A stretch of DNA of 63,144 nt, filler included, from Folioceros fuciformis (Eukaryota): the NCBI GenBank assembly GCA_049999805.1. It is 24 parts of 24 records of this genome, joined end to end, with 100 filler letters (N's around TTAATTAATTAA, not from the genome) between each part and the next. Parts side by side here need not be neighbours in the genome. Positions count along the whole stretch, not along the records: positions 13,748 to 16,868 come from JBNGIO010004786.1; 23 more parts are not named here. One strand, written 5' to 3'. The notes below the pieces were generated by a model. It did not search any database. It saw nothing but the letters and a program-made list of their open reading frames with translations, and was not told the DNA's origin. Positions 1 to 63,144 of this stretch are shown here, piece by piece; position 1 is the stretch's first letter, and each line of letters begins with the position of its first letter. The position numbers and the translations under genes are program-made.

Positions 1-1061
1 TCGGCCAAGCTGTAGGCGAGGAAAGCGGGCTGGGTCGCGGTCAGGGGTAGGGCACTTCGGCGGGCTGTGGCAGTGCCAGAGCCATGCAGCCAAGCGGCTG
101 GCGAGTCGACATCCAGGTGGGAGGGTGCCGAACCAGATTGGTAGCGGTAGCCGGATTCGGGATGTGGTCAGGCTTGGCAGGTGGGAGGCCGGGGTGGATC
201 TAAGCCAGGCCGATGCCTAGAGGAGGGCCGGGCCAGCAGCGGCCCGGCTATGGAGAGCAAGGGTTGCAGAGGAGCGCTTGCAAGGGCTGGGCAAGTAGCA
301 CGGACACCCGGCTACGGGGAGGCAGCCTAGCCTAGCTGCAGGCAGGCAACCTGGTAGCTGGCGGGTGGGTGACCTAGCAGGCACGGCGCCGGGATCCAGG
401 CAGCCAGGCTTGGCTGGCCAGGATCGCGAGGGGGCTAGCTAGGGGCTACAGCAAGCGGCCCCGTGAGCGGGCTGCTTGGCCAGATCCAAGAGGGCAGGCC
501 GGCCTAGCAGGCGGCCTGGAGGATGGCTGGGCCAGCGGCGACCCGGCTGTGCGACTAGCGGGGCTGGCTGGCCTAATGCAGCTGCGGGTGGCCGGATTGG
601 CCGTGACTGGAGGCACGCACACCAGCAGGCAGCCTAGTAGCGGCTTGGCTGGTCAGTAGCAGGCTGGCTAGCAAGAGGCTGGCAGGCGATCCTGTAGGCA
701 GATCCGACCAGGCAGCCGCCTAGTGCAGGCTGGTTGGCAAGAGGCTGGCAGGCGATCCTGTAGGTAGATCCGACCAGGCAGCCGCCTAGTGCAGGCTGGC
801 TGGCTGGAGGAGATCCTGGCCGGCAAGGCGAGGAGCAGGGGGTGCTGCCAAAGCAGCTACCCGCTTGGCGGGTGGCTTAGCGGAATCTGGGGCCAGCCAG
901 GCGGGCTGCAGGCAGGTAGCCGGGTAGGCCAAACGGGTGGCTGCCTTGCAAGGGTCGAAGACAGGGCACCCCAGGCCCGATGGGTGGCCTACGATGGAGA
1001 CTAGACTAGCGGGACTGCCAGGTGACGGCAGCTAGCAGCAGTGGCTGAGGTGGCTAGCCAG
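1..1061. repeat. GC-rich, G-skewed degenerate repeat region, probably non-coding internal region of a large retroelement
   Basis: Built from GGCTGG/CCAG/CTAG/GGATCC words. Same texture at ~3700-4470 (opposite strand), 39884-40925 and 45569-47700. ORFs are low-complexity G/R/A/W. Confidence 0.6.
659..803. repeat. 66-bp tandem duplication (~2.2 copies)
   Basis: gcaggctgg...gatccgaccaggcagccgcctagt starts at 659, 725 and (partial) 791. Confidence 0.9.
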
Positions 1062-1161
1062 NNNNNNNNNNNNNNNNNNNNNNNNNNNNNNNNNNNNNNN
1101 NNNNNTTAATTAATTAANNNNNNNNNNNNNNNNNNNNNNNNNNNNNNNNNNNNNNNNNNNN
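1062..1161. other. Artificial contig linker (N44-TTAATTAATTAA-N44, six-frame stop spacer); first of 23
   Basis: Identical 100-bp spacer recurs at 6292, 7840, 12177, 13648, 16869, 21665, 23972, 26334, 28706, 31701, 34051, 36003, 37114, 38659, 39784, 40926, 45469, 51137, 53084, 58549, 59817, 61306. Confidence 0.99.
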
Positions 1162-1490
1162 GTGTGGTGCATGATAACCCTGTCGAGTCCTTGAAGCAGA
1201 ATGCTTCTGGCCCTCTTGTCTTGTCGAGACCAGGTCACATGGGCAGGGGTGTTTGCTGCTGGCTCTGGGTCTGTTCCATTGACAATAGCCCACAAGTCGT
1301 GTTCTTCGAAAATTGCCTGCATCCTCATTGCCCAGACGTCGAATTCGACACCTGCAAACCTGTCTCGATCTCTTATTTCGACTTTCACGTTGGTGATGTT
1401 GTTCGTGACCATGTTGGTCACGTTTCCTCCTGGAGGGGGAGGTGGTGGTGAAGCACCAGTGCCACTGGTGACGCTAGCACCAGTGGACAT
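1162..1490 (-). mobile_element. Ty1/Copia gag N-terminus (truncated by contig end)
   Basis: MSTGAS...EIRDRDRFAGVEFDVWAMRMQAIFEEHDLWAIVNGT...WSRQDKRARSILL matches the Copia gag N-terminal (DUF4219/UBN2-like) pattern. Confidence 0.88.
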
Positions 1491-1576
1491 CTTTTGAGGC
1501 CGCTTCTTCTTTGGGGGTTTTGACAGGTGTGTGCCAAGACCTCTGGACCTCCAATGGTGTGGATACTCCTTCAGGA

Positions 1577-1864
1577 TCAAGAGGAGAAGAAGGAGAGGTC
1601 CTGCTCCACATCTACCAATTTCTTTGCTTTAGTGATGCTGGATGCTACGCGCACTTTGCTGATGAAGACGTAGTGTAGCTTTTCTACCAATCTGTGCAAT
1701 TTGCAGACCTGATGTTCTAACTTAGCAAGGTCTGATTTTGGCAAATGATTTTTAAGATCAGGACTTAAGTAACTTAATTTAGAGATCGGCTTGTGTTGAT
1801 GAGAGTGACAGCAACAAGTGCGCCTGTTCTGGGTAGCCGTGCGTGGGCGCGTGAACGGAGATTC
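1577..1864 (-). pseudogene. Stop-free frame between PBS and gag; extra 5' ORF remnant
   Basis: Manual translation: ...QNRRTCCCHSHQHKPISKLSYLSPDLKNHLPKSDLAKLEHQVCKLHRLVEKLHYVF...LVDVEQDLSFFSS*. No ATG in frame. Confidence 0.45.
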
Positions 1865-2124
1865 TCACCACCTGCACTGATCTTGTATCAGATTAGGGTG
1901 CCAGCCACAAGAGTTGTGGCTGTAGTGTCTTTCGGATCTCGACCGAGATTGCGCCCTGACGTGAAGATGCCTTCGGTTAGGCATTTTCAGTTTGCAAGGC
2001 ACTGATTAAGCGGAGTGGCCAGCGCATGATGATAACCAGCCCAAGTCTGTGAAGCAGCCATGGAGTTGGCAGTAGCGCTGGGATTGAGCGGTCATTATAC
2101 AAATTTGTGGTCGGCTTACATATC

Positions 2125-2136
2125 GCTCTGATACCA
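2125..2136 (-). promoter_or_regulatory. tRNA-iMet primer binding site
   Basis: gctctgatacca = reverse complement of TGGTATCAGAGC, upstream of the minus-strand gag. Confidence 0.92.
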
Positions 2137-2384
2137 ATTTAGTAAACCAAACCGTGCAGCGGTAGTGTGATCGGAAGAGATGAACAAGGAATGAAGTAGA
2201 CTGAACAACTATGGGGAGGGACGCCCGTGGCGAACCTAGAGTGTACCCAACCGTCATATCCAACGATCGTGTCGTAACAATGTGACTATTCAAATGGTGC
2301 CTAGTGAGATGGCCCTAACCCTAATTAACTAACCAGGATAAGGCTGTTCTAGAGTTAACTAGACCTACTATCATATCTTCAACA
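2137..2384 (-). mobile_element. Copia 5' LTR (~248 bp)
   Basis: Adjoins the PBS and starts TGTTGAAG on minus (cttcaaca ends 2384). Sequence character changes beyond it. Confidence 0.65.
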
Positions 2385-3120
2385 CCAACCCCAACTCCAG
2401 CTGAATGAGAACTCTAGCATCATCTTCAGCTCCCACTCCCAACTCCAGGTATTAGCCACCTCAGCAGCTGAGAGGAGGCCCCAGCCCTGGCCTCGGCCTC
2501 CACTCTCAGCCCTAAATGCCAACCAACTCAGCAGCTGATTGAGAACTTCAGCACCTAAGCTCCTCACCTCAGCACAACAACTCCAACACTTCAACTCTTC
2601 AGCCCTTCACTCTCACGTTTCACTCCTGGATTTTGGAATGCAACAGCCCCTCACTTGCAGTCCTTGAGGCATGGATGTGCAGACCCAGGCTGGATAGCCT
2701 CCTCAGCTCACAGCCCTGCAATCCGTTGCCTTGGAAATCCCTTAGGGACGTTAAGGTACCCCAAGCACCCAACCAGCATGCAAGAAAGGTCAGCCCTTGC
2801 GGATCTAGCCACCCAGATGTCAGCAATTTTGGGAGCCGCCACGTTCCCCTAGTGGCATGGAGAATCGAGGCCGAGGTGCATCTGTACACTGGATTAACCC
2901 TCTAACCCAGCAGCCTGCACATAAGGTCAAGGGAGCTCTCACCAAAAAAAACCTCCCCCCTCAATGAGCGGCCTGGCCTCTTATACCCCCTTGGCCAAGA
3001 ACCTCTGCCACTGTCTAACCAGGTCAGCACGCCTCTGACAGAACCCTCCACTCGTCAAAACCCTAAACCTAACTCCGACCTAATCCTAACCTGACTCTGA
3101 CCTAACCCTAACCCCGACTT
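2385..3120 (-). mobile_element. Fragment of a long Gypsy-type LTR
   Basis: Shares blocks ctggatagcc..tcagctcac, cttgcggatc..gccac and ccacgttcccctagtggca with 11980-12110. TATA-like ggggtataa and gagctcccttg on minus, as at ~31575-31605. Confidence 0.55.
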
Positions 3121-5399
3121 GTGGCCTTGGTTGCTCTTATCAAAATTAATCAACCTCTCAAAACTACCAAAACTCACGAGTGCCTCTCGACACTCTCTTC
3201 CCCCCTCCGATCCTCTCCTTTCCCTTAGATCATTTGCAACCCTTCAGAGACCCCACTGTCTTCAGATCCTTTCCTCCATTCTACTGGCCAAGGCCCATGA
3301 CCCGATAGTGCTACCCATCTAGTGCCCTTGAGTGGGTAAGCTTGGCACTGGAAGCGTCAACCCACCATCTCTACCAACATAACTATCACCGAGCTTCCCA
3401 CCCGCTAGCAACGAGCCTGTACTAGGCTTTCCGCCTACAAGGCAGCCAAGCGTGCTACCCCTAGATGGTAAGCCAAATGCCACTTATGTCATCTGGCTGA
3501 CCACAAGGCAGGAGAGATGCATCACTCTTGACCCCAATACCTGGATGGGGCAGTTCGCAGGTCCCTCAGCTTTGTCTTCACGCATTCTCCTAGCGGCTGC
3601 GCCCCCACCTTTGTCCAAGCCACCGTAGCAAATGAAGCAAATGATTGCAACCCTTCATTTGCAATCCTTGCTCGAAGCCAGACTCGAGCTGTTTCGACTC
3701 CACCTTGTCCCTACTCCCCGAATTCTAGCCCCACCCCCTTGATCCACTCTTTAGGGATCTGGTGGCCGGCGGCTGAAATTGGCCTTTCTTTCACCTCAGT
3801 CAGCTGTCGTCTACTTGGATCCAACTCGGACACTGCTTGTGACCCTTCCCCGACTAGCCATCAGCCAAGTTACTGATCCAACTCACTCGGTGCCGACCCC
3901 CATCCTAACTAGCTAGCCATCCTGCTAAACACAGCTCAGGCCAGCCTGCACACGATCCCGGCCAGCCCATCTAGACAGGCCACCTTCCTTCCCTAGCTGC
4001 TGGGCCGCCTGCATAACCTGTCCAGAGGTTGCAAGGCAACCTTCCATCTTCCGGGTCCGGCAGCTGCTAAGCTGCTTGCCGGCTTCCGGATCAGGCCTCG
4101 GCCTCGACTAGCCTAGGTCCACTTGCAACCCTTGCTGGTTGCTCACCTGCACCCGCCTAGCTCATCTTCCCCCTTTTGCCCTGCGGCCAGCCTTCCTGTC
4201 GGATCCAGCCGGGACCTCGGCTCGGATCTGGCCCTTGATTCCACCAGAGCCTTCCACCAGGGTCGCAAGAGCAACTTCCTGCCCCCCCGACTGATCTACC
4301 AGCCGTGATCCAGCCAGCACCAGACCTGCCTACCATCTGACTGCCCGCCAACCTGCTACTGGTCCACCCGCTGGGCTGCCTTGCAATCCGGCCAGCGCCC
4401 ACCTCTGATCTGCCTAGACGACTAGACCGCCTAGCTTGCCTCCAGCTTGCCGGGATTCGCCTGCTACCGGCTGATAGATAGGGTGAGATTAGGGAGATGT
4501 AGGTGACCTTGACATTAGTTCACTCCCTTGGGAGCGAATCATAAGACTGCAACGATAATAAGGGGAAGTGTGGCCCCTTGGTGGTTCTTGGGTGCAAGTT
4601 TCACTCCACAAGGACCAAGGGAGGAGGCTGATTGTTCCTTGGCCTTCGGCCTTTGAACAATTCACAAAATCCTATATAAGGAGGAACCCCATAGCTATAG
4701 AGTCAGGTTGTGATTAGGGTCAGCTTGGGCGTAGGACGCTGTTGTTTGTGGACTTAGACTGAGAAGGGAGGTAGTCGAAGCTGAACGACAGTCGCGGAAG
4801 GTGGAAGGTGGTCGCAGAATGGGCAACCAGTAGTGGAAGCCAGTGGCAGTCGTGGAAACGAGGACGGCCATCGGCAGATGGAAACCCCAAGGGGAGGGGC
4901 AAGGTCAAACAGAGAAGCAGGTCCATGACTGAGGTAGTGAGAGCCACTACCGGTAGAGAAGAGACGACTCTAGTAGTGGGAAGCTCTACCGCAGTTGGGG
5001 AAGCAGAGATAATTGCGGAATCAGTAACCAGGGTTGTTGAAACCCCTACCCGCACCAGGAGGACTGCAATGGAGACAACTGCAGGTAGAGTGCCAGAAGG
5101 CACTCCAGCATCGTAAGAGGGGCCAAAAGAATGGATAGGAGGAGAGCGTGGCGCTAAGGTAGGCCAGGAGTGGTTGCATCTTAAAATAAAATTTAGATAA
5201 GATTTGGCAAGATGCTATCTTGACCTAGTGCCGACTGTAAGGGTTTATTTGAAACCCTAAACCCTTTTTAAGTTGACTATTTTTAAAACTAGACTTTATG
5301 GTGGGTTGTGGCTCCCGCTCTGGAAACTCTGTATAAAGGGGTCTGTTAGTGCCTCTCTAATTAGCAAATGTTGGAGACACTTCCCGGTTGAGATACTTG

Positions 5400-6291
5400 T
5401 GTGGAGGCAAAACCCCGGGCACTGATTGCCAATGGGTTCCACCTTTAGTGGCCACACTAATCCCACTATTGTTGAGATATTGGGTTCCGTTCCCACGAAG
5501 GAGCGATGGGGTTCCTTACTGTTGTGGAAGGAGGATCGGATACAATCGACTTGATGATGGATTCGAGGGCTCCCCTCCAGCTCCGATCAGGCGTAGGACA
5601 GGCCTCACTGTCCAGCAGTCAGTTGCACCTCTCGATGCCCACAAACTCATTCCAGTCACTATAAGGACCCTAACCTCTCAGATCTGCGACTTCCCTCACT
5701 CACTTTACTCGCTCTCTCACTCAAGTACCAACACCAGCAACTAACAACGACACCACTACCTTCTACACTTCCCTACAGACTCCTCCTACCCGGCAAGAGT
5801 CACTAGACTAATCCCAAAGAAAAGAAAGAAGGGAACACACTCCCCTCTCGGATATCTCCTCCCCACAACCTTACCAGACGCCATAAAACATGGCCGGCCT
5901 ACAGCACTTGTCCAAACAAGGAACAAGAGTGGACAGGTCGAGAGAAAGACACATCCTTTACAATCAAGAGCTAGGGGCAAGCCCCTTCACCCTGGTCATT
6001 ATACCTTGTGAGCCTACTAGACACTGTACAACCGGTAACACGCGGCTTGCGATCCTACCAGACGTTGCACAGCCGCCAACACACTGCAGGTCCTAAACCA
6101 AGCAGGGACATATACCACAAGAGCTCATGAAGAGAGTACGTCCAAGAGCTCACGAAGTGACAGACTGACTCCCAAAGTGAATGACTACCTCCTCCTACAG
6201 GCTCACCTGATCTTATAGGATCCTCTCTCTCTCTCTGACTTCATCTCTCTCTAACTTGACAAATATTATTTTAATAGGACCACTAGCCTAG
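5400..6291 (-). mobile_element. LTR of family X (3' terminus at 5400), inserted into another element
   Basis: Starts tgtggaggcaaaacccc. Near-identical to 38759-39096, 41026-41093 and 45237-45468. Left flank is homologous to 30161-30200. Confidence 0.8.
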
Positions 6292-6391
6292 NNNNNNNNN
6301 NNNNNNNNNNNNNNNNNNNNNNNNNNNNNNNNNNNTTAATTAATTAANNNNNNNNNNNNNNNNNNNNNNNNNNNNNNNNNNNNNNNNNNNN

Positions 6392-7839
6392 TCTCTTTTG
6401 AATCCCAAGTTCGAAGATGCTTGTAGCATTAAACTTTAAGGCAAGAGAATATTGGTTTATTGAAACTTTGATGCGTTACCTCCCTTAACAATAGTAAGAA
6501 CTCTGTCAATTCACTATGATTATGCTTAAGTGTTTCACTGTTTCTATCAATTTCTATTAAGTCGGACTCAACTTTCATAAGTTTTGCCTATTATGTAAAC
6601 ATGGGAGAAAAATGGATCAACTTTGTCTTGGCCATTCGTATTAGAAAAACAATTACAATGTGCTACATGGAGTGTGAACACATGAGCGAGCTGAATACTT
6701 ATGAATTATCTATTAAAAAACACTTGCAATCACGTAAGTTTGAAACCATACCTCTAACTCACTCCTGCTTATTGTAATACGTGATGTTGGTAGCATAGCA
6801 GTATTAATCTTAGCTTTCACTATTTGTTCCTTAATGTTCTTCTGCCCTTCCAATTGAGGATTATGAAGAGAGCTCCATTTGAAAGGATAGGCACAATGAA
6901 CCATTTGCATATCCAAGGAACTAAGCTATCCATGGGCCTTAGCCAATTTATCTCATCTATTGTTTTAACACATGGAAGGATGGCAAGAAGACACAATCTA
7001 TTTCTACAAGTGCCATGGCTTGGCTACAATGCTATCAACTCAACTTGCAATTATGTGCTCCTCATGTTGAGTTTATGAAAATCACTTCCCATGAGTTTCT
7101 TAGGAGACCTTGTTGGAGGATGACTACCAGTCCTACTAACTCTATAATGCTTAATTAGCACTACTATATGTAGTGGCAATTTTCCTTGTGCATCACTTAA
7201 GTTATCATGCCATAGCTGTGACAAATTTAGTATTCCATATATACCAAATAGCACAAAAAGAACGTTTCTTTTTCACTCTACATATATCTTTAAATGAATA
7301 ATACACCTGCGATGTACAAAATATAATTAATAATTGGAAAGTGTCCCAAAGTGAATTGAAATTGTACATCCCTAAGTTTTTCAACTTAGGGATGCCATTC
7401 TTAAATATTGAAGTTTACATCTTTCCTTCATTTATCTATCAAGTTTACACCAAACATTCATTAATTATAAATGCTCAAATGTTCCAATCCACATCCAAGA
7501 CCTTGATAAGGACCATGCAGGTGGCAAAGGAAGCCCCATGGTGTATTCAAGCTAGCCATTATGCACATGGTGGCTGAAAAATAAGAAGGAATGACAAAAA
7601 TGTAGTAGATGTGGTGTTCACATTTTGGTTTGCAAACATCCTTTCCTTCATTTTGATGCAAGATTTTCCTTCGCATGGAATGAATGCAAGCCATATGATA
7701 TTTTGACTGTGATATAGAAATATGGGCAAATAAAGTGCATTGTGGGCATGCTTGGCTATTGAGCAAGTGAAATGAGACCTCCTTAAATTTAGTAAAATGA
7801 TTTGAGTGAGCATAAATGATATGGAAACATATGTTTGCA
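6392..7839 (-). other. AT-rich decayed sequence, possibly a transposon-derived coding remnant
   Basis: Only short broken ORFs. CKPKCEHHIYYIF weakly recalls a SWIM zinc finger (CKHxYY). Confidence 0.2.
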
Positions 7840-7939
7840 NNNNNNNNNNNNNNNNNNNNNNNNNNNNNNNNNNNNNNNNNNNNTTAATTAATTAANNNNN
7901 NNNNNNNNNNNNNNNNNNNNNNNNNNNNNNNNNNNNNNN

Positions 7940-9186
7940 AGCCTGCATGATCAAAAGTTAAGGTGAAGGTTCTCATCTTCATTAACCAACTAACCAAAAT
8001 TAGGTTCTTGACCATGGCAGGTACATGCAAGACATTTAACAATGTTACTTCTGACTGATCGCTGAGAGTAAGAGAAACTGAGCCTCTTCCAGCAACCTTG
8101 AGTCCAGAGTCGTCTCCGAGAATTACAAAGGTGTCAAAGGGTATGGTATCGTACGTACTAAAGAAAACTTGTGTATGGCAGATATGAACCGAAGCACAGG
8201 AATCCAGATACCACCCAGTGTGATCAACCGGATTTCGGTTCAGGCATACGGCCATGATGCCTAGTGAAGAGGACATTGGCAATCTATTTCCAGAGGATGA
8301 GGAAGCAACATAAGCAGAGGGTGAGCACCCTTTTTGAGGAAGCCTTGAGGCTTTCTTCCTGCATTCATTTTCCCAGTGGCCTGGGATGCCACACCAGTTG
8401 CAATTACCTTTTGTCTAGTGTTTGCTTTTGGCTGTGGCGGTCGTTGCTACCTATCTAACCTTGGTTGAAAAGGTTTTCCTCTACTTCGCCCTCTGCTAAC
8501 ATACATAATTCTTGTTGGCTTGGAACTAGGTCCTACATCGTAGCGAGTAGTGTTGTCTTGGATAAAAGCGGAGATTACTTCAGTAAGTACTCCATCAGCT
8601 GCTTTTGCAGCAATGCCTCCTTTCTTGAGTGCTTGTTGGGCATCTCTTATCCTGGGATTTTGGGAGGTTATAAAGTCATGATAACTAGCAGGCAAGGTGT
8701 TGAGAAATACCGCAGTTGCTCTGACTTCATCAATTTTCCAGCCTGCACTGGAGAGTTTTGCTCTTGTAGATCTGAAGGCAGAGATATGTCCTTGCACAGT
8801 TCTTACTCTTTCATCCTTAGAGAGAATAGGTTTCTTACGGCAACTACCATTGTTCCCAAGTCTTCAGATTGATAGAGGTTGGAAAGTTGTGACCATGCTT
8901 CGACAGCAGTGGTAGTCCCATTCACTTGATGGATCATGGACCTTTCCAACCCAGCTAGGATGAGTTTCCTAGCCTTCTTGTCAAGCTTTTTCTAAGTATT
9001 CACTACTTGCTTGTTCGAGCCGGTAGGATCAAGTTCGACCTTGGGCACCGTGCCATCAACGATTCCCATCAGGTCTGCCTCATCTAGAATAGAGACCATC
9101 CTAACCACCCATGTGTCATAATCAGAGCCATTGAATCTGTCACGATCTTTGATGTCCACATTATAATTGTAAACTATGGTCGTCAT
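7940..9186 (-). mobile_element. Decayed Copia gag-zinc knuckle-protease
   Basis: DIKDRDRFNGSDYDTWVVRM; FLNTLPASYHDFI; CNWCGIPGHWENECRKK; protease WYLDSCASVHIC; LHVPAMVKNLI. Stops and frameshifts present. Confidence 0.92.
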
Positions 9187-9236
9187 TTTGATATACTGGA
9201 ATGGACTTGATAAGGCTCTTCAAGTTGTTAATAACG

Positions 9237-9587
9237 TCAGCCTGAATGGCCTGGGCGGTTGTGTCTACGCCTTTGCCCTGTTTGTGCAGGTATAGTTGGA
9301 AAACTATGATCTAGTACCAACATCAAAGCCATCATCCTTGATTCTAATGATGATAGTCTAGAATGGTAAGACCCTCTAACGTGAAAGTTCAGTTCACGCT
9401 GACTACTCTCTACATCAGTGAAACGTCTCTCAAGAATGTTGATGGATTCTTGGAGAGAAGTGATGTGTAGGGAATCACCCTGCAATGATCTGAGTTGTTC
9501 TAACTGTTGTGTATGATTTCTACAGGAACACGAGGTGTAACCAGTGCACCTATTCTTGTTTCTAGCCATCATGGAACGAGTGCCCAA
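9237..9587 (-). CDS. Extra 5' ORF of Copia element (Cys motif plus coiled coil), unknown function
   Basis: 116 aa lying between PBS (9721) and gag ATG (9186): CTGYTSCSCRNH then ITSLQESINILERRFTDVESSQ...RLSSLESRMM. Confidence 0.55.
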   Translation of the reverse strand: MGTRSMMARNKNRCTGYTSCSCRNHTQQLEQLRSLQGDSLHITSLQESINILERRFTDVESSQRELNFHVRGSYHSRLSSLESRMMALMLVLDHSFPTIPAQTGQRRRHNRPGHSG

Positions 9588-9720
9588 TGATGCTAGGAAT
9601 AAGATGTGTGAACAACATTTGGCAGAGAATAATTTGCCTCAAGAGCTGCATCAGGGTCGTTGTTCAAAGAACTGAAATTCTAGGTCGTCCATATCATGAG
9701 AATCTTTAGGAAGACCCGCT

Positions 9721-9732
9721 GCTCTTATACCA
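9721..9732 (-). promoter_or_regulatory. tRNA-iMet PBS (1 mismatch)
   Basis: gctcttatacca = TGGTATAAGAGC on minus. Confidence 0.85.
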
Positions 9733-9957
9733 TCTCGATAATTTTGACAGAATCACTTTATTACATCTGAATGTGTGTTACAAGAGAGAGAATCGTTTGA
9801 GCAGTCATGAAACTGAAGAGACACGGGATGCACAAGGTGCTTGTGAAGAGGTGCGTGTAAGGAGACATGCCCTTTCACCTATAGGCCTAATTAATTAAGA
9901 AAATAGAACAACGAAACGTGCCCTAATACATGGAGTGATGAGTGCGCTACTCCAACA
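9733..9957 (-). mobile_element. Copia 5' LTR (~225 bp)
   Basis: Adjoins the PBS, starts TGTTGGAG on minus, and abuts the tandem array. Confidence 0.7.
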
Positions 9958-10412
9958 AGGCAGACGCCGTAATAGAAGAGTGAAGGGGAAGAAGTGAGAC
10001 ATGGTGTGATGAGGCGGACGCCATAATAGAAGAGTAAAGGGGGAGAAGTGAGACATGGTGTGATGAGGCGAACGCTGTAATAGAAGAGTAAAGGGGGAGA
10101 AGTGAGACATGGTGTGATGAGGCGGACGCCGGAATAGAAGAGTAAAGGGGAGAAGTGAGACATGGTGTGATGAGTTGGATGCCGTAATAGAAGAGTAAAG
10201 GGGGAGAAGTGAGACAGGGTGTGATGAGGCGGACATCGGAATACAAGAGTAAAGGGCAGAAGTGAGACATGGTGTGATGAGGCAGACGCCGTAATAGAAG
10301 AGTAAAGGAGGAGAAGTGAGACATGGTGTGATGAGGCGGACGACGGAATAGAAGAGTAAAGGGGAGAAGTGAGACATGGTGTGATGAGGCGAATGCCATA
10401 ATAGAAGAGTAA
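9958..10412. repeat. 53-54-bp tandem array (~8.5 copies) in the 5' internal region of an Athila/Tat-like element
   Basis: Unit gacgccgtaatagaagagtaaagggggagaagtgagacatggtgtgatgaggcg, head-to-tail with no spacers. Confidence 0.95.
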
Positions 10413-10733
10413 GTGTGCTTATGCCTAAATGAGGGTATGGTACCCTTCTATTGGCAAGCGATTCCAAGAAAGCCCTACAACGACCGTAGCATTGATATCA
10501 CTACGACACCTCTGAGTGGTGGCCATGACATTTGTGAGAGGTGGCCACAATACCTGCGAGAGGTGGTGTGGCTAAGCGGATATGGTACCCTTACCAGACA
10601 CTACTCACATCTATTGTGGCCACATCAATCCCACAGTTCAGGTTTGGATGTCCTCACGTTTTGACTCACTCTGCTCCCGCATCCACCCAATCGTGTTTCT
10701 AATTCATCGAATTACCTCCCTCATGACCGAAGG

Positions 10734-10751
10734 TTCCCGACAACGGCGTCA
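10734..10751 (-). promoter_or_regulatory. tRNA-Asp-type PBS (Athila-like)
   Basis: Minus strand reads ...CCACA TTT TGACGCCGTTGTCGGGAA, close to the Athila consensus TGGCGCCGTTGCCGGGGA. Confidence 0.8.
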
Positions 10752-10754
10752 AAA

Positions 10755-12176
10755 TGTGGGTGAGTAGGTGTGGAACGGAAAAGTTTGGTAATCGGTCTAG
10801 GAAAGTCTAACTTGGTTTCTTTTTTGTTCAGAACAGTTCGAAGGGAGGCATGTGGAAGGTAGGTTTATGGGCAAGTGCCCATGGTAGGTACTGAGCGGCT
10901 GGTGAAGGTTTTTATGGATTTTTTTAATAGGTTAGGATAAGAAGATACCTACGTAGTAAGATGTCTACCTACATATGTAGAAAGAGTACCTACGTGGGGA
11001 AAATGGAAGATACCTACGTAGGTAGGGAAGGTACTTATACGGTAGAGACCCTACCTACAGCAGTGGGGTAGGCAGCCTACCTACGACAATGGGTGGGAAT
11101 GGTAGGGAACCTACCTACAAGAGAAGCAATAAGGACCCTACTTACAGATGGGGGACATTCTCACCCTCCTTACAGAAGGAGCCTCAAGTTGAAAACAAGT
11201 GGATCCTTTCCCTACTGAACCTGTAGGTGGTGGTGAAGGGATGTCCCAAGAGATCCACACAGAAGAAGGTACAGTGGAAGCTCGTGGATCCAAGAGAAGA
11301 CGGATCCCAATAAAGAAGGGGGGCCCAGTAGCTCAACCTTTGGACTCTACCTCCCTTGAGGAGCAGCCCTAGCCACACCTTTTTGGAGAGAGGTCAACGA
11401 ATCTTCTATGGCAACACCGACAATCCAAATCTTCAGCGGCGTGCATTGCCCTCGCAACTATTGGTAGGACTTAGCCTCTTGGTAGGTGTGTGTGGAGTGA
11501 TTTCTTGCAATCAAGAACCACCCAAGGGGCCACACATTCCCCTATTGTCGTTGCAGACCTACGATTCGCTCCCAAGAGAGTGAACTAGTGCCAAGGAACA
11601 CTACCTATCACACTTCTACCTATCAGCCGGTCTATAGGTCTGTCCATACACTCATAACAAAAAGGCTAGAAGCCTAGCCTGCCCCCTAAGTCAGCTCGCC
11701 CGACTCACACTCCTATTCTTCAGTCCTTCAGCTCTTCTTGATTCCCACTTCAGCCACTTTCTCTTCCTTTCAGCCCTCCAAGATTCCCACTTCAGTCCCT
11801 TCCTCTTCACTTCAGTCCTCCACCCTCCACTTCAACACACACTCCTACTCTTCAGCAGCTCACTCTTCACTTCTATGCATCCCACTCCGGCTCTTCCTTT
11901 CTTTTCTTCAACTCTTCCCCCTGGAAATTAGGGCACAATGGCTTCACTTCTTGCAGCCTTCAAGCATAGTGTGGGTCTAGGACTGGATAGCCCTTCAGCT
12001 CACGGTCCTGTTCCCTCACTTCAGCCAACCTGCGAATCATGTAGCTCTTGCGGATCCGGCCACACGGATCTTGACAGCCCCGGGTTCCCCACGTTCCCCT
12101 AGTGGCAAGGGGAATCAGGACTTTGGGTCGACCTCAACCGGCTCAGCGCCCTAAGCCAAGAGTTCTACCCACAAAA
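10755..12176 (-). mobile_element. Long Gypsy (Athila/Tat-like) 5' LTR, partial
   Basis: Ends ...CCCACA just before the PBS. Contains blocks shared with 2620-2860, 4512-4610 and 39640-39710. Confidence 0.65.
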
Positions 12177-12302
12177 NNNNNNNNNNNNNNNNNNNNNNNN
12201 NNNNNNNNNNNNNNNNNNNNTTAATTAATTAANNNNNNNNNNNNNNNNNNNNNNNNNNNNNNNNNNNNNNNNNNNNTCCAGGACAGGACTCTCAAATCTC
12301 AC

Positions 12303-13595
12303 CTGACTCATACTCCATTCACTGTCTGGAACATTTTCAATGAGATACGACCACATCTCAGAGGGTGAGACGCTGGCAAAGTAGTCAAAGCCCAACCCGC
12401 CTTTACTGATGGGTTCAGTCAATCCTGGATACTGTGAGGCCTGTGGGAAGTAGCAATCGACTCAGTCAAGAGTGCTGGTGCTGTGCACACAAGCAATCCA
12501 GAATTTGTCAATTAAGAGAAGAGGGGCAGGATTGTGCATACATCCCCTGCAATTGTGACAATGTTCGAGTTGAGCTTGTGCAGCATCTCATTAGCCAGAA
12601 TCACATACAGCAATGCATCTCTGTCCACGTATTGATTGCAGTAGCTGCACAACCAGAGAAATGTGAGAAAGAGCGAGGAAGCAGTCTATGTAAATCGACC
12701 AAAATGGAGCTCCTGCGAGCAATTTCCTGAATGACAGCAGCCTTACTCATTCAAGCCATTTGTGAACTCTGCAAATCCATTGTGGGTGTAAACCATGGAC
12801 TGCAGCGAATGGAAGTGGAAACCATCTATTTGATACTCTTCCACCCACCTGCCATGAGAAAGAAAAGTGTGACTCCCAAGCTACCTTGCTCTAGATGCGA
12901 ACTGCCTGAGAGAGCAAATTCAAACACAGCATTCAGAAAGATCAGTCACACTAGAGATCATCGAGGCGGACTAAATCCACTAACCACTTCAAGTTTGATA
13001 AGAGGTAGCGAAGCACTTCGTATTCATATTCAACTGCCTGAGAGAGCAAATTCAAACACAGCAATCAGAAAGATCAGTCACACTAGAGATCATCGAGGCG
13101 GACTAAATCCACTCACCACTTCAACTTTGATAAGAGGTAGCGAAGCACTTCGTATTCACCATAGTTGAATATGCGGTTGCCTGTATGTTTGTGACGCCCT
13201 CGGCGTCCTGCAATGCAAGGGTAAACTCAGCTGCTACAGTGAACGGGATGGTGAACGGACGAAAAAACAATCTCAGCATTCTGCACCAATCCTTGCAAGG
13301 CAGTGCACACTAACCATCATGGAAGTAGCAATCATTAGCACAATCGAATGAAGGAAGGCCAACCATCTCGTCTGCAGCCGCCGCATGTGAGTGGACTATG
13401 TCCATGATGACAAACAGGCCCATTCCTGTTTCATCATGAACTCAAAACATGAGAAACGAAACGCTGAATTGATGTAAACTGGGCTTCAGTAGCAGGCTTG
13501 CAAGGAATGCCTAACGAACCATAGGCACTGTCAACCAGATGTTTGAAATCTTCTAGGGTTCCAAAGCGACTACTTACAGCGAACATATTCGTAAC
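12303..13595 (-). CDS. SBE3: Starch branching enzyme 3 / BE1-type GH13 protein, internal part; exons 13595-13520, 13425-13315, 13207-13117, 12848-12747, 12644-12542, 12440-12303
   Basis: All introns are GT-AG and in phase. Spliced peptide VTNMFAVSSRFGTLEDFKHLVD...DIVHSHAAADEMVGL...WWVEEYQIDGFHFHSLQSMVYTHNGF...YCNQYVDRDALLY...GGLGFDY...SEMW...VPDSEWSMSQ matches the Arabidopsis BE1/SBE3 clade. Confidence 0.93.
12901..13158. repeat. 132-bp-period tandem duplication spanning an exon 3' end, donor site and intron of SBE3
   Basis: actgcctgagagagc...gcacttcgtattca at 12901-13026 and 13033-13158, with 3 substitutions. Confidence 0.95.
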
Positions 13596-13971
13596 CTGCT
13601 CAGTTGGCAAAATTCTGGACATTAAATGGGTGCGGGGTGAGAGGTAGNNNNNNNNNNNNNNNNNNNNNNNNNNNNNNNNNNNNNNNNNNNNTTAATTAAT
13701 TAANNNNNNNNNNNNNNNNNNNNNNNNNNNNNNNNNNNNNNNNNNNNGTCTTTTTCTTTGAAATCAGTTGATACGTTCATCACATTTATCACTGGTGCAA
13801 CTGAGGGAGTAGTCATCGACATGGGGTTACTCGTTCCTGACATAATATTATCTGTGTCTTGAATATATATTTAAGCAAGCAAAGTGTTATAACACAAGGC
13901 TTAGGATAAACATCAATATAAAGAGCACAAGATAATTTATGAATATATATAAATGTAGGTACTTGAGATCC

Positions 13972-15474
13972 CTAATCAGAACTGGACTCCATACGACGAA
14001 CAGTTTCAACTTCGTTGACTAAGTTAGTGATAGACTCCCAAAGTTTTAGATAATGGTGAGAACGTTTCTCAAAAGATGAAGCTTGTGCTTGGGTCTTGTG
14101 GTCCTTATAATCCTTATAAGCTGATTGGAGGGTCTCAAAGGGGGACGGAGGAGAAACTAGTTCCTCCTTAATACGAACTGCCACTGTTGTGGAAGGTGCT
14201 TGAATTTTTAAAGTGGACGCCAGGGGCATGCACCGCATAGTAAGAAGTCGACGAGGTTTTTCTTCTTGAGAAACTCGTCCAAAGCTGCTTGCCAGGGCCG
14301 GTGCTTGGGGCGCGCCTCCCGTGCGTGAGGTGGTTACTCCTACCACAATTGGCGCGCTGCTGTGATCAGAAAGAACACCCGAATTTAGAGCATGCCCTTC
14401 CTTTAGATCTGGACGAGCATCGCTTGAAGCAAGCGCGCTTTGCTAATGAACAGGCGCGCGCTGGAAATTAGGGGACGCCCAAGCAGGATCTGGACAGGCG
14501 CCTCTAAACTTGACAGTCGCGTCGGGAATTGGAGCCGGATCAGAGCGCGCGATCAGTTCTTTGATTGGCGTGCTCTCCAGCGGAGGAGGCGCGACTCCCC
14601 TAATTGCAAACGCGCCTCCCAAATCAGCAGTCGCAGCCTAAAATTGGAAGGGCGCACCGCCTGAATTTGTGGGCGAGATCTGCTGATTCATGGGCGTGCC
14701 TCCTTTGCAAGCTGTTGTTTCTCTTCGAATCTCATCTGAATGACCTCCACACATGCACGGGTGATGTGCACAATTGTGGTCACCTCCCGCGTGTAGAGGC
14801 GAAAGGGGAATTTCTTCGTTTTCCTTAATTTCCTGTTTTATGCAACATTCCAAGTTGGTTAAATTATTGTCACTTAACCTCCTGAATTGATTTGTGTTGT
14901 GTGCAGTTGTCTGCAGGACCAAAGGATCCTCCTTATCACGTCGATTTATAGGAACTCCATAAGCATTACGATGTCTTGTGTCTCTCAAGGACTGTTTTGT
15001 TCTTGTAGTTACAATAATTTCATCGTCGCTTTCCGGCCAAGTTGAAATTTGTGAATGAGAATTTTGGTCGGATAAAAGGGGCAAGCACGTTGGAGATCTT
15101 TGTCTTGTGGTCCGTGACGAGTTCCCTCCTCGTAATGAAGAGGTGTGACTATGTTATACTTTGGACGGTTGTGTCCAGCCTTGATTTTCAAGTGTAAGTA
15201 GGAGTTCCTTCAACCATTCTTCTCTTAGGAGTCTTGGAGGTGCATTTAGGGAATTGTATCCACATCCTCTTGAAGTGTTGAAGTTGTGGCTACGTCCTCG
15301 TTGACGCTCCTTTTCCTCATGATATCGACGGGCTATATCATAGGCACGTCTATTCCTTGCTATGTTGATTGAGTTGGTATAAGAAACAATGTAAGAAAAG
15401 CAATAAAAGAGAATGAAATGGAAAAAGGCGTTTGTGACTCCTCTTTCCCCATTTCCTCCTTTATAAGCCATCAA
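13972..15474 (-). pseudogene. String of unknown ORFs downstream of a truncated Met PBS (retroelement 5' accessory region)
   Basis: ORFs 15154-15474 (hydrophobic FFHFILFYCFSYIVSY), 14638-15084 (HNCAHHPCMCGGH) and 13972-14346 (coiled-coil-like end). No gag motif seen. Confidence 0.4.
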
Positions 15475-15662
15475 CTAAACCCTTTACAATCTCATCCTTG
15501 AGAAGGTAACTAAAGGGGCTAGTTTTAAACATAAAAACAAAAAACAAAAGAAACTTCATTTCCTTTTATTTTTGTTTAATTACTCTATCAACATAAGTGT
15601 TGATTATAAATGAGCCTGCATACTCTAACCATGGTGTCTGCACACCATGGAAGAGAGCCATT

Positions 15663-15672
15663 GCTCTGATAC
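15663..15672 (-). promoter_or_regulatory. Truncated tRNA-iMet PBS, interrupted by an LTR insertion
   Basis: gctctgatac is followed directly by tgttgag instead of ca. Confidence 0.65.
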
Positions 15673-15857
15673 TGTTGAGATAATTAAGTATCAATTATTC
15701 ATTGCGTTATACTTAGATAAGACAAACCCTAAACGTGACGGTTTTTTGTTACAACCGTTCACAAGACATGGATATATACATATATCAGAGTTGGTCTTCG
15801 AACGTGTATTTGATGTGATCGAGTATAGTAGCTCGTGTAAATCCATGAAACTTTACA
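15673..15857 (+). mobile_element. Copia 5' LTR (185 bp)
   Basis: TGTTGA...TTACA with internal TATATA, immediately followed by the PBS. Confidence 0.8.
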
Positions 15858-15869
15858 TGGTATCAGAGC
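15858..15869 (+). promoter_or_regulatory. tRNA-iMet PBS
   Basis: TGGTATCAGAGC directly after CA. Confidence 0.95.
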
Positions 15870-16003
15870 TCCTAGTTGCGATCCAATGCCCACGAGTTTT
15901 CCTTGAGTCATGATTAGCTTTTCCTCAATTATCCATGGAAATTGCTGGTCCTTATTTGATCAATTTTGGAATGTTGGGCATGGCCTGATGCGCCGTAGGC
16001 ACT

Positions 16004-16564
16004 ATGCCTCGAAAGGATGTAGGCAGGAAGTTTCGGATAGATGCTGCTGAGAGCAGCAGATCTAGGCCGTTTCTAAAATCAGATGCGCAGCGGTTTGTTG
16101 AAGACTTTGAGCATCTCTATTTCAAGAAGTCTCAAAACCATCAACAAGAAGAAGAGCGGGCCAGGTTCCTGAATTTGTTTGTCAGATCCTATCACCCTAT
16201 TTCTTTTGGCTCACAGAATCTTGCGCAAACACACATTTGCAGGTCTACTGGGCTCATCCAGTCTGTCCTTGACTCATCTGAGTTTTGTAATGCCTGCAAC
16301 CCTAATCGCAGCACTGATGATTTCAGAAATTATCACATTCTTCTAGATTCTATGCTCACATTGAAAACATCATCCCTCTCAATCTCAAGTCGCTTAGATG
16401 CCCTCACCAGGTCCCTAACCATGCGCTTGGATACTCTGGAAAAGAAGCTTGAGTCCTCTCTAGTGTCTGCAGTAAGTGTAGAATTAGAGGTGAAGAAACA
16501 CGTTCGTGACATCAACAGTCTCAAGGATGCCCTCGCTACCCTGAGTGTTTCCCCCTCCTCTTAA
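16004..16564 (+). CDS. Extra 5' ORF of Copia element (186 aa; CxxC plus coiled coil), unknown function
   Basis: Intact ATG-TAA between PBS and gag: FCNACNP then LSISSRLDALTRSLTMRLDTLEKKLESSL...VRDINSLKDAL. Confidence 0.68.
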   Translation: MPRKDVGRKFRIDAAESSRSRPFLKSDAQRFVEDFEHLYFKKSQNHQQEEERARFLNLFVRSYHPISFGSQNLAQTHICRSTGLIQSVLDSSEFCNACNPNRSTDDFRNYHILLDSMLTLKTSSLSISSRLDALTRSLTMRLDTLEKKLESSLVSAVSVELEVKKHVRDINSLKDALATLSVSPSS

Positions 16565-16584
16565 CCTTCATAAATTCAGGCATC

Positions 16585-16868
16585 ATGGCTCAACCTTCAG
16601 ACACTGTTTCTGATAGACTGCAAGACAAGGATCAACTCACTTCGACCAATTATGATGCCTAGTCATTTAGGGTGAAGTGTATACTAGAGGAGAAACTTTT
16701 AATGGATGTCACAGATGGAACTATACCTCAGCGAATTGCTGGAGAGGACTTTGGCTCTCTTACACCGGGTGGCATTCATAAGAAGCTGTGGATCATGAAA
16801 GAACAACTGGAGTGGGATCAAAAGGATCGAAAGGCTCGAACAATTCTTGTGGGATCTGTATCACAAGA
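16585..16868 (+). mobile_element. Copia gag N-terminus (one internal stop)
   Basis: MAQPSDTVSDRLQDKDQLTSTNYDA*SFRVKCILEEKLLMDVTDGT...WDQKDRKARTILV. Confidence 0.85.
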
Positions 16869-16969
16869 NNNNNNNNNNNNNNNNNNNNNNNNNNNNNNNN
16901 NNNNNNNNNNNNTTAATTAATTAANNNNNNNNNNNNNNNNNNNNNNNNNNNNNNNNNNNNNNNNNNNNC

Positions 16970-17152
16970 ATTGAAATACAGCACCACTACATCAGAGATG
17001 TTGTGGAGCGTGGTGCTGTCAAGGTTGGCTACATAAGCACAGAGGACAATGTGGCAGATGTGTTAACAAAGGGCTTGGTGAAGCATAAACACTACAAGCA
17101 TATGTTAGGCTTAGGCCTAGACGATTACTCAAGGTATTTGGGTGCGGAGTGA
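16970..17152 (+). mobile_element. Copia RNase H C-terminus
   Basis: IEIQHHYIRDVVERGAVKVGYISTEDNVADVLTKGL...LGL. Confidence 0.92.
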
Positions 17153-17377
17153 CTTATCTGTGGATGGTGGGGTGGGAACCCGAAGGTTCCCTAGGTGATG
17201 ATGGGTTGTGCCTGCAAGCTTCTTCGCCGACACAAATAACTGCACGCAGCCCCACACCCAGAACTAGGTCAGCTACCGCACGCCAGCCCTTGAGGAGACA
17301 GAGGGAGTACATATCACTTTGTTGCAAGAAGGATGAATTTCACCTTAATACACAATCTTCTTGTAGTACAGTGCCCT

Positions 17378-17977
17378 CTACAGAGACGGTTTCACATCCT
17401 CCTCACCGTCGTCAGGGTTTGGCCTCCTTCCAGCTGCAATGATGTCCTCCAGCTCCTCGATCCTGTCAGTTGCTCGCCGAAGGCTGGTGACCAAGGCAGG
17501 CAGACCCAACTCAGAGTAACGGAAATCCGGCAACCAGGGATCACGTCCTTGCCCAAGTACCAGTCCCTGGTACTCGAGTACCGCTCTGTCCCTGGGAGAG
17601 GCCATGGATTGGCTGCAACGCTTTTCACCAGCTGTGAGAGTCCTTCCAGCGAAGTGCATCTAACCCATGGCAGAGGCTCCCGAGGTTCTTCCGTAGTTGG
17701 TGCTGGTCTGGGCTGCCTTCTGCGCCTGAGTCTTTGGCGGGGTGGTACAGATCCTTCCACTACGCGTCTGCATCTCTCTGAGGCGATGGCGAGCGTGACA
17801 ACTGAGCTGGATCGCGACAAGGAAACTGAGTGCGATGGTGGCGGCTGCTAAACCTAGCGTAAGAAGGATGGCCATTCCCAAGCGCTGGGGTTTAGGCGTA
17901 ACAGCGCAGCGTCGTAATCGTGACTCCGTTGCAGAGCAAAGGACCCCGTTCCGTGGTAATGGTGAAGAGGGGACCAT
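17378..17977 (-). pseudogene. Antisense 3' ORF of Copia element (hydrophobic segment plus coiled coil; one in-frame stop)
   Basis: ORFs 17660-17977 and 17378-17659 are one frame split by a TAG: MAILLTLGLAAATIALSFLVAIQL...LVTSLRRATDRIEELEDII. Confidence 0.5.
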
Positions 17978-18010
17978 CTATATGACCGTTCTCTAGACCT
18001 AGTGTTGCTT

Positions 18011-18187
18011 GAGAGGGAGTGTCGAGAGTAAAGCCAACACATAGTCTGAGTAACGTTAGGGTTAGCATACTAGCCCAAATGAAACGTCATTAGGGTTTAG
18101 TATATAAACAACACACGCTGTTAATTTTAAAAATTATTTTATTACAATCAAGTTTAATCAAGCCAACTGCTCTCCGCATAATTTACA
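18011..18187 (+). mobile_element. PPT (18011-18019) and Copia 3' LTR (18020-18187)
   Basis: GAGAGGGAG followed by TGTCGAG...TTTACA, with TATATAAA inside. Confidence 0.75.
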
Positions 18188-18771
18188 GGTGTCGATAGCC
18201 TAGCCAGCATCCCTACCTGCAACTTGGATCCAAGGAAGAAACATGGAGGGAAGATTGAGAAGGAAGGGAGCAAGAAGGGAATGGAGGAGGAAGGGAGAAA
18301 GGGGGAAAAGGGATGGAGGCGGCTGCAACCCCTGCCTCTAGCTCTAGCTAGGGCATGGCCTCCATGGCCGTTCATGCCAGCCAAGCAATCAGCCAGCCTA
18401 TCGTCAGACCCTGACCCCTGACACTGACATACCCAGATACCCATTCCTATGTTCAAACCATTATTTAATATGATTTAATATTATTATTTAATCATTTAAT
18501 ATTATATATCTTTAATTAATATTAAACTAATCACCCAACCCTATGGCCTGGTACCGAACCTAAACCTTCCAAGGCCTGGGACCAAACCTATACCCATTCT
18601 TATAACCAAACCAACTATTTCCTAGTCAATTAACCTAATTAGCACAAAGAAAAATAGGAAAAATGACCAGATTATCAAGGAAAATTAGGAAAAATAAGTA
18701 GAAAAAGAAAACCAAACCATACCACCCTTTCAACCAAAACAAACTACTACCCCAAACTTTGGAGGTTCACA
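18188..18771 (-). mobile_element. 5' portion of a long LTR inserted into Copia pol
   Basis: Starts TGTGAACC at 18771, breaking pol after VRPD. 18210-18615 is the reverse complement of 50690-51130. Confidence 0.7.
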
Positions 18772-21664
18772 TCAGGCCTTACGTCAGGAACATATAGGTC
18801 AGTAACATGAGCTGCTGGCCTTCTAAAGTCGATTGATTGGTAAGGAGCCTCCACCCACTGATCTCTTGGCCTCCTCTCTCGTGTAGGGTATCGAGGTGAA
18901 TCAGGAGCCTGGACTGCTAGAAGGTCAGCAGGTGCTTCCTGCTGAACATCATCATCATTGAGAGCACCAGCTGACCCAGCATCATGATCCGAGAAGAAAC
19001 CAAGGTCATCATCAGTCACCTCCTCTACGGGGTCAACAACAACTGCATCTTGAATAGGTGGAGCATCCCCCTCGTACGCAGCATCAGCTGGCAGGGAATC
19101 ACCTGGAACATCATGTGCAGGATGGACAGGAGGCTGCTGGCCTAACAGGTCATCTACACCAGCACGATCTGTGGAGGTGGGAGCCTCACCATCAGATTGT
19201 GGATAATCAAATAAGTTCCCCACGACATCTGGAGTTGCATCTCTGTCTGGATGTATAAGTGGGTTAGGTGATAGTGCAGTCTGGGGATTGTGCAGCTCAT
19301 CAAATGTGACGCTACGTGCTAGGGTTATCTTAGATGTTTCAGGATCAAGTAGCTTGTAGGCTTTTGACTCTTTTGAGTAACCTACAAACACTAAATGCTT
19401 GGCCCTGTTTTCTAACTTATTGCGTTTAACTTCAGATATGTACGCATATGCAGGAGACCCAAAAACACGTAAGTGCTTCAAACTAGGCTTTCTACCCCAA
19501 AATGCTTCATAGGGAGTTTTGTTAGGTACAGCTGATGTGACCAAACGATTGTGTATGTAGGTAGCAGCCACCACTGCCTCTGCTCAAAAAGACTTTGGCA
19601 AAGAGGCCCAAGACAGCATGCTCCTAGACATTCCCATCAACGTCTGGTTCTTCCGTTCAGCAACTCCATTCTGTTGCTGCGTATAAGGAACAGAGAGCTG
19701 CCTTGTGATTCCATACTGCTCAAAGAGATCATCAAGGTTATGACCTGTAAACTCCCCTCCGTTATCTGTTCTAAAACACTTGACCAACTTTTCAGTCTGT
19801 CTCTGAACAATGGGGATCCATTTGGAGATCTGTTCATAGACATCACTCTTCAGCTTGAGCGGAAAGGTCCAAGTGTATCTGGAGTAGTCATCAGTCAAGG
19901 ACAGATAATATTCAGCGCCACCCAAGCTCTTAACAGGTAACTTTCCTGCTATGTCTACATGTATAAGCTCCAGAATTTCTTTAGCATGTGTTGGCTCTTT
20001 GTTTCTGAAGGGCAGCTCCTTTTGTTTTGACAGAATGCAAGGAGCACATGTCGACAAATGCTTGAAATAGCTAGGCAACTTTTCTGGATAGAAGTTTGAG
20101 TTGGACATGAGGTCTAACTTAGATCTGTTCACATGCCCAAGCCTAGCATGCCAAAGGTTAGCCTGAACATTAAAAGCAGCAAATAGCGCTCTAGCCTTGG
20201 ACTTAGCAACTGTAACTAGTTGATACAAGTCATTTACTAGAATGGCCTTTGCTATGTGCTTATCAGGATGTGACACGTGATACATATAGCATTTGCTGTC
20301 CTCAAAACGGAACCCATACAACTTACTCTGTGCAATGGCTCTTATGGACAACAGATTTTTACTCATGGCTAGAACATACAACACATCTTCCAGATGCAAG
20401 GTGCTGCCATCTAACAAAGGTATGTTAATGACACCCACCCCTTTTACCTCAACACCACGAGAGTCGCCAACAAACACCGATTGTGGCGTTGTCTGTTTGT
20501 GAAATGTTGAGAAGAGCTGACGGTTATTGCACACATGCGCAGTAGCTCCAGAATCAAGAAACCAATGGTTGGAGTGCTCATGATAAGAGGTAAGACAAAC
20601 AGTTAGAACTGAACTGCTGCTCTTGTGTGCTGTGTTTGTATGCTGACCAGCCTTAGCTGCCACGTGAGCTTCAGGTTTGGATTCCCGCTTCGGCTCACCC
20701 TGTTTCTTCTTCCGGCAGTCCCTTTCCCAGTGACCCGGAATACCACACCAGTTGCAATTACCCTGGCGTTTAGTGGAGCCAGAAGAGGTACTCTTGTTCT
20801 GTCCACTGTTTGTATTGGTTGAATTGTTGCTGCTGGGCTTCTTCTTACTGTCTTTCCCCGTCCAAGGGCCTTTTCCTCTTGCAGCAAAAAGGACCTTGTC
20901 ACCCCGAAGGCGTGAAGAAGAACCAGTCTTGCGGCTCTGCTCTTCCTGGAGAAGGGCGCCAACCACCTCATCGAAATTGATGGTAGCAGGTTTCCTAGCA
21001 GCGACAGCAGCATATGAGTCCCTAAGAGATGCATTCTGGCTAGACACAAATGTCTGATAGGAAGGAGGAAGGCTGGCAATGAGCTGAGCTGTCATGTCCA
21101 CCTCAGAGACTTTACAGTTGAGCCCAGACCACTGCGCTCTCAAGTAACACAGCTTGTTCAAATGGGCTCCAATAGGTTCACCATCCTTTAGACGCAAAGC
21201 ATGAAACTGATTCCAAACAGCTACCAGAGTAAGGATATTTTGTACTTGGTACGTGTCCACAAGTTGTTTCCATGCAGCTGTTGCCGTAGTATGAAATTCC
21301 ACTTCCAAATAGTGGTTTCATCAAGTCCTGACAGCAAGATCACAAACGCAATCTTGTTGCCCTTCTTCCACTTGTCAATGACATCCTGTGCGGGTTGTTG
21401 TCCACCAGCAGGTACAATGGAAGGGTCCGGAAGAGATCCATTGACAAACTCCCACACGTCGCGAGCGTTGAGGTTTGCCTTCATGCGAGCTCTCCAACTC
21501 TCAAAGCGAGAAGGTGTCCCATCAAACCTGTCCTTTTCTTTGAATTCTCCTGAGTAGATAGAACCAACAGATTGGGTGACAGGTGCTGGGATAGTGGAAC
21601 CCATTGTGACAGGTTGGACGTGTGTGTTGACAGGTGTATGAACAGGATTAGGGAGTGAGAACAA
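18772..21664 (-). mobile_element. Copia gag-protease-integrase, lightly decayed
   Basis: [70 protein letters not shown]. One frameshift near 21310 and one stop at 19584. Confidence 0.97.
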
Positions 21665-21764
21665 NNNNNNNNNNNNNNNNNNNNNNNNNNNNNNNNNNNN
21701 NNNNNNNNTTAATTAATTAANNNNNNNNNNNNNNNNNNNNNNNNNNNNNNNNNNNNNNNNNNNN

Positions 21765-23971
21765 CAGTCTGGGCAGAAGCTGAAGATCCTGCGGAGCGAC
21801 AACGGCACGGAGTTTGTCAACCACGAGTTTGATGCCTTCCTCCGGAGCGAGGAATTCAGAGACAACTCACGGTACCTTACACCCCACAGCAGAATGGAGT
21901 AGCGGAGCGCAAGAACCAGACGCTCCTATCCATGACCAGAAGCATGCTGCTATGGTCTGGACTTCCGCAAGGCTTCTGGGCTGAGGCGATTGCGGCAGCA
22001 ACCTATATCTTGAACCGAGTTATCACAAGCTCAGTTCTCGGCCGTACCCCCTACGAGGTATATTGGCATCGCAAGCCCAGTATTCAGCACCTACAGGTAT
22101 TCGGCTCGCCAGCCTTCGCCCACATCCCTGCCAAGAAGCGACGCAAGTTGGATGATAGGGCAAAGAAGCTTATCTTCGTGGGCTACAGCGAGAGCTCCAA
22201 GGCCTACAAGCTCTTTGACCCGGAGACGCACGACATCACCCTGGCGCGCACAGTCACCTTCCTGGAGCCAGTCAAGCCAGCTTCAGAGGGAGATGTGTCG
22301 GTCGACAGCCCTGCGGCAGGCGACCCCGACACTGTGTGCGCGTACCCCACCAAAGATGGTGACCCAGGTTACATGGAGAACCTTGACGATGGCCCCATCC
22401 CTGAGGACAATGAGCCATCCGCCCCTGGCATACCTCCTGAAGACCTCAATGGTACCCTTCCAGTTGCTCAGCCCCCTATTGATGATGTTGTTGACGACCT
22501 TGGCCAGGAATCGCCACCGGCTGCCTCGGAGGAGCTGCCTCCTGTGGAGCCCGTGTTGGCTGATGACGAGATTGTGCCGGCTGTTCCGGCCCCCAATCCC
22601 GGCCCTCGCCATAGCACACGGCATCGAGCGCCACCATCTCAGTGGGCAGAGCCACCCTATAAGTCCATTGACTTTAGGACAGCCTTCAGCTCCCTATCCG
22701 CGGCCTTATCTCCAGCGGCCCTTCCAGAGGAGCCGACCACTCTTTCCCAAGCCCTCGCAGGACTTGAGTCCTCGCAGTGGCGGATCGCAGTGGAGGACGA
22801 GTACCAAAGTCTGCTTCAAAACAAGACTTGGGAACTCGTCGACCCGCCCCCTGGAAGGAAGCCCATCTCCTGCAAGTGGATGTTCAAACTTAAGCTCAAC
22901 GCCCAAGGACAAGTGGCTCGTTTCAAGGCCCGGCCGGTGGCTCGAGGATTCTCCCAGGTCGAAGGCCTGGACTACCAAGAGACTTTCTCCCCGGTGGTAC
23001 GTGCGCAATCCATACGGATTCTGCTTGCCCTCGCAGTTGAACTGGATCTGGAGCTTCATCAAATGGACGTCAAGACCGCCTACCTCTACGGCACCTTGGA
23101 TGAGGAGCTCTACATGGATCAGCCGGAGGGCTACGTCAGCAAGGAGTTCCCCCACAAGGTGCTCAGGCTAAGGAAGTGCATATACGGCCTCAAGCAGAGC
23201 GGGCGAGTGTGGTATATTACTATGCACATCTACGTGCTCAGCATTTCCTTCGTCCAGAGCGTGGCCGACGGCAACGTCTACACCCTGACTCAAGGCCCCC
23301 ATTTCGTCATCCTTGCCTTGTATGTTGACGACCTCATCCTTTCCGCTAACAACCTGGACTTGCTAGCGGAAGTCAAGCAGCTCTTGAGCTCCCGCTTTGA
23401 GATGAAGGATATTGGGGAGCTTCAATTCTACCTTGGAATTCAGATTCTGAGGAATAGAGCTGAAAGGAAGCTGGTCATCCATCAGTACAAGTACATCAAT
23501 GAGATACTGTGGAAGTTTAAATTGGATCAAGCCAGGCCCGTCACCACACCCTATGCGGTGGGCACAAGACTCACTGCTGAGCAGCGCCCCCAGACTGAAG
23601 AGGAGACCAAGGACATGCAAGGGATCCCTTATCACCATGCTGTAGAAAGCCTTCTCTTCGTCAGTGGCTGGACCAGGCCCGACATCCATTATTCCGTCTC
23701 CACAGTATCTCAGTTCCTGGAGAACCCTGGCAAGGCACATTAGGCTGAAGTCAAGAGAGTATTCCGCTATCTGAAGGGCACCTTGACATATGGGCTGATG
23801 TACCAGAGTGGAGGGACTGGCAAGCTTCTTCTCAATGGCTACACTGATGCAGACAGGGCGTCCGACCCAGATTCAAGGAAGAGCCTGAGCGCCCACTGTT
23901 TTCTGCTATCTTCAGCTGCCGTGAATTGGAGTTGCAAGAAGCAGACCTCCATAGCGCTCTCTTCTACGGAG
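21765..23971 (+). mobile_element. Copia integrase-RT-RNase H fragment
   Basis: [48 protein letters not shown]...WSCKKQTSIALSSTE. Confidence 0.97.
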
Positions 23972-24205
23972 NNNNNNNNNNNNNNNNNNNNNNNNNNNNN
24001 NNNNNNNNNNNNNNNTTAATTAATTAANNNNNNNNNNNNNNNNNNNNNNNNNNNNNNNNNNNNNNNNNNNNACTAGGGAAATTATAGAAATACATCTAAT
24101 TTAGATGTGATGTTTTCTGAAAACTCTCCTTAGTATAGTCAATGTATTTGATAAATCAGTAGTAGCAAGTTATTGACGTCATAATGTATACACCACTATA
24201 AACCT

Positions 24206-24424
24206 GCTCTGATACCATGTTAGAGTTTTCTAGAGCAGAGAGCTTGAGAAAATCAAAACAATGGTAGGCAAAAGAATAATACATTACAATTAACAAAAAT
24301 ATTTAAATACGTAAGTAAAGTGTCTCTTCATATTAGGGCTAATTAATCAAGGCTAATTATGGTAAATATATTATCAACCCTAATCTAATGACGTGGTTAC
24401 CAAGACCTCGTAGGTCTCTTAACA
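24206..24424 (-). mobile_element. Met PBS (24206-24217) plus Copia 5' LTR (24218-24424), inserted in another Copia integrase
   Basis: gctctgatacca then tgttag...ttaaca. The host ORF loses homology after VFQKFV. Confidence 0.85.
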
Positions 24425-26045
24425 CGAATTTCTGAAACACTGTTAGAACAGCATCATTTTTCCCCAAAGGATAAACCTTGCGTGAGAAATCATCTATGAA
24501 AGTGACAAAATAGGACGCACCGCCTAACGATACAGTGGGCATACGTCCACATATGTCACTGTGAACCAACTGAAGAGGTTTACTTTTGTGTTTACCTCTT
24601 GCTCCATGTGGTGACTTGGTCTGTTTCCCATACAGACAGTGCTCACACAAGGAGAAATCGGAGAAGTCAAAAGCAGGGACGTAACCAAAACGAGATAGTA
24701 TCTTCATTTCTTTTTGAGACATATGTCCTAACCGACTATGCCACAAGGAAACACTTGCCTGTTCCGTGACACAAATCACATGATCCTTGATAGTGGTTAC
24801 CTGAAGTGAGTACAAAGTGCCACACTTCAATCCACGAGCTAACATAACAAAACCTTTGGAGATCTTCCAAGAACGATCTCCAAACCAACAGTGGTAGCCA
24901 GCGTCATCCAACTGCCCTGCACTAATCATGCTCTTAGCCAACTTGGGAACATGCCTAACATCCTTTAGTGCGAATGAGGATCCGTTGTCGAACTTCAACT
25001 GCACATCACCAATGCCTGCAATCTCGCATGCATAGTTATTTCCAAGCCGTACACATCCTTTCCTAGTAGCATCATATGTGCTAGACCACTCTCTATGCGG
25101 AGTAACATGGAAAGATGCTCCAGAGTCAATTATCCAATTAGAGAATAAGTGACTCTCCACGGCTGTTAGTTGTGCAGAATCGAAGGAAGAAGAGATAAGT
25201 ACATCTCCATCGTCAACAGAATTCACCTCGTTAGGCTTGGTACTCGGACTTGCTTTGTTGTCGCTTTGCTTCTTCTCCTTTCCTCCGTCCTTCTTGAACT
25301 TCTCGCAGTCCTTCCTGATGTGCCCCTTCTTGTGACAATGTTAACACTCAACATTGTTACGACTACGAGATTTACTACGGGAAGGACTTCGCTCTTTGTA
25401 CTTCCCCTTTGAAGTGGACCTTCCTCTCACCATGAGGGCATTGGAACCTTTCGAAGGTTCCATATTCTCCTTGTTCACCTCCTCTGTTAACAGGCTACCT
25501 TCGACATTTACAATGGTAAGACCACTGGCAGGAGCGGAATTACTCAGAGCTGTACGAAAGGTGTCCCAGCTCTCTGGTAATGTGACCAACAGAAACATAG
25601 CTCTCACGGAATTTGGGAACGAGATACCTTGAGATGAGAGCTGGCTGAAAATGGTATTGAACTCGTTCAGATGATCGGACATCCTTGTCCCTTCCTTCAT
25701 CTTCAAGTCCACCAGTTGTTTCAACCAGTACACCTGAGAAGCCGCACTTTGCTTCTCGTACAGGTCACACAACTTCTGCCATAGCTCGTAGCTTGTGGTC
25801 TTGTCTTTCACGTTGAAGTAGACCGACTTCGACAATGTTAGCATGATGGTAGACCTAGCAAGCTCATCTAGATCCTGCCACTCATCCTGGGTCATGCTAA
25901 CAGGTTTCACTCCTAGCAACTTTATGGGCTTGATCTGCTTCTTCTGTACTAGAACATTATACACTTGTTCTTTCCAGAACAAGAAGTTAGTACCATCTAA
26001 CTTTTCGATATTGAACATGACGTTTTCTGAGGACACCATGTTCAA
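24425..26045 (-). mobile_element. Tnt1/Tork-like Copia gag-protease-integrase fragment
   Basis: FNIEKLDGTNFLFWK, LLVTLPESWD, RGRS..SRSKSRS, WIIDSGASFH, LWHSRLGHMS, CEHCLYGKQ, LVHSDICG, VTFIDDFSRK. Confidence 0.96.
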
Positions 26046-26433
26046 TATCGATGCAAATCAACCAAAATGCTAGTTAGAAACCGTCGAAATGTAATGTAGA
26101 TTTTGTTACCCTCGTTTCTGTCTACAATTTAGGATGATATGTCGAGCCTAAATCCTCCGTGTAGATCAGATTCCACCTTGTGGCCGGGATCCCAAATAGC
26201 TCTCGTCTTCGCCCTCGACGCCGCTGCCGTTCGCCGACCAGGATTGTTGCCCGCGTCCGGCGCCTTGCCTAGCCGCACCCTAGCGATCGCCCGACGCCAG
26301 GCAGTCCGGCTCTGGAGTCGGCGACCGGGTCGGNNNNNNNNNNNNNNNNNNNNNNNNNNNNNNNNNNNNNNNNNNNNTTAATTAATTAANNNNNNNNNNN
26401 NNNNNNNNNNNNNNNNNNNNNNNNNNNNNNNNN

Positions 26434-28705
26434 CACACAACAGGGCTTTGTATGCTGGTAGAGGAGTTCGTGGTGGAGGTGGAGGTTGATTCGCCAACAG
26501 ACAGTCATGGCAGGGAAGGCCCAAGCCAGTGGGAGGTAGAACTTTTTCGAATCCTAACCACAAACGTTTGACATGTAATTGGTGCAAGCTTATGGGACAC
26601 ATAGAAGCCGATTGCAGAAAGAAAAGAGCCGGTGAGCCTCGCAGAGTGTCACCCGAGGCAAATGTTACAAGCAGACAAAAGACGTCAAATGCGAACATTA
26701 TCCTTGCAGTCTATATGGCACATGCGAAATCAGATGAACGTACCTGGTTCGTTGACTCTGGTGCCTCGACACATATATGTTACACTCGAGACAGCTTTTA
26801 TAAATATCAGTCATGCCCACCAGGACAGTTCGTACTCCTGGGTGATGAAAGTGGTCTGAACATTGCTGGAACAGAGAGTGTGAGAATAGTATTGAGCGGT
26901 GGAATTGTTAGAGAACTTCACCAGGTGCTCCACGTTCCGCAGATGGCCAAAAATCTCTTATCTGTGAGACACCTTTGCAGAGAGTGGAGACTGAATATTA
27001 TGTTTGACAAAGCATCATGTGAGCTGATAGATTCTCTCAGTCATGAACCCTTAGCTATGGGGATGCTAGAGAATGATTTGTATAAACTGGATTGTCGAAC
27101 TCACCTCGGAGAACCAGAGGGTAGAAGCATCATATCGACAGCTATGCTGGCCAAGATGCTTGGTGCTAATAGCGAACAGTTGCTGTGGCACTGCAGATTA
27201 GGGCACCCAAATTATATTAAGATGAAGAGCATGCCAGAACAGAACCTGTATCGGAATAAGATAGACTGGAAGGTTGATGAAATAGAGGTTATTTGTGAAG
27301 CTTGCATTCATGCAAAAATGCCTAAGAAAAATCCAAAGAAAAATGTTGAACATAATTGGGCGAAAGATTTACTAGATGTGGTCCACACTGATCTGTGTGG
27401 ACCGATGTCCACGAAGTCACTTGGAGGTGCCTTATACTTCATGGTGATAGTAGACGACTTCAGCACGTTTACAGTAACCTATTTCCTGCAGCATAAGTCA
27501 GAGGCCTTGGATAAGTTCATGCAGTACGTTGAATACTCACAAAGGCACACAGGCAGACAATTGAAAGTTCTCAGAAGCGATAACGGAGTTGAGTTTAATA
27601 GCCTCGAATTTCACCAGTACTGCCAGTCCCTTGGCATAGTTCGGCAATTAACAGTGCCCTATAGTTCAAGCCAAAATCCTTTGGCGGAATCGAAAAATCG
27701 TTATCTTCAAGAATGTGCAAAGGCCATGCTATTCCAGGCAAGTCTTCCCAGAAGGTACTGGGCGGAGGCTGTCCATACAGCCTCATATATCCAAAATCGG
27801 CTCCCAACTTCATCCTTCCCAGGGGCGACTCCTTTTGAGCGCTGGACAGGCTCCAAGCCAGATATTTCTCATTTTAGAATATTCGGCTTCAAAGTGTTCA
27901 TCCATATTCCAAAGGAAGTCAGAACCAAACTAGAATTTAAGGCCAAGGTTATGCTGTTTCTAGGCTACTCAAAAGGTATAAAAGGGTACAAGGTCTATGA
28001 CCCACAGGACGACTTACTCACACTCGATTCGGAAAATTTGATGAGCATACTGTGTTGACAACACGCACTGACCTGACCGAGTCTAGAGATGCCCATAATG
28101 ATTCACAAGCTGGAAACGACCTCTTGGCCAACGTACCTGAGTTGGAAACGTCAACATTCCAGATAGACCAGTACACGCATGAAGATGCTCAACAAAACAA
28201 TCAGCAGCAACAGGCTGTGCAAGGACCAAGGCCAATTCATGTGCCAGAAGCCGTGAGCGTAGGAGATGTAGAATCAGAAGCTTCGGAGTCACATTAGGAA
28301 AAACTGGAAGTTTCAAGTAATGGCGCAGCTGACGCTGGCCCAGCTATGCTTTCAGTTGAACCCGGGGTAGAGGTGCGTGGTCTAGAAGGCATACCTCGTC
28401 CCCCTTGGAATGGTCACAGGTGCCGTATGGATGGGAGGCAAACCTGAGCACGAATCAGTCCATGCATCATGCATATTTAGCGGCCTCTGATCTGGGAGAG
28501 CCCTCGTCCTATCAAGAAGCCTTAAAATCCATAGATAAAGAAAAGTGGCAGGAAGCTATAAAGTCTGAGTACAAATCCTTGGTACAAAATGGAACTTGGG
28601 AGTTGCAGGATTTACCAGCAGGCAGAACTGCAATCATGAATCGATGGGTCTTCAAAAGGAAGCTGAATCCCGATGGATCTACAGCTAGATTTAAAGCAAG
28701 GCTGG
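26434..28705 (+). mobile_element. Copia zinc knuckle-protease-integrase-RT start
   Basis: CNWCKLMGHIEADC, WFVDSGASTH, LWHCRLGH, VHTDLCGP, RSDNGVEF, EPSSYQEAL...WVFKRK...RFKARL. Confidence 0.96.
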
Positions 28706-28884
28706 NNNNNNNNNNNNNNNNNNNNNNNNNNNNNNNNNNNNNNNNNNNNTTAATTAATTAANNNNNNNNNNNNNNNNNNNNNNNNNNNNNNNNNNNNNNN
28801 NNNNNATGGCATTGCATCCATCTCTCAATTAACAGCAAATAATGATGGCACAGCAGCGGAATTCAGGGTACAGGCCCGCACATG

Positions 28885-29110
28885 GCTCTGATACCATGTT
28901 GCGTTTGTGAATCGTTCCCATGCAGATCACACACGCTCGAGACACACTAGCAACGAATATCTTATATGTCAGGCGAACTCAGCACAAAAGTGTCCGAGAC
29001 CCATAAAAACGGTTACAACTAATAACTACCTCTAGGGTTACCCGTTGGGTGCCCTAATGTAAGTTCTACGTATATAACAATGTACTAATAATTACCTATT
29101 ATTTCTAACA
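28885..29110 (-). mobile_element. Met PBS (28885-28896) plus Copia 5' LTR (28897-29110)
   Basis: gctctgatacca then tgtt...ctaaca termini (214 bp). Confidence 0.85.
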
Positions 29111-29995
29111 ATGGTTTCTGTCTGACCGGTAGCGGCTTCCGCTATCTCGGTCGTGGACCTGCTGCTCTGTTTGACTTTCCCTTTCCCCTTGACTCGACTC
29201 CGAGCCTCATCCCGTTCCCATTTGTAACGGTCCGCGAGCTTCTAGACCTTCTCCACCGCGGCTGTCTCCTGCTCTTGCACCCTCAACAACTCTTCCTGCA
29301 TTTCCTGCTTCGCTTCATGTACTTTCTTGACTTGAGTCAAGAGCAGTTCCTGCTGATCCTTCATCGCCTATACTTCTTCCCGAGCTTAGCGTAATTCCTC
29401 CCGTGCCTGCGCTTTCATTGTACTCAGGGCCCATCGGGCTTCCTCTAGTTGTTCCCGCCCTGCCTCTGCTTCAGACAACTTGGCTTGCACCTCTTCGTCT
29501 CATTGTCCTTGCATACTCAGCCAGGTGAGCACCAGTGCAACCTGATCCAGCATATCCGCTTGTGCTTAGACCTCTATGTGAATGGGGATCGTGTACTTAA
29601 CCTTACTGTCCATGTGCAAATAGAAGGGACCAGGGCCTACTGCCCGCAATTGAGGATCCGCAGGGGATGCTTCTCCCATCGCTTCCAGGTATAGGGGTTG
29701 ACTCCCTGTTACTCAGAGGTAGTCTCGGAGGAGCTCACAGAAGAGGAAGCACAGGCCTGGGTGGAGCAAGAACCTGTAATGGTCCTCAGCAACAGACAAC
29801 CCGAAGGAGGAGGGAGAACTCCCCGGCGGACCCCACCCATGCCTAAACAAGCGAAGTCAAGCGGTAGTGAGAGTGAGGTTTTATGGGAGGATCTGTCTAA
29901 CCAGCAAAGGGGGAGGAGAGCCTTGGGATTTGGCGCTTGGGGAAGGAGAACGCAAAGGCTAGATAGGAGGCCAGCGCGGTGATAAGATAGGCCAT
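29111..29995 (-). pseudogene. Decayed coiled-coil ORF of a retroelement
   Basis: Manual translation EVQAKLSEAEAGREQLEEAR...KQEMQEELLRVQEQE...KGKGKVKQSSRSTTEIAEAATG, with several stops. Confidence 0.5.
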
Positions 29996-30469
29996 AATTT
30001 ATTGCATCTTAAAATAGTATCTAGATACGATCTGGAGAAGATGCTTTCTTGGACCTAATGCCGCTCACAATTAAGAGCACTTAACCGCTTAAGACTAGAC
30101 TAAATTACGGCTGCGACACCGCCTGAGACGCGTTGTACAAAGAGGCCTGTTGGGTCTCGCAAATTAGCGAATGTTGGAGATAGCTTCCCGGTTGAGATTC
30201 CCGCGCTATCCATGGTTGGATTGGAGATGTTTGGGTGCGTAGTGTGTGTGCGACGCTCCTAGGGGCAGTTGAGAGCTTTTGCTTTTGCAGCTGGTGGTGA
30301 GGGGGACGAATCAGCAAATTCCTTGCTGAGTGGAAGGTCTCCTTCCCTTATTCCTTGGTTCACTCGTTCAGTAGTAAGGCGGAGTCGGTTTGGACTGATG
30401 CAGGAGAGCGGGTATGGGAGAGAAGCTATAGCGCAAGTGAAGTGGAGAGATGGTCTGGCGGTCTGACGG

Positions 30470-31412
30470 TTTCCGCCTTCGTGATTGGAATTGTCCTTAG
30501 CCAACGGGACGAGAAGAAGCAGGATCACCCCATCTAGTACACAAGGCGACAACTTATTGAAGCAAAGCGGAAGTATACGACTACTGAAAGGGAAGCACTG
30601 GGAATGGTATACTTCGTTTGTAAGTTTCGTCACTACTTGCTCTCGTATGAATTCGTCTTCCATGTGGACCACTTTGCCCTCAAACACTTGGTGAACAAGG
30701 TGGATTTGTCGGGGCGCATAGCTCGATGGATTCTGTTGCTGCAGGAATTCACCTTCACAGTCAAGACACGGGAAGGCAGCAAACATGTGAATGCAGATTA
30801 TATCTCACACGTGCAAACAGAAGAAGTGACTCGTAGCCAGGTGGACAAGTTGCTCGATGAAGCTTTGTTCGCAACGGAGTTAGAGGAGGAAGCGGCTGCA
30901 CCAAATCTGAAGCGAAGAGGTAACGATGGTGTGGCAGGAAATAAGAAGAGGAGACCTACCTACACCAAGCCCACTTATAAAGAGGTATTAGAGAGGTTCC
31001 TGGAGACGGGGAGCATTCCCTCGGACTTGTTGAAGCAACAGCAACATGCTTTTGTGCATTATGCTCGCCCGTTTATTCGCAGTGGCGACGACTTGTATCG
31101 GGTAGGGCTGGATGGAAGGGAGAGGTTGTGGGTAACAGAGGGATAGATTCCCTGGGTGTTAGTCGAGTTACACGAAGGAGAGGTAGGAGGACATTTTGCC
31201 ACGCACATCACGTGCAGGAAAATTTTGGAAACTGGGTACTAGTGGCCGAGTATGCATCAAGACACTAGAGAGTTTGTGAAGCGGTGTGATGCTTGCCAGC
31301 GAGTGGGCAAGCCAGCGGTCACCACTCAATCGCCCTTGGTTTCTATCTTGGCCTTGGCCCCGTTTGAGAAATGGGGAATCGACTTTGTAGGACCTATCCA
31401 ACCCAAAACAAG
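30470..31412 (+). mobile_element. Ty3/Gypsy (Athila/Tat-like) RNase H-integrase fragment
   Basis: YTTTEREAL, KFRHYLL..FHVDHFALKHLVNK..SGRIARWILLLQEF, HEGEVGGHF, CDACQR, APFEKWGIDFVGPI. Confidence 0.93.
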
Positions 31413-31700
31413 TGTAGGGTTATTAAAGCTCAATGTGCTTAGACTAATGTGTTTAATCTAAGATTAGTGTCTAGTTAAGTTTCATTTGTTTAGATTAGCT
31501 TAAGCTAATATGTAGGAGGCTTCTTGCACACCTTCGTGTGCGCTTCTTGTGAAGCTTCCTTGGGAGTTCTTCTAGAGGGTATAAAAACCCCCTTGAGCTC
31601 CCTTGCAATAGAGACTTTGTGTGAGAGTGTGACCTCTCTTTCTCCTCTCCTCCTTGCTTCCTCCTGCCAGGCTGGGGCGCTAAGGCACCAGTCTGGCTGG
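31413..31700 (+). mobile_element. Start of an LTR inserted in the integrase
   Basis: TGTAGGG at the point where homology ends, plus gggtataaaa TATA and gagctcccttg shared with ~2930-2990 on the opposite strand. Confidence 0.65.
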
Positions 31701-31800
31701 NNNNNNNNNNNNNNNNNNNNNNNNNNNNNNNNNNNNNNNNNNNNTTAATTAATTAANNNNNNNNNNNNNNNNNNNNNNNNNNNNNNNNNNNNNNNNNNNN

Positions 31801-33451
31801 ATCCTTTGAAGAGAGAAAAGCATTCACTTTTGGCTTTGAGGATATAAGCAATGACAAACCTCGTTTTGTCATCTGTGAATGTCAGGAAATATTTGCCTCC
31901 ACCAATTGAAGGCTGTGAGAGAGGTCCACAGATGTCTGTGTGAACCAGCTCAAGAACTTCTGAAGCCCTGTAGGGAGCTTTATTCTTAAAAGCTGCCTGA
32001 TGACGTTTGGAGAAAACACAGGCTTCACAAAGAGGTAAGGGTGGCAATGTGCCAATTTTTCCATCAGCATACAGGTCATTGTGTGCAAGTTTCTGTAACT
32101 TAGCACTATGTGGGTGACCTAGGCGAGCATGCCATAATTTAGCTTTGTCTTCTAACTTACTAGTAGATTCTATAGACTTAGAAGATAAATGTGTTTGTGC
32201 TGTATGGTTGTCTATATGCAGACGGAAGAGGTCATGTGAGGATGACCCATAAGCTAGGATCTTACGATGGTCAAAGGCATCAATGATCCTACACTCTGTA
32301 GGAGTAAATAGGATGTAAGTATTATTATCCATGTTGAGTCTCCTAACAGAGATGAGATTCCTAGTCATTTCTGGAACATAGTACACATCTTTCAATATGA
32401 GTGTAACTCCAGAAGGGACTGAAATTTCTACAGTGCCTCTGCCTGGAGACACTAGTGATCTGTCATCACCTAAGTAAACAAACTGATTGTCTACTAACTC
32501 GTATGTGACAAAGGCATTTTTGTCAAAGCATATGTGCACTGTTGCACCTGTATCAAGGTACCACTCGCTGACTGGTTTACCTTGTGTGTTTGCAGACAAA
32601 CAGGTGGGGTTAACAAGAGGATATGCAAACTTCCTAATCCCTACTGTAAGGGCAGAAGGTGAGCCTTGCTTTTTCACCACAACATGTGTCTCAGAAGTAG
32701 AGTTGCCCTCCTTGCGAGGTACTCCGGCCTGCTTCTTTCGACATTCATTTTCCCAATGTCTTGGAATCTGGCACCAGTGGCATTTTCCAGACTTCTTGGG
32801 TTTCTTCTGTGCTGTCCCTCGCCGTGAGGCACCAGCACCTTGAAAGGTATTCTGTTTACCTTTGAAGTTGGGCCTTGCGCCCTTGTTTTTATTTGTGGTG
32901 TAAAGAGCCTGCTGCTTGCGAGCACGCTTGTTTTGTCCTCTTGTAGCTTCTTCCTGAAGAAGAGCTCCCACTAACTCAAAAAATGTTGTCTGTGGTATTG
33001 TGACACTTGCAGCCTTAGCTATCTTTGAAGCCTGTAGCTGAGAAGCATTGTAAGATGTCACAAAGTGTGACCATGAGTCAGGGAGAGACATCATGAAATA
33101 TAAGGTAAGCAGCTCATCAGATAGAGCCTCCTATGAAGCACTTTCTAACTTAGAAACAAGTGATCTAAAATGCCCAACATGTTTTTCAATTGTCTCCCCT
33201 TCTCTCATTTTGCAATTTTGAATGTTGCGAAGGGCTGTCATCTGACTTGTGGTATTAACACCTGCGTACAACTCATGTAATCTGGTCCATATCTCAAAAG
33301 ATGTATTGCAGCCAGAAGTTTGTCGCAGCATGTCAGAGGTTAGTCCACTTCTCACCAGGTGCATTGCAACTTCAACTTCATCCTTTGTATACCAAGCTTC
33401 TTGGTATCTTTTTTCAGCAAAAGAAGGAGAAGATTCAGAAGATGCAGTAGG
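31801..33451 (-). mobile_element. Copia gag-protease-integrase fragment
   Basis: KMREGETIEKH, SLPDSWSHFV, CHWCQIPRHWENEC, WYLDTGATVH, LWHARLGH, LVHTDICGP. Confidence 0.96.
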
Positions 33452-33694
33452 TGTTGGAAGTTGAAGACGGACAAGATATCCAAGAAAGAATAATTTACTG
33501 ATACAATGATACGTGTCTTATACTTCTACATACAGTTATAACTACAGTAATTCAGTTAAGTGTCTAAGTAACTTGATTAACTGCCTAAACTGTTAGGCTA
33601 TTATTTTAAACTGGTTACGGGCGAAACATTACCTAAAAACTAGGTCCTGATCTGACGGCGCCTAAACCCTATCATTCGCACCAACACTCCCCCT
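33452..33694 (-). mobile_element. 3' LTR (33452-33686) plus PPT (33687-33694) of an element inserted into gag
   Basis: Termini tgttgg...ccaaca; ctccccct = AGGGGGAG on minus. Confidence 0.85.
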
Positions 33695-33739
33695 CGCTGC
33701 AGATCCAGTAACTCCCATCGCGCCGCCGCCAAAAGAAAT

Positions 33740-34050
33740 ATGGCTTCAGTCTCACATGCCTTCGTGCAAATGATTCTCAGCCTTTTGTCCAGCATCTGGT
33801 GGTTGCTCCAGCTCGCAAGTCATATAATCTTGTGCCTGAGCGAGCGGATTGAGAACCTCGACCGAGCCGGAGCCCTAGTGAGCGGATCTGGAAAAGTGAA
33901 AAGACGGCGCAACCGGGCGGATCCAAGTGTGCTTCAAAGAGAAATTGCAACTCTATCAGTATGGAGGAATTCTTGCTTGCTGCGTCCAAACCTCTCCCTG
34001 CTGACGATGAGGTCGAGTGATGAAGATGTAAGCAGGGTTGTCGATGCTGA
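33740..34050 (+). CDS. Antisense 3' ORF next to PPT, N-terminal hydrophobic segment; runs off contig
   Basis: MASVSHAFVQMILSLLSSIWWLLQLASHIILCLSERIENLD...; ATG is ~45 bp inside the PPT, opposite to element orientation. Confidence 0.5.
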
Positions 34051-34150
34051 NNNNNNNNNNNNNNNNNNNNNNNNNNNNNNNNNNNNNNNNNNNNTTAATT
34101 AATTAANNNNNNNNNNNNNNNNNNNNNNNNNNNNNNNNNNNNNNNNNNNN

Positions 34151-34754
34151 TTAGTCCATCTATTGTGAGCATATGTTGAACAGGAAGGACAAGCATTAGG
34201 CTCAGCAAACTTATATCTATTGTTTGTATTTTTCACAGATTTCATGGCAGCTGAACGAAACACAGGGTAACGTAAGAGCTCTGCCTTCAATAAGGTTTGA
34301 AGTTTGAAATCTATGTGCCTAATTTGTTCCTGCACATCTCTTACATCTATGCTCACAGTGGAAATAGTTCTGTTTGTATGTGCATAACGCCTATCAATAA
34401 TATACTGTACTGTGAGTGTGATTCAATTCTCTGAGCCAACTGACTTACAGAAATGTGTTGTGCAAATTGCGCTGTTAGAAAATTGTTAGGGTTACCAGCT
34501 ACTTCTTGAGGGCGTGGGCGTCCCCAAGGAATGGATTCAAAGGCCAGGTATTGGAAATCTGGATACAACTTTTCCACAATTGTGTTGAATGCCCATTCAA
34601 GCTCTATGATTTGGGCAGGCCTGTCTTGATTTCTGTAGATCCATTCTTGGGCTCTTTGATCAAGCCTTTCTGAAATGCTTCTCTCTCCAGCCCTCAAGGG
34701 ATTGTGGCACTCAGCATAAGGTCGCCGTTGGTAGCCCTCTAAATTTTGTGCCAT
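34151..34754 (-). CDS. Unknown ORF(s) downstream of a Met PBS (two frames joined at ~34355)
   Basis: 133-aa ORF 34353-34754 overlapping a second frame SIDVRDVQEQIRHIDFKLQTLL...NACPSCSTYAH. Confidence 0.55.
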
Positions 34755-35088
34755 CTGAATGGCAAGAACTTTGATTGTAAGAATAGGAATACATTCTTCT
34801 TATTCTGAATTTATAAATCAATTTCAAACGCTTATTTTCATGATCTGACATGTGTCCTAGCGGACCTTTATCAGAATTGCTAAAAGGTCTGCTAGGAAAT
34901 TTTTCAGGTTTATAAAATCAAGCAAATAAATTCAAATAAACAATCAAAGTTTAGTTTCTTAAATGTGTTTTGTTTATATTTTCAAGAAACATTTTCTTGA
35001 AAAGATATGAACCAAAACACATGTTTGTGCATATCTAAGTATGCACAATTTGATGTGCATTCTCTAGAATGCAACCAACACCTCTAAA

Positions 35089-35100
35089 GCTCTGATACCA
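35089..35100 (-). promoter_or_regulatory. tRNA-iMet PBS
   Basis: gctctgatacca, exact. Confidence 0.9.
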
Positions 35101-35348
35101 TCATAAACTAAAGCATTTAGTGCAGGTTAATTAGATAATAAACTATTAAATAATTACATCTTGTCAAGAAACTTCAAATACAACTACTATATATGTTTTT
35201 TTGGAAAGTCCAACTTAAACTAATATAAAAAGGTATGTCTATTCGCCAAAAGATGTAACCCTAATGAAACGGTAAGCTGACTTAACATAATTACTTATAT
35301 TTCTTAATATGCTGATAACACTCTTCACCTAACCACCCTTAGGTTTCA

Positions 35349-35568
35349 TCAATACTAGTCTGCTTCTTGCAGCTCCAATTGATGGAAGCCTGGGCGAGGA
35401 GAAAAGCATAAGTGGATAAACTCTTACGAGAGTCACTATCCGAGGCCCAATCAGCGTCATTATATCCTTCAAGAGTGAGCTGAGTGGTCTGGTGTGCTTC
35501 TCATCGATAGCAGAGTCCGATATAAGGCGAGCCTTTGAGGTAACGCAAAATACGTTTCACAACATCTA
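35349..35568 (-). mobile_element. Copia RT/RNase H junction remnant
   Basis: Manual translation VKRILRYLKG...LEGYNDADWASDSDSRKSLS...INWSCKKQTSI. Confidence 0.9.
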
Positions 35569-36102
35569 AACATCTATTTTGGCCAAACTTTGCTGATGAT
35601 CTTGTTGCTTGAAAACCTCAAAATTATGTATATTATAAAATAAAATATACATGTATTTATGTAAGAAAAACTTAAACTCTGCATAATGACTATATTCTAC
35701 GCAAAGTTTTTAGCATCAAAATTAGCCTTGTGGAACGCGGGTTTTTGGCAAGTACCCGCAATAGGCAATGAGCTACTACTAACATCTTTGGTCTTGTTTT
35801 GGTAGTTAGATGAGGGACAATAATAAGGGGCACTATCGTAAACAAGTTACCTACAAGAAAATATATCCACGTAGGGAGAACATCTATGTTGGATGTAGTA
35901 CCTAAAAAATAAATATAGTTGCAAAGGGCAAGCCCCTACAAAAAAAGGGACACCTGTGTAGGATATCTATTATGTGCGGTTACTACATATAGAAGTATAT
36001 ATNNNNNNNNNNNNNNNNNNNNNNNNNNNNNNNNNNNNNNNNNNNNTTAATTAATTAANNNNNNNNNNNNNNNNNNNNNNNNNNNNNNNNNNNNNNNNNN
36101 NN

Positions 36103-37113
36103 TTTACCGTAAGGGCCGGTTGGTCATCCCCTCCTAGCTCACTGCTGTCAAACAGGCCATCCTCCATTATCTGCATGATTCCCCAATCTCGGGGCCCTTG
36201 GGTATTGACAAAACCTATGCCAAGGTTCGGGAACATTTCCACTGGGAAGGCATGCGCTCCGATTGCATAGAGTAGGTGCGCTCCTGTCAATCCTACCAAC
36301 AAGCCAAACCTAGCCATCAGAAATACCCAGGTCTTCTCCAACCCCTCCAAATCCCCAGTGGCCGTTTTCGGTCAATAGCCATGGACTTCATTACACACCT
36401 ACCTCGTACCCGCTCTGGTAAGGACAGCATCTGGGTGGTGACAGATAGGTTTTCCAAGGTCTGCCACTTCATTCCAGTCACCTCGACCATCACTACCCCC
36501 AAATTGGCCACCCTTTTTGTCCGTGAAATCTTCCGATTACAAGAAACACTAGAGGACATTGTGTCGGACAAGGACGCGAAATTCACCTTCGGGTTTTGGC
36601 GGAACTTCATGGACACACTAGGCATCAAATAGAACATGTCTTCAGCCTATCACCCAGAGATGGACGGCCAGACAAAGAAGCAGAATCAAGTGTTAGAAGA
36701 CATGCTTCGTCATTTCACACACGAGAAGCAGACGAAGTGGGAGGAACTCCTTCCCTTATTGGAGTATGCGTACAATTCCTTGAAGCACGCAGCCACAGGG
36801 GTTACTCCCTTCAAACTCCTGTATGGTGAGACATCCCCACCTTCAGGCTTATGGCCCAACAGTCAAGACAAGTGGCGAGGCGCTGTTGAAATCGCCGAGG
36901 ACATCTGGCACGAGGCCTAGATGGCTCGACAAAACTCCAAGCAGCACAAGACCGGACCTACATCACAGCAAATCGTCACCGACGCGACGTCAACTACTCC
37001 GTTGGCCAGTTTGTTTAGCTCAGAGTCAAGCCCCACAGGTATCCTGACATGATTCAGCAACGCAGTAAACTCACCTACCGCTTTGCAGGTCCTTTCCGGG
37101 TGTTGAAACGCAT
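36103..37113 (+). mobile_element. Ty3/Gypsy (chromovirus-like) integrase fragment
   Basis: HDSP.SG.LGIDKTY, CQSYQQAK, GLLQPLQIP, IAMDFITHLP, SSAYHPEMDGQT, FAGPFRV. Confidence 0.93.
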
Positions 37114-37369
37114 NNNNNNNNNNNNNNNNNNNNNNNNNNNNNNNNNNNNNNNNNNNNTTAATTAATTAANNNNNNNNNNNNNNNNNNNNNNNNNNNNNNN
37201 NNNNNNNNNNNNNCTGAGATCCTGGTGCCTTCGCGCTCCAAGATCGATGCTCACTGTATTTCCTAGATGCACCACTAGGTTGCGCTCCTAGCTGCGCCTT
37301 GAGGCAGCGATGGCGCGTGCCTATATGCATTTGCAACAGTCTTTCTCTAGCTAGGTGACGTAGGTAGGC

Positions 37370-38658
37370 TTAGGTATTCGGACACTCCACTAACCCCATG
37401 GCTCTAGAGAACTTCTCATGCTTGTCCCGGGGCAGAGGTTTTGTAAGCAGGTCAGCAATATTTTCGTGTGTGGACACATACTGTAGACTGACTTGTCCTT
37501 CTGAGATGACCTGCCGGATGAAGTGGTGCTTAATATCGATATGTTTAGTGCATGCGTGCATTACCGGATTTTGAGAGAGGGCGATGGCTGATTGGTTATC
37601 GCTGAGTAGTGGTGTCGGGGCAGCTTGTGTCTCCCCCAGCGATGCTAACAGCTCCCGGCAATGGAGAATATCTTGGGCAGCCGTTGTAGTGGCTATATAC
37701 TCAGCCTCAGTAGAGGAGAGTGCTACCACTTGCTGCTTCTTTGAGTGCCAGGCTATGACTGTTGACTGATGTTCATCTTGGCCTAGCATAAGGCAATGTG
37801 CTGAGATAGATCTTCTGCTGTCAGTGTCCGCTGCCCAGTCAGCGTCACAATAGCAAGTAAGTAGCAGTCTTTCAGGTCTCTTGGAGTATAGCAGACCTAA
37901 TCTTGGTTTGGTACCAAGATATCTGAGTATCCGCTGTACAGCATGCCAATGGGCAGAACCATAGTTTGACAAGAATTGGGATGCAACCCCAACAGCGTGT
38001 GACAGCTCTGGACGTGTCCAGTTCCTGAAATATATGCAAACTCCCACTGCTTGCCTGTACGGTATGGATTCCATCTCCTGCCTTTCTTTTTCAGTCTTTG
38101 GACATTGTGCAAGAGTCAGTTTATCTCCAACAGCCATAGGTGTTGCCACTGGCTTTGCATGCTGCATTCTGAACCTGACTAGTGTTTGTTGCACAAATGT
38201 TGACTGATGTATAAATATTGTGTGTGCAGCGAGATTCTGCTGGATCTGTATGCCAAGAAAGAATGTCAGCTGGCCCAAATCCGACATAAAGAATTCAGAG
38301 GTCAGAAACCCTTTCACTGTTGTCATGTGCTTTGGACCACTGGCCATGATGACCGCATCATCAACATACAGGGCCAGGTACACTACACCGTCCTTGTCAT
38401 GTAGTTTATAAACATTAGAATCTGCTTCACTTTGTGCAAAACCACATTGCTTGAGATAGGCATCAATACTCTTATACCATTCTCTAGGGGACTGTTTCAG
38501 TCCATAGATAGTTTTGATAAGTCGACAGACTTTCTGTGGATGCTTAGGATCCACATAACCTTCTGGCTGCTTCATATAGATAGTTTCTTCTAATTTTCTG
38601 TTTAGGAATGTGGTTTTAACATCCATGTGCTGTAACAGGAAATCATTCTGAGCAGCCA
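37370..38658 (-). mobile_element. Copia RT-RNase H, open 418+ aa
   Basis: MDVKTTFL, YGLKQSPR, LYVDD, YCDADWA, VALSSTEAEY, DNQSAI, TKHIDIKHHFIR, ADLLTKPL. Confidence 0.97.
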
Positions 38659-38758
38659 NNNNNNNNNNNNNNNNNNNNNNNNNNNNNNNNNNNNNNNNNN
38701 NNTTAATTAATTAANNNNNNNNNNNNNNNNNNNNNNNNNNNNNNNNNNNNNNNNNNNN

Positions 38759-39096
38759 GGTGTTGGTGCTGGAGCGAGAGAGTGAGTGAAGTGAGTGAAG
38801 GAAGATGCAGATCTGAGAGGTTAGAGTCGTTGTAGTGACTGGAGTGAGTTTGTGGGCACCGAGAGAGGTGCAGCTGACCGCCGGACAGCGAGGCCTGTCC
38901 TACGCCTGATTGGAGCTGGAGGGGAGCCCTCGAATCCATCATCGAGTTGATCAAGTCCGACCCTCCATCCACAGCAGCAAGGAACCCCATCGCTCCTTCG
39001 TGGGAACGAAACCCAATGTCTCAACGACAGTGGGATAAGTGTGGCCACTAAAGGTGGAACCCGTCGGCAATCAGTGCCCGGGGTTTTGCCTCCACA
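38759..39096 (+). mobile_element. LTR family X, 3' end
   Basis: Ends ...ggggttttgcctccaca; reverse complement of 5400-5740. Confidence 0.85.
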
Positions 39097-39883
39097 ACTG
39101 GCAAGTTAGTCAAAGGGCACACCCCTTCTAAACTGCTACTTAAGGCCTACCTTTGTATCCACCTAATCAATTTGCTAATAGATCATTTTCAATGCATTTG
39201 CTTCCGAGTTAGCAATTCTAACTAGAAGTGCTGTCGGTGAGAGTGGCTGAACGACTGGGAAAGTCTGGGGTAGCATGAGACCCTGGAGCGCCGTTTAGAT
39301 CCTAAGCGAGATCATTAGAGGTGAGTCGTCTAGAGTTAGAAAGAGAGAAGAGAGAGAGAGAGACCGAGTGTGGGGCCCGCCGAGGTAGTGGAGTCCACGG
39401 CTATCGTGGAGTAATGACCGAGGTAGTCGAAGAGCTGAGGTAGTAGAAGTACCCCTGGGGTAGTTGAAAAGACCTCCCCCCCCCTCGGTAGTTGAGTGAG
39501 TCCGTAAGGTAGTACAGGGCCCGGGTAGCTGAGCTGCAACGGAGGTAGTGGTAGCTGATTGGCAGGTAGAGGAGCGAAAGGTAGGTAAAGTCTGACCTTG
39601 GATAGTAACTGACTTTGTGAGAAAACCCGTGTTATTTAGCACAAATCATTCCTTTGGGATCGAATCCCTGAGCTGTAACGACAAAGAGGGTTTGTGTGGA
39701 CCTTGCAGCACCCCCGGGTGTGATAATTTCCCCCACATGGTGTGCTACGAAGGCAAGAGGAATTCTAATGGAGGTCGACTTCANNNNNNNNNNNNNNNNN
39801 NNNNNNNNNNNNNNNNNNNNNNNNNNNTTAATTAATTAANNNNNNNNNNNNNNNNNNNNNNNNNNNNNNNNNNNNNNNNNNNN

Positions 39884-40925
39884 GAGGGTGGGCTGGCAGA
39901 TCTAGCCGGCCAGGAGGCCAGATCGACAGACAGTCCTAGGTGGGTCAGCCAGGGGCGGAGCTGGATCCGGCCGTGATGGCTGGCCGATCCTAGAGCCAAG
40001 CGAGGGCCTGGCTAGCAGGGGAGGCCCCAGTTGGGGGCAGGCCGCTCCAGCGGGTTGTGGCAGGCCAGAGCGGATCAAGCAGGACGGCTGGCCATGTCGG
40101 GCTGCGAGCAGGTAGGCTGCCCGACTTGCAGGAACTGGCGGGGGTGGACCTGAGCCAGGGCAGCAAAGGCTGAGCCGACCATCAGCGGCCAGCCAACCGA
40201 TCGGGCTGCAGGTGGGCAGTCCGACAGCCTTGCATGGCAGGCAGCCTGGCTTGTCGCTGAGCAGGCTGGTTGGTGGCGGATCCGGGAAGCCTGGATGATT
40301 GGCAAGCCAGGCTGCAGGTAGGCGTTGCTAGGAGCAGACCCAGGCAGGCTGCGGGCTAGATCCAGCAGGCCGGAACGGATCAGGTAGGGCGTGCGCCGCT
40401 GGAGACTGGCCAAGCGAGGTGTAGGAGGCCTGGCTAGGTGGACAGCTAATCAACGGTAGGGTCTCAAGCGGGTTGCCTACGAAATCCAGGCAAGTAAGCG
40501 GAGCCAGGACGCGCAGAATCGGGCTCAACGGGATTGACGCAAGCAAGAGGCAAGCTGGGGCGGGCAGCGTCCAGGCGGATCAGAGGTGGGCGCTGGCATC
40601 CAGGCAAGCGGCGCCCCAAGCAAGCGGGTGGCCAGGATCAGTCTAGTAGGTTGGACCATGGGGTTGGTTGGCCGGATCTGGCCAGGCATCCAATAGGCGG
40701 GGCACAGGCGGCTTATGGTGCCCGTGCCTCTGCTCCGGGCCGGTTTCTATTTGGCATCAACAGCAACAATAGACGGGGCTTGGCAAGGGTCTCGTCTTGG
40801 CCAGGCCGGATGGGCAAGGTGGGTGGCGTTGTGCCCAAGGCGGGCTGGCTGGGTGCGGGGCCTAGGCAACAACCGGGTGGCGGACCCAGCAAGCTGGCTG
40901 CCTGGCTAGGTTCAGGAGGGCAGGC
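39884..40925. repeat. GC-rich, G-skewed degenerate repeat region
   Basis: Same word composition as 1-1061. Confidence 0.55.
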
Positions 40926-41025
40926 NNNNNNNNNNNNNNNNNNNNNNNNNNNNNNNNNNNNNNNNNNNNTTAATTAATTAANNNNNNNNNNNNNNNNNNN
41001 NNNNNNNNNNNNNNNNNNNNNNNNN

Positions 41026-41106
41026 AGTGGGATAAGTGTGGCCACTAAAGGTGGAATCCGTCGGCAATCAGTGCCCGGGGTTTTGCCTCCACATTTTTGG
41101 CGCTGG
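41026..41106 (+). mobile_element. LTR family X 3' end (to 41093) plus putative PBS TGGCGCTGG (41098-41106)
   Basis: ...gcctccaca tttt tggcgctgg is the layout typical of Athila/Tat 5' LTR-PBS junctions. Confidence 0.7.
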
Positions 41107-41429
41107 CTGTGCACTGCAGGAGTCAGTTGGCAGCAAGGCCGTTTGAACGGGCTCGTTGGCCGCCTCAGGAGTCACACACTGCAGGAGTCGGTTGGAAGTG
41201 CAGCAGCCGCGCGGCGCATTTAGGACAACCGGGGCCTGCTTGGCCACCCAGTGGGGCGGAGTTGGGGTAGACTACGGCGGCTGGTTGTCGCTGGTCAGAG
41301 CCGGCCTAGCAGAGCCGCCAGGGCTGGCTGGAAAGGTGGGCTCTCGCTCCGATGTGCCAGTATCCGGGGATGATTTCGGGTTGTTTGCCGCTTTCTGGTA
41401 CATCTGCACGAGGTTGGCCTCCGGCCTCC

Positions 41430-44400
41430 CTAAGGCTGAAGATGGCTAGGGTTGCTGCGCCATGATGTCACCAAGGCAGGCTGCAGATTGTTGTGGTGCT
41501 GATTGGTCCTCCACTGGGCTGCTGTGAGAAGTTGAGAGGGGCACTCCACCACAGGTTTGAGCATGGAGACATGGAATGTCCGGCACATCCTCCAATCTGC
41601 TGGTAGGGAGAGTTGGTAGGCCACCAGGTTGATTTGTCGAGAAATCTTGAAGGGCCCAACAAACCGACAGGAGAGCTTCCCTTTGTGTGAACTAGAGTTG
41701 GGTATCGATGGGGCTTCAGCCTAAGCCACATTGATTGGCCAACCTGGTACAAGACTAGTTGCTAGGTCCTGTTTGCATTTATGCTAGATCAGTTCTAGGC
41801 AGCCAGTAGCTTCTTCTGGGCTTCTTGAATTTTTTGAAACACATCTTCACTAAGCTTTGCGGCGCTCTACCAGTGGTGTTGTGTAGATGGCCACAACCCT
41901 AGAGGTGGTGGGCATTCTCCGTATGGGAGCTTAAAGAGGGCAACCCCTATGGTTGCATGGCAGGATGTATTGCAGGCAAACTCCAAGAGAGGTATCATGT
42001 CATCCCACATCCCTTGTTTCTCATGACAAAAGTGCTGGAGCATATCTTCTAATACCTGGTTATGCTTCTATGTCTGGCCATTAGATTCCGGGTGGCATGC
42101 GGAGGAGAGGTTCTACTGAATATCTAGGGTCTCAGTGAAAGCCTTCTAGAAGTGGGAGGTGACCTTGCCATCCCGGTCTATCACGATATTGTATGGGGTT
42201 CCATGTAGGCAGAAGATCTCTTGAATAAACAGTCGTGCAAGCTTGGCGGCTGACATTGTGGCTGTGATTGGAACCAGGTGATAGGTCTTCGACAACCTGT
42301 CCACAACAACCCAAATGTTGTTCCTTGCCTATCCTGGTTTGAGGCTAGTGGGTGATAAAATCCATGTAAATCGATTGGAAACGTTCTGTGGGAACGGATA
42401 AGGGTTGGAGCAAGCCAAGTTGTTTTTGATTCTATGTTTTGGCTTGTTGGCAGGAAACGTAGGAGCGGACCCAATCGATGACGTCTGTCTTCATGTTCTC
42501 CCAATAAAAGTGTTCCTTCACGTGAGAATATGTTTTGTCAATTCCCAAGTGGCCCGGTATCGAGCTATCATGCAAGTCGTGGAGTATGGATTATTTAATC
42601 TCGGCCCATAGAGTAGGAGTATACCATCAAGGGAGGCTAACTGGTCGTGGAGTATGGATTATTTAATCTCTAATCATGAGTCTACCTTTGTAGTAGAGGC
42701 ATGCATCTTTGACAATATACTCCTATGTGAGGGCAGTGGGCATCCCTGTCTGGTTGTCCAACAAAACTTGGTGATACACTGACCAACATTTTAGGTCTTG
42801 TGGCAGGCCACCCGCACTAGGCGTATGGTTTCCAACTAAATGGTCATCAACATGTAGGCCTTCCTACTCAGAGCGTCAGCGATGATGTTGGTGGGCCCAT
42901 GACATAGCAAATCTCAAAGTCAAAGTCAGCCAAGTGTTTAGACCAACATCTCTAACGTCCATTCAAGTGAGGTTGACTGAAGAAATGATGGAGAGAATGA
43001 CAGACAAATGTCGGCCCAATACGTAGTGTCTCCACACCTTTGTTGCATGGACCACCACCAACATTTCCTTGTTGTGGACTGTGTACTTCAGCTGAGCCCC
43101 CTATAACTTGTGGGATTCATATGCAATGACCTTCCCACCTTGGGAGAGTATAGCACCAATGGCTGAGTCGAAGGCATCTGTATGTACCACATAAGGCAGT
43201 GTCGGGTCAGCTACTTCTAGGACTTTGGCATTGCTCAAGGCATGTTTTAGTTGTCCAAATGCTTTGGCCGCATGTTAATCTAATTTTAGCTCCTTGTTGG
43301 TAGGTTGCTTGAGCGCATCCGTTAGGAGCAGTGCGATTTTGCTGAAGTCCTTGATGAATCTTCTATAGAAACCCGCCACCCCGAGGAACCCTCTCAGTCG
43401 TGTTACGTCTTGAGGTAAGGGCCAATCCGTGATTGCCCTAACTTTGCGCGTGTCCACTAGGATTCCTTTTGAACTGATGATATGGCCCAGGTATTTGCAT
43501 TTGCTTGCATGAAGACACATTTGCTTTGCTTGGCTAGAAGTTTGTTTTTGCGCAGCAGTTCAAACACCCTCCTAACTAGTGCATAATGCTTATGTGGCTC
43601 TCTTGTGTATATCAGTATGTCGTCAAAGAAGACCTCAACACCCATGCCCAAGAGAGGGCGTAAGATCTCCTACATTAGGCACTGGAAGGTGGCCAGGGCA
43701 TTGATATGTCCAAAGGGCCTTACCACAAACTTGAAGTGCTTGTGTCTAATTCGAAATGTCGTTTTATACTTGTCCCCCTCCCGGATGTGGATTTGGTGGA
43801 AACCAAAATGTAAGTCAATCTTTGCGAAGTACCTTGCTGCATGTAACTAATCTAGGATCTCATCTATCTGCGGCATCTGGTACATGTTTCTAATAGTTGC
43901 TCTATTTAGCCCCCAATAGTCAATGCACAACCTCCACCTGCCATCCGATTTTCCAACCAACAATACACGAGCCCTGAAAGGAGATACTAAGGGGCACACA
44001 AAGCCCTGTTGTAGAAATTCATCCACTTGTCTTTTGATTTCCTCCCCCTCTACTGCAGATATCCTATATGGAGGGATGCTAACCGATTCATGCCTAGGAA
44101 TTAACTAAATAGCATGGTTGATGGGCCGACAAGGCAGGAGCTCGGAAGGTACTTCAAATAGATCCTGAAATTCTATAAGTAGTTCCTTCATTTTGCTAGG
44201 TAAGGCAGCTTCTTCTTCTGCTGCCTACACTGCCCAGATTTCTGCAGTGCCCTCCAAGGGTAGGACTCGCTTTAGCCTAGCCACGAACAAGAATTTGCCT
44301 TGGACAGTGGCTTTATTGAGAGCTGACACTGCGAACAGGTGTTTGCTAGGGATGTACTTGTTCCCATTTATTACATGCTAGCTGCTATCTGAGCTTAACT

Positions 44401-45236
44401 AACTACATTGTTTGCCCAGTCGATGTCTAGGCAACTGGAGTGTTTGGCAAGCCACGGCTTCCCAATTATGAGGTCATGGTCAAAGGGCTGGCATCACAGT
44501 GAATTCCAGGGTCTCTACGTACCCACCAAGGAAGGTAACCTCTATCGTCGCACACATTTCCCTACTAGTGTCTCTTCGATTGAGGGTTGTCACCATTGTG
44601 GAGACAAGGCCCGTGTCTACAATACTTAGTCCAGCTTTCTCCGCTGCTATCCGCAAGATATAGTGCCCCAAAGTCCAATAAACCGGTGGCTAGCATCCCT
44701 CCTAGTTTCACTAACAATTTGATTGGGGTGTGTCCCAAGTCATGGGTCCCAGGTTGGGCCTAACCTTGACCCGACTTGCAGACAAGAGCTGCTTCCTTTT
44801 GGGAACCAGGCTCTTCTTCAAATATGACCATGTGGTTCCTCTTAATCTGGTTCTCTACTCCCACGGTGGTGCACATGGTCGCCCGATCTCTCTGAGCCAA
44901 TTTATGAATTCTCTGTGGTGGGAACAACCCTTGGACCCATGTCCAATCAACATATAAGTGAAGCACATGTGCTTCTCTTAGTATCTCTTCTCCTCATCTG
45001 TTAAGACTTTGAAGATTGGTTTTTTCTCCATCGCATTTGCTGATTGACTCCACCGCAGCTTGGAAGGGATGTTGTTCAGGTGTTTGTGTTTGTTGCTGCC
45101 ATAATTGATGGTTGTCTTCATATCCTTGGGCAGTGTGCCCGGGGTGGTCTAGTTAATGTCCGCCCACAAGTTGTACTTCAGTCTATCTATGAACTGCTCT
45201 ATGTTCTGCTCTTCATCCAAGCATGGCATATCCAAG
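41430..45236 (-). mobile_element. Heavily decayed Ty3/Gypsy gag-protease-RT-RNase H-integrase (chromovirus-like)
   Basis: VFFDDILIY, LRGFLGVAGFYRRFIKDFSKIA, HTDAFDSAIGAILSQ, AYQLSLP...FHVSMLKP. Many stops and frameshifts; integrase resembles 36103-37113. Confidence 0.92.
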
Positions 45237-45468
45237 TGTGGAGGCAAAACCCCGGGCACCGATTGCCAACGGGTTCCACCTTTAGTGGCCACACTTATCC
45301 CACTGTCGTTGAGACATTGGGTTTCGTTCCCACGAAGGAGCGATGGGGTTCCTTGCTGCTGTGGATGGAGGGTCGGACTTGATCGACTCGATGACAGATT
45401 CGAGGGCTCCCCTCCAGCTCTGATCAGGCGTAGGACAGGCCTCGCTGTCCGGCGGTCAGCTGCACCTC
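45237..45468 (-). mobile_element. LTR family X 3' end inserted in Gypsy gag
   Basis: tgtggaggcaaaacccc..., matching the other X copies. Confidence 0.85.
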
Positions 45469-45568
45469 NNNNNNNNNNNNNNNNNNNNNNNNNNNNNNNN
45501 NNNNNNNNNNNNTTAATTAATTAANNNNNNNNNNNNNNNNNNNNNNNNNNNNNNNNNNNNNNNNNNNN

Positions 45569-47700
45569 GTGCTCGTGGAGAGGGGTGCGAGCATGTGTGG
45601 AACCCTAAGTCGGGCGTGTGAGGGCGAGTTGTGGCGTTGGGAGCGTGCGGAAGGGGGTTGGGCATAGGTGTGTGGGTGGCGTGCTTAGACTTGCCATGGC
45701 CTTGCCCAGGTGCGCCGGGGGCTGGGGATCTTGAGAGCAGGCAACTGGATAGGCCAGGAGTAGGGCCAGGCTTGGCCGGATCCTGGTTGGCAGGCGGGCC
45801 GACTTGCTGCTGTGGGGCTCCCGACAGGCCGGCTAATCGGTGGTTGCAAAGCTCCGCTGGGTTCAACAGGCCGGGGTGACCACAAGATGGCTCCAGGCAG
45901 GGTAGTAGGAGGGAGGCCTATTGCGGGTAGCTAGGCTGGCTGCTTGGCCGAGGCTTGGAGCCAGCAGCGGCCGGCTGTTCGGCCAGCTGAGCTAGTCGGC
46001 TGGTCAAGGCTGGAGGCGGAGGCGGGCTGCGAGGGCCTGAGCGATCTGGCCAGTTGGCTGGACTGTGGCCAACTGGCGGCCTGTCGACATCATGGGGACC
46101 GACCAGCAGCAGGCAGGCAGCCAGTGTGCCAACGGATGGTGGGTGATGGCCGGCTGAGGAGTCTCGCCGGCAGCAGGCAGGAGAAGACGGCTATCTAGGC
46201 CTGCTACCTGGCAAGATCCAGGAGGGCAAACCGCCATTGCAAGGCGGCCCGGAGGGTGGCCGGACCAGCAGCGGCCCGGTGGTGCGACCAGCCGGTCGGC
46301 ACCAGCTGGTTGCATTGGCGGCACGATGGCAGGGGCCTGGCCATCGGGTCCGGCTGCCTTGTGGCCAAATCCAACCAGCCAGTAGACCGGCCGACTGATC
46401 GAGGATGGGCCAAACAGGGCTGGACGGCCAGGTAGCAGCCAGGCGGGTCGATGGCTGGCAATCCTGTCTAGCTGAGGGCAGGCACGTAGCCGCTGCAAGC
46501 GGCAGACCCAACCAGGCAACAAGGTGGCATTCAGGAGCACTCAGTGGAGGGTTCATGGCAGCCCGGTGGTGGCGTTGCGTCCAGGCCGGGGAGCGGTGCC
46601 GGATCCAAGGCGACTGGGGCTGGACCCGGAAGCCATGCACCATCCTGGCTGCAGGAGCCCAAGCAGCCAGGTAGGCTAGCCTGGCCTCTAGGCGGGTGAA
46701 TCTAGCGGGCAGCCAGGCCGAGCAGGTTGGCCGCATGGCTGGATCTGAAGGCCGGAGGTCGGCTAGTGGCCTCTGGCCAGTCGGCCCAGACAAGCGGGTG
46801 GTCAGATCCAAGTCGGGCTGACCAGCAGGTGAGCCCAAGCATGCGTAGTCAGGTTGGTAGGGGGGGCTTGCTAGATTCGGCTGGGAAACCAGCCAAATCT
46901 AGCCAGCCAACAGGCTGGCTAGACGGTTGGCCAGCGGGCTCGGGTGGCCCTGACTAGATCAGGTGCTGGCGGCAACGCGGTGTCCAGACCTGGGAGTGGG
47001 CGGGCGAAGTCAGTAGGGTTTAGGGTTTAGGCTGAATCCGGAGGCCGGCTGGCAGCCTCTGACCAATCGGCATGGGCAGAAGGAGGTTGGCGGAGCTAGG
47101 CCAAGGCCAGGGGCAGGCCAGGAAGGCTGGTCAAGGTTGGTTGGCTGGCCGGATTCGGACCAGCAGCTGGGGCAGGCCGTGGGGCGGCGGGATGGCCGGA
47201 TCGCCAAGCAGCCGCCGGGCGGCTGGCGGCCGGCTGAGGGAACCCCAGGCAGGGGGGGAAATCCAAGCCAAGCCCGGCCGCTGGGGACCAGGCAGGCGGA
47301 TCCTGCCAGTGGGGACCATGCAGGCGGACAAGGTTGGCGGATCCAGCCAGCCAGGAAGGCTGGTGGCATGGCTGGATCCGAAAGCCAGCAAGGCTGGTGT
47401 GTGGCCTTGGTGCACATGGCCGGGCTGGCATGGGAGGCCGGCTGCATGGGAGGAAATCCAGGCAAGAGGGCGGCCTGGGTGAATCGGTTAAGAGGGGGTG
47501 TGCGGCCAGGCTGGTAGGTGGATCCAACCGGGCAACCAGACAGCCGCCTGGCTTGGGGAGGATTGCGGCGGCCTGGCTGGATCGCCAGGCAGGCCGTGCT
47601 AGCCAGCAAGTGAGGCTTAGGCTAATGGCAGGTTGGTAGGGAGACCTCGGTGGGGTAGGGGCTGTAGGAAATTTCCAGAGTGATCCGTTGCTGCGACAGG
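45569..47700. repeat. GC-rich, G-skewed degenerate repeat region
   Basis: Same texture as 1-1061; contains gggtttagggtttagg at ~47016. Confidence 0.55.
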
Positions 47701-48581
47701 GGAGGCTCACCACCATCCTTGGGCGCCCTAGTAGCCTTTCTTCCCTGAGTGAATTCAGCCACAAATTGTCGGCTAGCACGTCCTCTAGTCAATTAATTTT
47801 GCACTCTTCTATCTGGGCTTCCTAGCCCCAAATCACGCTTCAATTCACAAATTTTGTTCTTTTGATAGACCTAAGACTAATAAGAAGAGAAGGCCTCGAC
47901 TGAGCACTCATCCCTGGGCATGAATTTTTGAGAACGGGAGAGTAGTGCCTCTAATTTGTGTGGTCGAAGATTATAGCGGCTTCAATACTGTTTATGATAT
48001 ATAGGTCCACACTCGGAAGCAAGCAAGTGAAGACCCATCACTCATAGATGTTATGCTATCAGAACTCTGAAGTGAAGCGTCCCACACACGGAACAATACC
48101 TGGATGGGGACCTGGCAGAGATCTGATAATTTAATTCTAAACCTTCTAGTTCCTTTTTCTTTTAGAAATTCTATTTTCTAATTAAAAACTCTAGATTAGG
48201 CTAGCATTTTAAACTACCTAAAAGAGTATTTTAACGATGCAAACCTTTCGATCTAGATTTGCTTGCTTTTAACTTATGCAAATTCTAAACTATTTGCTTT
48301 TAATAAGAACACTTAGATTGACGAGACAAATCTAGAGACCTTGAAGCCCATCATGTAATCAAGAATTTGCTTCTTTATACAAAAAATGATTACAAACACC
48401 TAAGACTCACATCTTGGATTATTGAAATCCTCAATGATCTTTTGAAGTAAATTTTCTTATCCTTTTTTTTTCTTTCTTTATAAGACTTGTATCTAGAACC
48501 ATTGTAGTCCCTCATACTTTTCAAAAAAGCACAAATCTAGAAATAAGGAAGAAATAGCTAGCAAGTCCATGGAGGATCATT

Positions 48582-48819
48582 GCTTTGATACCAAGTTAGA
48601 GATGCCATGCGGAAGCAATTGCCTAGAACGTGCTTTCTAGCAACTATATTAAAAGTTATATTAAAGGGTTCATAAGTAGGTCTTTTATAGCGGTTTAACA
48701 AAGGGGTGTGTCCTTTCAACTAGCTTGTTAGTTAACTAACTACCATTTATAACTAGGTCTAGTTAGACTAACCAAAGTGACACAGAATCACGTGGTCTGC
48801 CTTATTTCCAACTTCAACA
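48582..48819 (-). mobile_element. Met PBS variant (48582-48593) plus 5' LTR (~48594-48819), inserted in Copia gag
   Basis: gctttgatacca; LTR likely starts TGTTGAAG where gag homology ends (RMRENEV). Confidence 0.7.
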
Positions 48820-49202
48820 ACCTCATTCTCTCGCATCCTCAGGTTGAAAAGGTCTTTGTGCACATGCACAAGAGAGGTTGAACTCTTATCCTGATAAATA
48901 GACTTGAAGACTTCCCAAACAGCTGTGGAACTCTTGGCTCCTATTGTATGAGACATCATGGTTTTATCTAAAGCAGCAATGAGAATTGAGCGAGCACGAC
49001 AATCCTTCCGCTCCTAAGCTAAGATCTCGTTTGCACTTTTAGCAAGTACTGTGACCTTGGGGTCTGTACCATCCATGATGGACATCAGCTCATGATCCTC
49101 AAATATTTGAGTTAGCCTCATGACCCAAATATAGTAATATGTTCCATTGAACCTATCCTTGTCCTTGAATTCTATCTTCAAAGGAGCAGGATTTGTAGCC
49201 AT
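48820..49202 (-). mobile_element. Copia gag N-terminus (one stop)
   Basis: EFKDKDRFNGTYYYIWVMRL...MDGTDPK...*ERKDCRARSIL...LFNLRMRENE. Confidence 0.88.
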
Positions 49203-49260
49203 GTTGATAGGAGCAACACGCCTCAGGAAACTATTCTACGCCAACTGAAGTTGACGTTGT

Positions 49261-49700
49261 CTATCTATCTATCGTAAATTCTTTGGGGAGAAATCCCAAA
49301 GAGAATATTCGAAGCATCAGCAAAGAGGAATGAAATGTCATCAACAAATTCATCATCTGAGTTTGAGCTTTTAGACAAAAACAGAAGATAAGCTCACAGC
49401 ATGGTGCGTTGCACCAGTGGACATCTCCGAGAAGAGTTGGCAGAGATAGGTGTGGGCTCCAACTTCGAAAGCTCTTCACACAGCTGATTGAGATTGTGAA
49501 TGCTGTCTGTAAGCTTCTCAAGGAAGATCCATTATGCTCTGTTTTGCTCCCGTAAGGTTGACAATTCGTCCAGGTTGATAGTCTCGCGCTCAAAAATGCA
49601 TCTACACATAGATTAGAGCATAGCAGGTTCCTGCCGCACCCAAGTGCGTGCCTCCACGAGTTGCAACTTTGAAATTGCGGAGATTCTGGTCGTTTTGTCA
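49261..49700 (-). pseudogene. Decayed extra ORF upstream of gag
   Basis: An alternative frame reads MCRCIFERETINLDELSTLREQNRA*WIFLEKLTDSIHNLNQLCEELSKL...DDEFVDDISFLF. No PBS found upstream. Confidence 0.35.
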
Positions 49701-50689
49701 TGGAGACAATAACTTCATCCCCTCTCTCCTCATTCTCTCTACCCACATTTGGCTTTTTTGGCTCATTTGGCTGTCTTACCGGCGAAGGTGCGTTCAAGAA
49801 TGTTTCAAAATGATCAAGCTCCCATTGCTCAACACTGGGATGTTGCTCAAGTCCCTTTCGGCTCTCCTCTGCTTCGGTGTTTACTCTTTCTTTGCCTTTC
49901 CTCTTGGTCTTCTTCTTTGCATGGCCTTGAGATTGAGAGAGTTCGAGCAGATCCAAAGGTGTAGTGTTTCCCATGCACCATTTGCAGTGTCTGAGCTCGT
50001 TGTCTGACAAACCTCCCACTTGCAACCTCAAGGGCAAAGAATAATGAGTGCCCCCAAGTATGCGGCTTTGTCATTAACTCTTCTTTGTTCGATGGAAACA
50101 GTTCATGCCCAGTTATTCTATGTTCGATAAAGATTGTATGTCGTGTTCCATGTTGATGGCAATACAATTGTGACCCTCCAACACTATAGCCAGGACTCCA
50201 GTACCGCTGCCAGGACTCCGGTACCGCTGCTAGGACTCCGCTACCGCTACCGCTGCAATACATAGTAGAGTTGTCTTTTGGTCGACAAGCCTTTGCTTCT
50301 CATCTCTATCACTTGCATCCCCTATGACCCCAAGCATTATGTATAAGTCATACTTCCATGTCATTGTTATTGGTACTCCTTGCTCACTTGTGATCTTCAA
50401 CTCATCATGGATGTACCTTACTTATTCGATAAATGACATTTTCTGGCAAAAGTTAAAGGAAATTAAAGTAGAAATGCTTAGGTTAAATATGTGTTAGTTT
50501 CATAATCAGTTATAACCAACTCCAATAGACTTTGGTACATATGACTCATTATTCAATTCTCATAATAACCGTTCCCCGATGATTCTGCCCTCAACAAAAG
50601 GAAGACGAGCTTTTGGCCGCCAGCGCCCTAATAAGAGGACTCCACGATGTGATCTGCAACCTCATGAGTGGGTGGGGCAACCCTCGATA

Positions 50690-51136
50690 AGTTGGTTTGG
50701 TTATAAGAGTGGGTATAGGTTTGGTCCCAAACCTGGGAAGGGTTAGGTTCGGTACCAGACCATAGGGTTGGGTGATTAGTTTAATATTAATTAAAGATAT
50801 AATATTAAATGATTAAATAATAATAATAATATAAAATAATATAAAATAATATAATAATGGTTTGAACATAGGAAGGGGTATCTGGGTGTGTCAGTGTCAG
50901 GGGTCAGGGTCTGACGATAGGCTGGCTGATTGCTTGGCTGGCATGAATGGTTGTGGAGGCCATGCCCTAGCTAGAGCTAGAGGCAGGGGTTGCGGCCGCC
51001 TCCATCCCTTTTCCCCCTCCCTTCCTTTCTCCCTTCCTCCTCCATTCCCTTCTTGCCCCCTTCCTCTTCTTCCTCCCTTCCTTCTCAATCTTCCCTCCCT
51101 GTTTCTTCTTTGGATCTAGATTGCAGGCAGGAGGAG
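50690..51136 (+). mobile_element. LTR fragment, same family as 18188-18771
   Basis: Close reverse-complement match, including gggtctgacgataggctggctgattgcttggctggcatgaa. Confidence 0.75.
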
Positions 51137-51236
51137 NNNNNNNNNNNNNNNNNNNNNNNNNNNNNNNNNNNNNNNNNNNNTTAATTAATTAANNNNNNNN
51201 NNNNNNNNNNNNNNNNNNNNNNNNNNNNNNNNNNNN

Positions 51237-51815
51237 GAGTCAGCTTCGGGCGTCGACTTCCGGACTCCGGCCAGAGAGTGGAGATGAGACGGCATCCCCA
51301 ACACCTATGACGGACGACTATGAGATCGGTCGCGGTTCTGGGTGCGGCTGGAAGGCTGCGCGGTAGTGAGCTGTGCAGTCGGCGGGCGGCCATGTCATCC
51401 CAAAAATTATGGTCCTGAAAAGGGCATCTTTCGGTATTCCGGTTTCTGCTAAATTGTGCGACGGTCCAAAAATTACGTAGGATTGGATCTTCCGTCTCGG
51501 ACTGGAGTGGTTTCGGGACTAAGTCCATTGCAACACCGGACTAAGATCATGTCCAAGAGCCCGGAGTACAACTCGGATCGGGCTATGCTTTCGGCTTCGG
51601 GATAACTGAACTCGGCCGGACTCGGAGCCGAGCTGGTTGCCGGAGTCAACTTCGGGCGTCAACTTCTGGACTCCGGCAGACTCCGACCGGACTCCGACTT
51701 CTAGAGAGTGGAGATGAGACGGCGTCCCCAACACCTATGACGGACGACTGAGATCGGTCGCGGTTCTGGGTGCAATTGGAAGACTGGGCGGTAGTGAGCT
51801 ATGGAGTCGGCGGGA
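51237..51815. repeat. ~150-170-bp imperfect direct repeat (51237-51387 and 51643-51814)
   Basis: Shared gagagtggagatgagacggc.tccccaacacctatgacggacgact..gagatcggtcgcggttctgggtgc. Confidence 0.85.
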
Positions 51816-51896
51816 GGCCATGTGCGAGATCGAGCAAGTGTTGATTGCCATTTGCAAGACTCACAAGTTGCCCCGAAGGTGCCTTGCTTTGGGATG

Positions 51897-51977
51897 AAGC
51901 ACGCGGTGGATTGGTGGGCGCTGGGGATTTTGCTCGATGAGATGTTGTATGGGTGGACCTCGTTCTGCGGTCGGAAG
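51897..51977 (+). pseudogene. Isolated AGC-family protein kinase subdomain IX fragment
   Basis: HAVDWWALGILLDEMLYGWTSFCG resembles the plant AGC kinase motif AVDWWALGILLYEMLYGxTPFxG. No other subdomains nearby. Confidence 0.75.
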
Positions 51978-52357
51978 CCGGCACTCTGCCTCTCCGTGCA
52001 GCCACGACCATACCAAGAGCAACCCCCGTAGCTGGAGTTTCAAGGTGGACAATGACCGCGATAGAAGACCCCACTTGCAGCGTTACTCCTACAACGGTGC
52101 TTGCACCAAGGTGATGCAGGTGCTGGACAAGGGCAGGGCGGTGGCACTGGCTGCATCCGCTGGTTCCATGTCCATGGCGGGGGACGCTTAGGTGTGGGAG
52201 ATCAGCTCGAGATTCGGGCCTCGATGGGGTAGGCACCACAACGGTGTCGACTTGGCCACCCCCACCTCGCTGCGGATGCCGGGGAAGTCGCGTTCATGGG
52301 ATGGGAACCTAGCGGCTATGGATACCTTGTGGAGATCACACACAACGACGGCCGGAA

Positions 52358-53083
52358 TGTGAAAGAGTGCAACTCTAGCCCACTAAATTAGGCATACCGT
52401 TTGTGACGTTTCATATAAGACATGAAATAGTTTCTGTTGTATTTTCTAACTACTTCAATTATGAAAAGCATGGTGTGCAAGTCTCGTACGACTTTTGCTT
52501 TGTCACTCGGTATCAGAGCCTGCATATGTATGGGCTCTAAATGTCCATAATCTCTGGATGCCTGATCTGCCAATTGGTCTATGCCTGATCTGCCAATGTC
52601 TATGATGCTGCGCATCGCGTGCGCGCTGTTTGCTTCTCCTGTTGACTTAAAAAATGACTAGAAGACGGAGAGTCGCATAGTGTGTGGCCCCTCCCATTTC
52701 GCAGCTGCCAAGGGAACAATCCCATAACAATTCTCACAGGAATTGGGTGCCTCCACAACATGATCAAGGGAGGGTCACTGCCCATCAAAATTGGGTACCC
52801 CGTGCTAGGGAACAAGGTAGGACAACTCTCTCTCTGAAGTTCTTAGTGAAAGGAGACAGTTTCTTAGTTGGGAGAATCCTAACAACAAAATTGTGAATGC
52901 ATGATGAATGGAAGATAAGAAGGAGCGGAAAGGTAAGCAGCAAATTCGATATGAAAGATATAGGAGAGCTGAAGTTCTGTTTGGGAATTCAGCTGTTACG
53001 TGTCAGGATAGAAGGACTGCTGATAATCCACCAATATCAGTATGTGCAAGAATTATTGCTGAAGTTTAAACTTGAACAAGCAC
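52358..53083 (+). mobile_element. Short LTR (~52358-52505), Met PBS variant (52508-52519) and a Copia RT fragment (~52930-53083)
   Basis: cggtatcagagc; SKFDMKDIGELKFCLGIQL only ~410 bp after the PBS. Confidence 0.7.
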
Positions 53084-53183
53084 NNNNNNNNNNNNNNNNN
53101 NNNNNNNNNNNNNNNNNNNNNNNNNNNTTAATTAATTAANNNNNNNNNNNNNNNNNNNNNNNNNNNNNNNNNNNNNNNNNNNN

Positions 53184-56100
53184 CATAAATCGTTTTAAGT
53201 AGCCTACAAACTTTCTGTGGGTACTTTTTGTCCACAAATCCTTCAGGCTGATCCATGTATAGTGTCTCCTCTAACTCACCACGTAAAAATGTTGTGCAGA
53301 CATCCATCTGCTGTACCTCCAAATCTAGTTCAGCTGCCAAGGCCATCAGAATACGAATGGAAGGGGGTTTTACCACAGGAGAAAACGTATAACCATAATC
53401 GATCCCTTGTATTTGGCTAAACCCCCTTGCTACTAGCCTAGATTTATACCTGGCTATAGTGCCATCAGCATGGAGTTTAGATCTGAAGACCCACTTGCAA
53501 CTAATGGGTTTTCTTCCTAGTGGCAGGTCAACCAATTCCCACGTCTGGTTTTTAATGAGCAAATTGTACTCATCAGCAATAGAGAGCTTCCATTTTTCTC
53601 CATCAAGACCATGAACAGCTTCAGGATAAGATTGGGGATCAGGTCGCACTTCAAGTACACTCAAATCTACAGCATGTGCTTGAGAGCGACGAAAATCAAC
53701 TGACTGATATGGAGGTTCAGACCACTGCTCCCTAGGACGCCTGTCACGTGTAGGATACCTAGGTTCAGGTTGATCAAGGACTTCAACTGGAGGAAGAGCA
53801 ACTGAAGGCTCAGAATCTATCTGGTCTTCACCACCAGAAGAACTTTCTAAAACATCTAGGTCCTCATTTAACTCATCATCTGAATGGACAGGTGCTGCTG
53901 GATCAAGATCAGCATCAAGGTGATCAAGGGGATCATCTTGCTCCACATCTAGTGCATCCTCAAGCTCAAGTAATTCAGTTATAGACTGTCCATCCAAACC
54001 AGGATATTCCACGTAAGGAAAGTGTTGAAGTTCAGTTGCTAAACTGACAAGAGTAAAATTGTCTTCAACAAGCACAGATAATGATTCCGAATTGACCCCC
54101 ACTGAAGCAAGCTGGTCTGAAGCAAGACTTGAACGAGCAGAGATAGGTTCATCAAACACCACACTCCTCGCCAGCACCACTCTCTGGGTAGGTGAATCAA
54201 GCAACCTGTAAGCTTTGGAGGTTTCTGAATACCCTAGAAAAATATATGGTTTTGCCCTATCATCCAGCTTACGATGACGTGGCTTAGGGACATATGCATA
54301 TGCTAGAGAACCAAAGACCCTCAGATGGAGAAGACTTGGTTTCTTCTTCCAAAACACTTCATAGGGGGTTTTTCCAGGAACAACTTTTGTTAACACGCGA
54401 TTTAGGATATAAGCTGGTGTTGAAATAGCTTCTGCCCAGAACGTCTTTGGTAAGCTAGCCCAACTGAGCATACTTCTTGTCATTCCCATCAAAGTTTGAT
54501 TCTTTCTTTCTGCAACTCCATTCTGTTGCTGAGTATATGGTACTGAATACTGATGAATAATGCCTTGTGATTGGAACAAATCATCATATCTGTGGCCTGA
54601 AAACTCCCCACCATGATCCGTTCGAAGACATTTAATGAGGTTTCCAGTCTGTCTTTGAACCAAGGAAATCCAGGACCTCTATACACTCAAAGGCATAACT
54701 CTTGAGCCTGATTGGAAAGACCCAAGTATATTGAGAGAAATCATCAGTCAAGGTAAGGTAATATTCAGCACCACCCAAGGACCTAATTTGAAGCTTTCCA
54801 GCAAGGTCAGCATGAAAAAGTTCTAAGACTGACGTTGCCCTTTATGCTTGCTTGTTCTTAAAGGGTAGCTCCTTCTGCTTAGAAAGAACACAAGAGCTAC
54901 ACACTGACAGATTCTTAAAACAAGGAGGTAGTTTCTCCCTGAAGCTATTCAAAGAGGCCATCAAGTTGAGCTTTTCCTTGTTGACATGTCCTAACCTAAC
55001 ATGCCACAGATTTGCTTCGGAGGAAGATGACAAGGCATACACCAAGGGGGAAGTAGGACTGACATGTAGCCTATACAAGTCATCCACAAGCTCTCCTCGT
55101 GCTATGCAAAGTCCAAGGGCGGACAATCTGTACATGCAGCAACTGCCCTGCTCAAAGGTAAAACCATAGCAGCCTGATTTCGTAGCTGCTCTAACAGATA
55201 GCAGGTTCTTGGACATAGCAGGTACGTACAAAACGCCTTCAAGCTGTATATCCTCACCTTCCAACAATGAAATGGTAACTGTTCCTGAACCCTTTACAAC
55301 TACACCTCTCGCATGATGAGAATCGGTAGCTCTCAGATAGGAAGAAGAAGAAACAATGTAATTGAGTAAATAATGAGTAAAGTACAAGCCTTTAAATAGG
55401 CTGGGTGGTTGGACGGTTGGGCGGTTACAACCATAAGTGGTTGTAACCGAAAGTAGTTATAACCGTAAACGGTTATAACCGATATAACCAATATAACTTC
55501 TACCTACCTAAATAACCATAGGTAGATAATTATATTTAATGTTACGAGGCCCTAATGAATAGCGCCCTAAATCTAGACCTATTTCATCATCGCATCCCCC
55601 ACATACACTAACTGAGGTGATGTTTGTGATGTGAAGGTGGAGAACAGACTCTGATTATTGCACACATGTGATGTAGCACCAGAGTCTATGAACTAGGCAG
55701 AAGAGGAATCTCTAGTGGATGTGAAGCAGACTGTAAGAACAGTGGAGCTGATCTTACGAGAAGAGGTTGCAAAGCCCTTGTCCTTCATAGCGACATGAGC
55801 CTCTATCTGAACCTCCTTCTTTGGCTCTCCAGCTTTCTTTTTACGACAGTCTCTCTCCCAATGACCAGGCAACTAACACCAATGACAATTTCCTTGTCTC
55901 TTGGTGAGTGAAGCTCCTGTACCACCAGGTATCTTCTTACCCTTGCTCTTCATAAATGGTTTCCCCAAGGTAGCAAATAACACCTTCTCATTCTTGGCTC
56001 TTTGATGCTGCCCCCCAAGTCTATGGTGGGATTGCTCTTCATGAAAGAGTGCACCAGTAAGCTCGCTGAATGTAAGTGTTTGTGTCTGCCCAACGGAGAC

Positions 56101-56859
56101 TGCAGCCACAGAAAATCTCAAGGCAGCTTTCTGGGTTGAAACAAAACTCTGATAAGGGGGAGGAAGGCTGGACAGTAGCTGAGCAACCACTTCGTTCTCA
56201 GTAAGTACACTGCCCAGAGAAGCTAATTGAGCTCTTAACACCCTGAAGCGACTAATATGTACAGCAACAGAATCTCCTTCCTTCATTTTCAAAGAATGGA
56301 ATTCCTTCCTAGCAGCAACCAGAGTAAGGATGTTCTGCACCTGATAAGTTTCTTTGAGCTGATTCCACACTGCTGCTGCAGACTCTAAGTATTCAACTTC
56401 TGTCACCGTGGCTTCATCCAGGCCAGATAGAAGAATAGCAAAGGCAATTTTGTTGCCTTTGTTCCACATAGCAATCTCATCAGCAGTTGGTTGGACTGGG
56501 GCTGATGCTGGAGTCTTGCGAGGATCAGGTAGAGTACCATTAACGTACTCCCACACATCCCGTGCATCCAGGTAGGCCTTCATCCAAGCTCGCCAACCCT
56601 CATACCTGGTTGGTTTTCCATCGAACCGATCCTTTTCTTTGAACTCTCCTCCATAGCCACCAGGAACAGTAGTAGGAATAGAAGACGACACAATCGTGTT
56701 AGCCATAACTGCGGCTAATTGAGGTTGTGCTAACTGAATTGCCACTGTGACTTGTGAGGGACGGTTCAATAAGCCTACATCGTCAACAAAGTCTGATGCT
56801 AAGACTAGCCGGGCTAAAGACTCAGACAAAGAATCAAGATCTAAGTCGTCCTCATCCAT
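53184..56859 (-). mobile_element. Copia gag-protease-integrase-RT, interrupted by a solo LTR
   Basis: [66 protein letters not shown]. Confidence 0.97.
55314..55589. mobile_element. Solo LTR (276 bp) with 5-bp target site duplication TCGCA
   Basis: Termini TGATGA...TCATCA; TCGCA at 55309-55313 and 55590-55594. Removal restores VYVGDARGVVVKG. Confidence 0.93.
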
Positions 56860-57091
56860 CCATCAAGCACAAGGGCTGGTTAGACTTTCTCCACTATTCC
56901 ATGTTAAGTTTCAGCCGGCAATGTTAAGAGCCAACAAAAAAACAACAACTTAAATTAGCAAAACGATAAGCCAGTCTACAGACACGAACCGGTACTATAA
57001 CCGTTCGTCCCTGTCCATTCAGCTGCAGACATTCCAGGCACTGAAACGACACCAATCACACTCGCGCCTGTCCAGATCTGCACCTAATTTC

Positions 57092-57634
57092 TCACAGCGG
57101 AGGCTTGTCCCAGTGACGCTTGGGCATAGGCGCATGTGATACAGGATACGCCTTGCCAGATCCTTGCAACGGGCAGGAGCAGACACGAATTGCTGATGAA
57201 GCTTGTACCAAGGTGCTATCTTCACCAAAAACTTCAATCAATTCAGCAATTCTGACCGCAAAACTGTCTAACCATGTCTCATGTTTGATCTGGTTGTCCA
57301 GCGAACGCCTGAGGAGGAACTCAATGGATTCAAGGCGAGAAATTAGTGTCGATAGCACGACGTCAGATACTTTATGTTTGAAAACTTTGCGAACAACTTT
57401 GCTTGAATGAAATCCAGTATGTTGTAGCCTCTTAGAGTCACCAAAGTAATTTTGTCGTACAGGGTAGCCACCCCGTCTACTGACTCGATCAGGCCTACTG
57501 AAATCACAGCGGTGTCTCCACAAAAAACTGAGGCAGCAAATCCTCATTAAGCCACCTCCCGCCTCGTGCCATCGAACCAGCAACTCAAAATCATCAAACA
57601 CTAGAATGAATTTTCCCTTGAATTCCTCATTCAA
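57092..57634 (-). CDS. Extra 5' ORF of Copia element (180 aa), unknown function
   Basis: Lies between PBS (57805) and gag (56859): LSTLISRLESIEFLLRRSLDNQ...RIAELIEVF...VCSCP. TTG start in the ORF track. Confidence 0.5.
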   Translation of the reverse strand: MNEEFKGKFILVFDDFELLVRWHEAGGGLMRICCLSFLWRHRCDFSRPDRVSRRGGYPVRQNYFGDSKRLQHTGFHSSKVVRKVFKHKVSDVVLSTLISRLESIEFLLRRSLDNQIKHETWLDSFAVRIAELIEVFGEDSTLVQASSAIRVCSCPLQGSGKAYPVSHAPMPKRHWDKPPL

Positions 57635-57804
57635 AAGAAACTAAACACAAAAGCATCTATATGAGATGTATATTTCCAAGCATATATAGACACAGCTTAT
57701 ATATGCACAAATGTCAATAACCAAGGACTAGAGAAACCATGACTAGTACTCAACAGCATTTTTCAAGGTCCAAGGAATTTTTGTGTCTAAAAAAAAAGAC
57801 CATG

Positions 57805-58021
57805 GCTCTGATACCATGTCAAAGTTGCAGAAGCATGAAAACTAAAAATAGAAAATAATTAATTAAAATATTACATAGTTGGTATTTTAAAGGTTTATAA
57901 CTAACCAATCCATATCTATTTACTAATCATTACTAACTATATTATATTTAACTAATCTACATCTTAGTTAAATAACCCATGTTGGGTTAATCTCATTAAT
58001 TCTGCAAGTCGTCATTAGACA
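57805..58021 (-). mobile_element. Met PBS (57805-57816) plus Copia 5' LTR (57817-58021)
   Basis: gctctgatacca then tgtc...gaca termini (205 bp). Confidence 0.82.
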
Positions 58022-58648
58022 GCGAGCTACTTGGAGCCTTAGTGCTGAGTGGTGTGAGAGGGAGTGAATGATTTATAAGTGGAGAGCTGCGGAGTGAATA
58101 GACGAGATTCCTTTTACCCTGCGTAAGGAAGGGGGTGTAACTGGTTTGTATATCTAAACTAAAACATAAAGTTACTACCTAATATCCGTCGTATAGTCGA
58201 GTGGTCAGAAGCACCAGTCTGACAGCCCGCCCACAGGTATTACAGGACGGCTCACCCCTTCAGGCAGGACGGCTGACGGTTCACCCCTTCAGGCTGCTGC
58301 GGTCTTACATACGTATGTACAGTGTACCCGGCAGGGGATCTGTCTAGACGATACTTTTGTGAGAGTCATCTTCCGTCAGCGGTCCCTGAACGATGGCCAC
58401 AGTATGGCAACCGGACCTGTTGTGGACCCAACAAATTGGAATTGGTGTGCGTACAAGGACTCTGCCAGGAACCCCCGCTCACCTCAGCTTCGGGAGTGAA
58501 CCCTTTGCAAACAAAGGCTCCAGGTGCAGCAGTGTCAGGAGCCCAGCANNNNNNNNNNNNNNNNNNNNNNNNNNNNNNNNNNNNNNNNNNNNTTAATTAA
58601 TTAANNNNNNNNNNNNNNNNNNNNNNNNNNNNNNNNNNNNNNNNNNNN

Positions 58649-59696
58649 CCGAGATGATCTTCACCTTTTCCATGTCGACTTGCAACCCCCTGGCTAAAAC
58701 TCTATGGGCTAGCAAGATACCCTCCGTCATGCAAAAGAAACACTTCCCCGGATGCAACTTGAGGTTAGTCTCCCTACACCTCTGCAAGCACTTCCTTAGC
58801 TGTTCCAAGTGTAGGTACCTCCTTCCAAAGACACAAAAGTCATCCAAGAACACCTCCATGAACTTCCGAAGGAACTCCTTGAAAATGGTATTCACCACCC
58901 GCTGAAAAGTTGCCGGAGCATTGCAGAGCCCAAAAGGCAACTTGGTGTAGGCGTAGGTCCCCCAATCAGTTGTGAAAGTCGTCTTGTCGCGATCCTCCTC
59001 CCTCAGTGTGATCTGATTGTAACCTGAATACCCATCTAGGAAACTGTACATCTCATGTCCAGCAACTGTGTCCAACACACTGTCCATGAAAGGGAGTGGA
59101 TGATGGTCTTTCTTGGTCGCCTCATTGAGCTTCCTGAAGTCCTGGCAAACCCTCACCTTGCCAGCTTGCTTCTTAGGCACCACCACAATTGGAGCTACCC
59201 ACTCACTAGTTAGGACAGGATAGATGACTCCAGCCTCCAAGTACTGATCCAACTGCTCCTTCACAACCATGGAGTACTTTGGGTTCAATCGGTATTGCTT
59301 CACCCGAACCGGTGTGCTTCCCTCCTTGAGATCTATCCTATGAACACCCAGCTCCTCTGGAACACTTGTCATGTCCGTCACCTTGAAGGCAAACACATCC
59401 AAATATTCAATCAATAGCGCCTTCAAACCTACCTTCTCCTTGGGTGTGAGGTACTTGGACACCTTGACCTTCTTCCCTGGGGTCAACTCCATGTCCTCGA
59501 CAGCATCGGGATCCACGTAAACTCCTTCGGGACTACTCCCTACACTTGTTCCTGATCCTTCTTCTGGGAAATCATAGTCATAGGCTTTCCCCTTCCAAAA
59601 GGCAGCTCCTTCCCTTCGCTCTTCATCCTCCTGTGGATCTTCATTCTCCACCACTTCAGTATGGAAACAAGTCACCTCTTGATCCAAATCCACCAT
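58649..59696 (-). mobile_element. Ty3/Gypsy (Athila/Tat-like) reverse transcriptase, open frame
   Basis: WVAPIVVVPKK, RVCQDFRKLN, YSFLDGYSGYNQI, PFGLCNAPATFQR, VFLDDFCVFG. Confidence 0.97.
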
Positions 59697-61405
59697 CCTG
59701 ACAGTATGCCCTACTCCCTTGTAGGCTCCTGTACTACTGGAAGTGCTACCTCCAGTACTACCGGATGTGTACCCGGGAGATCGTCCTGCTGTTTCTCCCC
59801 CATAGGGAGCTTTGCTNNNNNNNNNNNNNNNNNNNNNNNNNNNNNNNNNNNNNNNNNNNNTTAATTAATTAANNNNNNNNNNNNNNNNNNNNNNNNNNNN
59901 NNNNNNNNNNNNNNNNTTCCCATTTATACGAAGAATCGGCCAGGATTTCTTCCCTCACATCTGTTGGCTTCACTGCAATTCAGCTACGCATCAGGTCGTC
60001 ACACACAATCTTGAACAGCGGTGCAGAATTTCAACAACATTTTGCAGTCATTATGCAGCCAAGGACTCACAAGTCGGAGTCGCAGATCTCCGAGGCTCCG
60101 TCACAGCTCGAAAATGGCTTCGAGGACCGAGCTCCCTTTGGACCAGGCAGGCAATACCACCACCAGTCTTCATGCATTCCAGGTCGTCCCCACAGTCCCC
60201 GGTCCCGGCCTCTTCGCCAGACCGTGCGATTTCGCGGCAGGGTCAGACTCTCCATCTCACGAGCCTTCATGCAGAAATGTTCATACGGAAGCTGCCAAAT
60301 TCTTTGGTGGTGGACAAAGAACCAAGAACAAGAAAATGAGCGAGAGTAGTGCTAGTGCTCACGCCCATCATCTGAGCCGTGATCGCTTGCGCCGTGATCG
60401 CTTGCGCGCGCAATCGTGATAGTAACTTCTCAGACACCGCCATCGGCGTGATAGTAACTGCTCAGACACACCGATGGCGGTGACAGAGTAGCGTACGTTT
60501 GTACCTTGTACATCAAACATGACATGAAGGAAGGCCGTACAGGTGGCTAAGCTAGGTGGGTATAGGGTACCCCAACTCAAATATTTGCTTCCTTTTTATC
60601 ACCTGCGGATCTTTTGAGTTCTTGTTCTTGTTCGTTTCGTTCGACGACGTTTGTTAACGGGACTCGCTTTATGAGGACACCGATCGGATTCAATTACTCC
60701 AATTCAGTTAAATTACTGCAGTCTGCCCTGCCCCTGCACCAGGTAGGTGCTGAGGTTCTCCGTGGTATTCGTATGCCTGGAACACAAGCAGTGCCCAGTC
60801 AGGCACTGCCCCCTGTTCTACAAAACTTCCGTAGGAAATGCACAAATTTGCTGTGCCATTAACACTATCTTAGTAAACAGCCTCCACTTTGGGTCGAGTA
60901 TTGTCTCAATCTATTTGCCACCAAGTGATGTAGGCAAGGCAAGGCAAGCATATAAAATAATGCTATCAGCACTAACAACATTCTCCCTCCTATGCAGCCG
61001 CCCGGGAAGTGAACATAGGAATGCTCCTGTGCGGACTTATCAACGTGAACGTACTCCGTATCAACCTTAGCGTGGATGGGAGAAGGCCTGAGACATACTC
61101 AGAAAAAAAAATGCCACAAGATGTGTCTGGCTTCTTCTTGTCTCATGCAATCAAACGGTTTAACGAGCCATGCTCTGCAAGCCACCGCCTCTCCAGACCT
61201 GAAGAGTGTGTAGAGAATCTGAAGTTCTCAGAAACCATCCTCGTGCACACCCATTTCCAGAGTTGTGGTTGCAAGCTTACACAACTCATGTTCCCTTCCC
61301 TCATCNNNNNNNNNNNNNNNNNNNNNNNNNNNNNNNNNNNNNNNNNNNNTTAATTAATTAANNNNNNNNNNNNNNNNNNNNNNNNNNNNNNNNNNNNNNN
61401 NNNNN

Positions 61406-61660
61406 CGGTGGAGCAGTATGGTGCGGTGCACTATGGTGGAGCGGTGTGGCCTGGGGCGGAACGGTGGAGCAGTATGGTGCGGTGCACTATGGTGGAGCGG
61501 TGTGGCCTGGGGCGGAACGGTGGAGCAGTATGGTGCGGTGCACTATGGTGGAGCGGTGTGGCCTGGGGCGGAACGGTGGAGCAGTATGGTGCGGTGCACT
61601 ATGGTGGAGCGGTGTGGAATGGTGGAGCAGTATGGTGCGGTGCACTATGGTGGAAGGGTG
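61406..61660. repeat. 56-bp tandem array (~4.5 copies)
   Basis: Unit cggtggagcagtatggtgcggtgcactatggtggagcggtgtggcctggggcggaa at 61406, 61462, 61518, 61574, then a shortened copy. Confidence 0.95.
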
Positions 61661-61759
61661 TGGCCGTATACGCAGGAGTGTTGTAGAGCATGGTGTAGAA
61701 TTGCTTGTAGGAATGGTATACTGGATGAAAATGGTATACCGACATGGTGGAGCAAGAAA

Positions 61760-62260
61760 GTAAGGTTTAGGGTTTAGTGGCAAGGCAAAGCGGAATGAGT
61801 TTGGTGTTTAATAAAATGGCATAGCAAAATGAGATTAGGGTTTAGTGGCATTGCAGAGCAACAAGGGTTTACAGTTTACAAGCATGGCAGCAGCAGAATG
61901 GATTTAGGGCATGGCAGGGGAGAATGGATGTAGGGTTTAGAGGCATTGCGGAGAAAAATAGGTTTAGGATTTAACGACATGATGGAGCAGAATAGGTTTA
62001 GCGTTTAGTCGCATGGCAGAGTGGAGTGGGTTTAGGGTGTAGCGACATGGTGGAGAAAAATGGATTAGGGTTTTATCAGCATTACGGAGCAAAAATGGGT
62101 TTAGGGTTTAGTAACATAGCAGAGCTAAATAGGTTTAGGGTTTAGTTACACATGCAGAAAAGTGGGTTTAGCGTTTTGTAAACATTGTGGAGCACAATGG
62201 GTCTAGGGTTGAGTGGCTTAGAGTGGAGCATATGGAGGGCATTACAGGGTTATGGGTTAC
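61760..62260 (+). repeat. Degenerate ~35-bp minisatellite with GGTTTAGGGTTTAG (plant telomere-like) core
   Basis: More than 10 recurrences of (G)GTTTAGGGTTTAG-like blocks, each followed by tggcat..gcagagc..aat. Confidence 0.8.
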
Positions 62261-62274
62261 AATGAGGAGTACAA

Positions 62275-63144
62275 TTGTTTGGTTTTGATCATTTTGCAAG
62301 ACTTTCTACATGCCTCTATCACATTGCACGTGACACCCAGCCTTTACTTGTCAAGTACACCCCTTGCCCAGTGTGTTCTCAACTTTGCTTCGGGGTCAAG
62401 GGGGTGAAGTGTCATATTGGTCACAAGCATAAGGACTTCGATAGGACCACTTGGGTGGCACAAGTGCGACTTGCTTCTTCCTCCGAACCAGCTACCAATC
62501 CTCTTCTAACAGATCCTCTAGGGTCGTCCCTGGAGGCTTGGTTGTGGCTTCGAGGGCAATCTGATCACTTGTTGGCTCTTTTCCATGCTCATTTTCCATG
62601 TCCTCACCTCTTCCGACGTCTCCGTAGGCTCCTACATGATGATATTCGCCTTGCTTATCCTCTTCCCTTGGATTGCCTTGCTTGGGACCCGAGGGATGAG
62701 GGTGCTTGGATTTTGTTCCTTCTCCCGCCTAGATGGTGCCTTTGGCGCTCTAGGGGTGGTCCGTCAGGTCATAGGGAGGTGGCCTCTTAACTTCGCCATT
62801 TTCGATCCGAAGATTGGCAAGCTCTTCAGGAGGAGGATTTACTAGCAGCAAAATCTCGATAGGAGTCAGCTAAGGTTGACAAGGTATGCCATGACCCATT
62901 TAAAGCGCGTCTCAAGCGGTGTCTCATGTTGGGCAGGGATGGTGAATATGCTCGGGCTGCTAGCGCCCAGAGCCGGCTGCATCTGCAACTGAGGACACCA
63001 TTGCTGCGCTTCGTGCCCTTCATCCACAACCTCATGACACTATACCGCAAGATCTTCTTGACCACACGGTCGAGGAGCCTTTTTGCTTGGATAGGGTTGT
63101 TTTTGGGCATGCACTCTCTTCTATGCCGCGACTTTCTTCAAGGG
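62275..63144 (+). mobile_element. Decayed 5' coding region of a CRE/Cnl1-like (RLE-type) non-LTR retrotransposon
   Basis: C2H2 finger CPVC..FGVKGVKCHIGHKH; AWILFLLPPRWCL; RLKRCLMLGRDGEYARAA..(frameshift)..SATEDTIAALRALHP...ALSSMPRLSS. Recalls the pre-RT region of CRE-clade elements; RT itself lies beyond the window. Confidence 0.68.

Follow-up and report, generated by a model that had tools for sequence, protein, structure and literature searches.

A possible example of a 5' extra open reading frame in the leader of a probable Copia-type retrotransposon from Folioceros fuciformis

Introduction

Plant LTR retrotransposons can carry extra open reading frames (eORFs) on either side of gag-pol, and the proteins that these encode are highly heterogeneous (PMC6317226, in the portions cited here; PMC7264820). 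Those portions of the REXdb survey treat forward 5' extra ORFs as a named category, eORF-5'F; ORFs of at least 250 codons were counted, and the Copia eORFs came to 582 elements in 45 mutually dissimilar groups (Neumann et al. 2019, PMC6317226). The lone Copia eORF singled out there is a 3' one, the env-like eORF-3'F of SIRE (Sirevirus), which evolves fast and falls into 19 dissimilar groups. Many eORFs of the OTA clade are reported in the same portions to encode a plant mobile domain, Transposase_28 or Athila ORF-1 (PMC6317226).

Small ORFs in the leader have been described in the MDG1 group of Drosophila elements (412, mdg1, Stalker and Blood), where sORF1 and sORF2 are translated and low dN/dS has been reported (PMC11952523). 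These ORFs read in the sense direction, occupy the interval from LTR to gag and are carried on the full-length transcript; their homology is undetectable by sequence. MDG1-type sORF2/FAST-like proteins have 63-107 residues (about 70 in sORF2), with an N-myristoylation start, a central transmembrane helix and a polybasic region. Ogre ORF1 lies upstream of gag, and the env-like ORF of SIRE has transmembrane features. The trimerisation helix of LINE-1 ORF1p and the virion-associated protein (VAP) of caulimoviruses are small coiled-coil partners of capsid proteins.

Results

The sequence analysed, here called the window, is a stretch of 63,144 nt from Folioceros fuciformis (NCBI GenBank assembly GCA_049999805.1). 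It is not contiguous: 24 parts from 24 records, contigs of 1.0-5.6 kb, are joined by N44-TTAATTAATTAA-N44 linkers. The element described here, element A, stops at such a linker 284 nt into gag. Because its contig ends there, element A is without pol, without a 3' LTR and without a lineage placement. Its features are as follows.

13748..16868: contig carrying element A (JBNGIO010004786.1), 3121 nt, with an N44-TTAATTAATTAA-N44 linker at both ends
15673..15857, + strand: presumed 5' LTR, 185 bp, TG...CA, with a TATA-like run near 15775-15790
15858..15869, + strand: primer-binding site (PBS), exact 12-mer TGGTATCAGAGC, directly 3' of the LTR, tRNA-Met type
15870..16003, + strand: first part of the leader, with six ATGs (15886, 15910, 15935, 15971, 15980, 15988), all ahead of the start of ORF A
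16004..16564, + strand: ORF A, the extra ORF, ATG and 186 codons plus stop, between PBS and gag and in the same orientation
16585..16868, + strand: gag fragment, 94 codons, with an in-frame TAG at 16660-16662 (codon 26), cut off by the linker

Sequence inspection, a PBS search and ORF calling reproduced the order given in the preliminary description, namely LTR, Met PBS, an ORF of 186 amino acids, 20 bp and gag, at matching coordinates. Its statement that the extra ORF is free of stops while gag contains one was likewise borne out. The 5' edge of the LTR is marked by three public contigs that diverge upstream exactly at 15673. The blastn search found no second copy of the 15673-15857 LTR in the window, and this is the single LTR-like stretch on the contig. 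We take the 12-mer TGGTATCAGAGC to be a match to initiator tRNA-Met. Complete tRNA-Met is the primer in most Copia groups, according to the cited portions of the REXdb survey (PMC6317226). The PBS of element A is common to a related public family, in which the upstream sequence differs (place 15871). The gag fragment, 94 codons with one stop, matched DUF4219 weakly (E 9e-5, 22.6 bits, below the 27-bit cut-off).

The leader from PBS to gag is 715 nt long. TRF found no tandem array in 15870-16584, and no repeat accounts for the open frame. The leader RNA fold was not unusually structured (z -0.72) and a scan against Rfam gave nothing relevant in the leader; an explanation of the leader by RNA structure is thus unsupported. 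The ATG of ORF A is the seventh after the PBS. Since six ATGs precede it, its position is unfavourable for scanning ribosomes.

We found that ORF A is longer than its composition would predict. From stop to stop it spans 191 codons, starting at 15989, and this length was matched by 1 of 1000 dinucleotide-preserving shuffles of the PBS-gag interval (P 0.001); with plain shuffles, the longest sense frame of the interval was matched in 1 of 2000. Codon usage was scored with a model trained on the seven Pfam-confirmed Copia ORFs in the window. ORF A scored z 3.55 above randomly generated frames without stops that matched it in base composition, and 26 reference windows of true ORFs had a median of 2.83 (range 0.3-6.1). 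By length and codon usage, ORF A looks protein-coding.

The ORF A protein begins MPRK. It contains a CxxC at residues 95-98 and otherwise a single Cys, at residue 79. AlphaFold2, run on the single sequence, predicted one helix over residues 104-181, with pLDDT above 90 over about 130-180 and under 50 in the N-terminal 100 residues. The CxxC and a long helix after it agree with the preliminary description. The "heptad-like" character ascribed to that run did not hold up: hydrophobic periodicity at 3.5/3.67 residues was not above that of shuffled sequences (P 0.54).

The preliminary description also placed a Cys-motif/coiled-coil frame in the same slot of other elements, at 1577-1864, 9237-9587 and 57092-57634. 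Open sense frames of 95, 133 and 182 codons are present there, the 95-codon one within chance and without an ATG. We found a further frame, E, that the description did not include.

9240..9638, - strand: leader frame B, 133 open codons (111 from the first ATG, 9572); one-mismatch PBS at 9732-9721; gag ATG at 9186
57095..57640, - strand: leader frame C, 182 open codons (151 from the ATG at 57547); PBS at 57816-57805; gag ATG at 56859
1580..1864, - strand: leader frame D, 95 open codons without an ATG; PBS at 2136-2125; gag ATG at 1490
34356..34799, - strand: leader frame E, 148 open codons; exact PBS upstream at 35100-35089; no gag on the contig, hence no superfamily

The length test covered five of the nine PBS-like sites in the window. 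Two of the four left out, 28896 and 24217, have just 91 and 146 nt downstream. At 52508 (one mismatch), the downstream frame of 62 codons resembles, by eye, a reverse-transcriptase fragment and is without gag; at 48593 (one mismatch), the downstream frames are proline-rich and of low complexity throughout. Against dinucleotide shuffles, sense-frame length gave P 0.001 for A, 0.006 for B, 0.001 for C, 0.317 for D and 0.001 for E. Thus, sense frames exceeded chance in four of the five testable leaders downstream of a PBS (P 0.001-0.006). All five antisense strands stayed within chance (P 0.14-0.95), as did the sense strand of all five control stretches of equal length upstream of the PBS (P 0.13-0.73).

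Codon usage was coding-like in A and the short frame E0 alone (z -1.63 in B, 0.58 in D, 0.99 in E1 and 1.39 in C). Four ATGs precede the first ATG of B and eight precede that of C. From the stop of the leader ORF to the gag ATG the distance is 20 nt in A, 50 nt in B and 86 nt in D, with a frame step of minus one into gag in all three; in C it is 232 nt from stop to gag. Stops in all frames part the leader ORF from gag in B and C.

The leader ORFs did not resemble each other. No pair was similar in blastp (best E 0.14 in a database of six sequences), tblastn of the leader ORFs against the window gave nothing under E 0.08, and Pfam gave nothing under E 0.008 for the four other leader frames. No relatives of the leader ORF of element C were found, and its AlphaFold2 model was of low confidence (mean pLDDT 45.9). 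The P values for hydrophobic periodicity were 0.54 in A, 0.11 in B, 0.53 in C, 0.016 in D, 0.18 in E1 and 0.08 in E0. Because it was significant in one frame (D) alone, a coiled coil is unsupported as a shared feature. These results speak against one "same" Cys-motif/coiled-coil protein across the slots, and the theme of Cys plus heptads is statistically unsupported.

We searched for relatives of ORF A in several collections. None of 1.84 billion representative proteins matched at E 0.001 or better, and neither the word-index protein search nor the search of metagenome, viral and prokaryote contigs returned a relative. Pfam gave a best E of 0.2, to unrelated families, with no plant mobile domain, Transposase_28 or Athila ORF-1. 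In the ESM Atlas, recognition was 1497, under the 2300 reached by most real families, and the best score was 0.83, which one in three shuffled proteins attains. An Atlas cluster with Tnp_22_trimer in 15% of its members scored 0.76, which is chance level. The best match among PDB sequences, eIF3 subunit j (eIF3j), was rejected as a relative: at E 0.045 it lies beyond any accepted threshold and aligns helix on helix. The gag of element C, which is bona fide (Pfam E 3.5e-34), also went without a match in the word-index search and the metagenome contigs, so the blanks for ORF A weigh little. These two collections seem poor in relatives of Folioceros fuciformis. In the open-access literature, taken without per-lineage eORF lists, we found no described Copia 5' ORF of the kind of ORF A.

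Public contigs that align with element A bear on whether the frame is kept among copies. Three places in ORF A are affected.

16214, + strand: nonsense site at ORF A codon 71, T for C in near-identical public contigs of runs X1 and X2
16191..16422, + strand: 232 nt skipped in an about 83%-identical public relative, ORF A codons 63-140 including the Cys residues
16506..16593, + strand: 88 nt skipped in the same about 83%-identical relative (run X1), ORF A codons 168-186, the spacer and the start of gag

The skip lengths, 232 and 88 nt, are each 1 modulo 3. Elsewhere in this relative, all 8 gap letters fall in 15909-15930, before the ATG of ORF A, and there are 0 in 16004-16190 (ORF A codons 1-62). 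One of the near-identical public contigs carries a 9-nt in-frame duplication, which, like the placing of the gap letters, speaks for a coding ORF. Nothing from run X4, presumed by guess to be RNA, aligned with the element, an outcome without bearing on expression. The refuting observation named in the preliminary description, a frame not preserved among copies, is thus partly borne out: the frame is interrupted at codon 71 in the nearest public copy, and neither of the stretches skipped in the relative is a multiple of three. On these grounds a maintained gene is unsupported. The preliminary description had proposed a fast-evolving 5' accessory gene, for instance a silencing suppressor or a particle/movement factor; none of the present results bears on silencing suppression or movement. 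A coding-like leader ORF, as judged from four of five leaders on the sense strand only, from the ordinary stretches upstream of the PBS and from the codon usage of A, survives from that proposal; maintenance does not.

ORF A resembles the eORF-5'F category in its position upstream of gag, its forward orientation, its freedom from tandem repeats and its protein without known domains, and the proteins are heterogeneous between elements. However, its 186 codons (191 from stop to stop) fall below the survey minimum of 250. With the env-like eORF-3'F of SIRE it shares a probable Copia-type host element and an extra sense ORF, but the SIRE frame lies between pol and the 3' LTR, whereas ORF A is a 5' frame between the PBS and gag. 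Like Ogre ORF1 and the OTA-clade eORFs, it is an extra ORF in the internal region; those elements are Ty3/gypsy, another superfamily than the Copia-type element A, and the domains typical of many OTA-clade eORFs are absent from ORF A. The MDG1 sORFs are also small, sense and placed between LTR and gag, with homology undetectable by sequence as for ORF A, but they belong to insect Ty3/gypsy elements. The MDG1-type sORF2/FAST-like proteins are unlike the 186 residues of ORF A with its MPRK start. The long predicted helix of ORF A recalls LINE-1 ORF1p and the caulimovirus VAP, likewise small proteins whose genes either directly precede that of the particle protein or encode it. In contrast to LINE-1 ORF1p, the Tnp_22_trimer score of ORF A (0.76) is at chance, and neither homology nor an RNA-binding domain was found for it.

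Discussion

We tentatively read the region as the 5' end of a Copia-type LTR element, now dead, whose leader contains a lineage-restricted, fast-evolving ORF of the eORF-5'F kind, a reading to which we give slightly less than an even chance. The kind of eORF is already known; that ORF A is a lineage-restricted example of it in a dead copy seems to us nearly as likely to be right as wrong.

The main competitor is that the frame has no function and that the leader is an ordinary long untranslated one, with ORF A a relic or by-product invisible to selection in a copy too young to have gathered stops. This would fit the want of relatives in any search, the dissimilarity of the leader ORFs of different elements, the six ATGs ahead of the start of ORF A, the nonsense codon in the nearest public copy and the skips in the relative that are not multiples of three. 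Half of the protein being unfoldable, the low Atlas recognition and leader D within chance point the same way. However, four independent leaders, each with P at or below 0.006 and each in the sense direction alone, are jointly beyond chance, the antisense and upstream controls being ordinary, and the codon usage of ORF A also speaks against it, at z 3.55 relative to stop-free random frames. We consider this explanation rather unlikely, if a serious contender. Alternatively, ORF A could be an N-terminal extension of Gag, one continuous protein in the active ancestor that was split in element A by a one-base indel. The frames of ORF A and gag overlap by 52 nt (16510-16561), with a run of five C inside the overlap and no canonical slippery heptamer seen there by eye, and the frame step is the identical minus one in A, B and D. 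The REXdb survey, in its cited portions, removed eORFs that are separate in some elements and joined to the polyprotein in others (PMC6317226). However, gag starts at an ATG of its own whose context is good (ATCATGG) and which lies as shortly upstream of the DUF4219 motif as is usual; between leader ORF and gag of B and of C every frame is closed by a stop; and no fused form occurs among the 1.84 billion proteins of any length. An extension of Gag is therefore distinctly improbable.

Translation of the leader could also matter while the peptide does not, if the open frame carries ribosomes through an ATG-rich leader to restart at gag, or shields the RNA. Selection would then act on openness, so that an open frame would be kept without sequence conservation. 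Open frames in four of five leaders without protein similarity, the short distances of 20, 50 and 86 nt from stop to gag ATG in A, B and D, and the abundance of upstream ATGs in the leaders are all consistent with this. However, the stop of C lies 232 nt from gag, the ATG of ORF A is merely the seventh after the PBS, and the gene-like codon usage of A is unneeded by such a model. In eukaryotes, moreover, ribosomes restart inefficiently once an ORF exceeds 100 codons, unless a dedicated factor is present. Taken together, we regard translation for its own sake as very unlikely. Least probable, far below the others, is that ORF A derives from a piece of a host gene that the element took into its leader by transduction. 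LTR retrotransposons are documented to transduce pieces of host genes (PMC7264820), and the weak eIF3j match (E 0.045) would be in keeping with it; but that match is helix on helix and above any accepted threshold, no relative turned up among 1.84 billion proteins, and no Pfam domain was found.

Copia elements are usually assumed to need gag-pol alone. A broader claim, which we think unlikely, is that several unrelated families of LTR retrotransposons in this genome maintain a long sense frame across the leader from PBS to gag, either for a hyper-variable accessory protein or as a frame open for translation itself, delivering ribosomes to gag. If a 5' ORF were indeed maintained in several families, it would add a player to expression or particle biology. 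Surveys with a threshold of 250 codons would then overlook a class of small leader ORFs, as was the case for the fly MDG1 sORFs. Should the frames be relics instead, element A is a dead retrotransposon of the ordinary sort, if one whose leader is long.

Under the reading of ORF A as a 5' eORF, it would be translated from the full-length RNA of the element, ahead of gag. The product would be a small protein, poorly ordered in its N-terminal half, with a long helix of about 60-80 residues at the C-terminal end that may self-associate. It may act on the element's own RNA or on Gag in particle assembly. As a long upstream ORF that stops 20 nt before the gag ATG, ORF A might also throttle translation of gag-pol. 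Element A and its nearest public copies would now be in neutral decay.

Anatomy of element A

The preliminary description had read the Copia-type element A (15673-16868) as an LTR, a PBS, an extra ORF, a 20-nt spacer and a gag interrupted by a stop codon. We found every one of these parts in its place:

15673-15857, +, presumed LTR, TG...CA, 185 bp (sequence)
15858-15869, +, PBS, exact 12-mer TGGTATCAGAGC (motif search)
16004-16564, +, leader ORF, 186 codons from its ATG (191 open codons counted from 15989)
20 nt, +, spacer from leader ORF to gag
16585, +, gag start, context ATCATGG
16660-16662, +, in-frame TAG, gag codon 26

The 5' edge of the LTR is supported because three public contigs (runs X1/X2) diverge exactly at 15673; a related public family has the PBS in common with A and different sequence before it. 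Six further ATGs follow the PBS before that of the leader ORF is reached; the CxxC of this ORF is residues 95-98. The gag fragment matched DUF4219 with an E value of 9e-5 and 22.6 bits, under the 27-bit Pfam cut-off. Element A stops at the end of its 3121-nt contig (13748-16868) and is therefore without pol, 3' LTR or lineage assignment. The sequence 5' of the LTR (13748-15672) is also repetitive, with summed word depth in the public runs reaching ~150, and public contigs linking 15148-15169 with 15591-15604 on opposite strands suggest that other copies are arranged in inverted fashion. Neither of two minus-strand frames in this sequence (14638-15153; 13972-14442) had a Pfam match.

The 63,144-nt window contains 46 runs of 44 N around 23 copies of TTAATTAATTAA. 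These 23 linkers, N44-TTAATTAATTAA-N44, lie within 1062-61405 and act as six-frame stops. It is thus a set of 24 contigs, each 1.0-5.6 kb long, and no single genome stretch, and neighbourhood claims across linker points are meaningless. The further elements lie on contigs unlinked to that of A.

Long open frames in the leaders

We asked whether the open frame in the leader, the PBS-gag interval, exceeded chance. In the 715-nt leader of A, 191 open codons were matched once in 2000 plain shuffles and once in 1000 that preserved dinucleotides. Thus, the ORF is longer than chance. Across the whole window there were nine PBS-like sites with at most one mismatch, and five (A to E) were tested; the four excluded were two with <150 nt downstream and two one-mismatch sites without downstream gag.

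Longest sense frame in each leader, its P value against chance, and codon-usage z of the leader frame
A: 191 codons; P 0.001; z 3.55
B (PBS 9732, -): 133 codons; P 0.006; z -1.63
C (PBS 57816, -): 182 codons; P 0.001; z 1.39
D (PBS 2136, -): 95 codons; P 0.317; z 0.58
E (PBS 35100, -): 148 codons; P 0.001; z 0.99
E, short second frame: z 2.77
26 true-ORF windows: z median 2.83, range 0.3-6.1

The antisense strands of the five leaders gave P values of 0.14-0.95, and equally long control stretches just upstream of each PBS gave sense P values of 0.13-0.73. Thus, the long frames are specific to the leader and the sense strand in four of five elements; E, whose contig carries no gag, is counted irrespective of superfamily. 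For the leader pattern as a whole, chance is excluded, and some link to translation is the simplest explanation. The leader frame is preceded by four ATGs in B and eight in C; that of D has no ATG.

Element E (34151-35100, -; exact PBS 35100-35089) is a fifth LTR-PBS unit, absent from the preliminary description. It has no recognisable gag within 938 nt of the PBS and has two open sense frames, one of 148 codons and one of 90 codons that runs off the contig with gene-like codon usage. Element B has a tandem array of ~54-nt units (9929-10412; seven overlapping 162-nt copies) that, on its sense strand, immediately precedes the PBS and presumably lies inside the LTR of this element.

Coding signals and searches for relatives

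We trained a codon model on seven Pfam-confirmed Copia ORFs of the window and scored each leader frame against random frames that had no stops and matched it in base composition. Only the ORF of A had convincingly gene-like codon usage. No tandem repeat underlies this frame, and the structure of the leader RNA was unremarkable (z -0.72). AlphaFold2 without an alignment gave its product a mean pLDDT of 58.9 (<50 in the first 100 residues) and a single predicted helix at 104-181, with pLDDT >90 over ~130-180.

No relative of this ORF was found in Pfam (best E 0.2), by word-index protein search, among 1.84 billion representative proteins of any length (none at E ≤0.001), in PDB sequences (best, eIF3j, E 0.045) or in metagenome, viral and prokaryote contigs; in the ESM Atlas (recognition 1497) the top score of 0.83 was at chance level. 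These blanks weigh little, because the leader ORF of C was likewise without relatives and, more tellingly, a bona fide gag from the window (Pfam E 3.5e-34) drew no match by word-index search or in metagenomes.

The leader ORFs were not similar to each other (best blastp E 0.14 in a database of six; tblastn against the window, nothing <0.08). The proposed recurring architecture holds for long sense frames in leaders and fails for a single protein type. The accompanying theme of a Cys motif followed by heptads proved loose: Cys patterns are unlike from element to element, only D exceeded shuffles in hydrophobic periodicity (P 0.016, against 0.54 for A), and the predicted fold of the C product is of low confidence (pLDDT 45.9). 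The lack of relatives, the dissimilarity of the leader ORFs, the looseness of this theme and the ATGs ahead of the leader frames speak against a maintained gene.

Copies in public runs

We aligned Logan contigs of public runs X1-X4 to the contig of A at ≥80% likeness; 40 of the 634 differences were listed individually. X1 and X2, two runs of one sample, contain 0.79 and 0.60 of sampled words. Near-identical contigs span 15856-16281 with two to three differences from A. In both runs they carry T at 16214, a nonsense change at codon 71, and in one of them 9 nt are duplicated in frame after 16161. Individual insertions of any retrotransposon can be expected to contain nonsense changes, so the one at codon 71 is uninformative on the active lineage.

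A relative that is ~83% identical over 320 nt, with 53 differences and 8 gap letters, retains 15871-16190 and 16423-16505. Skipped are the 232 nt of 16191-16422 (codons 63-140, including all three Cys) and, in X1, also the 88 nt of 16506-16593; each skip is 1 modulo 3, and other letters may stand in place of either. As read from these contigs, its different leader architecture counts against strict conservation. All 8 gap letters fall before the ATG (15909-15930) and none in codons 1-62, which hints weakly at constraint and may reflect one event. In X3 (same sample), C>T (111) and G>A (150) far exceeded all other difference types on 13748-16868. This excess fits bisulfite-treated or damaged DNA, so the X3 differences say nothing on copies.

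Interpretation

The observation on the leader ORF of A is real and beyond chance, and an accessory gene is a plausible reading. We tentatively favor a forward 5' extra ORF that is restricted to one lineage and evolves fast, seen here in a dead copy. Its translation would be from the genomic RNA, and the C-terminal helix of the product could self-associate and act on the RNA or the Gag of the element; the ORF might also dampen gag-pol translation. No specific function has support. That the frame is instead a non-functional relic is rather unlikely. An N-terminal extension of Gag that an indel has split would suit the 52-nt overlap of the ORF and gag frames around a C5 run, the identical frame step in A, B and D, and such cases met by the REXdb authors, in the available part of their text (PMC6317226); we consider it improbable. 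It is similarly improbable that the frame stays open only for the sake of being translated, its sequence being free, and a captured host gene is scarcely credible.

Plant LTR retrotransposons are known to carry extra ORFs on either side of gag-pol, in sense or antisense orientation (PMC7264820, in part). In the available text of the REXdb survey, the class is named eORF-5'F, and eORFs of at least 250 codons are recorded for 582 Copia elements and fall into 45 mutually dissimilar groups; the ORF of A, at 186 codons, is under this length and would therefore have gone uncounted. The only Copia eORF singled out in that text is the 3' ORF of SIRE, and per-lineage tables may list 5' ORFs for the relevant lineage (PMC6317226). 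The nearest functional precedent is sORF1/sORF2 of the Drosophila MDG1 group, which are translated and missed by homology searches. They occupy the same slot upstream of gag; they sit in insect Ty3/gypsy elements, and their myristoylation start and transmembrane helix were not seen in the product of A (PMC11952523, in part). Our search of open-access literature found no description of a Copia leader ORF like that of A. Pending the real genome, we place it in the known, heterogeneous group of extra ORFs.

Other features of the window

Pfam identified Copia-type gag, integrase or RVT_2 pieces on most contigs. Retrotransposon pieces make up nearly all contigs, and it may be that only repeats assembled. 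Amid the Copia contigs, a 423-codon open frame (58593-59864, -) matched RVT_1 (E 1.2e-26) and is a non-Copia reverse transcriptase. Downstream of the one-mismatch PBS-like site at 48593, the GC-rich region 46395-47792 is open on both strands in several frames of 160-230 codons that overlap each other, those of the minus strand being rich in proline; it looks like low-complexity sequence rather than gag. The last contig starts with a tandem array of 28-nt spacing (61406-61685).
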